The position numbers were made by a program, and so were the translations under genes. The notes under the pieces were generated by a model. The model saw only the letters and a program-made list of their open reading frames with translations. It had not been told where the DNA came from and ran no database searches. A stretch of DNA of 64,000 nucleotides from a virus, in IMG/VR virus record IMGVR_UViG_3300021963_000057, positions 40,627 through 104,626 of that record; one strand, 5' to 3'. Shown here one piece after another: positions 1 through 64,000 of this stretch. Numbering within the stretch: the stretch's first letter is position 1; each line of letters begins with the position of its first letter.

Positions 1-1
1 G

Positions 2-715
2 TTGGAAGACGTTAAATACTTTCAAAAGAAACTGTATGGTGCCTTGTGTGTTCCAATCTCCAGGTTAGAACCTAATCAAGGATTCTCACTTGGTCGTTCA
101 TCAGAAATTACACGTGATGAATTGAAGTTCTCTAAGTTTGTGGACAGACTAAGAAACAAATTCTCCGATGTATTCAACCAAGCCTTGCGTGTACAGTGTG
201 TACTAAAAGGTATCTGTACAGATGAAGAATGGGAATTGTTTAGAGAAAACATTCATTATGATTTCATCAAAGATAATAATTTCTCCGAATTAAAAGAAGC
301 GGAATTAATTTCACAACGATTATCTCTACTTCAATCGGTTGATCCATATACTGGTCGTTACTTCTCACAAAAATGGATTCAACAAAATGTGTTGCGTCTA
401 ACAGATGATGAGATTGCTGAAATGGATTCAGAGATTGAAAAAGAAAAAGAAATGGGTCTTGGATTACCAGTCTCAGTAACAAATGATGTTGCACAACAAC
501 AAATGATGGGACAAGTTCAGACCGACCAAATGGTACAACAATCAGAATTAATGCCTGATAATGCACCGACTGGTGGTTCCAGTTCTGGTGGTGATACTTC
601 ATCATCAAAAAGTAAACCAAAAGAAAAAAGTTCCAGTGGATCAAAATCAGTTAAAGGTGACCTCAGCTTAGAAGAAGTTGAAACAACGTTTACTAGATTA
701 AAACGTATTTTATAA
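2..715 (+). CDS. gp20: Portal vertex protein, C-terminal part (5' truncated by window)
   Basis: T4 gp20-like motifs (SEITRDELKFSKFVDRLRNKF, YDFIKDNNFSELKEAE); upstream of gp21-22-23. Confidence 0.93.
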   Translation: MEDVKYFQKKLYGALCVPISRLEPNQGFSLGRSSEITRDELKFSKFVDRLRNKFSDVFNQALRVQCVLKGICTDEEWELFRENIHYDFIKDNNFSELKEAELISQRLSLLQSVDPYTGRYFSQKWIQQNVLRLTDDEIAEMDSEIEKEKEMGLGLPVSVTNDVAQQQMMGQVQTDQMVQQSELMPDNAPTGGSSSGGDTSSSKSKPKEKSSSGSKSVKGDLSLEEVETTFTRLKRIL

Positions 716-728
716 TTAGGAGATAAAA

Positions 729-941
729 ATGCCAACAGCAAGAGAAATCATAGATTATGCAGAAACAGACAATGCGGTTGAAATGCGTGATGCATTATAT
801 GCTGCACTACATGATAGAGTTATGTCTCATATCGAAACACATAAAGCAGAAGTTGCAAAACAACTGATGAATCCAGAAGGTGCAACCGCTGAAGATGAAG
901 TTGTGTATGCATCAGAACCTGCCGCAACAGAAGCAGAATAA
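729..941 (+). CDS. Small acidic protein in prohead core position
   Basis: AGGAGA RBS; acidic 70 aa between portal and protease. Confidence 0.6.
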   Translation: MPTAREIIDYAETDNAVEMRDALYAALHDRVMSHIETHKAEVAKQLMNPEGATAEDEVVYASEPAATEAE

Positions 942-953
942 TTTTGACACTGG

Positions 954-961
954 TATAAATA
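954..961 (+). promoter_or_regulatory. T4-type late promoter TATAAATA
   Basis: Exact gp55 consensus upstream of ORF 988. Confidence 0.75.
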
Positions 962-987
962 TTATTCAAACATAACAGGAATTACAA

Positions 988-1509
988 ATGTCAAATTCAT
1001 TTACATATCAAGTAATAAAGGATACCACAGAACATACAGTTATTAAATTAACCGGTTCTTTTGATGGTACAGGCCAAGAAGCCAATGCTGTTCGTATTCA
1101 AGCAAATACACTATACGGTGCAATGGATACTTCTAAAGGTAACTTACTTTCTTCTAGTGCAAATACAGGTGCATTAGATTTTTACGGTTTATCTGTATAT
1201 CGTTTATGGTATGACTGTGCATCTGGTGGTGACGTAACACTTTCTTGGAACGCAGCAACACCATTGCCTATATTTGTAATGAATGGTAACGGTGAATATG
1301 ATTCTGCTGGTAACTGGGTAACAATACCAAACAACGCAAAAGGTACCACCGGATGCAAAGGTGATATTGCTGTTACAACTAGAGGTATGGCAGCAAATGA
1401 TAGTTACACAATGATTTTGGAATTACGTAAAGACAACGAACATTATCAACGTGGTCATTTGAGTGATCCAGCTGCGTTTAACTATGGCCCATATGCCATG
1501 AAACCATAA
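988..1509 (+). CDS. Hypothetical, probably virion structural protein
   Basis: Late promoter, head module location. Confidence 0.55.
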   Translation: MSNSFTYQVIKDTTEHTVIKLTGSFDGTGQEANAVRIQANTLYGAMDTSKGNLLSSSANTGALDFYGLSVYRLWYDCASGGDVTLSWNAATPLPIFVMNGNGEYDSAGNWVTIPNNAKGTTGCKGDIAVTTRGMAANDSYTMILELRKDNEHYQRGHLSDPAAFNYGPYAMKP

Positions 1510-1519
1510 GGTAACAATA

Positions 1520-2164
1520 ATGAAACTCATACGAGAACTTACCGAATCGGTACAATACTTAACGGAAGAAAAAGATGGAAAGAAAACACTTTACATCGAA
1601 GGTCCGTTTCTAGTAGCAGAAGCAGTTAACAAAAACAAACGCATGTACAAAGAAGAAACAATGCGTAATGAAGTTAACCGTTACAACGAAGAATACATTT
1701 CTAAAAATCGTGCCTTTGGTGAACTGGGACATCCAGACACCCCATCCATTAATCTTGACCGTGTATCACACTTAATTGTTGGTCTGCGTCAAGAAGGAAA
1801 TGCTTGGATAGGCAAAGCAAAAATTCTTGAAACCCCTATGGGTAACATTGCAAGAAATCTTATTGAAGGTGGGGCACAACTTGGTGTATCATCTAGAGGT
1901 ATGGGTTCTCTTAAAATGGAAAACGGCATCAATGTCGTTCAAGGAGACTTTCATCTGGCCACAGCGGCAGATATTGTAGCAGACCCTTCTGCACCTGGTG
2001 CTTTTGTGCAAGGTATTATGGAAGGTAAGGAATGGATGTTAGTTAATGGTATCTGGACAGAACAACATTACGATGTTGCTAAACAGGAAATCAAACAAGC
2101 ATCAAGCAAAGATATTGAAGCAGTAAGCTTAAAAATCTTTGAAAACTTCCTTAAAAAACTTTAA
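1520..2164 (+). CDS. gp21: Prohead protease
   Basis: GELGHP, GVSSRGMGS, DIVADPSAPGAFV motifs. Confidence 0.96.
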   Translation: MKLIRELTESVQYLTEEKDGKKTLYIEGPFLVAEAVNKNKRMYKEETMRNEVNRYNEEYISKNRAFGELGHPDTPSINLDRVSHLIVGLRQEGNAWIGKAKILETPMGNIARNLIEGGAQLGVSSRGMGSLKMENGINVVQGDFHLATAADIVADPSAPGAFVQGIMEGKEWMLVNGIWTEQHYDVAKQEIKQASSKDIEAVSLKIFENFLKKL

Positions 2165-2165
2165 A

Positions 2166-2173
2166 TATAAATA
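2166..2173 (+). promoter_or_regulatory. Late promoter TATAAATA
   Basis: Exact consensus upstream of gp22. Confidence 0.75.
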
Positions 2174-2201
2174 TCCAATATAAATCAAGGAGATTCTCAA
2201 A

Positions 2202-3464
2202 ATGGGAAAATTTAATCTGACAGACGCCGCTAAAGCAATTCTAACAGAAGGTGCAAAAGAAAATTTTGAAGCTTCTGTAAGCCGTGGCCACAAAGACGGT
2301 CCTTCAAAGTTGCCTACATCTGTTGCTTATGGCACTAAAGATGTTGGTGAAGTTGCAGGCGAAATCAAGAAGCAAGACGATGAGACTGGTGACTACACAA
2401 AAGGTACACCAACAGCAACACCTCCAGGTGCAACACCACCAGTTGGTTCACAACCTGCACAGAAGTTGTCTGGTCCTGCTGACTCACAAGGTTCTGAACA
2501 CAAAGCTGTTCAAGCTGCAGCAACTGATTACAACGCAATTCGTGACCGTATCAAAGCTAAACTTGCTCCACAAATGATGCAAGCAAATCCAGGTGCAACA
2601 TTCCAATCTTATGCTGAAGAAGCAGAAGAAGAATCTGATGATGTTGTTGCTGAAGAAAAAGAAGGTCATGAAGACTCAGCCGAAGACAAAAAAATGATTA
2701 AGGCCATGATGAAGAAACAAAAGATGAAAGAACAAATGGACCAAGACGTAGGTGCATTGCTTTCAGGTGAAGACCTTTCAGAAGAATTCAAATCAAAAGC
2801 TACTACAATTTTCGAATCTGCCGTTGTTGCTCGTTCACAATCTATCATGGAAGAAGTTGAAGAAGCATTGTACGAAGAATTCGAAGTTGCTGTTGAAGCA
2901 GTTAAAGAAGATTTGGCTAAGAAGTTGGATGACTACATCAACTACATGGCTGAAGAATGGTTCAAAGAAAACCAATTGGCAATCGAAAAAGGTCTACGTG
3001 CCGAAATCGTTGAAGATTTCATCCGTGGTCTAAAAGGTCTATTCGAAGAACACTATATTGACATTCCAGAAGAAAAAGTGGATGTTGTGGAAGAATTGAC
3101 AACTAAGGTTGAAGAATTGGAATCTTCTATCAACGAAGAAATTTCACGTAACGTTGAAATGAAGAAACAAATTAACGAGTTTAAAAAGAATGAGGCTATA
3201 CATGCAGTATGTGAAGGCCTAACGCAGACACAAGTAGAGAAACTTAAATCACTCGCAGAGAGCGTTGAGTTTACTACTGAAGAAGAATTTGGTCGCAAAC
3301 TAGAAACATTGGTAGATTCATACTTCCAACAATCAGTTAAAGCACCAGTTAGTTCTGCCCTGAACGAAGCTGTTGAAGTTGAGGACGAAAAAGCACCATC
3401 GGCTGCTGTTGATCCTGCAATTGCACAGTACGCACAAATCATCTCTAAATCATTGGTTAAATAA
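2202..3464 (+). CDS. gp22: Prohead core scaffolding protein
   Basis: Acidic coiled coil, LSEEFKSKATTIFESAV and LDDYINYMAEEW; position before MCP. Confidence 0.92.
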   Translation: MGKFNLTDAAKAILTEGAKENFEASVSRGHKDGPSKLPTSVAYGTKDVGEVAGEIKKQDDETGDYTKGTPTATPPGATPPVGSQPAQKLSGPADSQGSEHKAVQAAATDYNAIRDRIKAKLAPQMMQANPGATFQSYAEEAEEESDDVVAEEKEGHEDSAEDKKMIKAMMKKQKMKEQMDQDVGALLSGEDLSEEFKSKATTIFESAVVARSQSIMEEVEEALYEEFEVAVEAVKEDLAKKLDDYINYMAEEWFKENQLAIEKGLRAEIVEDFIRGLKGLFEEHYIDIPEEKVDVVEELTTKVEELESSINEEISRNVEMKKQINEFKKNEAIHAVCEGLTQTQVEKLKSLAESVEFTTEEEFGRKLETLVDSYFQQSVKAPVSSALNEAVEVEDEKAPSAAVDPAIAQYAQIISKSLVK

Positions 3465-3504
3465 ATAAAATTTACCAACAAAAGATACTTACAAGGAGAC
3501 ACTC

Positions 3505-4851
3505 ATGTATCTAACAGAAGAACTACAAAAGAAATGGGCACCAGTGCTTGAGCACGAAGGCCTAGAGTCTATCAAAGACCCATACAAGAAAGCTGTTACA
3601 GCACTTGTTTTGGAAAACCAACAACGTGAAATGGCTGCTGCTGCACAACAGTTGAATGAAACTGCTGTTTCTGCTGCACCAACAAACGTTACAGGTTCTG
3701 GCATTTCTAACTACGATCCAATCTTGATTAGCTTGGTTCGCCGTGCATTGCCTAACTTGATTGCTTATGACGTTGCTGGCGTTCAGCCAATGACAGGACC
3801 TACAGGTCTTATCTTCGCAATGCGTGCTCGTTACGACACACAATCAGGTGGTCCATCAAATACAAACGAAGCATTCTTCAACGAAGCAAATACAGAATTC
3901 TCTGGTGCATTGTCTACATCTAACCCATACGGTTTTCGTGGTAACAACGCAACTGACATCCGTACAAGCCCTGTTCAAGACTTGACTGCTAACCACTATA
4001 CAACTGGTATCGCAATGACTACAGCAACTGCTGAAGCTTTGGGTGCTGATACAGATAGTCCTTTCAAACAAATGGCATTCTCAATTGAGAAAGTTACTGT
4101 TACTGCACAATCACGTGCTTTGAAGGCTGAATACTCTCTAGAACTTGCACAAGACTTGAAGGCAATTCATGGCTTGGACGCAGAAACAGAGTTGTCAAAC
4201 ATCCTTTCTACAGAAATTTTGTCTGAAATCAACCGTGAAGTTATCCGTACAATCTATACAACTGCTGTTGCAGGTGCTCAATATGGTACCACAACTGCTG
4301 GTGCATTTGACTTGGACACAGACTCTAACGGTCGTTGGTCAGTTGAACGTTTCAAAGGTTTGATTTTCCAAATCGAACGTGATGCTAACGTTATTGCAAA
4401 ACAAACTCGTAGAGGTAAAGGTAACGTGATGATTGTATCATCTGACGTTGCTTCCGCTATGGCTATGGCTGGTGTTCTACAGTACACTCCTGCATTGTCT
4501 GCTGACTTGCAAGTTGATGACACTGGTAACACATTTGCTGGTATGTTGCACGGTCGTATCAAGGTCTACATCGACCCATACTTCGGTGGTTACACATCTA
4601 ACCAAGAATTGGTTACAATCGGTTATAAGGGTTCTTCTCCTTATGACGCTGGTCTATTCTACTGCCCATACGTTCCTCTACAAATGGTTCGTGCAGTTGA
4701 CCAGTACACATTCCAACCAAAGATTGGTTTCAAGACTCGTTACGGCATGGTTGCAAACCCATTCGCAAACGGTCTTGCATCTGGCAACGGTGCATTGAAC
4801 CCACGTACAAACGTGTACTACCGTATCTTCCAAGTTAAAAACTTGATGTAA
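3505..4851 (+). CDS. gp23: Major capsid protein
   Basis: GVQPMTGPTGLIFAMR, SRALKAEYSLELAQDLKAIHGLDAE, FQPKIGFKTRYG. Confidence 0.99.
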   Translation: MYLTEELQKKWAPVLEHEGLESIKDPYKKAVTALVLENQQREMAAAAQQLNETAVSAAPTNVTGSGISNYDPILISLVRRALPNLIAYDVAGVQPMTGPTGLIFAMRARYDTQSGGPSNTNEAFFNEANTEFSGALSTSNPYGFRGNNATDIRTSPVQDLTANHYTTGIAMTTATAEALGADTDSPFKQMAFSIEKVTVTAQSRALKAEYSLELAQDLKAIHGLDAETELSNILSTEILSEINREVIRTIYTTAVAGAQYGTTTAGAFDLDTDSNGRWSVERFKGLIFQIERDANVIAKQTRRGKGNVMIVSSDVASAMAMAGVLQYTPALSADLQVDDTGNTFAGMLHGRIKVYIDPYFGGYTSNQELVTIGYKGSSPYDAGLFYCPYVPLQMVRAVDQYTFQPKIGFKTRYGMVANPFANGLASGNGALNPRTNVYYRIFQVKNLM

Positions 4852-4880
4852 GATAAAAAGTCACCGCAGAGTGATATTTT

Positions 4881-4908
4881 AAGACCACCTTCGGGTGGTC
4901 TTTTTTTT
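4881..4908 (+). terminator. Intrinsic terminator after gp23
   Basis: AAGACCACC-TTCG-GGTGGTCTT followed by U-run. Confidence 0.9.
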
Positions 4909-4937
4909 GGCTCCTAAATACTGATAGAGGAGATAAA

Positions 4938-5450
4938 ATGACAGCACTAAACAGAAGTCCTGAAAATACAAACCTATTACAACCAACAAAGTTTTTGTTG
5001 ACATTTGACAGAATTAGAACCACACAATATTTCTGCCAAACAGTTAATCTTCCTGGTGTAAGTTTGGGTGAAGTAAGTAGGGCAACACCATTCTTGGATA
5101 TGTTTTCACCTGGCACTAAACTAACATACGATCCATTGGTCGTAGAGTTTATATTGGATGAAGAATTGCAAGGATGGAAAAATTTGTATGATTGGTTCTT
5201 GTCTATGGCTGATCCAAATGGTTTTGAAAAACGTGACGGTAGTAGAGAACTACAAATGAATAAACATTTTTCGGATGCTACTTTAACTGTGTTGAGTGGA
5301 TTAAATAATCCTTTGTTGAGAATACAATATGTTAACGTATTTCCATTGAGTATTGGAGATATTAGATTTGATACCACACAATCTGCGGATACAATATTGA
5401 CCGCAACGGCAACATTTAGATATCAATCATATACATACTTGACAGTTTAA
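4938..5450 (+). CDS. gp3: Tail tube terminator / tail completion protein
   Basis: YFCQTVNLPGVSLG, YDPLVVEFILDEEL, SDATL; conserved position after gp23. Confidence 0.85.
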   Translation: MTALNRSPENTNLLQPTKFLLTFDRIRTTQYFCQTVNLPGVSLGEVSRATPFLDMFSPGTKLTYDPLVVEFILDEELQGWKNLYDWFLSMADPNGFEKRDGSRELQMNKHFSDATLTVLSGLNNPLLRIQYVNVFPLSIGDIRFDTTQSADTILTATATFRYQSYTYLTV

Positions 5451-5467
5451 TCATTTTGTGTTATAAT
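5439..5467 (+). promoter_or_regulatory. Sigma70-type promoter for uvsY
   Basis: TTGACA-N17-TATAAT. Confidence 0.8.
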
Positions 5468-5534
5468 GTTTTGAATAGATAGAATGACATTAAGTTGTTG
5501 ATTCTAAAGAATAATTTGATATATTTGAATAGAT

Positions 5535-5969
5535 ATGGAAACACTTGAACAAGTTTTAAAAATGTGGGAATCGGATGCGGTTATAGACCAAACCGAGCCA
5601 TCTAAAGAACTACTAAACATTCCCAAATATCATAGTAAGTATCTTGGCATTCTTACTAAACATAAAATTGCATCAAAGAAAGCACACTTTGATTATCTAC
5701 GTATGCGTAAAGTAAAATGGGAATACTTTACTGGCAAAATGTCCGAAGAAGAATTGGAACAATACGGTTGGGAACCATTCCAGTTTGCACTCAAATCGGA
5801 TATCAATACTTACCTAGAAGCAGACAAAGACCTTATCAAGTTGCTTGAGAAGAAGGTCTACCACGAAGAAGTTATTTCTGTAATCGAATCCGTGTTAGCA
5901 GAACTTAAACAAAGAACGTGGCAGTTAAGAGATTTTATTTCTTGGGAGAAATTCGTTGCCGGACAATAA
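5535..5969 (+). CDS. uvsY: Recombination mediator UvsY
   Basis: IPKYHSKYL, WEYFTGK, YLEADKDL; upstream of uvsW. Confidence 0.9.
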   Translation: METLEQVLKMWESDAVIDQTEPSKELLNIPKYHSKYLGILTKHKIASKKAHFDYLRMRKVKWEYFTGKMSEEELEQYGWEPFQFALKSDINTYLEADKDLIKLLEKKVYHEEVISVIESVLAELKQRTWQLRDFISWEKFVAGQ

Positions 5970-6126
5970 TATACTATCAATTTCAATTGATACATTAAAC
6001 CTTTTTTCTTTTATGGTTGGCATGTTTTTTGCTGCAACCATGTGGAGAACTAGGGCTTTATATTATGTCGTTTTTTATTTTGTGTGTTTGGCATTATATT
6101 ACGGTTTGAGATATCATTATGGTTGA
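5956..6126 (+). CDS. Small membrane protein, 56 aa (not in ORF track)
   Basis: GGGAGA RBS, TTG start, MPDNNILSISIDTLNLFSFMVGMFFAATMWRTRALYYVVFYFVCLALYYGLRYHYG; fills the uvsY-uvsW gap. Confidence 0.6.
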   Translation: MPDNNILSISIDTLNLFSFMVGMFFAATMWRTRALYYVVFYFVCLALYYGLRYHYG

Positions 6127-7606
6127 ACACATTACAATAACAAAAGTAAATGAGGTGTACGGCAAAGTGGTCTGTGAACGCCACGTTGCAAGGGAACTGT
6201 CAGAATACTTCACGTTCTTTGTACCTGGTTATCAGTTCGTTCCAGCCTATCGGAATCGCATTTGGGATGGTAAGATTCGTCTATTCAATCTACAGACCAG
6301 TCAACTATATCTTGGATTGATTCCATATCTTACAGAGTTTTGTGATGAACGTGAGTATGCATACTCGCATGACCTGATTGAAGATGAATATTCTGTGTAT
6401 CATGCACACAAGTTCTTTGATACTTTGAATCTACATTCAAATGGTAAACCAATCGGTGTCAGAGAACATCAACAAAATGCGTTTATTGAAGCAATACAGA
6501 AACGTAGAACCTTATTGTTGTCACCAACCGCATCAGGCAAATCACTTATCATATACTTGTTGTTTAGACAATTATTGGATTATCAAGACCTGAAAGGTTT
6601 AATTATTGTACCGACAACATCATTGGTAGAACAGTTGTACACAGACTTCCAAGATTATTCAAGTGAAAATGGTTTTGATGTTGAAGATAATGTACACAGA
6701 ATCTACCAAGGTAAAGATAAAGTAACTGATAAAAAACTTACAATATCCACTTGGCAATCATTGTACAAACTTCCACCAGAGTATTTTCAACAGTTCGATT
6801 ATGTGATTGGTGATGAGGCACACCTATTCAAGGCACAGTCTTTAACATCTATACTGACAGCCTGTGTTAATGCCAAATACCGAGTTGGTCTTACTGGAAC
6901 TTTGGACGGAACCAAAACACACAAACTGGTATTAGAAGGTTTATTTGGCCCAACTAAAAAGGTTATCACCACCAAAGAGTTGATTGATAAGAAACAATTA
7001 TCTCCATTTAATATCAAGTGTTTGGTGTTGAAACATTCTGATGAGATTTGTCAAGAAATGAAAGACAAGTCTTATCCAGATGAATTGAAATTTTTAATTG
7101 AATCTGAAAATCGAAATCGTTTTATTCGTAACTTAGCCGTAAGTTTGAACAAGAACACGTTGGTGTTGTTTCAAATGAAGAAGCATGGTAAGTTACTTTA
7201 CGAAATGATTAAAGAAAAGGCAATTGGCCGAAATGTATTCTTTGTTGACGGTGACGTTGAAACGGATGTCAGAGAAGAAATACGCAGACTCATGGAGATA
7301 TCCGAAAACGCCATCTTTGTGGCATCGTTTGGTACAACAAGTACCGGTATCAACATCAAAAACTTACACAATATCATATTCACATCGCCGTCAAAATCGA
7401 GAGTTAGAAATTTACAATCTATTGGCCGTGGATTAAGGCAATCTGATAACAAAGAGATTGCAACACTTTATGATATTGCAGACGACTTAAGAATCAAAAA
7501 ACACACAAACTTTACTTTACAACACTTCGTTGAAAGAGTGAAGATATATAATGAAGAACAGTTCTCTTTTAAGATTTACAATATAGGACTAAAAAATGGC
7601 AGTTAA
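6119..7606 (+). CDS. uvsW: SF2 DNA helicase UvsW
   Basis: SPTASGKS, DEAH, GLTGT, QSIGRGLR. Confidence 0.96.
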   Translation: MVEHITITKVNEVYGKVVCERHVARELSEYFTFFVPGYQFVPAYRNRIWDGKIRLFNLQTSQLYLGLIPYLTEFCDEREYAYSHDLIEDEYSVYHAHKFFDTLNLHSNGKPIGVREHQQNAFIEAIQKRRTLLLSPTASGKSLIIYLLFRQLLDYQDLKGLIIVPTTSLVEQLYTDFQDYSSENGFDVEDNVHRIYQGKDKVTDKKLTISTWQSLYKLPPEYFQQFDYVIGDEAHLFKAQSLTSILTACVNAKYRVGLTGTLDGTKTHKLVLEGLFGPTKKVITTKELIDKKQLSPFNIKCLVLKHSDEICQEMKDKSYPDELKFLIESENRNRFIRNLAVSLNKNTLVLFQMKKHGKLLYEMIKEKAIGRNVFFVDGDVETDVREEIRRLMEISENAIFVASFGTTSTGINIKNLHNIIFTSPSKSRVRNLQSIGRGLRQSDNKEIATLYDIADDLRIKKHTNFTLQHFVERVKIYNEEQFSFKIYNIGLKNGS

Positions 7607-7946
7607 AATTTTACGTTTAAAAGATGGTCTGGATATAATCTGTGACTGCATTTTTGAAAAAGATAACAAAGTGGTGATTGACAATCCCATGTTGTTTGAA
7701 CTCAGAGGCATGAATCTGGTATTGCAATACTGGTTACCAATGGCCGTAATGAAAGGTGAATCTGTTGAGATGAGAATGGATAACATTCTCTGCACGATGG
7801 ATCCAACCGATGATTTTGAAGAATACTATTCAATGTCTGTTATTAGATTGAAAGACTCTGAGAGAAAAGAAAGAGAAGTGGATCTCAACGATGAGATACT
7901 AGCAGCTTTCGAAGAAAAGGAAATTGGTAAATCCTTAATACATTAA
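7596..7946 (+). CDS. Conserved-position hypothetical protein (possibly Sm-like fold)
   Basis: Between uvsW and gp55; KILRLKDGLDIIC start. Confidence 0.6.
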   Translation: MAVKILRLKDGLDIICDCIFEKDNKVVIDNPMLFELRGMNLVLQYWLPMAVMKGESVEMRMDNILCTMDPTDDFEEYYSMSVIRLKDSERKEREVDLNDEILAAFEEKEIGKSLIH

Positions 7947-7967
7947 TATCATAGGGGGACACCGTGG

Positions 7968-7996
7968 ACTATATCACATGTCAAGCCCTTTGTCAA
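7968..7996 (-). promoter_or_regulatory. Antisense sigma70-type promoter
   Basis: Minus strand TTGACA-N17-TATAGT. Confidence 0.55.
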
Positions 7997-8018
7997 CAAC
8001 TTTTTATGGTACATTTGA

Positions 8019-8564
8019 ATGAGTAAACAGAAACATTATATAAACAATGCAGACTTCCTAAAGGCACTTGTCGATTACAAGACCAGATGCGTAGAGGCCG
8101 AACAGGCTGGCAAACCAAAACCAAACATTCCCAATTACATTGGTGAATGCTTTATGAAAATTGCCGAAGGTCTATCACACAAACCAAACTTCATCAACTA
8201 CACTTACCGTGACGAAATGATTTCCGATGGTATTGAAAACTGCTTGATGTACTTTGAGAACTTTGACCCGTCTAAGTCTAACAATCCATTTGCCTATTTT
8301 ACACAAGTTATCTACTTTGCATTCCTACGTAGAATACAAAAAGAAAAGAAACAACTATACGTCAAGTACAAGGCCACAGAGATGTATGGTATTCTGGATG
8401 AATTTGAAATGTTAGAATCGGAAGATGGTAGTACCAAACAATTCGAACTATATGAAAATATTGCAGAGTTCATTGAAACATATGAAGATGCCAGAAAAAC
8501 TAAGAAGGCTGGCAAAGACGCTGCAAAGAAACCAAAAGGGCTTGAAAAATTTATTGAGGAGTGA
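8019..8564 (+). CDS. gp55: Late transcription sigma factor
   Basis: HYINNADF, YTYRDEMISDGIENC, NPFAYFTQVIYFAFLRRI. Confidence 0.97.
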   Translation: MSKQKHYINNADFLKALVDYKTRCVEAEQAGKPKPNIPNYIGECFMKIAEGLSHKPNFINYTYRDEMISDGIENCLMYFENFDPSKSNNPFAYFTQVIYFAFLRRIQKEKKQLYVKYKATEMYGILDEFEMLESEDGSTKQFELYENIAEFIETYEDARKTKKAGKDAAKKPKGLEKFIEE

Positions 8565-8568
8565 TATA

Positions 8569-9009
8569 ATGAAAGTTGGATTTACTTGTTCCACTTTTGA
8601 TTTGTTTCATGCTGGGCATATTATAATGCTCAAGGAAGCCAAACAACAGTGTGATTATCTTATAGTTGGATTACAAACTGACCCCACTATTGATAGACCA
8701 AAAGAAAAGAACAGACCGGTTCAAAGCATTTTTGAAAGGTATGTACAACTACAGGCCTGCAAATATGTGGATGAAATTGTGGTTTATGCCACGGAAAAAG
8801 ACCTGTTGGATATATTGCTTTCTTTTCCAATTAATGTTAGAATCTTAGGTGATGAGTATGAAAGCAAAACCTTTACTGGTAGACAAGAGTGTATGAATAA
8901 AGGTATAAAATTTTACTTTAATAAACGTGAACACACCTTCTCAACAACAGAGTTGAGGCAAAGAGTTGTGGATGCGGAAGCAGAAAAGTTGATGAAAAAT
9001 ATAGTATGA
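8569..9009 (+). CDS. Cytidylyltransferase (TagD/glycerol-3-phosphate CT-like)
   Basis: STFDLFHAGH, GLQTDP, FSTTELR; ATG 8569 after GAGGAG RBS. Confidence 0.88.
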   Translation: MKVGFTCSTFDLFHAGHIIMLKEAKQQCDYLIVGLQTDPTIDRPKEKNRPVQSIFERYVQLQACKYVDEIVVYATEKDLLDILLSFPINVRILGDEYESKTFTGRQECMNKGIKFYFNKREHTFSTTELRQRVVDAEAEKLMKNIV

Positions 9010-10073
9010 AAGTTGCGATAATTACCGACCAACATTTTGGTGCCAGAAACGATTCAACATTGTTTTTGGATTTCTTTGAGAAGTTTTATAAAGAGACTTT
9101 CTTTCCGGCCTTGGTAAAAGAAAAAATTGATACCGTACTTATTCTTGGTGATACGTTTGACCGTAGAAAGTATGTTAACTTCTTCTCATTGAAACGTGCC
9201 AAACAAATGTTCTTTGACCCGTTGTTTGACTTGGGCATTCAAGTGCATATGTTGGCCGGTAACCACGACACATACTTTAAAAATACCAACGATGTTAATT
9301 CTGCCGACTTGTTGTTAGGTGAATACGGTATTACACTAAATGTTATTGACCATCCAACCGAAATATATGTTGGACCACATAAGATTTGTATGATGCCTTG
9401 GATTTGTCCCGAGAATTATGAAGATTCTTTAGAGACATTGAAAGAGACCGATGCAAAGTTTTGTATGGGTCATTTTGAAATTGCAGGCTTTGCCATGTAT
9501 CGTGGTATGCCATCTGAAGGAGGGTTAGACCGTGGTATTTTTAGGAAGTTTAGTCACACTTTTAGTGGTCATTACCATCACAAATCTTCTAGTGATGATA
9601 TCTACTATTTGGGCAATCCATACGAACTTACTTGGCAGGATTATAATGACCCTCGGGGTTTTCATTTGTTTGACTTGGATACTCACCAACTTGAATTCAT
9701 AGAAAATCCAAATAAAATGTTCCATCGTATTATTTACGATGACAAAGAACAATCTATCAAAGAGATTGACGGTAAAGATTTAAAACCATACACAAACACA
9801 TATGTTAAAGTGGTTGTAATTAATAAAAACAACCCGTATTTGTTTGACAAATTCATGAATAACCTGTATAATGTAAACCCTGCTGATATTACTATTGCAG
9901 AAGATTTTACAGAATTAGAAGATGGTGATGAAGCGATTGATGAAGCCGAAGACACACTCACCATATTAAACAAGTATGTTGATGGTATTACGGAAGAAAG
10001 TATTGACAACGACAAGTTGAAAACATTATTGAAAGAACTCTACGTAGAGGCATTGAATACTGAACAAGCATGA
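9006..10073 (+). CDS. gp47: Recombination endonuclease subunit (Mre11/SbcD-like)
   Basis: TDQHFG, GDTFD, GNHD, SGHYH. Confidence 0.95.
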   Translation: MKVAIITDQHFGARNDSTLFLDFFEKFYKETFFPALVKEKIDTVLILGDTFDRRKYVNFFSLKRAKQMFFDPLFDLGIQVHMLAGNHDTYFKNTNDVNSADLLLGEYGITLNVIDHPTEIYVGPHKICMMPWICPENYEDSLETLKETDAKFCMGHFEIAGFAMYRGMPSEGGLDRGIFRKFSHTFSGHYHHKSSSDDIYYLGNPYELTWQDYNDPRGFHLFDLDTHQLEFIENPNKMFHRIIYDDKEQSIKEIDGKDLKPYTNTYVKVVVINKNNPYLFDKFMNNLYNVNPADITIAEDFTELEDGDEAIDEAEDTLTILNKYVDGITEESIDNDKLKTLLKELYVEALNTEQA

Positions 10074-11788
10074 TTTTATTCCAAAAGATTAAGTGGAAGA
10101 ATTTTCTATCCACTGGAGCACACTTTACTGAAATTGATTTTACCAAGTCCAATAACACATTGATTATTGGTCACAATGGCGCAGGCAAGTCCACAATTTT
10201 GGATGCATTATGTTTTGGATTGTTTGGTAAACCTTTTCGTAAGATTAACAAGCCACAATTACTCAACTCTGTCAACGGCAAAGAAGCCGTTGTAGAAGTT
10301 CATTTCAATATTGGACAAAAAAGATACAAAGTAATTCGTGGTATTAAACCAAATGTATTTGAAATTTATCTGAATGATGTATTGCTGAACCAAGATGCAG
10401 CTGCAAAAGACTATCAAGAGATACTAGAGAATAATATTCTCAAACTAAATTACAAGTCCTTTACGCAGGTTGTCATTCTTGGTTCAGCATCATTTGTTCC
10501 GTTCATGCAGTTATCGGCATCTGACCGTAGAGCAATCATTGAAGACCTACTAGACATTCAAATTTTTTCCTCAATGAACAATGTTATCAAGGAGAAGAAC
10601 TCGGCCATCAAAGAAGAATTGAATAAAACCAAGTATGCAATTTCTCTTACCGAAGAAAAGATAACTCTACAAAAACAAAACATCGAAGAACATAAAAAGA
10701 ACCATGATGCAGAAATTAAACGCAAACAGGAAGAAATAGAAAAATCAAAAACTCAAATGAGTACATTGCAAAGTGATATTCAGTTGATTAATAAACATAT
10801 TGCGGTATTACAGAATAGGGTTGGTGATAAGAAAGAGAAGCTGGATAAAAAATCCAAGAGTCTATTTCAAATCAAAGGTAAAGTGCAAACTAATATTGAC
10901 CGAAACCAAAAGGAGATTGACTTCTATGAAAACAACCACGATTGTCCAACTTGCAAACAGTCTATCACACCTGAGTGGAAAGATTCTCAAGTACAAGAAA
11001 AGTCAGAGAAAATCACTACACAAAAAACTGGATTGGTTGAGATTGAACAGGAACTAACCAAAGTAACTGCCGAAATCAAATTAATAACAGATATACTTTC
11101 GCATATCAGTGAACATAATGGTGAAGTTATTAAACATACTTCTACCATATCAGCAATAAACAACTACATCACCAAGTTGAATACTGAGATTGATGAGTTG
11201 ACTAAGAAACAAACCAACACAGAAGGTAGTGACCAAAAGTTAACTGAATTGAATACTGCACTGGAAGAACACCGTAAAGCTTATGAAGTGAGTTTGACCG
11301 AAAAACATTACCATGAATTTGCAGGTACTTTGTTGAAAGATGGCGGCATTAAGACACGTATCATTAAACAATATTTGCCAATTATGAATAAGTTGATTAA
11401 CAAGTACCTGAAAGCCATGGACTTCTTTGTCAACTTTAACATCAACGAAAACTTTGAAGAAACAATTAAGAGTAGACACCGTGATGACTTCTCTTATGCC
11501 AATTTTTCGGAAGGTGAAAAAATGCGTATTGATTTGGCACTATTGTTTACTTGGCGACAGATTGCCAAACTAAAGAATAGTACGAATACAAATTTGTTGA
11601 TACTTGATGAAGTGTTTGATTCTAGCCTTGATACCGTAGGTACTGAAGAATTTCTGAAGTTGATACAAGAAATGGGTGCAGATACGAACGTGTTTGTTAT
11701 CTCACATAAAGGCGACCAACTGTTCGATAAGTTCCGTTCGGTTATTAAATTTGAAAAGAAAAATAATTTTTCAAGGATTGCAAAATGA
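10070..11788 (+). CDS. gp46: Recombination ATPase subunit (Rad50/SbcC-like)
   Basis: GHNGAGKST, CPTC hook, FSEGEK, LDEVFD. Confidence 0.96.
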   Translation: MILFQKIKWKNFLSTGAHFTEIDFTKSNNTLIIGHNGAGKSTILDALCFGLFGKPFRKINKPQLLNSVNGKEAVVEVHFNIGQKRYKVIRGIKPNVFEIYLNDVLLNQDAAAKDYQEILENNILKLNYKSFTQVVILGSASFVPFMQLSASDRRAIIEDLLDIQIFSSMNNVIKEKNSAIKEELNKTKYAISLTEEKITLQKQNIEEHKKNHDAEIKRKQEEIEKSKTQMSTLQSDIQLINKHIAVLQNRVGDKKEKLDKKSKSLFQIKGKVQTNIDRNQKEIDFYENNHDCPTCKQSITPEWKDSQVQEKSEKITTQKTGLVEIEQELTKVTAEIKLITDILSHISEHNGEVIKHTSTISAINNYITKLNTEIDELTKKQTNTEGSDQKLTELNTALEEHRKAYEVSLTEKHYHEFAGTLLKDGGIKTRIIKQYLPIMNKLINKYLKAMDFFVNFNINENFEETIKSRHRDDFSYANFSEGEKMRIDLALLFTWRQIAKLKNSTNTNLLILDEVFDSSLDTVGTEEFLKLIQEMGADTNVFVISHKGDQLFDKFRSVIKFEKKNNFSRIAK

Positions 11789-12378
11789 ATACAGAAGATA
11801 TTGTCTTATATAACACAGAAGAAACGATTAAGGTTGCACCGACAGCCGAAAAGGTTGAAACGTTTGACTTGGTACCGCCAGACCATCCAGCACTTTACAA
11901 AGTCCTACCAGAGTTTGATTTTGAAAATGCACCAATCAATCCAAATAGTTTTGCATCTACATTGGTGGAGACTTGTAGAAAACATCATGGTATTGGTCTA
12001 TCTGCAAATCAATGTGGTTTTGAATACCGTGTTTTTGTTATGGGTGCCGGTGAAGAATATGTGGCATATTTCAATCCAAAAATCATTTCATCAAGTGGCG
12101 AAAAACACATGGAAGAAGGATGCCTTTCATTTCCTTTCTTAAATCTCCACATTACCAGACCAGAAACTGTAGAGGTTGAATACCAGGATTTCACAGGTGA
12201 GAAACGTACCAAAACTTTTAATGGCATATCTGCAAGATGTTTTCTTCATGAGCTTGACCACATGAACGGGATAGTGTATACTAGTCGTGTAAAACCACTT
12301 GCGTTACAATTTGGTTTGAAAAAGTTGGATAAAATTAGACGCAAGTACTTTAACCCTAAGAAAACCAAAAGAACTTAA
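11785..12378 (+). CDS. def: Peptide deformylase
   Basis: GIGLSANQ, EGCLS, HELDH. Confidence 0.95.
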   Translation: MNTEDIVLYNTEETIKVAPTAEKVETFDLVPPDHPALYKVLPEFDFENAPINPNSFASTLVETCRKHHGIGLSANQCGFEYRVFVMGAGEEYVAYFNPKIISSSGEKHMEEGCLSFPFLNLHITRPETVEVEYQDFTGEKRTKTFNGISARCFLHELDHMNGIVYTSRVKPLALQFGLKKLDKIRRKYFNPKKTKRT

Positions 12379-13643
12379 TGGCCACACCTATAGATTATGT
12401 TGATGCTCAGTGGGAAAAATGGCAGGTACTAAATGATCCTGAACGTTTCGAACACATTGACACTGAGCAATTGAAAGAGATATTGATTAAGGACCTTACG
12501 TATGCCTCACAAATGGATGTACGTGAGTATACCTTATATCAAAAGTGGTTAGAGGTGCATGAGAAATATCCAACCAGAACAATCAGTACACTCTTTGATG
12601 AAGAAGTGCAATTGGTAGATGTTACACAAAAGAAACTGGTTGAGAAAGTCAAAAAAAACTTTTGGATGCCAGAAGGTCCAGATGACTATGAAAAATTAAA
12701 GCCAAGATTAGTCTTATCTAACGGACCTTTGGCAGAAACATGGAATACAGTACGTACATTTTCTTCTACGATGAAGAATAACTCCAACATTGGCCGCAAT
12801 CTTTATTACACTGTGGTTGATGAAAACACCGACAAGTATCTTGGTGTTATCTGTATATCATCTGACTTCTTGGACTTGACTCCAAGAGATACCGCAATTG
12901 GTTGGCCACGTGATGTTAAGACACAACAAGGCATGATTAATCATACAGCAATTGGTTCTACAATCGTTCCACTACAACCACTTGGTTTCAATTATATGGG
13001 TGGTAAATTGTTGGCATTGTTGTGTCTTGCTGATACCGTACAGAATGATTGGAAAAGACAATATGGAGACGTTCTTGTTGGAGTTACAACTACTTCCCTT
13101 TATGGCAACACTAAGTCCAATGGTCTATCTCAGTATGATGGTCTTGAACATTGGAACAAAATGGGTTTCTCTAGTGGTTCGGTTGCTTTTGAACCGTCCA
13201 GAAAAACCAGAGCAATGATTTATGATTGGGTAAAAGAGAATCACACACGTAAATATTTTGAGTGGTGGGAAGCCAAGAATCAAAAAGGTTTGCCACTTAA
13301 ACGTGACCACAAAAATCGTACATTAAATTTTGCGTATGGTAAGTTGGGTATTCCAAAAGAACTTATCCGTACAGAGCATCAGAGAGGCATCTATTTCTCA
13401 CCTCTCTATAACAACACCAATGAATATCTTAGGAAAGAAATTGGTGATGAACAACTGGTCAAATCATTTGATACCAGTGAAGAAACCTTGACGCAAATTT
13501 GGAAAACCAAATATGCCAAAGGTCGTATATCAATGTTGAAGAAAAAGAATAATGTATCTTATGAATCATTATTTTATGATGACTTGATATACCTGTCTTG
13601 GGAAGAAACCAAGGCTAAGTATCTACCACAAGTTGGCAGATAA
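12378..13643 (+). CDS. DUF4338 / DruA-like protein (copy 1)
   Basis: PLGFNYMGGKLLA and TTTSLYG..SQY motifs recalled for this family. Confidence 0.65.
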   Translation: MATPIDYVDAQWEKWQVLNDPERFEHIDTEQLKEILIKDLTYASQMDVREYTLYQKWLEVHEKYPTRTISTLFDEEVQLVDVTQKKLVEKVKKNFWMPEGPDDYEKLKPRLVLSNGPLAETWNTVRTFSSTMKNNSNIGRNLYYTVVDENTDKYLGVICISSDFLDLTPRDTAIGWPRDVKTQQGMINHTAIGSTIVPLQPLGFNYMGGKLLALLCLADTVQNDWKRQYGDVLVGVTTTSLYGNTKSNGLSQYDGLEHWNKMGFSSGSVAFEPSRKTRAMIYDWVKENHTRKYFEWWEAKNQKGLPLKRDHKNRTLNFAYGKLGIPKELIRTEHQRGIYFSPLYNNTNEYLRKEIGDEQLVKSFDTSEETLTQIWKTKYAKGRISMLKKKNNVSYESLFYDDLIYLSWEETKAKYLPQVGR

Positions 13644-13664
13644 AAAAGTATACCGCCAATATAC

Positions 13665-13693
13665 TTGACACACACACTAAGTAATAGTATAAT
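13665..13693 (+). promoter_or_regulatory. Sigma70-type promoter
   Basis: TTGACA-N17-TATAAT. Confidence 0.8.
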
Positions 13694-13750
13694 GTGAATA
13701 CTTGCGAAATGCAAGACTTTTGTTTTTAACTTTGTCATTAGGAGATTATT

Positions 13751-14023
13751 ATGACTACCAAAATTTCTGCGAAAGAAAAAATCCTCAATTATTTGAGCAA
13801 GACTGAGGGTTACAACACCCTTTCCACAGCACAAGCACGTGCTCGTTTCGGAATCCAAAATGTTTCCGCACGTATTGATGAGTTGCGCCAAGAAGGCCAC
13901 TGCATCTACACCAACACCAAAACACGTGGTGATGGTTCTAAGGTATCTGTATACCGTTTGGGTACACCAACTAAAGCAATGGTTCGTACCGCACTTAAAG
14001 CTGGTTACAGCTTCAGCGCTTAA
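13751..14023 (+). CDS. Small winged-helix DNA-binding protein
   Basis: ARARFGIQNVSARIDELRQEG HTH-like pattern; own promoter and terminator. Confidence 0.7.
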   Translation: MTTKISAKEKILNYLSKTEGYNTLSTAQARARFGIQNVSARIDELRQEGHCIYTNTKTRGDGSKVSVYRLGTPTKAMVRTALKAGYSFSA

Positions 14024-14033
14024 TTATTAAGCT

Positions 14034-14063
14034 AATAGGGATCCATGCCGGATCCCTATTTTT
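14034..14063 (+). terminator. Intrinsic terminator
   Basis: AATAGGGATCC/GGATCCCTATT hairpin plus U-run. Confidence 0.8.
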
Positions 14064-14077
14064 GTTTTGGAGAGAAA

Positions 14078-14896
14078 ATGGAAATTTCAATTAAAAAAGA
14101 AGAACTTCAGAAGAAAAGCATTTTCGTTGCTACACCTATGTACGGCGGCATGAATCATGGACTTTATGCCAAGGCATGTCTTGATTTACAAGCACTCTGT
14201 ATGCAATATGGTGTTACAGTGAAATTCTCATTTCTTTTCAATGAGTCTTTAATTACACGTGCTAGAAATTATCTTGTTGATGAATTCTTGCACCGTTCAG
14301 ATTGCACACACATGTTGTTCATTGATGCTGATATTCACTTCAATCCACAAGATGTTATTGCCTTGTTGGCCTTAGACAAGGATGTTATTGGTGGTCCTTA
14401 TCCTAAGAAAGCGATTAAGTGGTCGTCAGTTAAGAAAGCATTGGCTAAAAATCCAGATATGGAAGCAAGTGCTTTAGATAAAGTTACTGGTGATTATGTT
14501 TTCAATCCAGTAAGAGGCACAGATAAATTTAGTGTTGCCGATCCACTTGAAGTGTTGGAAATCGGTACCGGTTTTATGATGGTTAAACGTGAAGTTTTCC
14601 CTAAGTTTGCAGAAGCATTCCCACATCTACGTTACAAACCAGACCACGTTGGCCAAGCCAACTTTGATGGTTCACGTTACATTCATGCGTTCTTTGATAC
14701 GTTGATTGACACCAAAGATTCTCCAACAGGCGGTGGTTCAGACCGTTACTTGTCAGAAGATTACATGTTCTGTCAACTGTGGCGTAAGATTGGTGGTTCT
14801 ATTTGGTTGTGTCCTTGGATGCGAGCAGACCACATTGGTACCTATCACTTTAAAGGTGATATGCCAGCAGTAGCAAATTACGTTGGAGAAATGTAA
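14078..14896 (+). CDS. GT-A fold glycosyltransferase-like protein
   Basis: FIDADI DxD motif, GTGFMMVKR, LSEDYMFC. Confidence 0.75.
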   Translation: MEISIKKEELQKKSIFVATPMYGGMNHGLYAKACLDLQALCMQYGVTVKFSFLFNESLITRARNYLVDEFLHRSDCTHMLFIDADIHFNPQDVIALLALDKDVIGGPYPKKAIKWSSVKKALAKNPDMEASALDKVTGDYVFNPVRGTDKFSVADPLEVLEIGTGFMMVKREVFPKFAEAFPHLRYKPDHVGQANFDGSRYIHAFFDTLIDTKDSPTGGGSDRYLSEDYMFCQLWRKIGGSIWLCPWMRADHIGTYHFKGDMPAVANYVGEM

Positions 14897-15558
14897 TGAT
14901 TGTTGGTTTACTTGGATTCATTGGTTCAGGTAAAGGCACTGCCGGTGACATTCTTAAAGACCTTGGCTTTACTCCTGTGAGTTTTGCCAAAGGTGTTAAA
15001 GATGTTGCCGCAGAAATGTTTGGTTGGCCACGACACCTATTAGAAGGTGATACTGAACAGTCCAGACAATGGCGTGAACAACCAGATAAATTCTGGTCAG
15101 AAGAATTTGGTCGTGAGTTTACACCAAGACTAGCACTACAATTAATGGGTACAGAAGTTGGTCGTGAAGTTTTTCACTCTGATTTTTGGATCATCAAATT
15201 GAAAAATTATATACAAAAAAATCCAAATCAAGATTATGTTATTACTGATGTACGTTTTCAAAATGAAATTGAATTCGTTCATCAGAACAAAGGCATTCTC
15301 ATAGAGATACAACGTGGTACTACACCACATTGGTATGAGATTGCATCCAAGGCCAATCGTGGTGACTGGAAAGCGGAAGAATTTATGTTGAAGCAATCTG
15401 GTGTACATGAATCTGAATGGCGTTGGATTGGTGGTTACGTTGACCATCACATTGACAACCAAGGTTCTTTGGAAGAATTAAAGAACAAATTGATTAAATG
15501 CTTGACAACCTCTTATGGTCCAGGTATAATGAGTGAATTGAAACAAGGAGTATCGTAA
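14896..15558 (+). CDS. gp1: Deoxynucleoside monophosphate kinase
   Basis: GFIGSGKGT, TPRLALQLMGTE, ITDVRFQNE, HESE. Confidence 0.9.
   Translation: MIVGLLGFIGSGKGTAGDILKDLGFTPVSFAKGVKDVAAEMFGWPRHLLEGDTEQSRQWREQPDKFWSEEFGREFTPRLALQLMGTEVGREVFHSDFWIIKLKNYIQKNPNQDYVITDVRFQNEIEFVHQNKGILIEIQRGTTPHWYEIASKANRGDWKAEEFMLKQSGVHESEWRWIGGYVDHHIDNQGSLEELKNKLIKCLTTSYGPGIMSELKQGVS
15502..15530 (+). promoter_or_regulatory. Sigma70-type promoter for gp45
   Basis: TTGACA-N17-TATAAT. Confidence 0.75.
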
Positions 15559-16235
15559 TGAAATTATCTAATGAGACCTTAACGGTTCTTAAAAACTTTG
15601 CCAACATTAATCCTGGTATTGAGTTTAAGACTGGTAAGAAATTGACAACTATTTCCGCAACAAAGACTGTCTTGGCAAAGGCAGGCATCAAAGATGACTT
15701 TCCACAGGATTTCTGCATCTATGATTTGAACCAGTTTTTGTCCGTACAATCTCTGTACAAAGATGGTGAAATTGATTTTGATGACAAACATGTTATCTTC
15801 AAAGTTGGTCGTAAGAAACTAAACTATCGCAAAACTGCAAAGAGCATGATTGTGACACCACCAGATAAAGAATTAACATTGCCTTCTGTTGATGTGTCAT
15901 TCACATTGAAAGAAGAAGAACTTGCTTCTATCCTAAAGACTGCGAGCATCCTACAATCACCTAACATTGCCATCATGTCTGATGGTGAAAAGATTTCTAT
16001 CACAACCTGTGATGCAAAAGATAACTCTGCACATACCGATTCAACAGAAATTGCTGATGGTAACGGCAAGAAGTTTAAGGCTTTGTTTTTGACAGAGAAC
16101 TTTAAAATGATTTCTGGTTCTTATGAAGTACAAATTTCATCTAAAGGTTTGTCATACTTCAAGAACACTAAAGAAGATATGGAATACTGGATCGCCATCG
16201 AAGCCAAAGAATCTGACTTGTCGTTCGGAGAATAA
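15558..16235 (+). CDS. gp45: Sliding clamp
   Basis: MKLSNETLTVLKNFANIN, IYDLNQFL, YWIAIE. Confidence 0.95.
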   Translation: MKLSNETLTVLKNFANINPGIEFKTGKKLTTISATKTVLAKAGIKDDFPQDFCIYDLNQFLSVQSLYKDGEIDFDDKHVIFKVGRKKLNYRKTAKSMIVTPPDKELTLPSVDVSFTLKEEELASILKTASILQSPNIAIMSDGEKISITTCDAKDNSAHTDSTEIADGNGKKFKALFLTENFKMISGSYEVQISSKGLSYFKNTKEDMEYWIAIEAKESDLSFGE

Positions 16236-16236
16236 T

Positions 16237-16512
16237 ATGACTAAAGTAAATACACTATTTGGTTCTTTTGATGAAGACCAACTGAAAAAACTTAAAGGTT
16301 ATGTTGATGAAATGGTTCTACACATGAACCGAAATCAATCAAACAACGATGCAATGAAAGACATTGTAGATGTTGCCAATGAAGAATTAAAAGTGCCTAA
16401 GAAGATTATCAAGCGTATGGCAAAAACACAATTTAAAAACTCATTTCAAACTGAAGTGGCAGAATCAAAAGAATTTGAAGCCTTGTTTGAAAGTATGAAT
16501 GGAGTTAAATGA
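16237..16512 (+). CDS. Putative dsDNA-binding protein (T4 DsbA-like)
   Basis: Size and helical pattern (KKIIKRMAKTQFKNSF...EFEALFE). Confidence 0.55.
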   Translation: MTKVNTLFGSFDEDQLKKLKGYVDEMVLHMNRNQSNNDAMKDIVDVANEELKVPKKIIKRMAKTQFKNSFQTEVAESKEFEALFESMNGVK

Positions 16513-16709
16513 TGGGTGAAATACGCACATGGATTGATAAAGAACAGTACATTGCTGTACTTGAAAAAGAAATCAGTGTATTACAATCCAGATATGATCC
16601 AAGTCAAGAAGGCACTGGTCATTACAATACAGCAATTCATGTATTGCAAAATAGAGTCGCTGAACTTGAACTAGAAATGATTTGGCCATTTCCAGATGCA
16701 ACAAATTGA
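16509..16709 (+). CDS. Hypothetical protein
   Basis: RBS and overlapping start/stop coupling. Confidence 0.6.
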   Translation: MMGEIRTWIDKEQYIAVLEKEISVLQSRYDPSQEGTGHYNTAIHVLQNRVAELELEMIWPFPDATN

Positions 16710-17046
16710 AATACCATTCTTCTATCCACTAACGGAACAAACTTCGTTGGAGTTAGATTTTACTCCAAGTGAACAATGGATTGCAGAGTGGCGAAACAAA
16801 CAATGGAGTCCTGTCACCAGTGGCAGTTACTTAATTAGTAATGGTGGTGTTGGTATTGGAACAATCGCAGCATCATGGTCACAACCAACAACCGAGTTTG
16901 TTATAAGACCTAGTGAAAAGAATGTTGGTAAGTGGGAAATCACAAGCGGAATGTTTGTGTATAGACCCACTAAGCCAAATACAGTCGTAAGATTTTTTGC
17001 CAAGTTACTGCTTGGCTTTAAATGGCACGATGAAATTCAATCGTAA
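16696..17046 (+). CDS. Hypothetical protein
   Basis: ORF in operon. Confidence 0.55.
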   Translation: MQQIEIPFFYPLTEQTSLELDFTPSEQWIAEWRNKQWSPVTSGSYLISNGGVGIGTIAASWSQPTTEFVIRPSEKNVGKWEITSGMFVYRPTKPNTVVRFFAKLLLGFKWHDEIQS

Positions 17047-17153
17047 AAAATTGGATATAGTATTGAAACAATAATTATTGTTTCATTTTTAATTAGAGTT
17101 CGTGTCTTGTTAAGGTTTTCTTACAGCACCTACTTATTTTATAAGGAAAAATC

Positions 17154-18167
17154 ATGTTCGATACAAAAACTATCGACCCTAATAAGGTCACGTTTACACA
17201 AATCAAATCTCCAGGCATACGATTCAAAGACCGTGTCCGCATTAAATTCTCGGAGATAAATTCCCCTGCTTTTAAAACTGGTAATCCTGTTAGGATGAAA
17301 GGTAAAAACGTTTCTCATATTCAACGATTGGAAATTTCATTTGCTCAAGGTATTGATTACACCCAAATGCCTCCTTCGGTGATTGAAAAATCCAATAATG
17401 ACGGTGGAATTATCACAAAGTATGAATTAATTACAGGCAACCATAGTTTCGAAGCCATGAAAAATATTGGTTTCGATGAATGGGTGTTTGATATCTATGA
17501 ATTAATTCCAAATTCTGGATATGGATATGAAGATGCTATTCGTACATTCCAATTAAAAGAAAACAATGAATCTCCAAAGTTAGGTTCTTGCGAGGAAGAT
17601 GTTGTAAATATTATTTGTCGATTGATAGACCATGCTTCAAAATTGGTTGAAGCAAAAGAGGATAGTATTAAATCTTATGTTGATTCTGTTTGCACATACA
17701 TGCACTGGCAAACAAGATCCAAAATTGTGAGAGATACGATTCGTAAACTATCAAAGAGTGGTAAAAACCCATACAGAGATTATATCACTTATACTGCAAG
17801 TGATGTGGGTGAATTTTTGCAAAAAAATACAGACCTTGTTGCTTTTGGTGAATTTGATATGACTCGACAAAAAACTGGTTGGTCAATTTTAGAGGGATAT
17901 GAATATGAAATTTTGATGAATGCTATTAAAAAATATCATTCTGAAAAACGTGAATCCTACTTCACACTACATACAGGAAGTTTAACGGACAAACTATCAA
18001 CTGCCAAAGAGAAACGTCAGAAGATGGTTAACAATCTAAGCAACCTCGAAAACTCTTTGTTGAGTGTTTTTGAATATTATCAATTAAATGGAAAATTTCC
18101 ATGGCATACTATGGGTGCTTTGCCACAAGATGTCCGTGGTGGTGAACAAGATTATATCTATTTCTAA
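17154..18167 (+). CDS. Hypothetical protein with ParB/sulfiredoxin-like N-terminal domain
   Basis: PPSV...YELITGNHSFEA resembles the ParB/Srx G(N/H)HR motif; AAGGA RBS. Confidence 0.55.
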   Translation: MFDTKTIDPNKVTFTQIKSPGIRFKDRVRIKFSEINSPAFKTGNPVRMKGKNVSHIQRLEISFAQGIDYTQMPPSVIEKSNNDGGIITKYELITGNHSFEAMKNIGFDEWVFDIYELIPNSGYGYEDAIRTFQLKENNESPKLGSCEEDVVNIICRLIDHASKLVEAKEDSIKSYVDSVCTYMHWQTRSKIVRDTIRKLSKSGKNPYRDYITYTASDVGEFLQKNTDLVAFGEFDMTRQKTGWSILEGYEYEILMNAIKKYHSEKRESYFTLHTGSLTDKLSTAKEKRQKMVNNLSNLENSLLSVFEYYQLNGKFPWHTMGALPQDVRGGEQDYIYF

Positions 18168-18172
18168 GTGAC

Positions 18173-18201
18173 TTGACATGGCCTTCGGGCCATGTTATAA
18201 T
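18173..18201 (+). promoter_or_regulatory. Sigma70 promoter for gp44 overlapping a TTCG hairpin
   Basis: TTGACA-N17-TATAAT; ACATGGCC-TTCG-GGCCATGT spans it. Confidence 0.75.
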
Positions 18202-18227
18202 TTTATTTTATATTATGGAGAATTTGA

Positions 18228-19160
18228 ATGTCGCACATTTTATGGGTCGAAAAGTATCGTCCTAAAACTATTGAAGATTGTATTCTTCCTGATGGTATCA
18301 AAGCAACATTTCAGGAGTATGTAAACCGCAAAGAGATTCCTAACCTCTTGTTGTCTGGTTCTGCTGGTGTTGGTAAAACTACAATTGCAAAAGCACTTTG
18401 TGAAGAAGTCGGTTGCGATTACATTATGATTAACGGTTCAGACGAATCGGGTATTGATGTTCTACGGAACAAAATCAAGAACTATGCATCATCTATGTCC
18501 CTGTCAGGCGGCCGCAAGGTCGTTATCATTGACGAAGCGGACTATCTAAATCCAAATTCAACTCAACCTGCCATGCGTGGTGCGATTGAGGAGTTTGCAT
18601 CTAACTGTTCTTTCATCTTCACATGTAACTTTAAAAACAGAATCATTGACCCAATTCATTCTCGTTGTACCGTTGTTGATTTTAAAATCAATGGCAGTAA
18701 ACAAAAGATGGCAGCTGCCTTCTTCAAACGTGTTGAGTGGATTCTTGAACAAGAAGGAGTTACTTATGATAAGCAAGTGGTTGCTGCCGTTATCACGAAA
18801 CATTTTCCTGATAATCGCCGTGTTCTCAACGAGCTTCAGCGTTATAGTGTTAGCGGCACAATTGACAAAGGTATTCTTGCATCAGTTTCCGATGTGCAGC
18901 TAAATGAGTTGGTGACTTCACTTATGAACAAAGACTTTGCTTCTTGTCGTAAATGGGTCACAAACAACCTTGATAATGATATCACCAGAATCTTTAGAAA
19001 TATCTATGATGGTTTGTATGAGAAGTTGAAACCAAATTCTGTGCCACAAATGGTACTAATCTTGGCAAAGTATCAATATCAATCAGCCTTTGTTGCAGAC
19101 CATGAAATCAATTTGATTGCCTGTCTGACAGAAATTATGGTCGAATGTGAATTCAAATGA
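18228..19160 (+). CDS. gp44: Clamp loader large subunit
   Basis: WVEKYRP, GSAGVGKTT, IIDEAD, SRC. Confidence 0.97.
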   Translation: MSHILWVEKYRPKTIEDCILPDGIKATFQEYVNRKEIPNLLLSGSAGVGKTTIAKALCEEVGCDYIMINGSDESGIDVLRNKIKNYASSMSLSGGRKVVIIDEADYLNPNSTQPAMRGAIEEFASNCSFIFTCNFKNRIIDPIHSRCTVVDFKINGSKQKMAAAFFKRVEWILEQEGVTYDKQVVAAVITKHFPDNRRVLNELQRYSVSGTIDKGILASVSDVQLNELVTSLMNKDFASCRKWVTNNLDNDITRIFRNIYDGLYEKLKPNSVPQMVLILAKYQYQSAFVADHEINLIACLTEIMVECEFK

Positions 19161-19546
19161 GTCCGTTCGATTATGCCGATTACATCCTGAGAAAGAAGGT
19201 GCCGGATGGTGAATTGGACTTCAAAGATTATGCACCTTTTCTAATCAATAGGTCTTTGTCCAACCATTTAGATTGTGTCTTGTACGCCAACGACATGAAC
19301 CTCTGGCCAGGAATCGACAAGGACATGCAATACCAGTATCTTCTAAATAGTATCAGGCCTATGAAACGTAAGTTCGTTCCATGGCAAAAGGCCGATTCTG
19401 AGAAGGATATTGAGTGCGTGAAAACCTATTTTGGGTATTCAAACTCCAAGGCTAAAGAAGCCCTACGTATCCTCACCGATGAACAAATCGCTGATATAAA
19501 AACAAAAATAGATACAGGCGGAGTGAAGAATAATGATAGAAATTAA
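19157..19546 (+). CDS. gp62: Clamp loader small subunit
   Basis: PFLINRSLS, YFGYSNSKAKEAL. Confidence 0.92.
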   Translation: MSPFDYADYILRKKVPDGELDFKDYAPFLINRSLSNHLDCVLYANDMNLWPGIDKDMQYQYLLNSIRPMKRKFVPWQKADSEKDIECVKTYFGYSNSKAKEALRILTDEQIADIKTKIDTGGVKNNDRN

Positions 19547-19940
19547 AGACTTAGTTGAAGTGACGTTGGATGACAAAGATGATTTTTTAAAGGTACGTGA
19601 GACACTGACCCGTATTGGTGTTGCCTCTAAGAAAGACCAGACACTGTACCAATCTTGCCACATTCTCCACAAGCGTGGACAATACTATGTGGTACATTTC
19701 AAAGAACTATTTGCCTTAGATGGCAAACCAACCGACATTACCGAAAACGACCTATCACGTAGGAATGCCATTGCAAACCTATTGGAAGATTGGGGTTTGG
19801 TAAAGATTGTCAACAAAAAACAAACCGAGGTGCCACCACCTATCTTCTTGTCACAGATTAAAATATTGTCACACAAAGAAAAGAATGACTGGCAACTTAC
19901 ACCAAAGTATAATATTGGTAAAAAACCGAACGGTTCTTGA
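19533..19940 (+). CDS. regA: Translational repressor RegA
   Basis: DFLKVRETLTRIG, QSCHILHKRGQYYVVHFKELF. Confidence 0.97.
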   Translation: MIEIKDLVEVTLDDKDDFLKVRETLTRIGVASKKDQTLYQSCHILHKRGQYYVVHFKELFALDGKPTDITENDLSRRNAIANLLEDWGLVKIVNKKQTEVPPPIFLSQIKILSHKEKNDWQLTPKYNIGKKPNGS

Positions 19941-19965
19941 CAACTAGTATAAATACTGATATAAT
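19937..19965 (+). promoter_or_regulatory. Nested sigma70 and late promoters upstream of hsp20
   Basis: TTGACA(19937)-N17-TATAAT(19960) with TATAAATA at 19948 inside the spacer. Confidence 0.75.
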
Positions 19966-20116
19966 AGTCCCATTCGGGATGGGAAAAAAGGTGCTCCACC
20001 TACCTTAGGAGCGTACTAAAACGGGCAAACGTATTGTCACTGGAGAACGTAACCAGTACCTCAACCGATACGCCTTCGGGGTATCAATTTTTTAATCTCG
20101 CTTTTAGGAGAAACAC

Positions 20117-20572
20117 ATGACAAATCTTATGAAAGATTTTTTCACGGCCGACAAAATGTTCAGCCAAATTCAACCATTCAGTGTAGGATTCAACGACACG
20201 TTGGAACTTATGCGTGAAGCAGCAGCGGCCGCTGCATCTAAAGCCGTAGCATATCCTCCATACAACATCAAACAGGTAAAAGAAAACAAGTACGTCATTG
20301 AAATGGCAGTTGCTGGTTTTGCTAAGTCCGATATTGAGATGACTTTGGAAGGAAATAAACTTGTAATTAAAGCTGCATCTAAAGAAGATGATTCTGAGGA
20401 ATATCTATACAAAGGTATTGCCAACCGTGCATTTGAACGCACCTTTACTCTCGCAGATAAAGTAGAAATCAAAGATGCAGAAATGATGAATGGCATGCTT
20501 AAAATTTGGTTAGAAAACATGGTCAAAGTTCAAGATGCCGTTAAGAAAATTACTATTAAGGACAGCGAATGA
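20117..20572 (+). CDS. Small heat shock protein Hsp20 (IbpA-like)
   Basis: YPPYNI, EMAVAGF, YKGIANRAFERTF, NGML. Confidence 0.95.
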   Translation: MTNLMKDFFTADKMFSQIQPFSVGFNDTLELMREAAAAAASKAVAYPPYNIKQVKENKYVIEMAVAGFAKSDIEMTLEGNKLVIKAASKEDDSEEYLYKGIANRAFERTFTLADKVEIKDAEMMNGMLKIWLENMVKVQDAVKKITIKDSE

Positions 20573-20634
20573 ATTGGTGGCCTGTCTCCGATGAGGAGTG
20601 GGAACAACTGAATTATCCAGAAAAGTTCCGGTAA
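20569..20634 (+). CDS. Possible 21 aa micropeptide MNWWPVSDEEWEQLNYPEKFR
   Basis: ATGA overlap with hsp20 stop, AAGGA upstream. Confidence 0.35.
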   Translation: MNWWPVSDEEWEQLNYPEKFR

Positions 20635-20684
20635 TAGTAAAGAGGTTGCTTGACAACCTCTTTTTTTACCTGTATAATATCACT

Positions 20685-20867
20685 ATGAAAACTGAAAAAC
20701 AATACATCAAAAAAGTTCGTGTTAAAACCACGTTGGAGAATTACTACGTGTGTTCACCAGAGACTAAAGAGATTGATGGTGTTCAATTCGTTTACGTAAT
20801 TAAGAACATTGGTATTAGGGAAACACCTAAACTAATGAGGAAAGAATCATTAGAATACGTCAAATAA
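20685..20867 (+). CDS. Hypothetical protein, probably leaderless
   Basis: TTGACA(20650)-N17-TATAAT(20673); ATG 6 nt after the -10 box. Confidence 0.65.
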   Translation: MKTEKQYIKKVRVKTTLENYYVCSPETKEIDGVQFVYVIKNIGIRETPKLMRKESLEYVK

Positions 20868-20942
20868 GGGCCTATAGCTTAATGGTAAAGCAGTGAACTC
20901 ATAATTCATTGAGTCTAGGTTCAATTCCTAGTGGGCCCACCA
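20868..20942 (+). tRNA. tRNA-Ile2/Met (CAT)
   Basis: Cloverleaf, loop CTCATAA, encoded CCA; GGGCCTA acceptor suggests Ile2. Confidence 0.9.
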
Positions 20943-20960
20943 TTTTTATTAAGGAGTATC

Positions 20961-21410
20961 ATGTCGATTACAATTAAAAATCTTGAGAGTGCATTGGCTG
21001 GAGAAAGTCAGGCACATATCAAATATCGTTACTTTGCTAAGATTGCTCGTGAAGAAGGTCACGAAGAAATTGCAAAACACTTTGAACACACAGCTGACCA
21101 AGAATTGCTTCATGCATGGGGTCATTTGGAGTTGTTGATTGGTAAACCATCAACCAAAGAATGTTTGGAGAAAGCAATTGAAGGTGAAACATATGAGTTC
21201 ACACAGATGTATCCAAATATGAAAGCAGAAGCAGAGTTAGAAGGAAATCAGGAAGCTGTTCGTGAAGCTGCACATCAAATTGCAGAATCACAAACTCACG
21301 CTGAAGAATTCCGTGCAGTACTTGCTAAGGCAGAAAAACGTTTCGCTGCTTTGACTAAGATTGAAAAACGCCATGCAGAAGCATATCAACAAAAATTGGG
21401 AGAACTATAA
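20961..21410 (+). CDS. Rubrerythrin (ferritin-like di-iron domain only)
   Basis: ALAGESQA..KY..FA..A..EG, ELLHA, GETYE..MYP, ESQTH. Confidence 0.92.
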   Translation: MSITIKNLESALAGESQAHIKYRYFAKIAREEGHEEIAKHFEHTADQELLHAWGHLELLIGKPSTKECLEKAIEGETYEFTQMYPNMKAEAELEGNQEAVREAAHQIAESQTHAEEFRAVLAKAEKRFAALTKIEKRHAEAYQQKLGEL

Positions 21411-21544
21411 TGAGTGAAATACATGTGTGCGTAGTTTGTGGACATGAACATGATGAAGCAACAGAAGGTGCATGGAACACATTGCCTGATGACTTTATTT
21501 GTCCTGAATGTGGATGTGGTAAAGAAGATTACGAGGTCCTGTGA
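21410..21544 (+). CDS. Rubredoxin, 44 aa (not in ORF track)
   Basis: MSEIHVCVVCGHEHDEATEGAWNTLPDDFICPECGCGKEDYEVL: CxxCG and CPxCG. Confidence 0.92.
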   Translation: MSEIHVCVVCGHEHDEATEGAWNTLPDDFICPECGCGKEDYEVL

Positions 21545-21969
21545 AACAAAAATTTCGTGATGCGTATATGAAAGTGGCTGAGACATTCGCAGAATTGTCC
21601 TCGGCTGTTAGACTTCATGTTGGTGCCATTGTAGTCAAAGATGACAGAATTATTTCAATTGGTTACAATGGTATGCCCTCAGGTTGGGATAACAACTGTG
21701 AGTATGAAGAAGGTGATGAGTTAGGTGGTTATTATTTAAAAACTAAACCTGAGGTGTTACATGCTGAAACAAATGCGATTGCCAAGTTGGCTAAATCTAA
21801 CGAATCTGGTATGGGTGCTACTATGTTTATTACCCATGCTCCATGTTTGGACTGTGCCAAACTTATCTACCAAAGTGGTATTAACCATGTTTTATACCGG
21901 AACTCTTATCGGAGTGATGATGGTATCAAGTTTTTGGAAAAAGCCTTAGTCACTGTGGAAAAAATCTAA
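21541..21969 (+). CDS. cd: dCMP deaminase
   Basis: IGYNG, HAETNA, PCLDC. Confidence 0.95.
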   Translation: MKQKFRDAYMKVAETFAELSSAVRLHVGAIVVKDDRIISIGYNGMPSGWDNNCEYEEGDELGGYYLKTKPEVLHAETNAIAKLAKSNESGMGATMFITHAPCLDCAKLIYQSGINHVLYRNSYRSDDGIKFLEKALVTVEKI

Positions 21970-22012
21970 TCATCTAAATAACTAAGGGTAATGTCGCCCT
22001 TAGGAGACCAGG

Positions 22013-22531
22013 ATGATTATTCGTGTGGTTAACTGTCCGGATAGAGACTTCAAACCCTTTATAGAAAGGGCAGCACAGTTTTACGCCAAGGAACTAATAC
22101 CCAATACACGCATAAGAAACAACTGTACAACAGAAATAAAGTTCTGTACAAAGATTAATGAATATGGTTTTGCAAGTATTGAAGATTACAATACCAGAAA
22201 ACAACCTCGAAAATTCTTAATAGAGATTCATCCCAACCTTGGTTCAAGAAGAATACTGGAAACACTGGCACATGAAATGGTTCATGTGAAACAATACATC
22301 GAAGGTGAAACCAATGATGAATTGACCAGATGGAGAGGTAAGAGAGTTGATCCAGACAAAATTGATTATTGGGTTCAGCCATGGGAGATAGATGCTTATG
22401 GTCGTGAACCAGGATTACTTACAAAGTTTGCAATATCGGAACATTTGTGGGAAGTATTTGATGATTTTGTTGATCCTTCCGGTCCAATAAATTGTTATCC
22501 TATTGCATGGAAATTAAAGAATGTCAGTTGA
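22013..22531 (+). CDS. HExxH zinc metallopeptidase-like protein
   Basis: TLAHEMVHVKQ and PWEIDA. Confidence 0.75.
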   Translation: MIIRVVNCPDRDFKPFIERAAQFYAKELIPNTRIRNNCTTEIKFCTKINEYGFASIEDYNTRKQPRKFLIEIHPNLGSRRILETLAHEMVHVKQYIEGETNDELTRWRGKRVDPDKIDYWVQPWEIDAYGREPGLLTKFAISEHLWEVFDDFVDPSGPINCYPIAWKLKNVS

Positions 22532-23060
22532 AGCGGATAGATTTACTTACGGCCAAGGTAACATAAAGATTGTTACAAATTTTCCAGGAAAAAAAGTCAA
22601 GTTAGGAAAATATTGTTCAGTTGCAGCAGATGTTCAAGCTTTTCTTGGTGGTAATCACAGAGTTGATTGGATAACAACGTTTCCTTTTGGTCACATAAGC
22701 ACAAGCGAAATCAATGTATCTAAAGTAGATGGACATCCAGGTACAAATGGTGATATCATTATTGGCAATGATGTTTGGTTAGGAACAGGATGTGTCTTAA
22801 TGTCTGGTATAACAATTGGTGATGGTGCTGTCGTTGCTGCACATTCTCATGTTGTTAAAGATGTTGCACCTTATACTCTTGTTGGTGGAAATCCAGCAAA
22901 GCCAATCAAACTTAGATTCGAACAACATATTGTTGATGCATTAATGGAATTAAAATGGTGGGATTTAGATGTTGATGTGGTAAAGTTAATCGTTCCGGTC
23001 TTGTGTGCTGAACCAAATTATGATACAATCCAAGACTTAATACAAAAATATAAAAAATAA
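22521..23060 (+). CDS. Hexapeptide-repeat O-acetyltransferase (CatB/Vat family)
   Basis: LGKYCSVA, GGNHRVDWITTFPF, IGNDVWLG, VGGNPAK, LKWWD. Confidence 0.9.
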   Translation: MSVEADRFTYGQGNIKIVTNFPGKKVKLGKYCSVAADVQAFLGGNHRVDWITTFPFGHISTSEINVSKVDGHPGTNGDIIIGNDVWLGTGCVLMSGITIGDGAVVAAHSHVVKDVAPYTLVGGNPAKPIKLRFEQHIVDALMELKWWDLDVDVVKLIVPVLCAEPNYDTIQDLIQKYKK

Positions 23061-23074
23061 TTTCAAAAAACCGC

Positions 23075-23103
23075 TTGCCGAGGCTTAAAAGTTCCTATAT
23101 AAT
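23075..23103 (+). promoter_or_regulatory. Sigma70 promoter for leader peptide / tRNA operon
   Basis: TTGCCG-N17-TATAAT, ATG 6 nt downstream. Confidence 0.7.
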
Positions 23104-23109
23104 AACACT

Positions 23110-23223
23110 ATGAAAAATATTAAACACATATCCTTATCGTTGCAGCCGGAGTATCGCACATTTAATTGCGCTGATAGCTCATGGGCGATTACGACCGGGT
23201 TTTGTGTAAAGATGGAGAACTAA
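23110..23223 (+). CDS. Putative attenuator leader peptide, 37 aa
   Basis: MKNIKHISLSLQPEYRTFNCADSSWAITTGFCVKMEN; its 3' codons pair with the terminator 5' arm. Confidence 0.65.
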   Translation: MKNIKHISLSLQPEYRTFNCADSSWAITTGFCVKMEN

Positions 23224-23253
23224 TACAGAAGTTCTAAAAAAGACTCCAAACAC

Positions 23254-23286
23254 AAAACCCTAGACCTAAAAAATCTAGGGTTTTTT
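23254..23286 (+). terminator. Intrinsic terminator (attenuator)
   Basis: AAAACCCTAGA/TCTAGGGTTTT plus U-run. Confidence 0.85.
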
Positions 23287-23290
23287 GTTT

Positions 23291-23341
23291 GTTGTTTCAA
23301 TACAACGTAGTGGTTGCCAGAATCTTTGGTTCTGTTACAAT
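23291..23341 (+). promoter_or_regulatory. Palindromic operator plus promoter (copy 1)
   Basis: GTTGTTTCAATACAAC, 7 nt, TTGCCA-N16-TACAAT with extended TG. Confidence 0.55.
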
Positions 23342-23347
23342 ACACAC

Positions 23348-23373
23348 TGTTCTTTAAAAATTTGTTGTAGTTT
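23348..23373 (+). promoter_or_regulatory. boxA-like antitermination element (copy 1)
   Basis: TGTTCTTTAAAAATTTGTTGTAGTTT, identical at 24231. Confidence 0.65.
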
Positions 23374-23377
23374 ATGT

Positions 23378-23453
23378 TGGGGTTTCGCCTAGTGGCCTAA
23401 GGCAACGGTCTTTGAAATCGTCATCATCAGTTCGAATCTGATAACCCCTGCCA
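23378..23453 (+). tRNA. tRNA-Gln (TTG)
   Basis: Cloverleaf, loop CTTTGAA, CCA. Confidence 0.92.
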
Positions 23454-23530
23454 TATAAAAACACACTGCTACAATAGCAGGCGAAAGTCCTACGCTAGAA
23501 GTTAAAACTAGGTAGTGTGTTTCTATATGG
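23451..23530 (+). ncRNA. Structured RNA closed by AAAACACACT/AGTGTGTTT stem (copy 1)
   Basis: 17-bp closing stem with one mismatch and small internal hairpins; related element at 29916. Confidence 0.45.
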
Positions 23531-23535
23531 TTAAT

Positions 23536-23627
23536 GGAAGATGATGCAGCGGGGATGGTCCTGCGACTGGCCTTGAAAACCAGGTTCTCAGAAATGGGAT
23601 GGGGTTCGACTCCTCCGTCTTCCGCCA
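23536..23627 (+). tRNA. tRNA-Ser (TGA), 8/4 acceptor/T-stem configuration
   Basis: GGAAGATG/CGTCTTCC 8 bp, GGGG/CCTC 4 bp T stem, long variable arm, GCCA end. Confidence 0.85.
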
Positions 23628-23632
23628 AACAT

Positions 23633-23720
23633 AGAAGGTTGCCCGAGTGGTTAAGGGAGCAGTTTGCTAAACTGTCGTTGCGAAAGCGGCGCATCGGTTC
23701 GAATCCGATACCTTCTGCCA
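23633..23720 (+). tRNA. tRNA-Ser (GCT)
   Basis: Loop TTGCTAA, long variable arm, GCCA. Confidence 0.93.
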
Positions 23721-23726
23721 GTAAAT

Positions 23727-23818
23727 GCCAGCGAGACTGGGTAGTCAGAGAGGTCTTATACACCTTTTAGCGCCAGATTAGCGTTCTTGAGTGAGTTCGA
23801 GTCTCACCGCTGGTACCA
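23727..23818 (+). tRNA. Atypical tRNA, anticodon TAT (Ile?), short D arm and long variable arm
   Basis: GCCAGCG/CGCTGGT, loop CTTATAC, T arm GTGAG-TTCGAGT-CTCAC, ACCA. Confidence 0.7.
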
Positions 23819-23833
23819 AATGAAAGAGAAGTT

Positions 23834-24073
23834 ATGTGGAATATTAAAATTGAAAATGGAATGATATTAAATGCAAGTCCAACTTTGGACGATGCAATGA
23901 AGTTTGCAAAAGGTTACAACAAGTTTGTAACCATCACCGATGGCACTACAGAGATTGTAGGTAAGTTTGGTGTTGATGCAGTAGAAGAAAAAGTTTTACC
24001 AGATGGTGGAACATACGATTGGACTATGCGGCGTGATGAAACACACCGTAGTTCAAGGAAGAAATTAATGTAG
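23834..24073 (+). CDS. Hypothetical protein
   Basis: 79 aa ORF within tRNA array. Confidence 0.65.
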   Translation: MWNIKIENGMILNASPTLDDAMKFAKGYNKFVTITDGTTEIVGKFGVDAVEEKVLPDGGTYDWTMRRDETHRSSRKKLM

Positions 24074-24145
24074 GTGTGACCCGAAAGGCTAGGGAACGGA
24101 TTGCAACCCCGTTTTATGCAGGTTCGATTCCTGTCACCTACTCCA
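24070..24145 (+). tRNA. tRNA-Cys (GCA)
   Basis: Loop TTGCAAC, U73, CCA. Confidence 0.9.
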
Positions 24146-24150
24146 AACAC

Positions 24151-24202
24151 GTTGTAGAAATACAACACACTGGTTGACAATGATTCATGGTTGTGTTATA
24201 CT
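24151..24202 (+). promoter_or_regulatory. Palindromic operator plus promoter (copy 2)
   Basis: GTTGTAGAAATACAAC, 7 nt, TTGACA-N17-TATACT. Confidence 0.75.
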
Positions 24203-24230
24203 TCATCTATGAATTGAGAAATCAATCAAA

Positions 24231-24256
24231 TGTTCTTTAAAAATTTGTTGTAGTTT
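24231..24256 (+). promoter_or_regulatory. boxA-like antitermination element (copy 2)
   Basis: 26-nt exact repeat of 23348-23373. Confidence 0.65.
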
Positions 24257-24259
24257 TTT

Positions 24260-24334
24260 GCACCTATCGTCTATCGGTTAGGACGCTGCCCTTTCAAGGC
24301 GGAAAGAGGAGTTCGATTCTCCTTAGGTGTACCA
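24260..24334 (+). tRNA. tRNA-Glu (TTC)
   Basis: Loop CTTTCAA, CCA. Confidence 0.92.
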
Positions 24335-24459
24335 TTTGTTTTGCTGATGTAAGCCACAGCAGAAACGTTCAATGCTGAGTAACTATGTATATAAACGGTC
24401 AGTTCTAGCTAGCAATCCCGTTGAGCATAGCAAATAGTGCGTCAGCAAAACAAATGGTA
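24330..24459 (+). ncRNA. Candidate structured RNA with ~20-bp closing stem
   Basis: TACCATTTGTTTTGCTGATG pairs with CGTCAGCAAAACAAATGGTA. Confidence 0.45.
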
Positions 24460-24465
24460 AGATAT

Positions 24466-24540
24466 GGGGGTATAACTTAACGGCTAAAGTATCTGGCTTT
24501 TAACCAGGAAATCAGAGTTCGATTCTCTGTGCCCCTACCA
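24466..24540 (+). tRNA. tRNA-Lys (TTT)
   Basis: Loop CTTTTAA, CCA. Confidence 0.92.
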
Positions 24541-24548
24541 AAAAATTT

Positions 24549-24634
24549 GGAGATGTAGGAAAATTGGTAACCCCAGTGGACTGTAAATCCGCCGCCCCTG
24601 TGCATTGTGTGTTCAAGTCACACCGTCTCCACCA
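24549..24634 (+). tRNA. tRNA-Tyr (GTA)
   Basis: Loop CTGTAAA, variable arm, CCA. Confidence 0.9.
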
Positions 24635-24639
24635 AATTT

Positions 24640-24714
24640 GGTCCTGTCATATAGTGGCTATTATACCGGCCTGTCTAGTCGGATATCGGGGTTCGATTCC
24701 CCGCAGGATCGCCA
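24640..24714 (+). tRNA. tRNA-Asp (GTC)
   Basis: Loop CTGTCTA (U37), GCCA. Confidence 0.9.
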
Positions 24715-24787
24715 GAGCAAATGGCTAGGTACCTAGTCCAACGGTTGTAAGTGACGATGGGTGATATCGGAACTTTCAAGATTTTAT

Positions 24788-24862
24788 TCCACAGTAGCAC
24801 AGCGGTAGTGCAGTTGACTGTTAATCAATTGGTCGTAGGTTCGATCCCTGCCTGTGGAGCCA
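24788..24862 (+). tRNA. tRNA-Asn (GTT)
   Basis: Loop CTGTTAA, GCCA. Confidence 0.94.
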
Positions 24863-24867
24863 TTTTT

Positions 24868-24929
24868 AGGATCGGTTCAGCAATAAACAAGCTAACTTTG
24901 GATGTCTAGCGACAAAAACGATCCTGTTG
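24868..24929 (+). ncRNA. Scaffold RNA copy 1 (Pro-like anticodon hairpin)
   Basis: AGGATCG-N3-CAGCA ... CGATCCTGTTG; inner hairpin loop TTTGGAT. Confidence 0.65.
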
Positions 24930-24935
24930 TATTTT

Positions 24936-25009
24936 CTCGGTGTAGTGAAATGGTATCACCCGTGCTTTGGGAGCATGTAGCGCAAGTTCGATTCTTGCCA
25001 CCGAGACCA
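24936..25009 (+). tRNA. tRNA-Pro (TGG)
   Basis: Loop TTTGGGA, CCA. Confidence 0.92.
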
Positions 25010-25017
25010 GTATTTTT

Positions 25018-25092
25018 GGGCTGATGGTATAATTGGGAACACAGTGGCCTTGCAAGTCACAGTTGGGGGTTCGATTCCCCCTCGGTCCACCA
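25018..25092 (+). tRNA. tRNA-Ala (TGC)
   Basis: G3:U70, loop CTTGCAA, CCA. Confidence 0.9.
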
Positions 25093-25097
25093 AATTT

Positions 25098-25172
25098 GGT
25101 TCAGTAGCATAGTGGCAGTGCAGCATCTTCATACGGTGCCTTGTGTGAGTTCGATTCTCACCTGAACCACCA
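25098..25172 (+). tRNA. tRNA-Met (CAT), elongator-like
   Basis: Loop TTCATAC, CCA. Confidence 0.88.
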
Positions 25173-25178
25173 GATTAT

Positions 25179-25254
25179 GGGTCTTTAGCTCAGTGAACAG
25201 AGCTCTTGGCTACGAACCAAGAGGTCGGGGGTTTGAATCCCTCAAGACCCTCCA
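25179..25254 (+). tRNA. tRNA-Arg (ACG)
   Basis: Loop CTACGAA, CCA. Confidence 0.9.
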
Positions 25255-25260
25255 TGATTT

Positions 25261-25334
25261 TCCCGGATAGTTAAATGGCATAACAATCGGCTGATAACCG
25301 GTCATCGCAAGTTCGATTCTTGCTCTGGGAACCA
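25261..25334 (+). tRNA. tRNA-Ile (GAT)
   Basis: Loop CTGATAA, CCA. Confidence 0.9.
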
Positions 25335-25339
25335 TTTTT

Positions 25340-25403
25340 AGGATAGTAACAGCAACTAAAATACTTCAAACTTGTAACTTGAAAAGTAAAATCTATCCTG
25401 TTG
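25340..25403 (+). ncRNA. Scaffold RNA copy 2 (Thr TGT anticodon hairpin)
   Basis: AGGATAG-N3-CAGCA ... CTATCCTGTTG; inner loop CTTGTAA. Confidence 0.68.
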
Positions 25404-25409
25404 TATTAT

Positions 25410-25483
25410 ATCTCGATAGTGTAATGGCAGCATACCAGTCTCCAAAACTGTTGGTCGGGGTTCGAGTCCCTGTCGGGATGCCA
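25410..25483 (+). tRNA. tRNA-Trp (CCA)
   Basis: Loop CTCCAAA, GCCA. Confidence 0.92.
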
Positions 25484-25512
25484 GTGTTAGTAAAAAAAGA
25501 AAGGTGATTGAT

Positions 25513-26001
25513 ATGAAAAAGTTCGACATACAAGAAGTTAAGCAATTCCTTGCAAGTCAAGGACCAGATACGAAAGTATATTTGGGTGCTGACTCAGAAC
25601 GTATCCGTGTAAACGGTGTATGGTATGCAGACTATGCTTTGGCTGTCGTAGTTCATATTGATGGCCGCCATGGTTGTAAGATTTTTGGTTTCGTTCAACG
25701 TGAGTTGGACTATGACCACAAGAAAAGTAAACCTGCAATGCGGTTAATGACCGAAGTGTATAAGGTTTCAGAATTGTTCCAAGACTTGGCTGATGTATTA
25801 GAAGATTTCCATGTTGAAGTTCATTTGGACTTAAACAAAGATGACTTGTACGGAAGTTCATGTGTTGTACAACAAGCGATTGGTTATATCAAGGGTACAT
25901 GTAACATGACACCTATGGTTAAACCAGACGCACCAGCTGCAAGTTTCTGTGCTGACAGATTGAAAAGAATCTTGGCAGAACAAGAAGCTTTGCAGGTCTA
26001 A
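25513..26001 (+). CDS. RNase H-like YkuK (DUF458) family protein
   Basis: VYLGADS, RLMTEV..., EVHLDL, KPDAPAASFCADR. Confidence 0.8.
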   Translation: MKKFDIQEVKQFLASQGPDTKVYLGADSERIRVNGVWYADYALAVVVHIDGRHGCKIFGFVQRELDYDHKKSKPAMRLMTEVYKVSELFQDLADVLEDFHVEVHLDLNKDDLYGSSCVVQQAIGYIKGTCNMTPMVKPDAPAASFCADRLKRILAEQEALQV

Positions 26002-26049
26002 CAGACCCCCGTGAATAAACACGGTTAAAAATTCCAAAGTTTACTTTGG

Positions 26050-26124
26050 GGAGATATTAGTTTAGTGGCAAAACCACGGGTTGTGATTCCGTTATCATGA
26101 GTTCGATTCTCATATATCTCCCCA
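26050..26124 (+). tRNA. tRNA-His (GTG)
   Basis: G-1:C73, loop TTGTGAT, CCA; flanked by TTTACTTTGGG/CCCAAAGTAAA. Confidence 0.92.
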
Positions 26125-26137
26125 AAGTAAATTTTAT

Positions 26138-26212
26138 GCCTCGTTAACTCAGCGGTAGAGTAACTCTTTTACACGGAGAAGGTCGGCAGTTCAATCCTGT
26201 CACGAGGTACCA
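26138..26212 (+). tRNA. tRNA-Val (TAC)
   Basis: Loop TTTACAC, CCA. Confidence 0.9.
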
Positions 26213-26215
26213 AGT

Positions 26216-26382
26216 TTTGTAAGTGTAGATGTTGAGAAAGTTTTTGTAGGCATACAAGAATGAGGATAGTGCTTTGCCGATGCCAAGTATCAACTATTAC
26301 TACGTACCTCTATACAGTCGGCCGCTTCAAAGAAAATACTGTTAAAATGGTGAGAAATAAGCGAGGTCTCATTACTTACAAA
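26216..26382 (+). ncRNA. Candidate ~165-nt ncRNA between tRNA-Val and tRNA-Phe
   Basis: Ends pair (TTTGTAAGT/ACTTACAAA, TGAGA/TCTCA); no ORF in the track. Confidence 0.35.
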
Positions 26383-26390
26383 TTCATTAT

Positions 26391-26466
26391 GCTGCTTTAG
26401 CTGATGTGGTCATAGCAGGGGTCTGAAGAACCTCGGAAAGTAGTTCGATTCTACTAGGCAGCACCA
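26391..26466 (+). tRNA. tRNA-Phe (GAA)
   Basis: Loop CTGAAGA (G37), CCA. Confidence 0.9.
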
Positions 26467-26472
26467 AGTTTT

Positions 26473-26573
26473 AGGATAGGTTCAGCAAAAAATTCACATG
26501 CGAATGGTTCGCAATTTGCCTTTTAAGCAAACCTTGTGGGTTCAATTCCCACTGTAAAAAAACTATCCTGTTG
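26473..26573 (+). ncRNA. Scaffold RNA copy 3 (tRNA-Lys TTT mimic without full acceptor stem)
   Basis: AGGATAG-N3-CAGCA ... CTATCCTGTTG enclosing D-like hairpin, TTTGC-CTTTTAA-GCAAA, GTGGG-TTCAATT-CCCAC. Confidence 0.75.
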
Positions 26574-26578
26574 TATAT

Positions 26579-26655
26579 ACCCAAGTGACGGAATTGGTAT
26601 ACGTACTTGTCTCAAACACAAGGTTATGTGGGCTCGAATCCCACCTTGGGTACCA
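26579..26655 (+). tRNA. tRNA-Leu (CAA), short variable loop
   Basis: Leu-type D loop GGAATTGGTATAC, loop CTCAAAC, ACCA. Confidence 0.85.
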
Positions 26656-26658
26656 TAT

Positions 26659-26733
26659 GGGTTGTAAGCTTAAGTGATGAAGCAACCGGCTCTTAACCGG
26701 AAGAACAGAGTTTGATTCTCTGACGACCCACCA
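26659..26733 (+). tRNA. tRNA-Lys (CTT)
   Basis: Loop CTCTTAA, CCA; non-standard D/T loops. Confidence 0.82.
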
Positions 26734-26738
26734 ATCAT

Positions 26739-26812
26739 GCTCTTATAGGTAAATGGCATACCACATCCATGGTAAGGATGTATTCTAAGTTCGATTCTTA
26801 GTAGGAGCACCA
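26739..26812 (+). tRNA. tRNA-Thr (GGT)
   Basis: Loop ATGGTAA, CCA. Confidence 0.88.
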
Positions 26813-27009
26813 ACTTGTTTTAATGTTGTTAAGACAAACTCTTTTTCTTGTTGAATATATAATTCATCATCTATGAAAGATTTTTTCTCAGTAACATATG
26901 ATTCGATGAAATCAGATTCAATACAGTAATAAGCATGAGGCACATATTTTTGGTGTGCGAATAGTTTATAAAATATTTGTACTGTAGGTTTTTGTTCGTA
27001 AGGTATCAT
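26785..27009 (-). CDS. Hypothetical protein antisense to tRNA array
   Basis: 74 aa from ATG 27009; ATAAATA just upstream on minus strand; fills a 210-nt gap. Confidence 0.45.
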   Translation of the reverse strand: MIPYEQKPTVQIFYKLFAHQKYVPHAYYCIESDFIESYVTEKKSFIDDELYIQQEKEFVLTTLKQVGAPTKNRT

Positions 27010-27022
27010 ATGAGTATTTATT

Positions 27023-27099
27023 GCCCCGGTGACGGAATTGGTATACGTGTTGGTCTTAGAAGCCAAATTTTAGGAGTTCGAGTCTCCTCTGGGGCACCA
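27023..27099 (+). tRNA. tRNA-Leu (TAG), short variable loop
   Basis: Loop CTTAGAA, ACCA. Confidence 0.87.
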
Positions 27100-27105
27100 A
27101 ACATT

Positions 27106-27180
27106 CCGGCGTTAGTATAATGGATAATACAGCGGTCTTCTACACCGTGAATGTGGGTTCGATTCCTGCACGCCGGACCA
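27106..27180 (+). tRNA. tRNA-Arg (TCT)
   Basis: Loop CTTCTAC, CCA. Confidence 0.9.
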
Positions 27181-27198
27181 TTTTTTGAGGAGTTTAAT

Positions 27199-27774
27199 AT
27201 GCCATCAGTATTTCTTACAAGTGACACACACTTTGGTCACGCTGGTGTGTGTAGATTTCTCCGTGATGACGGTGTGACAAAGCTTAGGCCATGGGATAAT
27301 CCAGAAGAAATGGATGAAGAAATGGTGAAGCGTTGGAACGAAACAGTCGGGCCAAATGATAAAGTATATCATCTTGGTGATGTTGTTATCAACCGCAAAG
27401 CACTTAGCATTATGCATAGACTTAACGGTGATAAAGTTCTGATTCGTGGTAACCATGATATCTTCAAAGATGAGGATTATAGACAACACTTCCGTGAGCT
27501 ACGTGCTTATCATGTAATGAACGGAATGATTCTGTCTCATATTCCAATTCATACAGAAAGTCTTGGTCGTTTTGGTGTCAACATTCATGGACATCTTCAT
27601 GCTAACCGTGTGACTATGGGAAATGGATATAGAAGTGTAATCGACACCAGATACCATTGTGTTTGTGTTGAACAAACAGATTTCAGACCGATTCTTTTTG
27701 AGGATGTTATGAAACGAATCAAAGAAGAAGGTGGTGAGGTCGGTTTCCGTAATGGAAACGGACCTGCCATGTGA
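27199..27774 (+). CDS. Calcineurin-like metallophosphoesterase
   Basis: SDTHFGH, HLGD, GNHD, HGHLH; GAGGAG RBS. Confidence 0.92.
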   Translation: MPSVFLTSDTHFGHAGVCRFLRDDGVTKLRPWDNPEEMDEEMVKRWNETVGPNDKVYHLGDVVINRKALSIMHRLNGDKVLIRGNHDIFKDEDYRQHFRELRAYHVMNGMILSHIPIHTESLGRFGVNIHGHLHANRVTMGNGYRSVIDTRYHCVCVEQTDFRPILFEDVMKRIKEEGGEVGFRNGNGPAM

Positions 27775-27775
27775 T

Positions 27776-27859
27776 GCGAGTATGGGGGAATTGGTAGACC
27801 CAGCAGACTTAAAATCTGCCGCCTTGTGCGTACCGGTTCGACTCCGGTTACTCGTACCA
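27776..27859 (+). tRNA. tRNA-Leu (TAA)
   Basis: Loop CTTAAAA, variable arm, CCA. Confidence 0.92.
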
Positions 27860-27879
27860 AATATTTTTTAAAAATATGC

Positions 27880-27908
27880 TTGCCAAGAGATTGAAAAGCA
27901 TATATAAT
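27880..27908 (+). promoter_or_regulatory. Sigma70 promoter
   Basis: TTGCCA-N17-TATAAT. Confidence 0.65.
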
Positions 27909-27919
27909 ACACACATGAT

Positions 27920-27994
27920 GCGGGCGTGGTGCTAGTGGTAACACGTAACCTTGCCAAGGTCAAGTTGCGGGTTCGATTCCCGCCGCCCGCTCCA
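27920..27994 (+). tRNA. tRNA-Gly (GCC)
   Basis: Loop TTGCCAA, TCCA. Confidence 0.93.
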
Positions 27995-28000
27995 ATTTTC

Positions 28001-28074
28001 GCCCTACTAGTATAATGGCATTACACTGGTTTTGTAATCCTGTGATGGCAGTTCGATTCTGTCGTGGGGCACCA
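28001..28074 (+). tRNA. tRNA-Thr (TGT), weak anticodon stem
   Basis: Loop TTTGTAA, two T-T mismatches in stem, CCA. Confidence 0.8.
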
Positions 28075-28080
28075 AACATT

Positions 28081-28132
28081 GTGGTATATTTACAACATAC
28101 CGCTTGACTACAACAAATTTTTGTGTTATACT
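28081..28132 (+). promoter_or_regulatory. Palindromic operator plus promoter (copy 3)
   Basis: GTGGTATATTTACAAC, 7 nt, TTGACT-N17-TATACT. Confidence 0.7.
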
Positions 28133-28161
28133 ACACAGTATTGAAAGATTGAAAAGGTTTT

Positions 28162-28317
28162 AGGTTAGTTACAGCATTATTCATTAATACTGGACTGTTA
28201 GGTAACTATGGTAAATGCTGGAGGTTTCGACCTTTGAAGGTGTTTATTGAAATAGTCCTAACAAAGGTGAGTTTCGATTTTCTCACTGTAAACAAAAAGT
28301 AGAAAGCTAACCTGTTG
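28162..28317 (+). ncRNA. Scaffold RNA copy 4 (long hairpin plus T-arm-like hairpin)
   Basis: AGGTTAG-N3-CAGCA ... CTAACCTGTTG; TGTTAGG/CCTAACA, GTGAG..TTCGA..CTCAC. Confidence 0.68.
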
Positions 28318-28322
28318 TTTTT

Positions 28323-28442
28323 AGAATACTCACAGCAAACAATTTTTCCGCTTATAACGGAGAGGTTACAGGTTCGAATCCTGTTTTACGCTTCATGCGT
28401 GAATAGCACAATTGGTAGTGCGCTAAAAAATGTATTCTGTTG
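28323..28442 (+). ncRNA. Scaffold RNA copy 5 (circularly permuted tRNA-Ile TAT)
   Basis: AGAATAC-N3-CAGCA ... GTATTCTGTTG enclosing anticodon arm, T arm, loop-closed acceptor, D arm. Confidence 0.78.
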
Positions 28443-28463
28443 TTTTTTTATGAGGAGTAAGTT

Positions 28464-29891
28464 ATGTCAACTTTTGTAGATGCCGTTGTTAATCAAGATG
28501 CCCGTACCGCAAACGGTATGAAGGCTCGTAAGTCCACTGCTAATGCAGTTGTAGATTTGTTCTACAATGCAGGTGCTTCACGTGGTAAAAACATTGTGCC
28601 TGCTTTTGCAGCTGCAATGGCAGAAAACCGTGAACTCGCTTTGCGTGTTGCTGCTTGGTTGCGTGATGCTCGTGGTGGTGCCGGTGAACGTGAATCGTTC
28701 CGTACTATCTTGCGTTATTTGGAAAAGAATGACGTAGAAGCCGCAAAAGCATTGTTGACAAAGGTTCCTGAATTGGGCCGTTGGGACGACATTTTTGTAT
28801 TTGATTCTGACGTTATGAAGTCAGCAGCATTCACTATGTTGGGTGATGCGCTTCGTGCGAAGAATGGATTAGCTGCAAAGTGGACTCCTCGCCAAGGTAA
28901 ACTAGCGGCTGAAATCCGTCAGTTCTTTGGTATGTCCCCAAAGTTTTACCGTAAGTCTTTGGTTGAAATGACCAAAGTAGTTGAAACTCAAATGTGTGCG
29001 AAAGATTGGGATTCCATTAATTTCTCACACGTACCTTCCGTAGCGGCATCCCGTTACAAGAAGGCTTTTAATCGTAACACTCCAACTTATGCAGCTTATG
29101 TTGCTTCGTTGGTTAAGGGTGATAACCCTGAAGTTAAGGTTAATGCAGGTGCTGTGTTCCCATACGATGTGCTGAAAGGCCGTATCGGTGGTTACATTAA
29201 ATTCGACAAGACCGAATTGGACTTGGTGCAAAAACAATGGGAGGCTTTGCCTAACTTTGTTGGTGACGCAAACATTCTACCTTTGGTGGATGTTTCAGGT
29301 TCAATGACCTGCGCTGCAGGTGGTTATGGTTCCAAATCAGGTCTAACCTGTTTGGAAGTAGCAGTCTCTTTGGGACTATACTTGGCAGATAAGAATGAAG
29401 GCAAGTTCAAGGACACCTTCCTAACTTTCTCTGACAAACCAGAATTGTTGCACTTGAAAGGTAACATTAACCAAAAGATTGACCAAATGGTTAAATCTGA
29501 TTGGGGTATGTCTACTAACCTACACAAGGCGTTTGAAAGAATCCTTGATGTAGCAGTAAAAGGTGGCGTGCCACAAGAAGAAATGCCAGCGATGGTATTG
29601 ATTCTGTCAGACATGCAATTTAACGCTTGCGTTAGACATGATGACTCTGCTATGCAGATGATTGCACGTAAGTACAAAGAAGCAGGATATGATTTGCCAA
29701 AAGTTGTATTCTGGAACTTGAATGCCGCATACGGCAACGCTCCAGTAAAGTTCGATACTTCTGGTACTGCATTGGTATCTGGTTTCTCACCAGCAGTCGT
29801 AAAACCACTGTTGGCTGGTGACCTAGAAACCTTTACACCAGAATCTGTGATGCTTAAAACCATCATGGATGACCGTTACAAAGTATTGTGA
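28464..29891 (+). CDS. DUF2828 family, Ro60/TROVE-like protein with C-terminal vWA domain
   Basis: RDARGGAGER, GRWDD, AAKWTPR, MIDAS-like DVSGSM, SDMQF, VFWNL, VSGFSP. Confidence 0.85.
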   Translation: MSTFVDAVVNQDARTANGMKARKSTANAVVDLFYNAGASRGKNIVPAFAAAMAENRELALRVAAWLRDARGGAGERESFRTILRYLEKNDVEAAKALLTKVPELGRWDDIFVFDSDVMKSAAFTMLGDALRAKNGLAAKWTPRQGKLAAEIRQFFGMSPKFYRKSLVEMTKVVETQMCAKDWDSINFSHVPSVAASRYKKAFNRNTPTYAAYVASLVKGDNPEVKVNAGAVFPYDVLKGRIGGYIKFDKTELDLVQKQWEALPNFVGDANILPLVDVSGSMTCAAGGYGSKSGLTCLEVAVSLGLYLADKNEGKFKDTFLTFSDKPELLHLKGNINQKIDQMVKSDWGMSTNLHKAFERILDVAVKGGVPQEEMPAMVLILSDMQFNACVRHDDSAMQMIARKYKEAGYDLPKVVFWNLNAAYGNAPVKFDTSGTALVSGFSPAVVKPLLAGDLETFTPESVMLKTIMDDRYKVL

Positions 29892-29915
29892 TGGTATGGG
29901 GACTCGAAAGAGTCC

Positions 29916-29999
29916 TCATTTTAAAACACACTGCCGAAGTTGGTTCGGTTAGGCAGGCTGCATCCAACAAGCCATGTCCGTGAGTGTGTTTTAAAATGA
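29916..29999 (+). ncRNA. Structured RNA closed by AAAACACACT/AGTGTGTTT stem (copy 2)
   Basis: Perfect 17-bp closing stem; preceded by GGGGACTC-GAAA-GAGTCCTC hairpin. Confidence 0.45.
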
Positions 30000-30016
30000 T
30001 GTATATATAGATATAT

Positions 30017-30090
30017 GCGGGATTAGTTTAATGGCAAAACTAGAGATTTCCAATCTTTCGTCATCAGTTCGATTCTGATATCCCGCTCCA
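30017..30090 (+). tRNA. tRNA-Gly (TCC)
   Basis: Loop TTTCCAA, TCCA. Confidence 0.92.
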
Positions 30091-30096
30091 TTTAAT

Positions 30097-30166
30097 GCGG
30101 CAAACGTAATAACATCACAGGAATGCCCTTCTTGTGACGGCTGTGGAAATCAGTCTTGCCGCTCCA
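30097..30166 (+). tRNA. D-armless tRNA-Gly-like RNA (GCC)
   Basis: GCGGCAA/TTGCCGC-TCCA, 8-bp stem with loop ATGCCCT, T-like arm GGCTG/CAGTC. Confidence 0.6.
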
Positions 30167-30179
30167 CTTTGAGGACACT

Positions 30180-30425
30180 ATGAATATTAAACCATTGCAC
30201 GATAAAGTATTGATTGAACGGCTTGAGAACATCAAAGAGACCGCTTCAGGTATCATCCTAAGACACTCCGAAGAACCTGATAGAGCAAGAGTACTTGCAG
30301 TTGGTCCATTAGTTACTGAGGTGCAGGTTGGTGATGTAGTTCAACCAGATTGGGGTAAAGCTGCAGCAGTGCAAGAATATTTCGTAGTGAAGATTGAAGA
30401 TATTGCTTATATCTACGGAGAGTAA
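30180..30425 (+). CDS. groES: Co-chaperonin GroES
   Basis: IKPLHDKVLI, TASGIIL, VLAVGP, VQVGDVV. Confidence 0.9.
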   Translation: MNIKPLHDKVLIERLENIKETASGIILRHSEEPDRARVLAVGPLVTEVQVGDVVQPDWGKAAAVQEYFVVKIEDIAYIYGE

Positions 30426-30427
30426 AA

Positions 30428-30526
30428 ATGGAAATAGGAATTTTACTGTTAGGTGTGTCGTTTAGTTTAGGAACGATTGGTGCTTTGGCAATTTATATCT
30501 CATACATACTCAATTCCGGAGAGTAA
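30428..30526 (+). CDS. 32 aa membrane micropeptide
   Basis: GGAGAG RBS; MEIGILLLGVSFSLGTIGALAIYISYILNSGE. Confidence 0.55.
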   Translation: MEIGILLLGVSFSLGTIGALAIYISYILNSGE

Positions 30527-30528
30527 AA

Positions 30529-30756
30529 ATGTCAGATGGTGGTAAAGGTTCTAGTCCAAGACCGTTCAGTGTTTCACAAGAAACATTTGGTAATAACTAC
30601 GACAATATTTTTAGAAAACCATCACAAAAAGAAGTAGAACAAGATAAGTACGAACAAGAAGAATTCGATAGAATCTTAGAAGAAAATCGTTTACGTCAAA
30701 AGGCTTTAGAAGCCATGGTCCATGAAAATGAAAGATTGGGCTTATACAAAGATTGA
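30529..30756 (+). CDS. Hypothetical protein
   Basis: RBS; GGKGSSPRP start. Confidence 0.7.
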   Translation: MSDGGKGSSPRPFSVSQETFGNNYDNIFRKPSQKEVEQDKYEQEEFDRILEENRLRQKALEAMVHENERLGLYKD

Positions 30757-30829
30757 TGCGGATTGGTGAAATAGTATCACAGTGGGCTCATAATCCTCAG
30801 TTCCGGTGCAACTCCGTGGTCCGCAACCA
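30757..30829 (+). tRNA. tRNA-Met (CAT), initiator-like, degenerate T arm
   Basis: TGCGGAT/GTCCGCA, GGG-CTCATAA, ACCA. Confidence 0.65.
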
Positions 30830-31603
30830 CTAATCTTTATACACTTCATATATAAATTCCGCTTCAGGAATTCTAGTCTTAGTGTTCTTACTACCAAGAA
30901 CCACAACAATTCTATCACCTTCACTTGTATCTAATAGAAGGGTGATACATCCACCCGATTCATTTATAAATCCAGTTTTACTAACTATGATATTTTGGTA
31001 ATGACCAATCATAGGGTTTGTATTGCGGAAAACAAACCATTTTTTCTTCACTTGTATTTTTATTTCAGACCTACGGCTAGCATAGACAATACTTTCATAT
31101 TCAGCCGCTGCCTTTGTTAATGTTATAAGTTCTCTTGCCGTACTAACATTTCTTTCATCCAGACCAGTTGGTTCATATACTATGGATTTTTCCATGTTTA
31201 ATTTCTTCAACTTGTCATTCATTGCCTTTACACAGGCCGTCATACCACCAGGATAATTTTCACATAAAGTATACGCAGCTCTGTTGTTGCTATGTACTAT
31301 TGTCATCAAAATTAAATTTGACCTACTCACTAATTGGTTCTTTACTGGTAACCTATCACGCAATTTTGTAGTCATTGTCAACATTTGGTTCATATCAGGT
31401 TTTGTGTCCATCACAACCATAACAGTTAACAATTTTGTTATACTAGCGATTGACCTAACCTTATCAACATCTTCGCCATCTATTATGGTACCATTTAAAT
31501 CCGACACAAGCCAGGATTTGGCCGTAAAGAATCCTGCTTGGACTGTTTGTTGGCCAAGAAGTAAGGTAAAAAATAACAGTATAGTAAAAATTCTATATAA
31601 CAA
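30830..31603 (-). CDS. D-Ala-D-Ala peptidase, S11 family (PBP7-like)
   Basis: Signal peptide, SxxK (ASITK), SxN (SNN), KTG. Confidence 0.92.
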   Translation of the reverse strand: MLYRIFTILLFFTLLLGQQTVQAGFFTAKSWLVSDLNGTIIDGEDVDKVRSIASITKLLTVMVVMDTKPDMNQMLTMTTKLRDRLPVKNQLVSRSNLILMTIVHSNNRAAYTLCENYPGGMTACVKAMNDKLKKLNMEKSIVYEPTGLDERNVSTARELITLTKAAAEYESIVYASRRSEIKIQVKKKWFVFRNTNPMIGHYQNIIVSKTGFINESGGCITLLLDTSEGDRIVVVLGSKNTKTRIPEAEFIYEVYKD

Positions 31604-31628
31604 TCGAATGCTCCGTAGGGATTATACA

Positions 31629-31907
31629 TCATGGTGCCTCCACCCTAGATTTACATGCTCTAGCATTGTTTATGGAAGTCGTATGTACAACTTTATTTCC
31701 ACCTCTTGTTGATGGACATTTATATTCACACACTTGTAATCCTTTCGAATCGGTAAAAGTTCTGTCCAGTTTACAGTATTCGGAACTTTGATAAGTGCTT
31801 TTTGTATATATGACAGCATCCGGCATCAAATTTATATTGATGGTCGGATGTGTAACAATTAATGTGGCACTAGTTGTCAACAATGTGAATAGAAGTTTAT
31901 TTTTCAT
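31629..31907 (-). CDS. Hypothetical secreted Cys-containing protein
   Basis: Hydrophobic N-terminus, 4 Cys. Confidence 0.6.
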   Translation of the reverse strand: MKNKLLFTLLTTSATLIVTHPTININLMPDAVIYTKSTYQSSEYCKLDRTFTDSKGLQVCEYKCPSTRGGNKVVHTTSINNARACKSRVEAP

Positions 31908-32167
31908 TTGTTAAAAAAGTCCATGAAAAATTTAAAGAAACGCATTTTTTCGGCATCAAAGTCGTGCGTCAAATCTTCAATTTGTTTATTCTTCCGATCC
32001 AATTCTTCTTTAATATCAATATACAAATAATAAGCAACTAATGAAAAACATAAACTAAATGTAACAATTACAATAATTATGTTTATGAAATCTACCAGTA
32101 AAATAATAAAAACTGGTGAGAGCAGTAGACCAGCAACTATGAGTGCTGATTGGTAATTTGTTTTCAT
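31904..32167 (-). CDS. Hypothetical membrane protein
   Basis: Two hydrophobic segments, coupled overlap. Confidence 0.65.
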   Translation of the reverse strand: MKTNYQSALIVAGLLLSPVFIILLVDFINIIIVIVTFSLCFSLVAYYLYIDIKEELDRKNKQIEDLTHDFDAEKMRFFKFFMDFFNK

Positions 32168-32304
32168 CTTTTAGTATACCACCAAACAAATGTTAGTACA
32201 CCAGCACCAGCCAATAACAGTAAAAGATAAAAGAATAATAAAAATTTAGCTAATCCTAAGTCATCAAATACCCATTCTAAAAATGTGTATCTATTGTTTT
32301 TCAT
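32164..32304 (-). CDS. 46 aa membrane protein (not in ORF track)
   Basis: MKNNRYTFLEWVFDDLGLAKFLLFFYLLLLLAGAGVLTFVWWYTKR; ATGA overlaps on both sides. Confidence 0.7.
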   Translation of the reverse strand: MKNNRYTFLEWVFDDLGLAKFLLFFYLLLLLAGAGVLTFVWWYTKR

Positions 32305-33131
32305 TCTTGATTTGTTATTAACCTCTTATTACTTTCGTAGTTTTGTTCATCCAGATATCTTATTGCATCTTTAATTTTTTGAGCTTCATATCTTTTTTGT
32401 TTCTCCAATTCATTTCGATAGGTTCCACTCCATAATTCTGGATGTCTTTCTCTTGAATCATAGTATAACCAAGTCCAAAATAAACCCATGAAAACAAACA
32501 AAATAAGAAATGCACCAATCATACCAAATTCCATCTTATAGTGTTCAATTCTTTGTGCTCTTCTTTTTGCTTTTTTGGCTTCTTCTTCCATTTGTTTAGC
32601 AACAAGAATTTTTTGTTGAGCACCCAACTCCTTTGTCATATTCTCAACATCAGTATACAAAGCACCAAGTTCAGGTGGACTTTGATATATCATTAGTTCA
32701 CGCAATTCTGTACCCATTTGTTCTAATTGTTTTTTCATTAGAACACGTTGCAAAGCACGTTTTGCTAAACTGTCGCCACCGGTATAGACTTCGGTTTTAC
32801 TACGCTTTTCTTCTTGTTCTAATACTGCCAAACATTTGTAGTAATTGTCATAATATTGCCCAAGGTAATCACCTATCTCTGTATAAATATTGGTGCTTTC
32901 TTCGCTACGTTTATTCAATTCTTTAATACGTGTTTTTTCTTCCTGTAACTGTTTCGCAGCTGCAGGAGGTACAGGTTTACCTTCATATTTTTTGTGGAAC
33001 TGGTCGTCCAAATCCTTGAGGACTGCTTTAACATCCCCAGCGGCACCTTTAATATCTTTGTATAATTGACAACCTTTTTTGACAGCGGCAACTGCACCGT
33101 TGGCCAAGGCGAAAAGTGTGAACGGATCCAT
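32301..33131 (-). CDS. Coiled-coil protein with one transmembrane helix
   Basis: MDPFTLFALANGAV start, TM near C-terminus. Confidence 0.75.
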   Translation of the reverse strand: MDPFTLFALANGAVAAVKKGCQLYKDIKGAAGDVKAVLKDLDDQFHKKYEGKPVPPAAAKQLQEEKTRIKELNKRSEESTNIYTEIGDYLGQYYDNYYKCLAVLEQEEKRSKTEVYTGGDSLAKRALQRVLMKKQLEQMGTELRELMIYQSPPELGALYTDVENMTKELGAQQKILVAKQMEEEAKKAKRRAQRIEHYKMEFGMIGAFLILFVFMGLFWTWLYYDSRERHPELWSGTYRNELEKQKRYEAQKIKDAIRYLDEQNYESNKRLITNQE

Positions 33132-33149
33132 TTTATACCATTTTTTCTA

Positions 33150-33178
33150 TTGACAGCATACTAAAAAAATGATATAAT
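33150..33178 (+). promoter_or_regulatory. Sigma70 promoter for polymerase operon
   Basis: TTGACA-N17-TATAAT. Confidence 0.8.
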
Positions 33179-33220
33179 GTTTGATCCAAATCAACTATAA
33201 TTATTTAGGACAGGACTATT

Positions 33221-33532
33221 ATGAAAATATATGCAATGAAATTAGTAACCGGTGAAGAACTCATTGGTGAAGTTGAATCGGAATATGCTGATGGAATGGT
33301 AATTAAAAACCCATTGGGTATTGCGATTGTACGTGGTAAAGATGGTCAACCAAACGTAGGTTTTGCACCATTTCCAATCCACGCAGAACAAAAATCAGAC
33401 TCAACCATTGACTTGAGGCGTGAACATATTGTATACTACTATGTTCCAGCAGAAGATTTTGTTAAGAACTACGACCAAATTTTTGGTGTAGGCATCATTC
33501 TTCCAGGTCAACAACAAATTATTACAGGTTAA
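33221..33532 (+). CDS. Hypothetical protein (Sm-like) preceding gp43
   Basis: KLVTGEELIG pattern. Confidence 0.7.
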   Translation: MKIYAMKLVTGEELIGEVESEYADGMVIKNPLGIAIVRGKDGQPNVGFAPFPIHAEQKSDSTIDLRREHIVYYYVPAEDFVKNYDQIFGVGIILPGQQQIITG

Positions 33533-36075
33533 TGTCAACTTTTTACACAAATGTTCAATCTCTAGGTGGTAGAATTCTTTACCGTGGTGTCAAAGACGGT
33601 AAAAAAATCAAACTAAAGATTGATTATGAACCACAGTTGTATCTTCCTGCACGTAGTGGCAAAGGTACACACAAATCACTTGATGGTTTAGACCTTGTTC
33701 CAAAACGATTTGATGGCATTCGTGAAGCCAGAGAATACGTCAAACAATATGATGGTCTTCCAGGTGCACCAAAAATCTATGGTAATACCAGATTTGAATA
33801 TGCATTTATCGCCGAACAACATCCAGATATGGTTGATTGGGAACAAGATAAAATCAGCATTGCAATTATCGACATTGAGGTTGGTTCGGAAAATGGTTTC
33901 CCTGATCCATATCTTGCAAATGAACCTATCACCGCCATCGCATTGACATTCTTAAATGGCCACACCTATGTGTTTGGTTGTGGTGATTTTCGTAATGACA
34001 ATCCAGATACAGTAACATACATTAAATGTAAAGATGAATACAGTCTTTGCAATAAGTTTCTTGAGTTGTGGTCTAGAATGTATCCAGATGTTATCACTGG
34101 CTGGAACACCAAGTTCTTTGATATACCATATCTTGTCAATCGTTTTCGCAAGATTCTTGGTGAAGATAAGGCCAAGATGTTATCACCATGGAACTATATC
34201 AGTGAACGTAAAACCAATATCAATGGTCGTTTGTTGATTGCATACAGTTTTGTTGGTATCGAATCACTCGACTACATTGAACTATACAAATGGTATGCGC
34301 CAGGTGGTAAGTCACAAGAATCTTATCGTTTGGATAATATTGCACAAGTGGAACTTGGTGAAGGCAAGATTTCTTATGATGAGTATGAAAACTTACACCA
34401 ACTTTACCGATTGAATTATCAACTGTTTATTGAATACAACATTAAAGACGTTGCGTTGATTATCAAACTTGAAGATAAATTGAAGTTATTGGAACTGGCC
34501 TTAACTCTTGCATATGATACCAAGTGTAACTATGAAGATGTATTTGCACAGACACGTATGTGGGATTCTCTGACATATTCCTATTTGCTGGGTAAAGACA
34601 TTATTGTTCCACCAAAAGAAGTGCAAGACAAAGATGCTGCGTTCGAAGGTGCATATGTCAAAGAACCACAAGTTGGTCTACACAATTGGGTTGCATCGTT
34701 TGACTTGAACAGTTTGTATCCACACTTGATGATGCAATATAACATTTCACCAGAAACGTTGATTGAACCGGAAAACTACACACAAGAAATGCGTGACATT
34801 CTTTCACAAGGTGTTACTGTTGATAAACTCTTGAAAAGACAAATTGACATGTCAAGTTTAGAAGGTGCCACATTAACACCTAATGGTCAATTCTTTCGTA
34901 CAGACATGCAAGGTTTCTTACCTAAGATGATGGTCGAAATGTATGATGACCGTAAGAAATTCAAAAAGATGATGTTGCAGGCACAACAAGAGTATGAAAA
35001 TGAGAAAGATGAATCTAAAAAATATGAAATCGAAAAACGAGTTGCAAGATATAACAACCTACAACTTGCAAAGAAGGTTTCTCTTAACTCTGCTTATGGT
35101 GCTCTTGGTAGCCAGTATTTCCGCTTTTATGATTTACGAATGGCTCTTGGCGTCACTACTGCTGGCCAGTTGTCTATTCGGTGGATTGAAGCTAAGATAA
35201 ATCAATATATGAACAAACTTCTCGGTACAGAAAATGATTATGTTATTGCTTCTGATACCGATTCTATCTATCTCCGTATGAGTGAGTTGATGGATAAGTT
35301 TGTTAAAGACCAAACAGATAAACAGAAAGTCATTTCTGTCATGGATAAAATCTGTGAAGAAAAGATTCAACCATATATCGACAAGTCATACCAAGAGTTG
35401 GCCGATTATGTCCACGCATATGCACAGAAGATGCAAATGAAACGTGAAGGTCTTTCCGACAAAGGTGTATGGACTGCCAAGAAACGTTATATTCTAAATG
35501 TGTATAACAACGAAGGTGTTCAGTATGCCGAACCACACATGAAAGTGATGGGTTTGGAAATGATTAAGTCTTCCACACCATCTGCTATCCGTGAGAAGAT
35601 GAAGGCTGCCATCAAGTTGATGATGACCGGTACAGAACAACAAGTACAAGACTTTATTGCCAACTTCAGGAAAGAATTTAGAACATTGCCTGCGGAAGAA
35701 ATATCTTTTCCACGTGGTCTAAATGGGCTAAATACTTATTCCGATCCAGTGATGTTGTTCAAAAAAGGAACACCTATTCATGTTCGTGGTGCAATCGTAT
35801 ACAACCACAATCTAAAACAACTAGGTCTAACTAAGAAATATCCACTTATTCAAGAGGGTGAAAAACTTAAATTTACCTATCTGAAAATGCCAAATCATTT
35901 TAAGAATGATGTGGTTTCTTTCCCTGGTAGAATACCTAAAGAATTCGAACTTGACAACTATATTGATTATGATGTACAATTCGACAAAGCGTTTCTGGAA
36001 CCAATTGGTGTTATTTTAAAGTGTATGAATTGGTCTGCGGAAAAAACTAATTCTTTAGAGGACTTTTTCGGATGA
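33532..36075 (+). CDS. gp43: Family B DNA polymerase
   Basis: DIEV exonuclease, SFDLNSLYP, KVSLNSAYG, SDTDS, KKRY; C-terminal clamp motif SLEDFF. Confidence 0.99.
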   Translation: MSTFYTNVQSLGGRILYRGVKDGKKIKLKIDYEPQLYLPARSGKGTHKSLDGLDLVPKRFDGIREAREYVKQYDGLPGAPKIYGNTRFEYAFIAEQHPDMVDWEQDKISIAIIDIEVGSENGFPDPYLANEPITAIALTFLNGHTYVFGCGDFRNDNPDTVTYIKCKDEYSLCNKFLELWSRMYPDVITGWNTKFFDIPYLVNRFRKILGEDKAKMLSPWNYISERKTNINGRLLIAYSFVGIESLDYIELYKWYAPGGKSQESYRLDNIAQVELGEGKISYDEYENLHQLYRLNYQLFIEYNIKDVALIIKLEDKLKLLELALTLAYDTKCNYEDVFAQTRMWDSLTYSYLLGKDIIVPPKEVQDKDAAFEGAYVKEPQVGLHNWVASFDLNSLYPHLMMQYNISPETLIEPENYTQEMRDILSQGVTVDKLLKRQIDMSSLEGATLTPNGQFFRTDMQGFLPKMMVEMYDDRKKFKKMMLQAQQEYENEKDESKKYEIEKRVARYNNLQLAKKVSLNSAYGALGSQYFRFYDLRMALGVTTAGQLSIRWIEAKINQYMNKLLGTENDYVIASDTDSIYLRMSELMDKFVKDQTDKQKVISVMDKICEEKIQPYIDKSYQELADYVHAYAQKMQMKREGLSDKGVWTAKKRYILNVYNNEGVQYAEPHMKVMGLEMIKSSTPSAIREKMKAAIKLMMTGTEQQVQDFIANFRKEFRTLPAEEISFPRGLNGLNTYSDPVMLFKKGTPIHVRGAIVYNHNLKQLGLTKKYPLIQEGEKLKFTYLKMPNHFKNDVVSFPGRIPKEFELDNYIDYDVQFDKAFLEPIGVILKCMNWSAEKTNSLEDFFG

Positions 36076-37367
36076 TATTTTTAACCTTACTAACAGCAAT
36101 AGCATTATCGGCCGTTGCTGGTTACTATTCTGTTATTGGTTTAGCAGAAATCTTTCCAGGTTCTTTCTGGCCAGTCATTATTATGGGTTCGATACTTGAA
36201 GCATCGAAACTAGTAACTGTATCTTGGTTGTATAGGAACTGGAAAAAATGTCCAATATTAATCAAATCCTATTTGTCAGTTGCCGTAACGATTTTGATGT
36301 TGATTACTTCCATGGGTATCTTTGGTTTCTTATCAAAGGCCCATCTGGAACATTCATCAGATAATGCACCACTTGTGGATAAAATTGCATTACTGGATGA
36401 AAAGATTAAAACGGAGAAAGAAAATGTCGAAGCAAACCGCAAGGCAATTAAACAGTATGATGAGGTTGTGGACCAAACTATGGGTCGCTCAACTGATGAA
36501 AAAGGTGCCGCAACAGCGCAAGCAATACGGCGTTCCCAACAGAAAGATAGGACTAGAATACTACAAGAAATTCAACAGTCGCAAGCCGCCATTGCCAAAT
36601 ACTCCGAGGAACGTGCGCCTCTATCTACAGAGCTTAAAAAGGTCGAAGCGGATATCGGACCAATCAAATACATTGCAGCCTTGGCGTATGGTACAGAGGC
36701 TTCTACAGATATTATCGACAAAGCAGTAAGACTTGTTATTCTATTGATTATTGTTGTGTTTGATCCATTGGCAATTTTATTGTTGATTGCATACAACATG
36801 TCAATGAAAGAAAAAGAAGGTTACAATGATGTTGAGACATTCTTTAAACGTGCTAGAGAAACTGCCAAAGAATTGGATGAAGAATCTAAAAAAGGTTTTG
36901 TAGCACAAGAGATTGCATCTGTGATACCTGAAGCGGTAATAGAAGAAGAACCTGAAACTGTGTCTGTCAATAGTGAATTGGTTATGGCTCACATGGTGAA
37001 AGCACTTCAAGAATTAAATGAAAAAGTTGATAATCGTGTTGATCCACATGCATACTTAAAGAAACCATTTAAACACTTTGAGAATTTGAAACCAATGGTT
37101 GCACCAGTTAAACAAATACCTGAAGCAATACCTGTTGAACAACCAAAACAAGATACTGTTGAAATTAAAAAAGATAACATGATTGTAATTGATGATGTGA
37201 CTGGTGAAACAATACCACCAATTACACATGAAAAAGTCGAGGTTCATGTGGCACCAGGAATGCATGAAGAACATCATGTACCTATTAAAACACTTGAACC
37301 TAAGTATGATTATGAAGAACCTTATTCGTTCAAAGAAAAAGAAGTTCGTGATGCTGGTAAATTTTAA
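36072..37367 (+). CDS. Membrane-anchored coiled-coil hypothetical protein
   Basis: N-terminal TMs, coiled coil, VVFDPLAI TM, acidic tail. Confidence 0.75.
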   Translation: MIFLTLLTAIALSAVAGYYSVIGLAEIFPGSFWPVIIMGSILEASKLVTVSWLYRNWKKCPILIKSYLSVAVTILMLITSMGIFGFLSKAHLEHSSDNAPLVDKIALLDEKIKTEKENVEANRKAIKQYDEVVDQTMGRSTDEKGAATAQAIRRSQQKDRTRILQEIQQSQAAIAKYSEERAPLSTELKKVEADIGPIKYIAALAYGTEASTDIIDKAVRLVILLIIVVFDPLAILLLIAYNMSMKEKEGYNDVETFFKRARETAKELDEESKKGFVAQEIASVIPEAVIEEEPETVSVNSELVMAHMVKALQELNEKVDNRVDPHAYLKKPFKHFENLKPMVAPVKQIPEAIPVEQPKQDTVEIKKDNMIVIDDVTGETIPPITHEKVEVHVAPGMHEEHHVPIKTLEPKYDYEEPYSFKEKEVRDAGKF

Positions 37368-37377
37368 AGGATGAAAT

Positions 37378-38445
37378 ATGAGTATATTAGATAAAATTAA
37401 AAAGAATAGTAGTATCAAAGATTCTGCTATCTTAGCTAAATCAAAATTCTTCAATGAGAAGGATATGATTCCAACAGCAGTGCCGATTATTAACGTGGCA
37501 CTTTCTGGTAAATTAGACGGTGGTCTAACACCAGGTCTTACAATGTGGGCAGGTCCATCCAAACACTTTAAGACAGCATTTTCCTTATTGATGGCCAAAT
37601 CTTACTTGGACAAATATGAAGATGCAGCACTATTATTCTACGATTCGGAGTTTGGTACTCCGCAGTCTTACTTTGATTCTTTTGGCATCGACACTAACAG
37701 GGTGCTCCATACTCCTCTTACAGATATTGAACAACTCAAATTCGATGTGATGGCACAGTTGACACAATTGGAACGTGGTGATAAATTAATTATCGTCATT
37801 GATTCTATTGGCAACTTAGCATCAAAGAAAGAAGTTGAAGATGCATTGGCGGAAAAATCAGTTGCTGATATGTCACGTGCAAAACAAGTTAAGAGTTTGT
37901 TTCGTATGGTAACACCACACTTGTCTTTGAAAGACATTCCAATGATTGTTGTTAACCATACATACAAAGAGATTGGTATGTTCCCGAAAGATATTGTTGG
38001 TGGTGGTACTGGTTCATACTACTCAGCGGATAATATCTTTATTATTGGTAGACAACAAGAAAAAGACGGTACAGAAGTTACCGGTTACAATTTCATAATT
38101 AACGTAGAGAAAAGTAGATATGTCAAAGAAAAATCTAAAATACCTGTGTCTGTATCTTTTGACGGTGGTATTAGCACTTGGTCTGGTTTGTTGGACCTTG
38201 CTTTGGAATCCAAGCATGTGGTTAAACCAAAAAATGGTTGGTATCAACGTGTTGACGCTGATGGTGTGATTGAAGAAAAGAATTACCGTGAGAAGGACAC
38301 CGATTCCAAAGAGTTCTGGATGCCTATTCTTAAACAGAAATCTTTCCGTGATTTCATTGAGAACAAATACCGTGTGGCCGCCGGAGAAATTATGACAAGT
38401 AATGTCGATGAAACATTTGACATTGAAACTATGAATGGTGCATGA
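37378..38445 (+). CDS. uvsX: RecA-like recombinase UvsX
   Basis: GPSKHFKT, YDSEFG, DSIGNLAS, GGGTG. Confidence 0.96.
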   Translation: MSILDKIKKNSSIKDSAILAKSKFFNEKDMIPTAVPIINVALSGKLDGGLTPGLTMWAGPSKHFKTAFSLLMAKSYLDKYEDAALLFYDSEFGTPQSYFDSFGIDTNRVLHTPLTDIEQLKFDVMAQLTQLERGDKLIIVIDSIGNLASKKEVEDALAEKSVADMSRAKQVKSLFRMVTPHLSLKDIPMIVVNHTYKEIGMFPKDIVGGGTGSYYSADNIFIIGRQQEKDGTEVTGYNFIINVEKSRYVKEKSKIPVSVSFDGGISTWSGLLDLALESKHVVKPKNGWYQRVDADGVIEEKNYREKDTDSKEFWMPILKQKSFRDFIENKYRVAAGEIMTSNVDETFDIETMNGA

Positions 38446-38768
38446 TGGTAGAAGGAATAGATTACTGCTTCATCTATCCAAAGGATGATAAAACAGCAGT
38501 CAACATTAAATTTTTGGAAGGTCCTTACAAAGATACCATCTTCAAATATGGTAAAGTTAAATTTAAGGAAGAAAACGAACAGGTCTATTTACTTTTTGCT
38601 TATGATGTGTTAGAATCACCAGTCAAGAAGCCAGCCAAGCTGGAAAAAGATAGTGACTTTAAAAATTATATTGGTGACTTATTGGTAGAAATAATGTCAT
38701 CTAACATGGAACAGGAAGTGATTGATGAGACTGGAACAAACGATTCTCAAGAATTTAATTTACAATGA
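38442..38768 (+). CDS. Hypothetical protein between uvsX and gp41
   Basis: Coupled ORF. Confidence 0.7.
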   Translation: MMVEGIDYCFIYPKDDKTAVNIKFLEGPYKDTIFKYGKVKFKEENEQVYLLFAYDVLESPVKKPAKLEKDSDFKNYIGDLLVEIMSSNMEQEVIDETGTNDSQEFNLQ

Positions 38769-40116
38769 AGAATACTTACGTAAGGTACTCCCGTTCATCA
38801 AAGAGGATTACTTCCCGGATAGGACCGACAGAGCAATCTTCATTGAGATTTCCAAGTTCACAGAATCTTACAATTCTCCACCAACGATTGAAGCACTTGA
38901 ATTGGCCGTCAAAGAGAGGCGAAATCTCACAGATGATGAAGTGGAGAAGTGCGAGACTAGTCTACAAGAGATTGTTAAATCTAAAGAAGAAATCTCCAAG
39001 ATTGACTGGCTGGTTGATAAAACCGAAAAATTCTGCCAAGAGAAGGCCATATACAATGCTGTATTGGGGTCTATTTCCATCCTTGACGGAAAAGACAAGA
39101 CCCAAGATAAAGGGTCTATACCTAAATTACTTTCCGATGCGTTAGCAATTTCTTTTGATAGTTCGGTCGGTCACGATTACTTGGAAAACTCCGATGAACG
39201 ATATGAATTCTACCACAGACATGAAGAAAGAATTCCTTTTGACCTAGAATTCTTCAACAAGATTACAAAAGGTGGTTTGCCTAACAAAACACTTAACATT
39301 GCTCTTGCGGGTACTGGTGTTGGTAAATCATTGTTCATGTGTCACGTGGCCGCAGGTGCTATGGTACAAGGCAAGAATGTTCTTTATATCACCATGGAAA
39401 TGAGTGAAGAAAAGATTGCTGAACGTATTGATGCCAACTTATTGAACGTCACAGTAGATGACCTTGTGAATTTACCGAAAGATATGTATGATAAAAAGAT
39501 TGAAAGACTTCGTGAAAAGACTGTTGGAAAACTTATCATTAAAGAATATCCAACAGCGTCTGCAAGCAGCACACACTTTCGGACCTTACTCAATGAGCTC
39601 AATCTTAAAAAGTCTTTTGTTCCTGATATTATTTTTATTGATTATCTCAATATTTGTTGCTCATCGAGGATCAAGGCCGGAGCTAACATCAACTCCTACA
39701 CCTACGTCAAGTCCATTGCAGAAGAGCTGCGAGGTCTTGCCGTTGAGTTCGGAGTACCTATTGTTTCTGCGACACAAACAACTAGAGGTGGATTTACTTC
39801 TTCCGATCCCGGACTCGAAGACACAAGTGAGTCTTTTGGTTTGCCCGCTACAGCTGACTTGATGTTTGCTCTTATTTCTTCCGAAGAACTAGAAGAAATG
39901 GGACAGATTATGGTGAAACAGTTGAAGAATCGTTATAATGATCCAACATATTTCAAACGTTTTACACTAGGCATAGATAGAGCAAAGATGAGACTATTTG
40001 ATGTTGAACAATCGGGTCAAGATGGCATTACAGATTCTGGCCAAGATAAACCACTCAACACATTTGGTAACAGAGAGAAACCACAGAAGAAATCATTTGA
40101 TGGATTTAAAGTATGA
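38725..40116 (+). CDS. gp41: Replicative DnaB-like helicase
   Basis: AGTGVGKS, IDYLN, SATQTTR, SESFGLPATAD, KQLKNRY. Confidence 0.97.
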   Translation: MRLEQTILKNLIYNEEYLRKVLPFIKEDYFPDRTDRAIFIEISKFTESYNSPPTIEALELAVKERRNLTDDEVEKCETSLQEIVKSKEEISKIDWLVDKTEKFCQEKAIYNAVLGSISILDGKDKTQDKGSIPKLLSDALAISFDSSVGHDYLENSDERYEFYHRHEERIPFDLEFFNKITKGGLPNKTLNIALAGTGVGKSLFMCHVAAGAMVQGKNVLYITMEMSEEKIAERIDANLLNVTVDDLVNLPKDMYDKKIERLREKTVGKLIIKEYPTASASSTHFRTLLNELNLKKSFVPDIIFIDYLNICCSSRIKAGANINSYTYVKSIAEELRGLAVEFGVPIVSATQTTRGGFTSSDPGLEDTSESFGLPATADLMFALISSEELEEMGQIMVKQLKNRYNDPTYFKRFTLGIDRAKMRLFDVEQSGQDGITDSGQDKPLNTFGNREKPQKKSFDGFKV

Positions 40117-41219
40117 AATTAGAATTTAATGATGCAGTACATTGTGCCAAAGTATTTGAAGATTACTTTGGTAACTTTGACCGTATTGATGAATATATGC
40201 GTGACCAGAAGTTGAATTCTCTGGCTGAACTTCCAGCCAATCCATTGTTTCCAATTGAAGATGAGTTATTTCAAGACTTCACAATGAAACCGGAAGATAT
40301 GGATTTTGAAGTTGTTGAGATTGATACCGAAACATGGACCAATCTATTGAACATCACTTCATCACATGTGAATATTCCACCAGTTGGTCGTAATGTCAAA
40401 GTGGCAGTACGTGAGAAGAACACAGGAAAGTACGTAGGTTTCATCCGTCTTGGTTCACCTGTAATCAACTGTAAACCTCGTAATGAATTGCTTGGACAAG
40501 TGTTTACACAAAAACCTGAGTGGGGTAAACGATTCAACAACTCTGCAATGATGGGTTTTGTTATCGTACCTGCACAACCATTTGGTTATAATTATCTTGG
40601 TGGTAAACTTCTGGCTGCAATCTGTACGTCACATGAAGTACGTGAGATTGTGAATAAGAAGTATGGTATGAATTTATGTTTGTTTGAGACTACCAGTTTG
40701 TATGGTAGTTCTAAGACTGTATCTCAATATGATGGTATGAAACCATATATCAGATATAAAGGTCTGACAGATTCTGATTTTCTGCCGATGATGCACGGTA
40801 AACCTTATTCAGACCTACGTGATTTCGTGCAGGATAAAGTCGGACCTTTGGTTGAAGATGATGCTTCTAGTAAGAAACTAAAAATCTCCATGAAGATTAT
40901 ATCACTTACTAAAGCAGCACTTAAAGGTACACCTGAAGGGGATACATTCTTAGCAACGATTGAGAAGGCCAAGGGGTTGACAGAACAAAAAAGATATTAC
41001 ATTAGTGATTATGGTTTCAGTAACATGGTCGACTATGTAAATTGTAAGACGGACGTGCTTATTCCTGGTGAAAATTATGAGAAACACAATCTGGTAAACT
41101 TGATTGAATGGTGGAGGAAAAAGGCTTGTAATCGGTATGAAACATTGTATAATGAAAACCGTTTGAAGAATGAACTTGAAATTTGGACTTCCGGAAAGGA
41201 GATCCAAATTATAAGATAA
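40113..41219 (+). CDS. DUF4338 / DruA-like protein (copy 2)
   Basis: PFGYNYLGGKLLA, ETTSLYG..SQYDG shared with ORF 12378. Confidence 0.65.
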   Translation: MKLEFNDAVHCAKVFEDYFGNFDRIDEYMRDQKLNSLAELPANPLFPIEDELFQDFTMKPEDMDFEVVEIDTETWTNLLNITSSHVNIPPVGRNVKVAVREKNTGKYVGFIRLGSPVINCKPRNELLGQVFTQKPEWGKRFNNSAMMGFVIVPAQPFGYNYLGGKLLAAICTSHEVREIVNKKYGMNLCLFETTSLYGSSKTVSQYDGMKPYIRYKGLTDSDFLPMMHGKPYSDLRDFVQDKVGPLVEDDASSKKLKISMKIISLTKAALKGTPEGDTFLATIEKAKGLTEQKRYYISDYGFSNMVDYVNCKTDVLIPGENYEKHNLVNLIEWWRKKACNRYETLYNENRLKNELEIWTSGKEIQIIR

Positions 41220-41240
41220 ATACTTTTTTTGAGGGTTATT

Positions 41241-42317
41241 ATGGCCTATACATTTTTTCCAAAAACAGCAACCGAAATCAAACAAACTTTAAAAGGCGAC
41301 AAAGCAAAGATAGATGATATTATCAATGTCTTTGCTTATTTGAAATCAAAATTTCCAAAAGTCGAAACTCCAATCAATGTTGATCCTGCAGCAATTGCTA
41401 AGATTAATGTTACAAGAGATTTACAAACTGATATTGACCTTGCAAAGATAAAAAGAGAAGCCAAAGTTACAAAAATTACCATGAAATATGGTTCTGGATC
41501 ATCTGGCGGCCGAGGTGTACAGAACAAAGGTAATGCATATGAAGGACAACTTGCAGACGCATTGAGACAATGGTGGAAAGGTGAAAAAATAACTGATCCA
41601 AAATTGTTGCAAGCAGTAGATGATGTAGTTAAACTTCATGATTTAAAAAAATGTAAAAGCCTAGAAGTCAAAGAGGTTGGTGAACTCAACAACAAAAGAC
41701 CTTTCATCTTCTCACCACAAGTTCTCATTTCGTCAAAAATTCCTGTACATGATAATAATTTGGGGCCAGTTGTTACCGACATTACATTGATTTGCGATAA
41801 AAAAGAAATCTATCTAAGTTTGAAAACTGGTGGTACTGTTACATTTTTCAACTCGGGTGTTAGGACTGTTCTTTCTCCGGCCGAAATCAAAACCGGAAGA
41901 ATTGCCAACAAGGATGGTTTGAAAATACTTAATATGTTTAATATTAATGATGCTTTGTTTTGTGACATTTTTAATGGTAAACTTAAACAAGGTTATGTTG
42001 AAGATGTTTGGAAAACAATGTCAGCAAAACAAAAAAGTGAATTGAAAAACTTTTTGATTTCTGGTGTTGGCCATGGATATACGATTGTACATAAACTGAC
42101 GGGTAAAACTGAAGTGTATGAGATTGACAAAAAGTATATGATGGAGGCTGCAACACCTAAATCGTGCAACGTCTACTATGGTGGTAAATCGGGAACAGGT
42201 AAGCGTATTGACATGGAAATAGAAACAGGTCATTACATTCTTAAACTAAACATACGTGATACACAAGGTGGTGATGGTTATCCTACCCGTATGATGTGTG
42301 ACTACTCTTACATTTAA
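41241..42317 (+). CDS. Putative PD-(D/E)xK-type nuclease
   Basis: GNAYE ... TDITL ... YLSLK pattern. Confidence 0.45.
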   Translation: MAYTFFPKTATEIKQTLKGDKAKIDDIINVFAYLKSKFPKVETPINVDPAAIAKINVTRDLQTDIDLAKIKREAKVTKITMKYGSGSSGGRGVQNKGNAYEGQLADALRQWWKGEKITDPKLLQAVDDVVKLHDLKKCKSLEVKEVGELNNKRPFIFSPQVLISSKIPVHDNNLGPVVTDITLICDKKEIYLSLKTGGTVTFFNSGVRTVLSPAEIKTGRIANKDGLKILNMFNINDALFCDIFNGKLKQGYVEDVWKTMSAKQKSELKNFLISGVGHGYTIVHKLTGKTEVYEIDKKYMMEAATPKSCNVYYGGKSGTGKRIDMEIETGHYILKLNIRDTQGGDGYPTRMMCDYSYI

Positions 42318-42318
42318 A

Positions 42319-42621
42319 ATGGCACTAACTGATTTCGATAAAATTTTAAAAAGTTACGAAGATACTGAAAATGATTTCGGTTTCTCCGCTATATCTGAAC
42401 ATGAATACAACTCTACAATCAAAGAGAGTGTGCAGACTGTTGAGAATTACAAAGTCAATTTGTCTGAAACGGAAAGACGTTTGGCTGAAGTGGAGAAGAT
42501 GATTATCCCTTTCCTAAAGAAACTACATAGTACAGGAGATAAAGAATATATCTACTGGCCTAATCGTAAACCAGCAATTGAAAAACAGATTGAGGCAATT
42601 TTAAAATTAACTAGAGGATGA
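42319..42621 (+). CDS. Hypothetical protein
   Basis: DFGFS ... EYIYWPNR. Confidence 0.7.
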   Translation: MALTDFDKILKSYEDTENDFGFSAISEHEYNSTIKESVQTVENYKVNLSETERRLAEVEKMIIPFLKKLHSTGDKEYIYWPNRKPAIEKQIEAILKLTRG

Positions 42622-42627
42622 TAAATT

Positions 42628-43347
42628 ATGAAGCCGTTAGTGACTGTGATTACACCTACAACAGGTGCACCGTATCTACGCCAAGCGATAGAGTCGGTTA
42701 AAAATCAAACTTATGATAACATTCAACACTTAGTTGTTGTAGATGGACAACCAAAAGGTCGTGTGATTGCTAGAGAATATCCACACCTTGATGTAATCGA
42801 CCTCCCATACCCAACAGGAACCGACCGGTTCAACGGACACCGAATCTATGGTGCATCAGTCTACCTTGCAAAAGGTGACTTGGTTTGTTTCTTGGATGAA
42901 GATAACTACTATGATTACACACATATTGAATCTCTTGTGGATGTAATTCAAAGAGGTAATGATTGGGCTTATTCTTTACGTAAGATTGTAGACAAAGATG
43001 GTAATCATGTCTGTTTGGATGATTGTGAATCATTAGGTAAATGGGAATCTTGCATTGGTGATTATTTTGTTGACGTTGGTTGTTTCTTTTTACCAAAGAT
43101 GATTGCAATTCAAACAAGTCCAATCTGGTACCGTAAGGCAAGAGAACCAGGAGTACCAGAAGTTGATAGAATGTTGACTCACGTATTGAGAAACAACAAC
43201 TTGAAATACGACACTAATGCAAATTACAGTTTGAACTATCGTACAGGCAACACCCATTTGTCTGTACAATCTGAATTCTTCTTACAAGGAAATAAGAAGA
43301 TGCTTGAAAAATATAATGGAGATTTACCATGGAACAAAAAGACCTAA
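42628..43347 (+). CDS. Glycosyltransferase family 2
   Basis: VTVITPT, SVKNQTY, VVDG, FLDED. Confidence 0.9.
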   Translation: MKPLVTVITPTTGAPYLRQAIESVKNQTYDNIQHLVVVDGQPKGRVIAREYPHLDVIDLPYPTGTDRFNGHRIYGASVYLAKGDLVCFLDEDNYYDYTHIESLVDVIQRGNDWAYSLRKIVDKDGNHVCLDDCESLGKWESCIGDYFVDVGCFFLPKMIAIQTSPIWYRKAREPGVPEVDRMLTHVLRNNNLKYDTNANYSLNYRTGNTHLSVQSEFFLQGNKKMLEKYNGDLPWNKKT

Positions 43348-44189
43348 TCATAGGCGCATTTAAAAACTATAACTACGAACAAGTCAAGCCTTGGATTGAA
43401 TCAATCAATGAGTGTGGTTTCAAAGGCGATAAAGTACTGATTGCAATTGACGCAACACAAGAAACAATCAACAAGATTACACAAGCCGGATTCATTGCTA
43501 TATCAGCAAAATCTATGTCTGGTGCAATGTTTCATATGGAACGTTTCATTCACATCTATGACTATCTGAAAAAACATCGTGATGAATATCGTTATGTTGT
43601 TAGTACGGATGTGCGTGATGTAATCTTTCAAAAAGACCCTATGGAATATTTGTCACATATCATTACCAGAAATTCTGGTTATGAATTGATTGGTGTTTCG
43701 GAGTGTATCAAAATTAAAGATGAACATTGGAACCGTGATAACATTTTAAAGTGTTTTGGTCAATATTTTTATGAAGATATTAAAGACTATGAAGTTTTAA
43801 ATGTTGGTACATTGGCCGGTCTTTCTCATGTTGTTTGTGATTTGTGTGGTATGTTATATCAGTTATCCATGAATAGAGCAGATTGGGTTGCTGACCAAGC
43901 TGCATATAATGTATTGACAAGTTGGTATCCATACATTGACAAAATTTATATCAGTGGTTTGAATGATGGTTTCTGTTGCAACTTACACGTTACTAACAAA
44001 CCAGTTGAGAAAGAACACTTCGCACCATTTATTACGGAAAAACATCCAATCTTTGAGGATGGTGTGATGAAAACCGGTGATGGTCAACCATACTACATTG
44101 TACACCAATATGACCGTGATCCAGAATTGAAGAAATTTTATCATGATAAGTATAAGGTTGAAGAATTAATTACTTTTAGGACAATATAA
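43329..44189 (+). CDS. Glycosyltransferase-like protein
   Basis: TDVRDV, LNVG, DQAAYN, VHQYDR. Confidence 0.7.
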   Translation: MEQKDLIIGAFKNYNYEQVKPWIESINECGFKGDKVLIAIDATQETINKITQAGFIAISAKSMSGAMFHMERFIHIYDYLKKHRDEYRYVVSTDVRDVIFQKDPMEYLSHIITRNSGYELIGVSECIKIKDEHWNRDNILKCFGQYFYEDIKDYEVLNVGTLAGLSHVVCDLCGMLYQLSMNRADWVADQAAYNVLTSWYPYIDKIYISGLNDGFCCNLHVTNKPVEKEHFAPFITEKHPIFEDGVMKTGDGQPYYIVHQYDRDPELKKFYHDKYKVEELITFRTI

Positions 44190-44992
44190 TGATTACTATC
44201 GTTACTGCTTTTTATGACATTGGCCGTGGTGAATGGACACCAGATAAGGGACTGCCACATTATCTACAGAGAACTACTGATACATACATCGAGCGTTTTT
44301 CACATATGGCTCAGATGGAAAACGAAATGGTTGTATTCTCTACACCGGATATTATTGAGAAACTGAAACCTTTGCGTGGTGATAGACCAACAAAATTTGT
44401 TTCATTTGATATATTTGATAAGTATAAAGATTTGATTAGAGATGTACACAACATTCAAAAGACTGATGCATTTCAGAATCTAATCATTCCACAACAACGA
44501 GCAAATCCTGAATATTGGAATGCACACTATGTTGTTGTCAACTTTCTCAAGTCTGTGTTTGTAAATTTAGCAATCAGACACAATATGGTTAGTAATGAAT
44601 TGGTTTCTTGGTTGGATTTTGGTTACTGTCGTACAGCAGATAAAGTTCCCGCAAGTAAAAAATGGTCTTATGATTTTGATGTTAATAAAATGCACTTATT
44701 CAATTACAAAGAATATGATGGTAAACCGATACATGAGATAATTGCAACAAACGATGTTTATATTCTTGGTGCAAAGATTGTTGGTGGTGTAACAGCATGG
44801 CCTAAATTTGAATCTGCAATGAAAGAGAATTTGGTTGACTTGGGCACGAACGGTTTAATTGATGACGACCAGACACTTATGTTAATGTCAACAATTAGAT
44901 ATCCAGAATTGTTTGAACTACACAAGATTCCAGACCACCAACTCGGTCTTGATCCGTTTGTTATTTTTAGTGACTTTAATAAAGAGGTATAA
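44189..44992 (+). CDS. HtrL/WlaTC-like glycosyltransferase
   Basis: TIVTAFYDIGR, WLDFG, DDDQ. Confidence 0.8.
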   Translation: MITIVTAFYDIGRGEWTPDKGLPHYLQRTTDTYIERFSHMAQMENEMVVFSTPDIIEKLKPLRGDRPTKFVSFDIFDKYKDLIRDVHNIQKTDAFQNLIIPQQRANPEYWNAHYVVVNFLKSVFVNLAIRHNMVSNELVSWLDFGYCRTADKVPASKKWSYDFDVNKMHLFNYKEYDGKPIHEIIATNDVYILGAKIVGGVTAWPKFESAMKENLVDLGTNGLIDDDQTLMLMSTIRYPELFELHKIPDHQLGLDPFVIFSDFNKEV

Positions 44993-44993
44993 T

Positions 44994-45560
44994 ATGAGTG
45001 ATGTAATTAAATTTAATACTGAAACACAAGCATTTGGTGTGCAACGTGCAGTAGCCAAGTGTTCCGGTTACGGACTTGGTGAATTGACAAAAGGTATGAA
45101 ACGTGGTTTAGAAATTGGATGTTCTGAAGCTCACACATCAAAGTTTCTACTTGATACTAATCCAGAATTGACACTATATTCAATCGACCCATATGTTCTA
45201 TATACAGATTGGAACGGTAATGTATTGAATGATAGACAAGAGTTCTTTGAACGTGTTACAAAAGAAATGGCTGTCTATGGTGATAGGTTTATTTTGATTA
45301 GAGATTTCTCGGACAATGTTTTTGGCCGTTTTGAGGATGGCGAATTTGACTTTATCTTTATTGATGGATTGCACACCTACGAACAATTAACAAAAGATTG
45401 TCACAACTACTATTCTAAAGTTAAAGTTGGTGGAATCTTCTCTGGTCACGACTATGAGGTTATTCCTGGTGTGAATCGAGCAGTAAAAGAGTTTGCACCA
45501 ACCAAAACTGACAAAGTTCTTACAACTGAATGTGATGTTTGGTACTGGTATAAAAAATGA
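44994..45560 (+). CDS. Class I SAM-dependent methyltransferase
   Basis: LEIG, IDP, FIFIDGLHTYE, GGIFSGHDY. Confidence 0.9.
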   Translation: MSDVIKFNTETQAFGVQRAVAKCSGYGLGELTKGMKRGLEIGCSEAHTSKFLLDTNPELTLYSIDPYVLYTDWNGNVLNDRQEFFERVTKEMAVYGDRFILIRDFSDNVFGRFEDGEFDFIFIDGLHTYEQLTKDCHNYYSKVKVGGIFSGHDYEVIPGVNRAVKEFAPTKTDKVLTTECDVWYWYKK

Positions 45561-46231
45561 AATCCATTTTTATCGTAACTTCATGTTTGCGACCAGCAAT
45601 CGGTGTCTTTAGTCCTGATGAACGTTTGAAACAAACATTAGAAACTATTGATTCCATTAGAAAAAAATCTCCAGATTCATTCATCATATTGTCTGATATA
45701 TCAATAGAACCACTGATAGAAATATATGGAGAGTTGATTTCTAAAGTGGACCTATTCTTAAATTTGAATCAAGTTGATTATCTATTACACTTCACTAAAA
45801 ATGGAATGAAAAGCCAAGGTGAATGTGCTATGATGCATGTTGTATTGAACTACCTAAAACAAAATACACAATTATTGGAAGGTGTTGACCGCATTTTTAA
45901 AATAACTGGTCGACTGCAACTTGATGATGGTTTTGATGTGAAAGAGTATGAAGGACTTAATGGTAAATATGTATTTAAGAAACGTATACCAACTTGGATG
46001 ACTGAACCAATTTATGGTGCAACACACGTTTTTGATACTAGACTGTGGTCAATGTGTACATCCTTGATTGAAACTCACACGCAAGCACTAGAAAAAGTGT
46101 TTCCCCTATTAGGTCCAATCGACCTGGAACACGCATACTTCACTGTTTTAGATAAAGAAAAAGTGGTAGAATTTGACAAAGTGCATTGTCGGGGCCAAGT
46201 GGCATCTACCGGTGAATGGAAATTTGACTAA
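45557..46231 (+). CDS. Hypothetical, glycosyltransferase-associated
   Basis: ERLKQTLETIDSI, FKITGR; cluster context. Confidence 0.6.
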   Translation: MKSIFIVTSCLRPAIGVFSPDERLKQTLETIDSIRKKSPDSFIILSDISIEPLIEIYGELISKVDLFLNLNQVDYLLHFTKNGMKSQGECAMMHVVLNYLKQNTQLLEGVDRIFKITGRLQLDDGFDVKEYEGLNGKYVFKKRIPTWMTEPIYGATHVFDTRLWSMCTSLIETHTQALEKVFPLLGPIDLEHAYFTVLDKEKVVEFDKVHCRGQVASTGEWKFD

Positions 46232-46260
46232 TTTAGTTCACTATATATCGAAGCCAAGAT

Positions 46261-46301
46261 TTGACAGTTTTGTGAATCTGTGGTATAATCCATTATAAAT
46301 A
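46261..46301 (+). promoter_or_regulatory. Tandem sigma70 and late promoters
   Basis: TTGACA-N17-TATAAT then TATAAATA at 46294. Confidence 0.75.
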
Positions 46302-46345
46302 ACCCTACGGACAACCAAAGTGTGTTGTATTTCAATAGGTAGACA

Positions 46346-47548
46346 ATGTTATCTTTCAAATCGTTTTTAACAGAGCAAGAGGATCCTGAAGAAGGCGCCA
46401 GTCGTCAGATTAAACACTTGACGCATGTGGAAGACCGTCCTCTCCAAACAGGTGAAAAAGGTGCAAAGCACGCTATTGCTTCATTATCGGCCGCAGCAGA
46501 ACACATCAAGTCTGGTAATAAATCCTCTGAACTGACCACAAAATATGATGGCTCACCCGCACTTGTTTATGGTCACCACCCAAAGACAGGTAAGTTCTTT
46601 GTTGCATCTAAATCTGCTTTCAACAAAACACCAAAGATTAACTACACACCAAAAGATGTAGATATGAATCATGGCCATGCACCTGGTCTGGCCGCAAAAC
46701 TAAAAGATGCACTGACACATTTACCTAAGATTGCACCTAAAAAGGGTGTTTATCAAGGTGATATGATGTTTGGTACAGACAAAGAAGATAAGAAAAGTGA
46801 AAAGGGTGGTGGTACATCATTTCATCCTAATCCATCCGGTCTAACATACACTGCACATGGAACTCACGAAGGTTCTGTTAAAAAAGCAAAGATTGGTGTT
46901 GTGACACACTTATCCTACCATGGTAAAGATGCAGCAAGTCTAAATGCGTCACATGAAGTCGACCACGAAAACTTCAATAAACATTCGGATGTATTCTCTG
47001 TTGACCCAAGAATGGACACATCAAAAGTACATTTCAGTCCAGAAGAACAGAAGAAATTCAACAAACATATTACAGCAGCTCAAGCAGTACACGATACTCA
47101 TGGTGATGATATGTATGCTGGTACCAGCGCACACCACGGAATTGGCGGTTCATTAGAAACATATATGAATCACACTGTACGTACAGGTGAAGAAGCAAAT
47201 CACAAAAACTTTAAGAATTGGTTGGAAACCAAAAAGAATAAAGATATTGATAAACTTAAAGTTGAAAAGAATAGAAAAACAAAACAAGCCGAACTTAAAG
47301 ATGAACTAGGCAAGATTGAACGTAACAAGAAACATTACAATAATCTTTTCAAAATGCATGGTGAATTACAAAAAGCCAAAGATACACTCATTGGTGTTAT
47401 GAATCAACACCAAGAATTCCAACACACACATGGCGGCGAATCTGCGAATCCTGAAGGATATGTTTTCCATCACGGTAAAGAATCTGATAAATTTGTTAAT
47501 CGTGCGGAATTCTCACGTAGAAATTTTGCTGGAATAAGAAACATATGA
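46346..47548 (+). CDS. Putative ligase-fold nucleotidyltransferase with capsid-targeting-like N-terminus
   Basis: KYDG (motif I), QGDMMF, EGYV..K; starts MLSFKSFLTE. Confidence 0.6.
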   Translation: MLSFKSFLTEQEDPEEGASRQIKHLTHVEDRPLQTGEKGAKHAIASLSAAAEHIKSGNKSSELTTKYDGSPALVYGHHPKTGKFFVASKSAFNKTPKINYTPKDVDMNHGHAPGLAAKLKDALTHLPKIAPKKGVYQGDMMFGTDKEDKKSEKGGGTSFHPNPSGLTYTAHGTHEGSVKKAKIGVVTHLSYHGKDAASLNASHEVDHENFNKHSDVFSVDPRMDTSKVHFSPEEQKKFNKHITAAQAVHDTHGDDMYAGTSAHHGIGGSLETYMNHTVRTGEEANHKNFKNWLETKKNKDIDKLKVEKNRKTKQAELKDELGKIERNKKHYNNLFKMHGELQKAKDTLIGVMNQHQEFQHTHGGESANPEGYVFHHGKESDKFVNRAEFSRRNFAGIRNI

Positions 47549-49326
47549 AAAAGTTTTTAGAAAAATTACACGAAGATGCACAGACCCACACACCTGTGGT
47601 GATGGCATTTGGTCGCATGAATCCACCAACTATTGGCCATGAAAAATTGGTTGATAGAGTAAAACAATTGGCCAAAGACTATAAAGCACCACATCACATT
47701 ATTGTGTCACATTCTATGGACGCAAAGAAGAATCCATTGGAACTTGCAAGTAAAATCAAACACGCAAAAAGATTCTTTCCTGGTGCAAACATTACTGGTT
47801 CAAGTAAAGAGAAACCAACATTTCTACAACACGCAGCTGCATTACATCAAGCAGGTCACGACCACTTGATAATGGTTGCAGGTTCGGATCGTATACCAGA
47901 ATATGAACAAAAACTAAACCAATACAATGGCGAAGGTCCAGGTAAACTATTCAACTTCAAGAAAATTGAAGTCAAGTCTGCTGGCCAACGTGACCCTGAT
48001 GCTGAAGGTGCGGAAGGTATGTCTGCTTCTAAGATGCGTGAACACGCAAAGAGTGGTGATTTTAACTCCTTCAGACAAGGTGTTCCATCACATGTTCCAG
48101 AAAAACATGCGAGAGAATTGTTCCGTGATGTTCGTAAAGGCATGGGACTAAATGAAGATTATAACCGTGGTCTATTCAAAGCAATATTTGTGACTGGTGG
48201 ACCAGGTTCAGGTAAAGATGTTATCATCCGTGAAGCAATTGCTGAAAGTAAAGCAGTTGAACTAAACTCAGTACAAGCATTTGACTTATTAATGGACAAA
48301 CAAAAATTGTCCGAAAAAACAACCGACTATCGTAGAGAAGCTATTCGTAATCGTAGTCCACTAATCATTAACGGTCCTGCTGATGACCACACAAGAATTA
48401 TTACCATCAGAGAAGAACTAGAAGAATTTGGTTATGAAACTGTAATGGTGTTTGTTGATACAACTAACGAAGCCAGTAAAGAACGCAATGAGAAGTTGAC
48501 CAAGTCAATTTCAGAATCAGTTAGATATGACAAGTGGCAATTAGCACAAACTTCAAAAGAAGCATATCGTCAGAATTTTTCCAACTTTATAGATTTCAAT
48601 AATAGTTCATCTTTTGAAGAAATTCAAGAGGATATTAGTGATACTTATGGAAAAATAAATAGGTTCATCGAGGACAAAAATTACAATGAAATTGCGTTCT
48701 CTTGGTTGTCAAGTCGTGGTAAAATTAGTATCACATCATTATTTAAGGAAAATGAAAATGTTAAGAAAAATTCTAGATTTTTTGAAAGTTACAAAACCAA
48801 GCGCACCAGCGGAAGTCCAAGTCTCAACACCGGCACCGGTCCAAGAGCAGACGGTCCAGGAGACAGCACCCCAGATAATCGTGCAGGAGACTCCAACGCA
48901 GACAACATCAAGTGGGACAGAAACAGTAAGCGAGGAAGTTACACCTTCAAAACCTACAGTGAAGAAGGCCCCAGCCTCAAAGTCAGCCCAATCCCCAAAG
49001 AAAGCAACTTCTCCAAGGACAAAGAAAAAGTAAAGCGTAATCGTTTTACCGACTCACCAACTGTTAATCAACGTATGAGAAACATATCGACAGTTGGTCC
49101 AGAATTCGATACACGCCAACAGGGAACAGTATACCCTATGTCTGGTCTAGGCGATGTAACATATAGAGAACATGTAGATTTTAAGAATTTTAGGGAATCA
49201 CATAATGATCCTTCTGATTCAGAAATGGGTGTTTATGGTGTTTTAGGTGGTTCTTCAAATAAAGAACCGATGGAAAACCCAAAAGATAAATTTGGTTCTA
49301 GTTCAATAAAGAAGAAAAAGAAATGA
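47545..49326 (+). CDS. Cytidyltransferase-like domain fused to P-loop kinase-like domain
   Basis: FGRMNPPTIGH, GSDR, MSASKMR; GGPGSGKD. Confidence 0.8.
   Translation: MKKFLEKLHEDAQTHTPVVMAFGRMNPPTIGHEKLVDRVKQLAKDYKAPHHIIVSHSMDAKKNPLELASKIKHAKRFFPGANITGSSKEKPTFLQHAAALHQAGHDHLIMVAGSDRIPEYEQKLNQYNGEGPGKLFNFKKIEVKSAGQRDPDAEGAEGMSASKMREHAKSGDFNSFRQGVPSHVPEKHARELFRDVRKGMGLNEDYNRGLFKAIFVTGGPGSGKDVIIREAIAESKAVELNSVQAFDLLMDKQKLSEKTTDYRREAIRNRSPLIINGPADDHTRIITIREELEEFGYETVMVFVDTTNEASKERNEKLTKSISESVRYDKWQLAQTSKEAYRQNFSNFIDFNNSSSFEEIQEDISDTYGKINRFIEDKNYNEIAFSWLSSRGKISITSLFKENENVKKNSRFFESYKTKRTSGSPSLNTGTGPRADGPGDSTPDNRAGDSNADNIKWDRNSKRGSYTFKTYSEEGPSLKVSPIPKESNFSKDKEKVKRNRFTDSPTVNQRMRNISTVGPEFDTRQQGTVYPMSGLGDVTYREHVDFKNFRESHNDPSDSEMGVYGVLGGSSNKEPMENPKDKFGSSSIKKKKK
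48752..49033 (+). CDS. Possible overprinted gene in +1 frame
   Basis: AAGGA RBS, MLRKILDFLK helix, P/T/E linker, Lys-rich tail. Confidence 0.5.
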   Translation: MKMLRKILDFLKVTKPSAPAEVQVSTPAPVQEQTVQETAPQIIVQETPTQTTSSGTETVSEEVTPSKPTVKKAPASKSAQSPKKATSPRTKKK

Positions 49327-49535
49327 AAAAATTCACAGAATTTGTAAAAGAATCCACACCAGAAACGGCACACCACGATGCTCAAGAAATCAAACGTCAA
49401 AAGAAACATTTGATGGATAAAGCAAAAGAGTATGGTGACCAAGCTGATAGAGAAAAACAATTCGGTCACGGCGGCGCCGCACAAGCTAAAGGTGAAACTA
49501 TGGCTGCAGCTGCAAAAAATATCAAAGGAGCATAA
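49323..49535 (+). CDS. Putative internal head protein
   Basis: MKKFTEFVKE N-terminus like T4 capsid-targeting sequence. Confidence 0.6.
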   Translation: MKKFTEFVKESTPETAHHDAQEIKRQKKHLMDKAKEYGDQADREKQFGHGGAAQAKGETMAAAAKNIKGA

Positions 49536-50321
49536 ATGATTAACTTAAAAAAACAAGATCCTATTGCTGATGCAGTAAAAGAAATTTTACAACAAGAGGC
49601 ACTAAAGGGCAATCAACATAAAATTGATAAAAACAAGAATAACAAAATTGATGCGGAAGACTTTAAACTTCTACGCAAAGAAGAAAATGTTGATGAAGCT
49701 CTGAAAGGCAATCAACATAAGATTGACAAGAATAAAAACAATAAGATTGATGCAGAAGATTTCAAAATTCTTCGTAAAGAAGAAACTGTTGAAGAAGGCA
49801 TCAAAGACATTGCTAAGAAAGCATTCAAAGCTTTGACTGGTGGTTCAGACGAAGACCAACGTAAAGACCTACAACGTAAGATGGGTCTACCACAAACTGG
49901 TCAGAAACCAACTCAAAAAGAAGAAGTTGAACAGATTGATGAACTATCAAAATCAACTTTAGGTTCTTATGTAAAAGGTGCAGCAAGAGATGTTGGTGTT
50001 TCTCGTAAACTTAGTGCTGACTTTGAGAATAAGGCAGATAAGTCTAGAAATGCTAGCTCAAAGACAGCAAATTCTAGTATTTCCAAAAGATTCAATGACA
50101 TAGCCAAAAAGCGTCAGGCAGGCATTGGCCAAGCAGTTGAACGATTAACAAAGGAAGAAGTCATGCCAAAAACATTGAAACAATTCAAAGAAAATGCATT
50201 TGACTGGAAAAAGAAACCAGAACCAACACCAAACGGTGGTTCAGGTGTAAAACAAGGCACACGTTATGGTGGTTCCAAACAAAAAGATGTACCTGAAAAG
50301 GATACTGACGAAAAAAAGTAA
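49536..50321 (+). CDS. Putative internal head polyprotein with tandem repeat; probable -1 frameshift extension to 50467
   Basis: Duplicated EALKGNQHKIDKNKNNKIDAEDFK; A_AAA_AAG before stop. Confidence 0.7.
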   Translation: MINLKKQDPIADAVKEILQQEALKGNQHKIDKNKNNKIDAEDFKLLRKEENVDEALKGNQHKIDKNKNNKIDAEDFKILRKEETVEEGIKDIAKKAFKALTGGSDEDQRKDLQRKMGLPQTGQKPTQKEEVEQIDELSKSTLGSYVKGAARDVGVSRKLSADFENKADKSRNASSKTANSSISKRFNDIAKKRQAGIGQAVERLTKEEVMPKTLKQFKENAFDWKKKPEPTPNGGSGVKQGTRYGGSKQKDVPEKDTDEKK

Positions 50322-50367
50322 ATGAGGCAAAGGGACCAACCAGTCAAGAGGACGGTCCTTTTGTCTC
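50312..50367 (+). promoter_or_regulatory. Programmed -1 frameshift signal
   Basis: A AAA AAG, 5-nt spacer, 14-bp stem GAGGCAAAGGGACC/GGTCCTTTTGTCTC. Confidence 0.72.
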
Positions 50368-50476
50368 TAGTATCAACGATACACACGATTTAAAGCCATT
50401 GAACCACGCAAGGTACTTAGCCAAACAATCGTTAGATAAAGTTCAAAAAGATATGATGAACAAATAAGGCACAATA

Positions 50477-51922
50477 ATGAGCAAAGCACAAACATTAAAA
50501 TCTATAATCAAAAAGGGTGGCGCAGAAAAGTCAACCTTTGGAACCAATCCTTGGGATCCATGGTCCGCAAAAGCAAACATTGCGGAAGATGCTGCTTTGG
50601 ATCAATATTTGACTTCTAGAGGTATCAATCCAAAACATGTCACTAAAGACCAAAAGGTTGCACATTCTAAGATGGGTCAGTTCCTAAAATGGAAAAGAGA
50701 CCATATGTCGGAAGCTGTGGATAGAAAAGACACTATCACTTTTGATATTCCCTTATTGATTCGTGTTTTGGAATTTACTAGAGAAGATTTGAAGTCTGAT
50801 ATCAACCTACACAAGATGGTTGAAAGATTATTGAATATTCGTGGTAAAGGCACATTGACCATGAAAGAATATGGTAGAATTGTCAAAGAAGAATATTCAG
50901 AAGAAGAAGTTGAACAGATTGTTGAAATAACAACTACTGGTTATCACGCAGCTGCTATTAAGAGCAGAAATGATGCTGCTGTTAAAGTCATGTCTAGTAT
51001 GGGTAAAGACAAGGAAGCAAAAACAAAACTTGATGCTCGCAACAGAGGTCTTAAAAGACTAAGTGACAGGACACATGCTGATATGAAGAAGGCCAATTCT
51101 GGTCCACAAAAACCTATAGAACACAAACCAAGTAGCATGAGTTCTCCACAGGCATACTATGCATCCAAGAAACCAGGTGAATATACTGGTGACTCTGTTC
51201 AGTATTCAGATGACACAAATGTTATTTCCGAAATCAGTAGTGCAACTTTAGATAGTTACAAAGAAAAGGCTAAGAAGTCTGCTGATGAATTGTCAGCAAA
51301 AGGTCAATATAGAAAATCTACAAACCGTTGGGGTAACATTATGAAAGCCACCGGTAAACAGATTGATAAAACAACTGCTGATATCAAGAAGTCTTTGAAT
51401 AAAGAAGAAACTGTTTCGGAAGTTGCACCTCCAGGTTTTGAAGGCACTGTTAAAGCCATGAAGAAATACAAGGGTATTGATAATCCTTGGGCACTTGCAT
51501 GGTCTATGAAGAACAAAGGTTACAAGTCTCACAAGAAGTCAGACGGTACACCTAAGAACGAAAATTACCAAGACCCAATGGCCGCTTCGTCAATGCCTTG
51601 TGATTGTGCAAACAGTCCTGATGATGTGGAACCAAAAGATAAGAATAAAAAATTGATTCAAATGTCCAAGTCTGCTCGAATTATTAAAAACCTTTACAAA
51701 AAGAAAGGTATGAAAGAGGAAACTTACGACCATGAAAAGGAAGACAAATCTGTTGCAACATATGGTAAAAAACCAAAAATGCAACAGGTTAGTACAAGTT
51801 TAGAGGAACCAAAAGCCGCAGCGGTCCTAACAGGCGGTACCACCATGACTGGTGAAAAGCGTGATACCATCGAAATCGACCCTATGATGAAGATGCGTAA
51901 ACCAATTTCTGGAAAAAGATAA
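50477..51922 (+). CDS. Putative internal head polyprotein
   Basis: Basic modules separated by acidic (I/V)xE sites. Confidence 0.65.
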   Translation: MSKAQTLKSIIKKGGAEKSTFGTNPWDPWSAKANIAEDAALDQYLTSRGINPKHVTKDQKVAHSKMGQFLKWKRDHMSEAVDRKDTITFDIPLLIRVLEFTREDLKSDINLHKMVERLLNIRGKGTLTMKEYGRIVKEEYSEEEVEQIVEITTTGYHAAAIKSRNDAAVKVMSSMGKDKEAKTKLDARNRGLKRLSDRTHADMKKANSGPQKPIEHKPSSMSSPQAYYASKKPGEYTGDSVQYSDDTNVISEISSATLDSYKEKAKKSADELSAKGQYRKSTNRWGNIMKATGKQIDKTTADIKKSLNKEETVSEVAPPGFEGTVKAMKKYKGIDNPWALAWSMKNKGYKSHKKSDGTPKNENYQDPMAASSMPCDCANSPDDVEPKDKNKKLIQMSKSARIIKNLYKKKGMKEETYDHEKEDKSVATYGKKPKMQQVSTSLEEPKAAAVLTGGTTMTGEKRDTIEIDPMMKMRKPISGKR

Positions 51923-51957
51923 ATACAAAGATAACCCTCGGTTAAAAGGAGAAAAAC

Positions 51958-52635
51958 ATGTCATCTTGGGGAAATAACGATAACGCAGCTAACGCACCAT
52001 ATTGGGCCGTTAACTCAACAATAGTCAATGCAGCTGACGTAAAAGCAGTTGCAGCTGCGCCTACCGCAGCAAACGTTGAATTACTTTATGGTAATACAAC
52101 TGCTGATGTTTATACAACAGGTCAAACTATTGGTTTGTTTGCTGTTGATACACAAGAAGCTTCAGCAACAAATAGAGTACATTCTGGTTGGGTACTAAGA
52201 ACTACTGGTTCTGGCGGCCGTGCCAACCGTGTACAAGAAGAAGTTTTGGTAGCATTAAGTGGTTTGTCTGCTGATGGTGTTGATGGTGATGCACAAGCTT
52301 ACGCTAACGTAACAATCACATTGTCTGGCCCATCTAGTGCATCAATTGTTGCAAATACAGACTACGCAAACTTGGTATCATTCAGTGTAACACCTACATT
52401 GGACGGAAACACCGCTGCAACATTGACATATCAGTGGCAATACAATGCAGGTTCAGGTTGGGCAAACATTCCTGCAAACACAGTGCCAATTCAGTACAAC
52501 GGCGCAACGTCAGCAACATTGTTCGCAAGACCAAAGACTACAGCAAATACAGGAACAGTATATCGTGTTACCGTTACTGCTGCAGACCAAGGTGTGTCAG
52601 CAACATCTGCAAACGCAACTATCACTATAACCTGA
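51958..52635 (+). CDS. Virion structural protein with Ig-like C-terminal domain
   Basis: TYQWQY..YRVTVT..SANATITI; ATAAATA upstream, strong RBS. Confidence 0.7.
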   Translation: MSSWGNNDNAANAPYWAVNSTIVNAADVKAVAAAPTAANVELLYGNTTADVYTTGQTIGLFAVDTQEASATNRVHSGWVLRTTGSGGRANRVQEEVLVALSGLSADGVDGDAQAYANVTITLSGPSSASIVANTDYANLVSFSVTPTLDGNTAATLTYQWQYNAGSGWANIPANTVPIQYNGATSATLFARPKTTANTGTVYRVTVTAADQGVSATSANATITIT

Positions 52636-52639
52636 TAGA

Positions 52640-52660
52640 AGGGGCTTCGGCCCCTCTTTA
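52640..52660 (+). terminator. Intrinsic terminator
   Basis: AGGGGC-TTCG-GCCCCT followed by CTTT. Confidence 0.65.
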
Positions 52661-52662
52661 AT

Positions 52663-53049
52663 ATGTTTGATGATTTGAATGAAGACAATTTTATGATGTA
52701 TGCTATGAAATGCTATACGTCACCACATTGTATTATGTCGGAATTTGAGGGAGATATCAAAAGAACAAAATACCTGAAAAGGTTGTTTCGTAGATACAAG
52801 GTAACTAAATCCCTCAAAGAACGACTAATTCTAAACCATATCATTTTATTGAATAATGTTTTTGGTACGGAAGCAACCGCAAGAATATTGTTCTATAAGA
52901 CTGATGAACGAGATTATGATATTCTAAAAACTTTTTTAGATTACCTTGACATTATGCCCGACTTTGTTTATGGAATTAATGGAAAAACTATATCATCATC
53001 CGATTTACCACTAGATATGAATGTCGCAGAGATATTAAGAAACATATGA
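52663..53049 (+). CDS. Conserved T4-like hypothetical protein
   Basis: LKERLILNHIILLNNVFG. Confidence 0.75.
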   Translation: MFDDLNEDNFMMYAMKCYTSPHCIMSEFEGDIKRTKYLKRLFRRYKVTKSLKERLILNHIILLNNVFGTEATARILFYKTDERDYDILKTFLDYLDIMPDFVYGINGKTISSSDLPLDMNVAEILRNI

Positions 53050-53699
53050 AAAAATTCAACGAATACATCAACGAAGTAAAAGAACCAACAGGTGACTTAA
53101 AAAAGGCTTGTTGGACTGGTTATACTGCTGTCGGTACAAAAAAGAAAAACGGTAGAACCGTTCCTAATTGTGTTCCGGAAGAAGTTGAAATAGACGAAAA
53201 CCATATTGCCATCGCCATGGGTAAAGAGATGGATGATGAAGGTAGTATGATTATGAATCAGTTGGATCAAATGGAACGTTCCATCAACATGTTGCGTGGA
53301 GTCGTTAAGGATCCAAACATGCAAGTACCTGCATGGGTTCAGTCTAAAGTTACATTAGCAGCAGATTACATCGAAACTGTTGCTGGTTATATGTCTAGTA
53401 AAAACGAAGAAGTTGACCTAGAAGAAACTGCTGCATGGCAACGCAAAGAAGGTAAGAGTGAATCTGGTGGTTTGAATGCCAAAGGTGTTGCAAGTTATCG
53501 TAGAGAGAATCCAGGTTCTAAACTAAAAACAGCTGTCACAACTAAACCATCAAAATTAAAACCAGGTTCTGCTGCTGCAAATCGCCGTAAATCATTCTGT
53601 GCTAGAATGTCTGGTATGAAGAAAAGATTAACTTCAGCAAAAACTGCTAATGATCCAGATTCACGTATCAATAAGTCTCTACGTAAGTGGAATTGCTAA
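53046..53699 (+). CDS. Putative internal head polyprotein
   Basis: MKKFNEYINE; CWTGY..VPNCVP; AWQRKEGK..SFCARM modules. Confidence 0.7.
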   Translation: MKKFNEYINEVKEPTGDLKKACWTGYTAVGTKKKNGRTVPNCVPEEVEIDENHIAIAMGKEMDDEGSMIMNQLDQMERSINMLRGVVKDPNMQVPAWVQSKVTLAADYIETVAGYMSSKNEEVDLEETAAWQRKEGKSESGGLNAKGVASYRRENPGSKLKTAVTTKPSKLKPGSAAANRRKSFCARMSGMKKRLTSAKTANDPDSRINKSLRKWNC

Positions 53700-53944
53700 T
53701 GGTAACATTCAAAGAATTTATTACAGAAAAGGGTAGATGTTGGACTGGTTACAAACCTGTTCCTGGTAAAAAACCATATTCTGACGGCAGCTGTGTGAAA
53801 GAAGATGGTATGGCCGGTGCACCAGCAAATGCTGTGGGTGGTGGAAACATTGCTGGTTCAGGCGGAGCTGGCGGAGAACCTGGAGTTTCTAAGAAAAGAA
53901 ATCCAGTAATGTCATTCTTCAAACGTAAACAGCAAAAGATGTAA
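53699..53944 (+). CDS. Putative internal head protein
   Basis: MVTFKEFITE; CWTGY..SC module. Confidence 0.6.
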   Translation: MVTFKEFITEKGRCWTGYKPVPGKKPYSDGSCVKEDGMAGAPANAVGGGNIAGSGGAGGEPGVSKKRNPVMSFFKRKQQKM

Positions 53945-53945
53945 T

Positions 53946-54401
53946 ATGTGGATATTGGAATGGTTGCCTAATTGGATTTTCTACGCCGTCTTATTAGCCG
54001 GCGTTTTTGGTTTGGTTGTTACGTATCTAATTCGATTCTTAAGTTTTATTCCTTTCCTTTACGTCTATAAGACTCCCATACAACTCATTTCTATTGCAGC
54101 AATTGCAATCGGCACTTTCATGGCCGGTGCTATACATGATAATGAATCGTGGGAAGCAAAAGTTCGTGAAATGGAAGAAAAAGTTGCCGCAGCAGAAGCA
54201 CAATCAAAAGAAGAAAATATTAAGATAGTTGAGAAAGTGGTAAACAAAGTACAAATAGTCAAGACCCGTGGTCAAGACATTGTTAAATATGTAGATAGAG
54301 AAGTGGTCAAATACGACACAAAATTTGCACCTGGAGGTGTCTGTGAGATACCTAAAGAGTTTATCAAAGCACATAATGATGCAGCAGAGGCACCAAAATG
54401 A
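53946..54401 (+). CDS. Rz-like inner-membrane spanin
   Basis: N-terminal TMs, coiled coil, C-terminal Cys; overlaps lipoprotein gene. Confidence 0.65.
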   Translation: MWILEWLPNWIFYAVLLAGVFGLVVTYLIRFLSFIPFLYVYKTPIQLISIAAIAIGTFMAGAIHDNESWEAKVREMEEKVAAAEAQSKEENIKIVEKVVNKVQIVKTRGQDIVKYVDREVVKYDTKFAPGGVCEIPKEFIKAHNDAAEAPK

Positions 54402-54658
54402 AATATTTGTTTATCATATTACTATTGGCTGGTTGTTCAACTACTGTTCCAGTTACAGCAAAGTTTCCTGATGCACCAGGTAATGTGGCAATGACTGCTT
54501 GTCCACAATTACAAAAATTAAATGAAGATGCCAAGTTAAGTGATATTAGTAAAACTGTGTCTGTAAACTATGGTACATACTATGAATGTGCTGTAAAAAC
54601 AGATGCATGGATTGAATGGTATCAAATACAAAAACGTATTTTTGAAGGTGTAAAATGA
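54398..54658 (+). CDS. Rz1-like outer-membrane lipoprotein spanin
   Basis: Lipobox LLAGC, Pro/Cys pattern. Confidence 0.7.
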   Translation: MKYLFIILLLAGCSTTVPVTAKFPDAPGNVAMTACPQLQKLNEDAKLSDISKTVSVNYGTYYECAVKTDAWIEWYQIQKRIFEGVK

Positions 54659-55176
54659 CAGAAGAACAAGAAGTTACAAAAGAACGCACTGGTTGGATTA
54701 TCACATTTTTGGCTGCACTACTGGCCATCACATCACTTTTAGATGGTGGTAATTCATCACAAATTTTGGATAATACAATCGAAGCAAACAATGTTTGGTC
54801 GTTCTATCAAGCAAAAAGTATTAAACAATCGTTAGCTGAAATATCATATGATAATGCAGTTCGTAATGGTGACAAGAAAAAGGCTGAAGTTATGAAAGCC
54901 AAAATTGCACGTTATGAATCAGAACCTTCAACTGGTGAAGGTAAAAAGGAATTGTTGGAAAAGGCTCGTGCAATTGAAGCAGAGAGAGCAGAAGCGGAAC
55001 TAAGAAGTCCGTGGTACACATACTCAAATGCTTTCTATCAAATTGCAATTGTTATATTAGCTGCATCTATGTTGACATTGAGTAAGAGAATGTATTGGAT
55101 CGGCATCGGCCTCGGTGTTTTTGCAGTATTGTTGATGACTCAAGGTGCTTTGTTATGGTTACCGATAACATTATAA
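54655..55176 (+). CDS. DUF4337-like membrane protein
   Basis: WSFYQAKSIK, QIAIVILAA. Confidence 0.7.
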   Translation: MTEEQEVTKERTGWIITFLAALLAITSLLDGGNSSQILDNTIEANNVWSFYQAKSIKQSLAEISYDNAVRNGDKKKAEVMKAKIARYESEPSTGEGKKELLEKARAIEAERAEAELRSPWYTYSNAFYQIAIVILAASMLTLSKRMYWIGIGLGVFAVLLMTQGALLWLPITL

Positions 55177-55185
55177 GGACTGAAA

Positions 55186-55809
55186 ATGGAATTAACAAAA
55201 GAACAATTAAAACAATTACTTCCAAAAAACCCATACATTGACCACTGGCACCATGCCTTGTCAATTTTATTACCTGATTATGAAATCAATACACCTCAGA
55301 GAATGGCGGCTTTCATAGCACAATGTGCTCATGAGTCTGGTGGTTTCATGGTTCTCAAAGAGAATCTAAATTACAAAGCAGCATCACTACGCAAGTTATT
55401 TGGTAAGTATTTTCCAACAGATGAACTTGCACAACAATATGCATCAAAACCAAACAAACAAGAAGCAATTGCAAACCGCATCTATGCATCACGTATGGGT
55501 AATGGTGATGAATCTTCTGGTGATGGTTACAAGTTTTGTGGTCGTGGTTTGATTCAATTGACTGGTCGTGACAACTATACTTTTTTTGCAGGTTCACTAG
55601 GCATCTCTGTTGAGGAAGCATCTGAGTATCTACAAACATTTGAAGGTGCAGCACAATCAGCATGTTGGTTTTGGGAAACAAATAACTTGAACCAATGGGC
55701 AGACAAAGGTGATATCGTTACATTAACAAAACGCATCAATGGTGGTACCATTGGACTTGAGGATCGTATTAAACATTATGAACATGCACTTCACGTTTTT
55801 GGAGTGTAA
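55186..55809 (+). CDS. Glycoside hydrolase family 19 endolysin
   Basis: AQCAHESGG, GRGLIQLTG, TKRINGGTIGL. Confidence 0.95.
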   Translation: MELTKEQLKQLLPKNPYIDHWHHALSILLPDYEINTPQRMAAFIAQCAHESGGFMVLKENLNYKAASLRKLFGKYFPTDELAQQYASKPNKQEAIANRIYASRMGNGDESSGDGYKFCGRGLIQLTGRDNYTFFAGSLGISVEEASEYLQTFEGAAQSACWFWETNNLNQWADKGDIVTLTKRINGGTIGLEDRIKHYEHALHVFGV

Positions 55810-55811
55810 TC

Positions 55812-56087
55812 ATGTCTGATAGAAAACTATTATATGTAGCAGTTGCAATGCTGCTTTTACCATTATCATTAGCCTTTTTTGGTGGTGATAGATTCCGTTA
55901 TCCATGCCAGGATCCAGATAATTGGGACAAAGAGTTTTGTAAAATGCCGAAGTGTGATGTGACAAGAACTTGTCCTGAACACATTTTTAAAGGACAACGT
56001 GATCCAAGATTAGGACCAGATGTACCTAAGATTGCGACACCAGCACAATGTACTACACCAACACAAGGAGCGAATTGTGGAAAATAA
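55812..56087 (+). CDS. Exported Cys-rich small protein
   Basis: TM then RYPCQDP..C..C...CP. Confidence 0.7.
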   Translation: MSDRKLLYVAVAMLLLPLSLAFFGGDRFRYPCQDPDNWDKEFCKMPKCDVTRTCPEHIFKGQRDPRLGPDVPKIATPAQCTTPTQGANCGK

Positions 56088-56547
56088 TAATAATTTCATG
56101 TACACCGAAGAACAGTTGATGGCTCGACTGAAATTCTTTATTGGTATTTGTTTGGCATTAACATTGACAGGTATTGTATTTGTTGTGTTATACTCCATCA
56201 TCTTTGTAACTCAACCATTAAATGCTATCAGTCCAATTGACCAAAAGTTTTTTGAGTTAATTATTCCGATTGCAACATTTTTAACTGGTACTTTATCTGG
56301 TATTATGTTGGCTGGTAACGATAAAGACCTGAGAGCAAAAGCACTAGAAGCAGCCAATAAACCTCCAGTAGTTTCAGGACCACCACCAAATGCGCCTTCA
56401 ACAAATACACCAAGCAACAATGTTACATTTGGAACGTCAACGCCAAATGCAACAACACCACAAGCAGCAGCTGCACCAACAGCACAAGTCATCACAGGCT
56501 TTGGCGGCAAACCAGCACCTGCACCAGCCCCACAACCAGAAATCTAA
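56077..56547 (+). CDS. Two-TM membrane protein (holin candidate)
   Basis: GTG after AAGGAG; 2 TMs, Pro-rich tail; lysis module. Confidence 0.55.
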   Translation: MENNNNFMYTEEQLMARLKFFIGICLALTLTGIVFVVLYSIIFVTQPLNAISPIDQKFFELIIPIATFLTGTLSGIMLAGNDKDLRAKALEAANKPPVVSGPPPNAPSTNTPSNNVTFGTSTPNATTPQAAAAPTAQVITGFGGKPAPAPAPQPEI

Positions 56548-56551
56548 ATAA

Positions 56552-56770
56552 ATGAACTTCTTAACAAGTATGTTAACGGATGGTGTCAATGGCACCATTT
56601 CAAGCAAAAGAGTAGTTACACTATCAGCTTTCTTATTGTGTGCTTTAGCATTTGTTTGTGAACTTATATATGGGCTTGATGTGAAACGAGAAACTTTTGA
56701 TTCAATGATGTATATTGTGATTGCGGGTTTGGGTTTTACAGCTTCGGAAAAATTTACCAAAAAGGATTAA
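56552..56770 (+). CDS. Small two-TM protein (holin candidate)
   Basis: SSKR..2 TMs..EKFTKK. Confidence 0.55.
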   Translation: MNFLTSMLTDGVNGTISSKRVVTLSAFLLCALAFVCELIYGLDVKRETFDSMMYIVIAGLGFTASEKFTKKD

Positions 56771-56772
56771 AA

Positions 56773-56970
56773 ATGAAAAAGATTTTATTGGCCGTTGGCC
56801 TATGTGTATCATTGTTTGCACATTCAGCAGAAACAACTAAAGTGTGTGTTGATGTTAAAGACAAAGCAGGTCAAGTTGTTAAGGACAAAAAAGGTAATGT
56901 GAAACAAAATTGCAAAGAAATGAAAGTCCATAAAAAACTTGATGGCACGAAAGTACCTGAGAAAAAATAA
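56773..56970 (+). CDS. Small secreted basic protein
   Basis: Signal peptide AHSA, two Cys in mature part. Confidence 0.65.
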
Positions 56971-57278
56971 TGTTAACAGTAACTGAGGCCGCCAACGAAC
57001 AGATAAAAGAAATTCTGTTGGGAGAACAATCAAAGTATGTTAGAGCCTTTGTAGAAGGCGGTGGTTGTTCTGGCTTCAATTATGGATTCATGTTGGATGA
57101 TGTGGTGAATGAGGATGATTTTCAGTTGTCAGAACATCTAATTGTAGATTCTATGAGTATGCAATATTTAACCGGTGCAACAATTGACTATAAGGTGGAA
57201 CTTATGGGTGCAAATTTTGTTGTAAACAATCCAAATGCCAAATCTACCTGTGGATGTGGCAGCAGTTTTAGTGTATAA
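56970..57278 (+). CDS. A-type Fe-S carrier (IscA/ErpA, HesB family)
   Basis: [23 protein letters not shown]. Confidence 0.95.
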
Positions 57279-57289
57279 GAAAGAAATAA

Positions 57290-57592
57290 ATGGCAACCAC
57301 AGTAGAAAGAATCGGCATCGTTGAAACTAAGGTAGAGAACCTTAGTGAAAAAATGGATGAATTAAAGGTTGATGTTAAAGAGATGCATGATTGCCTTGAT
57401 AAAACAAGGGACGGTTTACTGGAAAAATTGGATGAAATGTATGGTGCATCATGTGCCCAACATGCCGAACTTGCCAAAAAGCTTGGTGAACTGGAAAAAG
57501 TCAGACAAAAGATTGTCTGGATGGTTGCCGGTGCCGTTGCGGTACTCGGAATACTTTCTGGTCACTTGAAAGAGATACTTGCATTTTTATGA
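57290..57592 (+). CDS. Coiled-coil protein with C-terminal TM
   Basis: Heptads plus hydrophobic tail. Confidence 0.7.
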   Translation: MATTVERIGIVETKVENLSEKMDELKVDVKEMHDCLDKTRDGLLEKLDEMYGASCAQHAELAKKLGELEKVRQKIVWMVAGAVAVLGILSGHLKEILAFL

Positions 57593-57639
57593 TAATTAGT
57601 GTATAATCTAGTTTCTTGTAAACTCCACACTATTTTGTT

Positions 57640-58653
57640 ATGTCCGTTTTTATTGATAGAACCTTTTTGCTGAGGGTATCCCCGAAGCTTCAAAAATTCA
57701 CACAGAAGAAAGATAACCTGTATAATTTCAGGTGTCCACTCTGTGGCGATTCAAGCAAGAACAAAACCAAAGCCCGTGGTTATGTTTACGAAAAAAAGAA
57801 CAACTATTTCTATATGTGCCACAATTGTGGTGCATCCACTTCCTTTTACAATTTCCTGGAGAAGGTAGATTCAACCCTAGTTAAAGAATATGCACTTGAG
57901 AGGTATAAAAATGGTGAGCAAGGCCGTGATAACTACGTCAAACCGACTTTCGAGGAACTTCACACGGAAGTACCTAAATTTAAGAGGTCTTTGGGAATCC
58001 CATCGGTCCACTCTCTACCAGAAGAACATTATGCTAAAGTGTATGTTAAGTCACGCAAAATACCCGAGAGATTTCATTCGGATTTATACTTTGCAGAAGA
58101 TTTCAAGAGTTTCGTGGAATCGCTCAAAATTGAAAAAGAAGGACTCAAAGAGGATGATCCACGGCTTGTAATTCCTTTCTATGACGAAGATAAGAACCTT
58201 GTGGCATTTCAAGGTCGTGCTTTAGGTGAATCTAAACTAAGATATATCACCGTAAAGACAGACAAAGATAATCACAAGTTATTCGGGACTGACCGGATCG
58301 ACACGGAACAGATGATTTATGTTGTGGAAGGTCCTATTGACTCTATGTTCTTGGAGAATGCCGTAGCGACTGCGGATTCTAATCTGATGGCTGCATCCAA
58401 ACACTTTGATAAGTCTAAAATTGTCTTGGTGTATGATAATGAACCACGGAACAAAGAACTACATAAACAGATGGACAAGGCTATCGAGGAACACTACAAC
58501 GTGGTAATCTGGCCAGAAATGATTGAAGAAAAAGATATAAATGACATGGTTTTGAATGGATTCTCACCAGATGAAATTCAAGATATCATAAGTAAACATA
58601 CCTTTGTGAATTTGAGAGCAAAGATGGAATTTATTAATTGGAAAAAAACTTGA
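57640..58653 (+). CDS. gp61: DNA primase
   Basis: CPLCGDS, CHNC, EGPIDS, DNEPRN, KDIND. Confidence 0.97.
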   Translation: MSVFIDRTFLLRVSPKLQKFTQKKDNLYNFRCPLCGDSSKNKTKARGYVYEKKNNYFYMCHNCGASTSFYNFLEKVDSTLVKEYALERYKNGEQGRDNYVKPTFEELHTEVPKFKRSLGIPSVHSLPEEHYAKVYVKSRKIPERFHSDLYFAEDFKSFVESLKIEKEGLKEDDPRLVIPFYDEDKNLVAFQGRALGESKLRYITVKTDKDNHKLFGTDRIDTEQMIYVVEGPIDSMFLENAVATADSNLMAASKHFDKSKIVLVYDNEPRNKELHKQMDKAIEEHYNVVIWPEMIEEKDINDMVLNGFSPDEIQDIISKHTFVNLRAKMEFINWKKT

Positions 58654-58668
58654 AATGGAGATTTTGTT

Positions 58669-59319
58669 ATGCAGGTAAAATTAATATCATACACACAGGG
58701 AACAGACGGTAAGAATTTGTTAGAACAGGTTGCTTTTGCAGCCAGAGTCTCAAATCCTGCCAATCAAAATAATACCGAAACATCTGAAAAGTTAGTTCGG
58801 TATCTTATCAAAAATCAACATTGGTCACCACTAGAAATGGTGAGTATTTGTTTAGAGATAGACACTACAAGAGATATTGCAAGACAGATTTTAAGGCATC
58901 GTTCTTTTTCCTTTCAGGAATTTAGTCAGCGGTATGCTGATGCGTCCCAATTAGGATTTGAAATGAAAGAAGCAAGACTACAAGACTTAAAGAATCGTCA
59001 GAATAGTATTGCTACTGATAATCTTGCATTACAGGCCTGGTGGGAAGAACGCCAAAAGAGAGTTATTGAAGAATGTAAAAATGCTTATGAATGGGCATTA
59101 ACGAATGGTATTGCTAAAGAACAAGCGAGAGCAGTTCTACCGGAAGGTATGACCGGTTCACGTTTGTATATGAACGGAACGCTTCGTAGTTGGGTTCACT
59201 ATATACAACTCCGTAGCGCAAACGGAACACAGAAAGAACATCAAGATGTTGCATTAGCCTGTGCTGATGCCATTGAGCCAATTTTCCCTATGATTAAGGA
59301 GTACACCAATGGACAGTAA
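58669..59319 (+). CDS. thyX: Flavin-dependent thymidylate synthase
   Basis: HWSPLE, RHRSFSFQEFSQRY. Confidence 0.97.
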   Translation: MQVKLISYTQGTDGKNLLEQVAFAARVSNPANQNNTETSEKLVRYLIKNQHWSPLEMVSICLEIDTTRDIARQILRHRSFSFQEFSQRYADASQLGFEMKEARLQDLKNRQNSIATDNLALQAWWEERQKRVIEECKNAYEWALTNGIAKEQARAVLPEGMTGSRLYMNGTLRSWVHYIQLRSANGTQKEHQDVALACADAIEPIFPMIKEYTNGQ

Positions 59320-59668
59320 GAATGATGTAAGAATCTTTATGGATGCATGTGACCAAAAAGCAAGAGATTTCGGTCCACAAGCAGAACTCTACATGGACTT
59401 GATTATGGAAGAATTTAAGGAACTCGTTACTGCTTATGGCAGTCGGAACCTTGTAGAAATTGCAGACGCAACTGCGGATTTAAAATGGGTCATTGAAGGC
59501 CTTGAACACACACTCAACATTCCACAACAAGAAGTTTGGGACGAAGTTGCACGTAGCAATTTGGCCAAAATTTCTGAAGGTGGAAAAGTATTAAAAAGAG
59601 AAGATGGCAAAGTGTTAAAACCAGAAGGTTGGACGCCACCTAATATTAAAGCAATTATAAGAAAGTAA
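59309..59668 (+). CDS. MazG-like NTP pyrophosphohydrolase
   Basis: EEFKE, EIADATADL, SNLAK, DGKVLKP. Confidence 0.88.
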   Translation: MDSKNDVRIFMDACDQKARDFGPQAELYMDLIMEEFKELVTAYGSRNLVEIADATADLKWVIEGLEHTLNIPQQEVWDEVARSNLAKISEGGKVLKREDGKVLKPEGWTPPNIKAIIRK

Positions 59669-59672
59669 AAAT

Positions 59673-61463
59673 ATGGAATACATGGGTGTCAAAATAGACT
59701 TAGAAAAAGATAAACTATTTGATGAATTAGGAATCAAAAGATTACAAGAATCTTATATGCGTGATGATGAAACATCACCACAACAGAGGTTTGCATATGT
59801 ATCATCGTCATTTGGAAGTAATACTGAACATTCTCAGCGCCTTTACAATTACGCCTCTAATCATTGGCTTAGTTATAGTACTCCAATTCTTAGCTACGGT
59901 CGTTCTAAGCGTGGGATGCCTATTTCATGCTTTCTTAACTATATTGAAGACACTGCGGAGGGTCTAGTTGATAATCTTAGCGAAACTAATTGGCTTTCTA
60001 TGCTTGGCGGTGGTGTTGGTATTGGCTTTGGTATACGTAGTGCAGACGACAAGAGTACTGGCGTTATGCCGCACCTCAAAATTTACGATGCTTCATCTCT
60101 TGCTTATCGTCAGGGTCGTACTCGCCGTGGAAGTTATGCTGCTTATCTTGATATCAGTCATCCCGATATTATACCATTTTTAGAAATGCGTAAACCAACA
60201 GGTGACCCCAACGTGCGTTGTCTGAATCTACATCATGGTATTAACATCACTGATAATTTTATGCACTTGATTGAAAACTGTATGTTGGATCCAGAAGCCG
60301 ATGATTCATGGCCTTTGATTGATCCAAAGTCGGGAGAAGTAAGAGAAACAGTTTCTGCCAAACATCTATGGCAACAAATCTTGGAATTGCGTATGCACAC
60401 AGGTGAACCTTACATTCACTTCATTGATACCAGTAACAATATGTTACCACAATTCTTAAAAGATAAAGGATTGAAAATTCATCAATCAAATCTTTGTTCT
60501 GAAATTATTTTACCAACAAATGAAGAAAGAACAGCTGTATGTTGCCTATCATCTTTAAATTTGGAGTACTATGATGAATGGAAGAATGACTCTTTATTCC
60601 TTAGGGATGTTGCTGAAATGCTCGATAACGTTCTGGAGTTTTTTATTACTAATGCACCTGATACCATTTCCAGGGCTATATACTCTGCTAGCCGTGAGCG
60701 TTCTATTGGCATTGGTGCCTTAGGATTCCATGCATATTTACAGAAAAACAATATTGCATTTGAAGGTGTGATGGCCAAGGTTGCCAACAATCAAATTTTT
60801 AAACACATCAGAGAAAGGCTAAATGATGCCAATCAATATCTCGGAAAAACTAGAGGTGAGGCTCCTGATGCTGCTGGCACTGGCCAGCGGTTCAGTCACC
60901 TTATGGCTATTGCTCCAAATGCTTCTTCGTCTATCATTATGGGAAATACTAGCCCTAGCGTTGAGCCTTATCGTGCTAATGCGTACCGTCAAGATACTCT
61001 TTCGGGAGCTTTTCTAAACAAGAATAAGTATCTAGACAAAATCATTCAGAAACACGCTGAGATTCATCCCGAAGGATGGGCAGATGAAGTATGGAGTAGT
61101 ATCATTGCAAATGATGGTTCTGCACAACATTTAGAATGGTTGGATGAAAATGAGAGAGCAGTATTCAAAACATCCATGGAAATCGACCAACGTTGGGTTA
61201 TTGAGTTGGCTGCTGACCGCCAACACTATATTGACCAAGCACAATCATTGAATTTGTTCTTCCGTCCAGATGCACACATTAAATACATTCACGCCATTCA
61301 TTTCATGGCATGGAAAAAAGGATTAAAAACTCTTTACTATTGCCGTTCAGAAAAAATTGGTAAGGCCGACAAAGTTTCCAAGAAAATTGAACGTCAAGTG
61401 ATTAAAGAATTGGACATGGTCCAAGTAGCACAAGGAAATGATTGTATCGCATGTGAAGGATAA
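59673..61463 (+). CDS. nrdA: Ribonucleotide reductase class I alpha subunit
   Basis: ISCF, SNLCSEI, IAPNASSS, TLYY, C-terminal CIACEG. Confidence 0.97.
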   Translation: MEYMGVKIDLEKDKLFDELGIKRLQESYMRDDETSPQQRFAYVSSSFGSNTEHSQRLYNYASNHWLSYSTPILSYGRSKRGMPISCFLNYIEDTAEGLVDNLSETNWLSMLGGGVGIGFGIRSADDKSTGVMPHLKIYDASSLAYRQGRTRRGSYAAYLDISHPDIIPFLEMRKPTGDPNVRCLNLHHGINITDNFMHLIENCMLDPEADDSWPLIDPKSGEVRETVSAKHLWQQILELRMHTGEPYIHFIDTSNNMLPQFLKDKGLKIHQSNLCSEIILPTNEERTAVCCLSSLNLEYYDEWKNDSLFLRDVAEMLDNVLEFFITNAPDTISRAIYSASRERSIGIGALGFHAYLQKNNIAFEGVMAKVANNQIFKHIRERLNDANQYLGKTRGEAPDAAGTGQRFSHLMAIAPNASSSIIMGNTSPSVEPYRANAYRQDTLSGAFLNKNKYLDKIIQKHAEIHPEGWADEVWSSIIANDGSAQHLEWLDENERAVFKTSMEIDQRWVIELAADRQHYIDQAQSLNLFFRPDAHIKYIHAIHFMAWKKGLKTLYYCRSEKIGKADKVSKKIERQVIKELDMVQVAQGNDCIACEG

Positions 61464-61464
61464 A

Positions 61465-61707
61465 ATGTTAGATTATATCGTAACATTTTTAGCAATCGCA
61501 ATTTTGGATGTTGTTTATACGTACTACTTAAGATGTGTGCAAAACAATCAAGCAATGGCTGCAAGTTTATGGGCTGTTGCTTGTTATGTCTTAGGTAGTA
61601 TTGCTGTTATTAATTATACGCAAAATAATTGGTTAATGTTACCTGCAATGGCAGGAGCATTTTTTGGAACATATGTCGGAATGATACTAAAAAGAAATGA
61701 CAAATGA
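61465..61707 (+). CDS. Small membrane protein
   Basis: Three hydrophobic segments. Confidence 0.65.
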   Translation: MLDYIVTFLAIAILDVVYTYYLRCVQNNQAMAASLWAVACYVLGSIAVINYTQNNWLMLPAMAGAFFGTYVGMILKRNDK

Positions 61708-62342
61708 AACCTACAATCGCTTTATTCTTACACCAACCAAAATGTTCAGTGCAATCTGGCAACGGAATAATTAAAGCACTAGAATCACATTATAATTTTA
61801 AAATATTCACAAGACACGAACTGGAAAATGACTTCTTTGATAATGTCGATATTGTTGCTTTTCCTGGCGGTTTGGGTGACAGCGATAGTTTTGATTATTT
61901 GTTTAAAGATAATTGTAACCGCATTTCTGATTTTTTTCATAATGGCGGTCGTTACCTGGGAATTTGTATGGGTGCTTATTGGGCTGGCAATCACTATTTT
62001 AATTTTTTGGATAATGTGAGTGTTGAACAATACATAACAAGACCAAATACAGACACACGTAGGCCTCATGCAAAAAACTTAAAGGTTGAGTGGCTAGGTA
62101 AAGAAGAAAAAATGTTCTTTTATGATGGTTGTGCTTTTGGTCCAGGTCAGTATGATATAATTGCAAAGTATATGAATGATGATCCAATGGCTATTATTCA
62201 AAATAGAGTGGGATTAATTGGTTGTCATCCTGAAAGTCAACCACATTGGTATGAGTCTTATAGTTGGATGAAAGGCCACTATCATGATGGCAAACAACAC
62301 AAATTATTATTAAATTTTGTAAACGAATTAATGGAGAGATAA
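61704..62342 (+). CDS. Class I glutamine amidotransferase-like (BPL_N-type) protein
   Basis: FPGG, YLGICMGAY, HPE triad. Confidence 0.8.
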   Translation: MKPTIALFLHQPKCSVQSGNGIIKALESHYNFKIFTRHELENDFFDNVDIVAFPGGLGDSDSFDYLFKDNCNRISDFFHNGGRYLGICMGAYWAGNHYFNFLDNVSVEQYITRPNTDTRRPHAKNLKVEWLGKEEKMFFYDGCAFGPGQYDIIAKYMNDDPMAIIQNRVGLIGCHPESQPHWYESYSWMKGHYHDGKQHKLLLNFVNELMER

Positions 62343-62585
62343 ATGAAGATATTAAGATTTACCGCATCATGGTGCCAACCATGCAAATCATTGGCAAAGA
62401 ATTTAGAAGAAGCAAACTTATCACTACCAATTGAGGTGGTTGATATTGATGTTCAATCTGATATTGCAGTTGAGTATGGTATTCGTGGTGTACCAACCTT
62501 GGTGTTGACTGATGGCACAGTTGAAATTAAACGCTTAGTTGGTTCTAAGACTGTCACAGAATTAAAAGAATGGGCAACAACATGA
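62343..62585 (+). CDS. Thioredoxin
   Basis: WCQPC, GVPT. Confidence 0.93.
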   Translation: MKILRFTASWCQPCKSLAKNLEEANLSLPIEVVDIDVQSDIAVEYGIRGVPTLVLTDGTVEIKRLVGSKTVTELKEWATT

Positions 62586-63568
62586 TTAAGAAAGTCGATT
62601 CTAGACTTACAGATGAAAGAAACAGTTTCAAACCTTTCAACTATCCATGGGCATATGATGCTTGGCTAAAACATGAACAGTCGCATTGGCTCCACACAGA
62701 AGTTCCAATGATGGAAGACGTTAAAGATTGGAAGAAAAAACTAACTAAAGAAGAAAAACAATTTCTTACACACATCTTCCGTTTCTTCACACAAGGTGAT
62801 ATTGACGTTGCTGGTGGTTATGTGAAGAATTATCTTCCATACTTTCCTCAACCAGAAGTTCGTATGATGTTGTTAGGTTTTGCTGCTCGTGAAGCATTAC
62901 ACGTTGCTGCTTATTCACATTTAATCGAAACACTTGGTCTACCAGAAACAACATATAACCAATTCTTAGATTACCAAGAAATGAAAGACAAACATGATTA
63001 TGTGTTGGATATTTCTTCTAAGAATGGTGATGCCGCTTCAACTGCAACCCACATCGCCGTGTTCAGTGCTTTCACTGAAGGGATGCAGTTGTTCAGTTCT
63101 TTCATTATGTTATTAAACTTCCCTCGCATGGGTAAAATGAAAGGTATGGGACAAATCGTTACTTGGTCTATCGTTGATGAAACTATGCACGCTGAATCAA
63201 TGATTAAATTGTTTCGTACCTACATAGAAGAAAATAAAGAGATATGGAATGACGAACTCAAATCACGAATCTACACCATCGCCGAAAAAATGGTCGAACT
63301 GGAAGATAAGTTTATTGACCTCGCCTTTTCTATGGGCGCTATGGACGGTCTTTCTAGTGAAGATGTCAAAAAGTATATCCGTTATATTGCTGATAGGCGT
63401 CTTATATCTCTTGGCCTTAAGGGTATTTTTAAAGTAAAGAAGAACCCACTACCATGGGTTGAGGAAATGATTAACGCACCAACACACACCAACTTCTTTG
63501 AGAACCGTGCAACCGATTATGCCAAGGGTGCATTGTCTGGAGATTGGGGTGATGTGTGGGCACATTAA
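62582..63568 (+). CDS. nrdB: Ribonucleotide reductase class I beta subunit
   Basis: FFTQGD, EALHVAAY, EGMQLFSSF, DETMH, NFFENRATDY. Confidence 0.97.
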   Translation: MIKKVDSRLTDERNSFKPFNYPWAYDAWLKHEQSHWLHTEVPMMEDVKDWKKKLTKEEKQFLTHIFRFFTQGDIDVAGGYVKNYLPYFPQPEVRMMLLGFAAREALHVAAYSHLIETLGLPETTYNQFLDYQEMKDKHDYVLDISSKNGDAASTATHIAVFSAFTEGMQLFSSFIMLLNFPRMGKMKGMGQIVTWSIVDETMHAESMIKLFRTYIEENKEIWNDELKSRIYTIAEKMVELEDKFIDLAFSMGAMDGLSSEDVKKYIRYIADRRLISLGLKGIFKVKKNPLPWVEEMINAPTHTNFFENRATDYAKGALSGDWGDVWAH

Positions 63569-63577
63569 AGGAAAAAT

Positions 63578-63766
63578 ATGTCAACAAGAACAATAACAGC
63601 GGAGTGCAGTAGTTGTGAATCCAGCTACGATGTAATTTATATGGAAGAACTAGTATCAGAAGATTTACCAGAGTTTTGCCCTTTTTGTGGTGAACCCATT
63701 GATTCATTATCCGAAGATGAATATATAGAGGATGATGAACTTGATGATGATGATAAATGGGACTGA
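63578..63766 (+). CDS. Zinc-ribbon protein with acidic tail
   Basis: CSSC..CPFCG. Confidence 0.75.
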   Translation: MSTRTITAECSSCESSYDVIYMEELVSEDLPEFCPFCGEPIDSLSEDEYIEDDELDDDDKWD

Positions 63767-64000
63767 ATTGGACATATAAAAATAAAGACTTTACGGAAGA
63801 ATTGATTGGTGACAATTATGGATTTGTGTATCTTATAACCAACAATGTAACAAATAAAAAATACATTGGTAAGAAATTTTTCTACTCCTCAAAGACGAAA
63901 CAAGTAAAAGGTAAGAAGAAACGTTTCAAAGTTTCCTCAGACTGGCAAACTTACTACGGAAGTAATGAGGAATTGAAAAAAGATGTTATAATGCATGGAC
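63757..64000 (+). CDS. GIY-YIG endonuclease (3' truncated by window)
   Basis: MGLNWTY..GFVYLITN..KKYIGKK..YYGS. Confidence 0.85.
   Translation, partial: MGLNWTYKNKDFTEELIGDNYGFVYLITNNVTNKKYIGKKFFYSSKTKQVKGKKKRFKVSSDWQTYYGSNEELKKDVIMHG

Follow-up and report, generated by a model that had tools for sequence, protein, structure and literature searches.

A conserved site for probable programmed -1 ribosomal frameshifting at the 3' end of a phage gene

The window, which is the whole stretch of 64 kb of DNA analysed here, forms the 3' part of a 104.6-kb viral contig with an estimated completeness of about 62%. The phage is T4-like by sequence; its DNA polymerase shares about 50% identity with those of cyanomyoviruses, and further genes code for a UvsX-like recombinase, a DnaB-like helicase, a primase, a ribonucleotide reductase, a thymidylate synthase and an endolysin. 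The focal gene has replication/nucleotide-metabolism genes on one side and lysis genes on the other, and does not belong to any recognised structural module. Read directly, the zero frame of this gene (49536-50321, + strand) ends GAA AAA AAG TAA, and the following features were identified in and around it:

49536-50321, + strand: zero-frame gene, encoding the short isoform of 261 aa (ORF list and homologs)
50298-50302, + strand: SD-like AAGGA, 9 nt 5' of the heptamer, a possible upstream stimulator
50312-50318, + strand: slippery heptamer A_AAA_AAG in the zero-frame phase, read directly
50319-50321, + strand: zero-frame stop TAA, abutting the heptamer and invariant among relatives
50319-50323, + strand: spacer TAAAT, 5 nt from the heptamer to the stem
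50324-50367, + strand: stem-loop with arms at 50324-50337 and 50354-50367, of 14 bp (3 G-U) with a 16-nt loop
50318-50467, + strand: -1 frame extension of 49 codons plus a TAA at 50465-50467 (VNEAKGPTSQ...MMNK)
50396-50458, + strand: predicted amphipathic helix, residues 27-47 of the extension (AlphaFold2 on the relatives' alignment)

In its anatomy, the end of the gene combines a classic slippery sequence with an RNA hairpin behind it, and direct reading confirmed all the coordinates initially given for the heptamer, the AAGGA at 9 nt and the 14-bp stem at 5 nt. RNAfold analysis of the region 50298-50400 yielded a minimum free energy (MFE) of -31.2 kcal/mol, compared with -16.1 +/- 3.0 in dinucleotide shuffles (z -5.05), and 0/200 shuffles were as good. 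The -1 frame is shut upstream by a TGA at 50306-50308, and translation of the window revealed no ATG, GTG or TTG between this codon and about codon 28, where the first one, a TTG, is located. The next gene starts at 50477, and the earlier description of a 49-codon open -1 frame that lacks a usable start and extends up to this gene was found to be accurate. With 37 copies of AAAAAAG in the 104.6-kb genome, 4 of them in phase within ORFs, the heptamer by itself is within chance expectation and its significance rests on conservation. Two other candidate features were rejected: an ATG at 50322 (zero frame, 23 codons) as a gene, this codon being CTG in many relatives, and the hairpin as a terminator, since the scan returned no terminator-like site and the T-run is inside the 3' arm.

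The zero-frame protein displays a conserved N-terminus (MINLKK...ILQQE), two EF-hand/dockerin-like DKNKNNKIDAEDF repeats and a conserved C-terminus (...GGSGVKQG.RYGGSKQKD.PE..T(D)EKK). Its Pfam EF-hand/Dockerin matches are borderline, near the cut-offs, and no match to a known head-protein family was obtained in Pfam or PHROGs. Most of the protein is predicted to be disordered, and the ESM Atlas provided a poor model of it (pLDDT 0.60), with relatives corresponding to viral hypothetical clusters, all below 0.9. Searches of metagenomic protein sets revealed 2510 homologs; about 105 of the best 120 have the leader MI(N/D)L(K/R)K..., and 93 of the best 120 end in EKK. Blastn of the focal region against cultured phage genomes gave no match, and tblastn of the focal protein and one fused homolog against cultured phages never matched the tail module or the junction, the matches being restricted to an internal module in a few cyanophages and in Caulobacter phage Cr30. 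Nothing was found in the literature on DUF6321.

DNA sequences of relatives were collected from IMG/VR and JGI metagenomes and represent at least 94 loci and 32 distinct 177-nt contexts, with a -1 frame of 49-54 codons; the divergent A10 member and one unrelated gene were left out of the conservation statistics. Throughout the 94 loci and 32 distinct contexts, which come from many metagenomes, GAA (or ACA) AAA AAG TAA is invariant and the flanking codons vary, so that the heptamer came through the conservation check proposed in the initial annotation. One relative (L213) reads ACA AAA AAG, with an A-run of just 6 and an intact heptamer. An upstream AGG occurs in 32/32 distinct relatives and an AGGA in 29/32, at a spacing of 9 or 6 nt. 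This AGG is carried by CAG or AAG codons, which this genome uses for only 18% of its Gln and 31% of its Lys residues, and is lost in the run-less fused relatives described below, which use CAA; it is evidently maintained against codon bias.

Conservation of the stem, for which a similar check had been suggested, stood in part. Among the 32 relatives, 12 of the 14 pairs are invariant, one shows an A-U/G-U switch, and one is an A-U pair in 5 relatives (window included) and an A.A mismatch in 27. Synonymous change is suppressed in the stem arms, where 2/8 third-codon positions are variable versus 28/33 downstream (Fisher p=0.002). What did not emerge is covariation, no double compensatory change being observed among the 32 distinct relatives. 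As for an indel error in the A-run, the assembled contigs spanning the site, which drop rare variants, exhibited no indel in two independent DNA runs (X2, depth ~430; X4) or in two RNA-library runs, and to this extent the concern was dispelled.

The long isoform would be 310 aa in size, with the junction ...DEKK-VNEAKGP.... The Nei-Gojobori dN/dS of the extension is 0.136 in the -1 frame versus 8.99 and 1.76 in the other two frames. Across the 32 distinct sequences, variable sites of the extension are distributed 9/6/33 over -1 frame codon positions 1/2/3, and its variants in RNA-library contigs are mostly third-position or conservative in the -1 frame. None of the 32 distinct relatives has a -1-frame start codon near the junction or 5' of it. 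With purifying selection confined to the -1 frame, the extension is read as protein and selected for, although none of these relatives supplies a start codon for it. What the data show directly is the signal, how well it is conserved and that the -1 frame is coding.

No Pfam or PHROGs match was obtained for the extension. In the AlphaFold2 model, the helix at residues 27-47 has high confidence, with block pLDDT means of 94 and 87 in the last two 10-residue blocks. Residues 1-26 were modelled with moderate confidence (block pLDDT ~58-68), and their regular structure is limited to a 3-residue helical turn at 21-23. The extension is predicted to begin as a linker lacking confident structure, which leads into a basic amphipathic helix of 21 residues.

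The tail module can be recognised by its layout, which comprises V-x-E, (A/G/S)(K/R).P, ...PF... and ...P(L/M)..A(K/R).LA(K/R).S(L/M)..(V/I)..., and it occurs in three genetic forms. In the first, it is located behind the frameshift site, as in the window. The second is an in-frame fusion without an A-run, which ends related proteins (L025/26, L053, L062, L066, L248; P0058, P0092 and others) as well as otherwise different proteins (L019-type and L064-type). In the third, the module stands alone as a small ORF that starts at an ATG of its own and carries a leader of 10-13 residues, MK(T/S)FKEF...(V/M)E (L007, L016 and L027). The run-less fusions provide the strongest argument that the extension is a true C-terminal domain of the family. 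Other junctions in the family include A10-G-TAA (L032, L183, L192 and L273) and an in-frame A9-G-TAA (L023, L147 and L169); in the A9-G-TAA relatives, dropping one A would recreate AAG TAA. The structure predicted downstream of the junction was computed for each form on distinct 56-mers:

A7 frameshift: n=17 distinct, mean MFE -20.1 kcal/mol, mean z -4.4
A6 frameshift: n=1, MFE -27.7, z -7.3
A10 frameshift: n=3, mean MFE -9.0, mean z -0.1
A9 fused: n=3, mean MFE -8.2, mean z -0.4
Run-less fused: n=14, mean MFE -9.9, mean z -1.4
Standalone ORF: n=3, mean MFE -16.8, mean z -3.2

The strong hairpin tracks the A6/A7 frameshift form and is absent from the fused and A10 forms, and the standalone-ORF relatives keep a stem of different sequence. 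Since the latter need no frameshift yet have a stem, the hairpin may have a different or more ancient function. The initial proposal of a dnaX/IS-type signal extending the protein is supported by the invariant heptamer, by selection in the -1 frame and by the existence of fused and standalone relatives.

From these data we infer a programmed -1 ribosomal frameshift of the dnaX/IS type at the 3' end of 49536-50321, a reading to which we assign a probability of about 0.75. Most ribosomes would halt at the TAA and release the 261-aa protein. A fraction would slip back one base on A_AAA_AAG, a heptamer of the X_XXY_YYZ kind, the P- and A-site tRNA-Lys re-pairing from AAA-AAG to AAA-AAA, with the help of the stem-loop located 5 nt downstream, within the range of about 5-8 nt typical of such signals; pairing of the upstream AGGA with 16S rRNA would be a probable aid and the adjacent stop codon a possible one. 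Slipped ribosomes would resume at GUA and add 49 residues, giving the 310-aa isoform. Two isoforms in a set ratio, as initially put forward, can reasonably be expected from such a site.

A tuning of the shift by a phage tRNA-Lys(CUU) had also been suggested, and this part of the initial annotation proved wrong because the genome encodes tRNA-Lys(UUU) only. ARAGORN analyses of the window and of the whole genome (28 tRNAs) found no tRNA-Lys(CUU); the phage's only tRNA-Lys is a tRNA-Lys(UUU) at 24466-24540 (+ strand). A_AAA_AAG ranks as the most shift-prone heptamer where, as in E. coli, one tRNA-Lys(UUU) decodes both Lys codons, because this tRNA pairs better with AAA than with AAG (PMC5009743). 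If anything, the phage-supplied tRNA-Lys(UUU) would sustain the shift.

The main rival to ribosomal frameshifting is programmed transcriptional slippage, in which the polymerase would add one A to the A7 run and bring a minority of mRNAs in frame; one added A yields an identical protein. Runs of 9-10 A are a classical substrate of polymerase slippage (PMC5009743), and the family includes both A10-G-TAA relatives without a strong hairpin and in-frame A9-G-TAA relatives. Polymerase slippage is likely in the A10 relatives and may contribute at the window site. Against it as the explanation for the window, the run is 7 A in the window clade and 6 in L213, which is short compared with the usual 9 or more A/T, and no inserted base was seen in RNA-library contigs across the site, although contigs hide rare variants. 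Furthermore, a clade-specific conserved hairpin sits downstream of the run. A hairpin located 3' of the run is not yet transcribed when the run is copied and cannot act on the polymerase, which favours a ribosomal shift for the A6/A7 clade. We regard slippage as an unlikely account of this site.

Separate translation of the 49-codon frame, with ribosomes either reinitiating past the TAA or using a non-canonical start codon and without any fusion, appears quite improbable. The module can function unfused, as illustrated by L007, L016 and L027, in which it forms its own ORF with an ATGA overlap with the upstream stop. However, the 10-13-residue leader of these standalone versions is missing here, all 32 relatives lack ATG, GTG and TTG codons in the -1 frame between the 50306 TGA and about codon 28, and in the fused relatives the module is attached at precisely the K-K-V-x-E junction. 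That the frame is unexpressed, being the product of a homopolymer sequencing or assembly error or a decaying remnant of a fused tail whose hairpin has another role, is hardly credible: homopolymers are error-prone, a 1-nt change from fused relatives could give the window state, and the stem might conceivably serve mRNA stability or processing, but A7-G-TAA recurs in the assemblies of 94 loci from many studies, a deep independent DNA sample shows it without indel, and decay is excluded by a -1-frame dN/dS of 0.14 despite near-saturated synonymous variation (28/33).

The programmed frameshift favoured here has also to be considered in its genomic context, since the initial annotation had labelled the product an internal head protein. 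The window contains a prohead protease gene and, around the focal gene, a set of genes with N-termini like the capsid targeting sequence (CTS) of T4:

1568-2020 of the window (genome 42194-42646), + strand: T4 gp21-type prohead protease (Peptidase_S77; PF03420, E 5e-34, above cut-off)
46346-53944, + strand: block of genes with T4 CTS-like leaders, five starts, around the focal gene
Start 46346, + strand: CTS-like leader MLSFKSFLTE
Start 47545, + strand: CTS-like leader MKKFLEKLHE
Start 49323, + strand: CTS-like leader MKKFTEFVKE
Start 53046, + strand: CTS-like leader MKKFNEYINE
Start 53699, + strand: CTS-like leader MVTFKEFITE

The T4 CTS itself is MKTYQEFIAE (PMC8442874). A six-frame scan of the 104.6-kb genome for the CTS motif, which was composed after viewing these genes, gave exactly five matches, all flanking the focal gene. 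The same kind of CTS-like leader is borne by the standalone tail ORF, and no CTS-like N-terminus was detected in the focal protein or in its best 120 homologs. At the junction, the Glu of V-x-E is invariant in all 13 aligned forms of these Glu-rich proteins, and hydrophobic-x-Glu motifs occur at other module boundaries across the family. The case for a head role rests on context, namely the gp21-type protease, the five CTS-like flanking genes and the invariant junction Glu. Both the label of internal head protein and the view of V-x-E as a cleavage site are plausible, and the odds that the protein is packaged and processed by the protease are roughly even. Speaking against a head role are its own conserved N-terminus, which differs from the CTS, the negative result for known head-protein families in Pfam and PHROGs, and a position away from any recognised structural module. 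The V-x-E that opens the extension would match the sequence at which the phage's T4-type prohead protease is expected to cut, and in our working model a set fraction of the protein would bring a detachable C-terminal peptide module into the prohead. Literature searches turned up no -1 frameshift at an internal-protein locus of a T4-like phage.

A broader and more speculative proposal, which we consider doubtful, is that A-run-G-TAA might act in these T4-like phages as a joint at module boundaries that is reused and permits recoding in both directions, dosing a small, protease-released helical peptide into the capsid. A7 with a hairpin, or A10, would then give the short form by default and a minority of extended product, and A9 the long form by default and a minority of truncated product; this two-way reading is equally tentative. 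Among the matches listed, similar joints were found in several unrelated phage gene families, with A9-10, G, TAA and a start-less -1 frame of 57-128 codons that opens with V-x-E.

If confirmed, the site would bring a clean -1 frameshift with broad conservation to the T4-like phages of estuaries, fresh water and the sea, a group in which we know of no such case. Because gene callers stop at EKK (93 of the best 120 homologs), a conserved 49-residue module is left unannotated in most of the roughly 2500 homologs that make up this family. These homologs also allow a natural comparison, in which the same module is provided by frameshift, by fusion or by its own gene, with a hairpin accompanying the short A-run and none the long one, and may be useful for studying how recoding signals originate and are replaced. 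If the head-protein reading is true, it would provide an example of a capsid-cargo dose set by recoding.

Several known systems can be compared with this locus. The closest in signal is E. coli dnaX (tau/gamma), which has the same A_AAA_AAG, a stem-loop a few nt downstream and an upstream SD-like element, and which produces two isoforms from one gene by re-pairing of tRNA-Lys(UUU), as would be the case here (PMC5009743). The proteins are unrelated, the SD-like element here lies 9 or 6 nt upstream, and the outcome differs: in dnaX, the shift leads to a near-immediate stop and a shorter product, whereas here the zero frame stops and the shift adds 49 residues. The dnaX SD-like spacing is roughly 10 nt, and the spacing here is at or below this value. 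The orfA-orfB arrangement of IS3/IS1 elements is similar in having A_AAA_AAG or A_AAA_AAA near the end of the upstream frame, a downstream structure and a C-terminally fused product (PMC5009743). Unlike these elements, the locus has no transposase, inverted repeats or mobile-element context, and it adds a 49-residue peptide module with no enzyme domain.

The tail assembly chaperone G/GT of lambda and many tailed phages also relies on a conserved -1 shift at a 3' end, giving a minor extended isoform in a set ratio (PMC5009743). In contrast to G/GT, the focal gene is not upstream of a tape-measure gene and has no chaperone homology, and the lambda heptamer is G_GGA_AAG. As context and sequence both differ, the focal site is not a tail-chaperone G/GT case. 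With the T4 internal proteins IPI-III, whose N-terminal CTS is cut by gp21, the locus shares a T4-like phage with a gp21-type protease, flanking genes and a standalone module with MK(T/K)F.EF...E-type leaders, and lysine-rich modular proteins with hydrophobic-x-Glu at module boundaries. It differs from them by the focal N-terminus, MINLKK...ILQQE, and no sequence homology to T4 IPs was found. To our knowledge, no T4 IP uses frameshifting. Systems based on transcriptional slippage (Thermus dnaX, Shigella spa13 and IS elements) resemble the A10/A9 junctions of the relatives, unlike the window site, which combines 7 A with a downstream hairpin. Overall, the heptamer, its spacing, the predicted downstream structure and the selected -1 ORF assign the site, at the level of sequence, to the dnaX/IS type, a known class of recoding signal rather than a new mechanism.

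Not all relatives in which the putative internal head protein gene is joined to the tail module, the 49-codon extension reached in the window by a proposed -1 shift, carry the same junction. The in-frame fused relatives L023 (3900-3925), L147 and L169 present GAT AAA AAA AAA GTA ACT, from which the loss of one A from the mRNA would restore AAG TAA and yield the short isoform. Their arrangement, in which the frame is fused and the loss of an A would shorten the product, is the mirror image of that found in the window. A further variant, GAA GAA AAA AAA AAG AAT TGA, occurs in two metagenome contigs (L273 and L274), the zero-frame stop lying one codon past the A10-G run and the -1 frame holding a diverged tail module. 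In another metagenome contig, Ga0255146_1019124 (L214), the main ORF is interrupted by an in-frame stop within the conserved GGSGVK.G motif, which may stem from misassembly or mark a defective copy; the heptamer is intact and the 49-codon extension is kept despite this stop.

Several unrelated phage gene families in IMG/VR likewise close with G TAA after an A9-A10 run, with candidate junctions at the following loci:

L090 (1564), L105, L156, L174 and L185
L093 and L136
L101 and L145
L088
L110
L124

At these candidates a -1 frame of 57-128 codons comes next, the vicinity of the junction is devoid of a start codon, and V-x-E stands at the beginning of the frame, a reading imposed by the search pattern itself and not controlled for chance frequency. 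A downstream hairpin of -26 kcal/mol accompanies the L101/L145 junction. With V-x-E set by the search pattern, these junctions are regarded as leads only.

Besides the focal site, the window contains three A_AAA_AAG heptamers in phase inside ORFs:

53099-53105, within the DUF6321 gene (53046-53699)
53138-53144, within the same DUF6321 gene
57792-57798, within the primase gene (57640-58653)

Between window positions 46346 and 53944, five genes, including those for a DUF6267 protein and a cytidylyltransferase/AAA protein, have N-termini resembling the T4 capsid targeting sequence (CTS); a six-frame scan of the 104.6-kb genome, with a motif drawn up after viewing the five genes, gives no others. 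Short modules in shuffled order, set apart by hydrophobic-x-Glu motifs, make up the proteins of this block and their relatives. One member directly precedes the focal gene:

49323-49535, CTS-like gene of 70 aa, whose terminal TAA runs straight into the focal gene's ATG (TAAATG, 49533-49538)

This abutment suggests translational coupling within the block.

The tail module also occurs as a standalone ORF in L007 (3864-4046), L016 (4206-4385) and L027 (4239-4418). Although such an ORF has no need of frameshifting, a stem-loop of its own (mean MFE -16.8, z -3.2) is present at codons matching the window's hairpin, with stem arms that differ from the latter in sequence. In this standalone form the module is headed by a T4 CTS-like leader (MKTFKEF...VVE).
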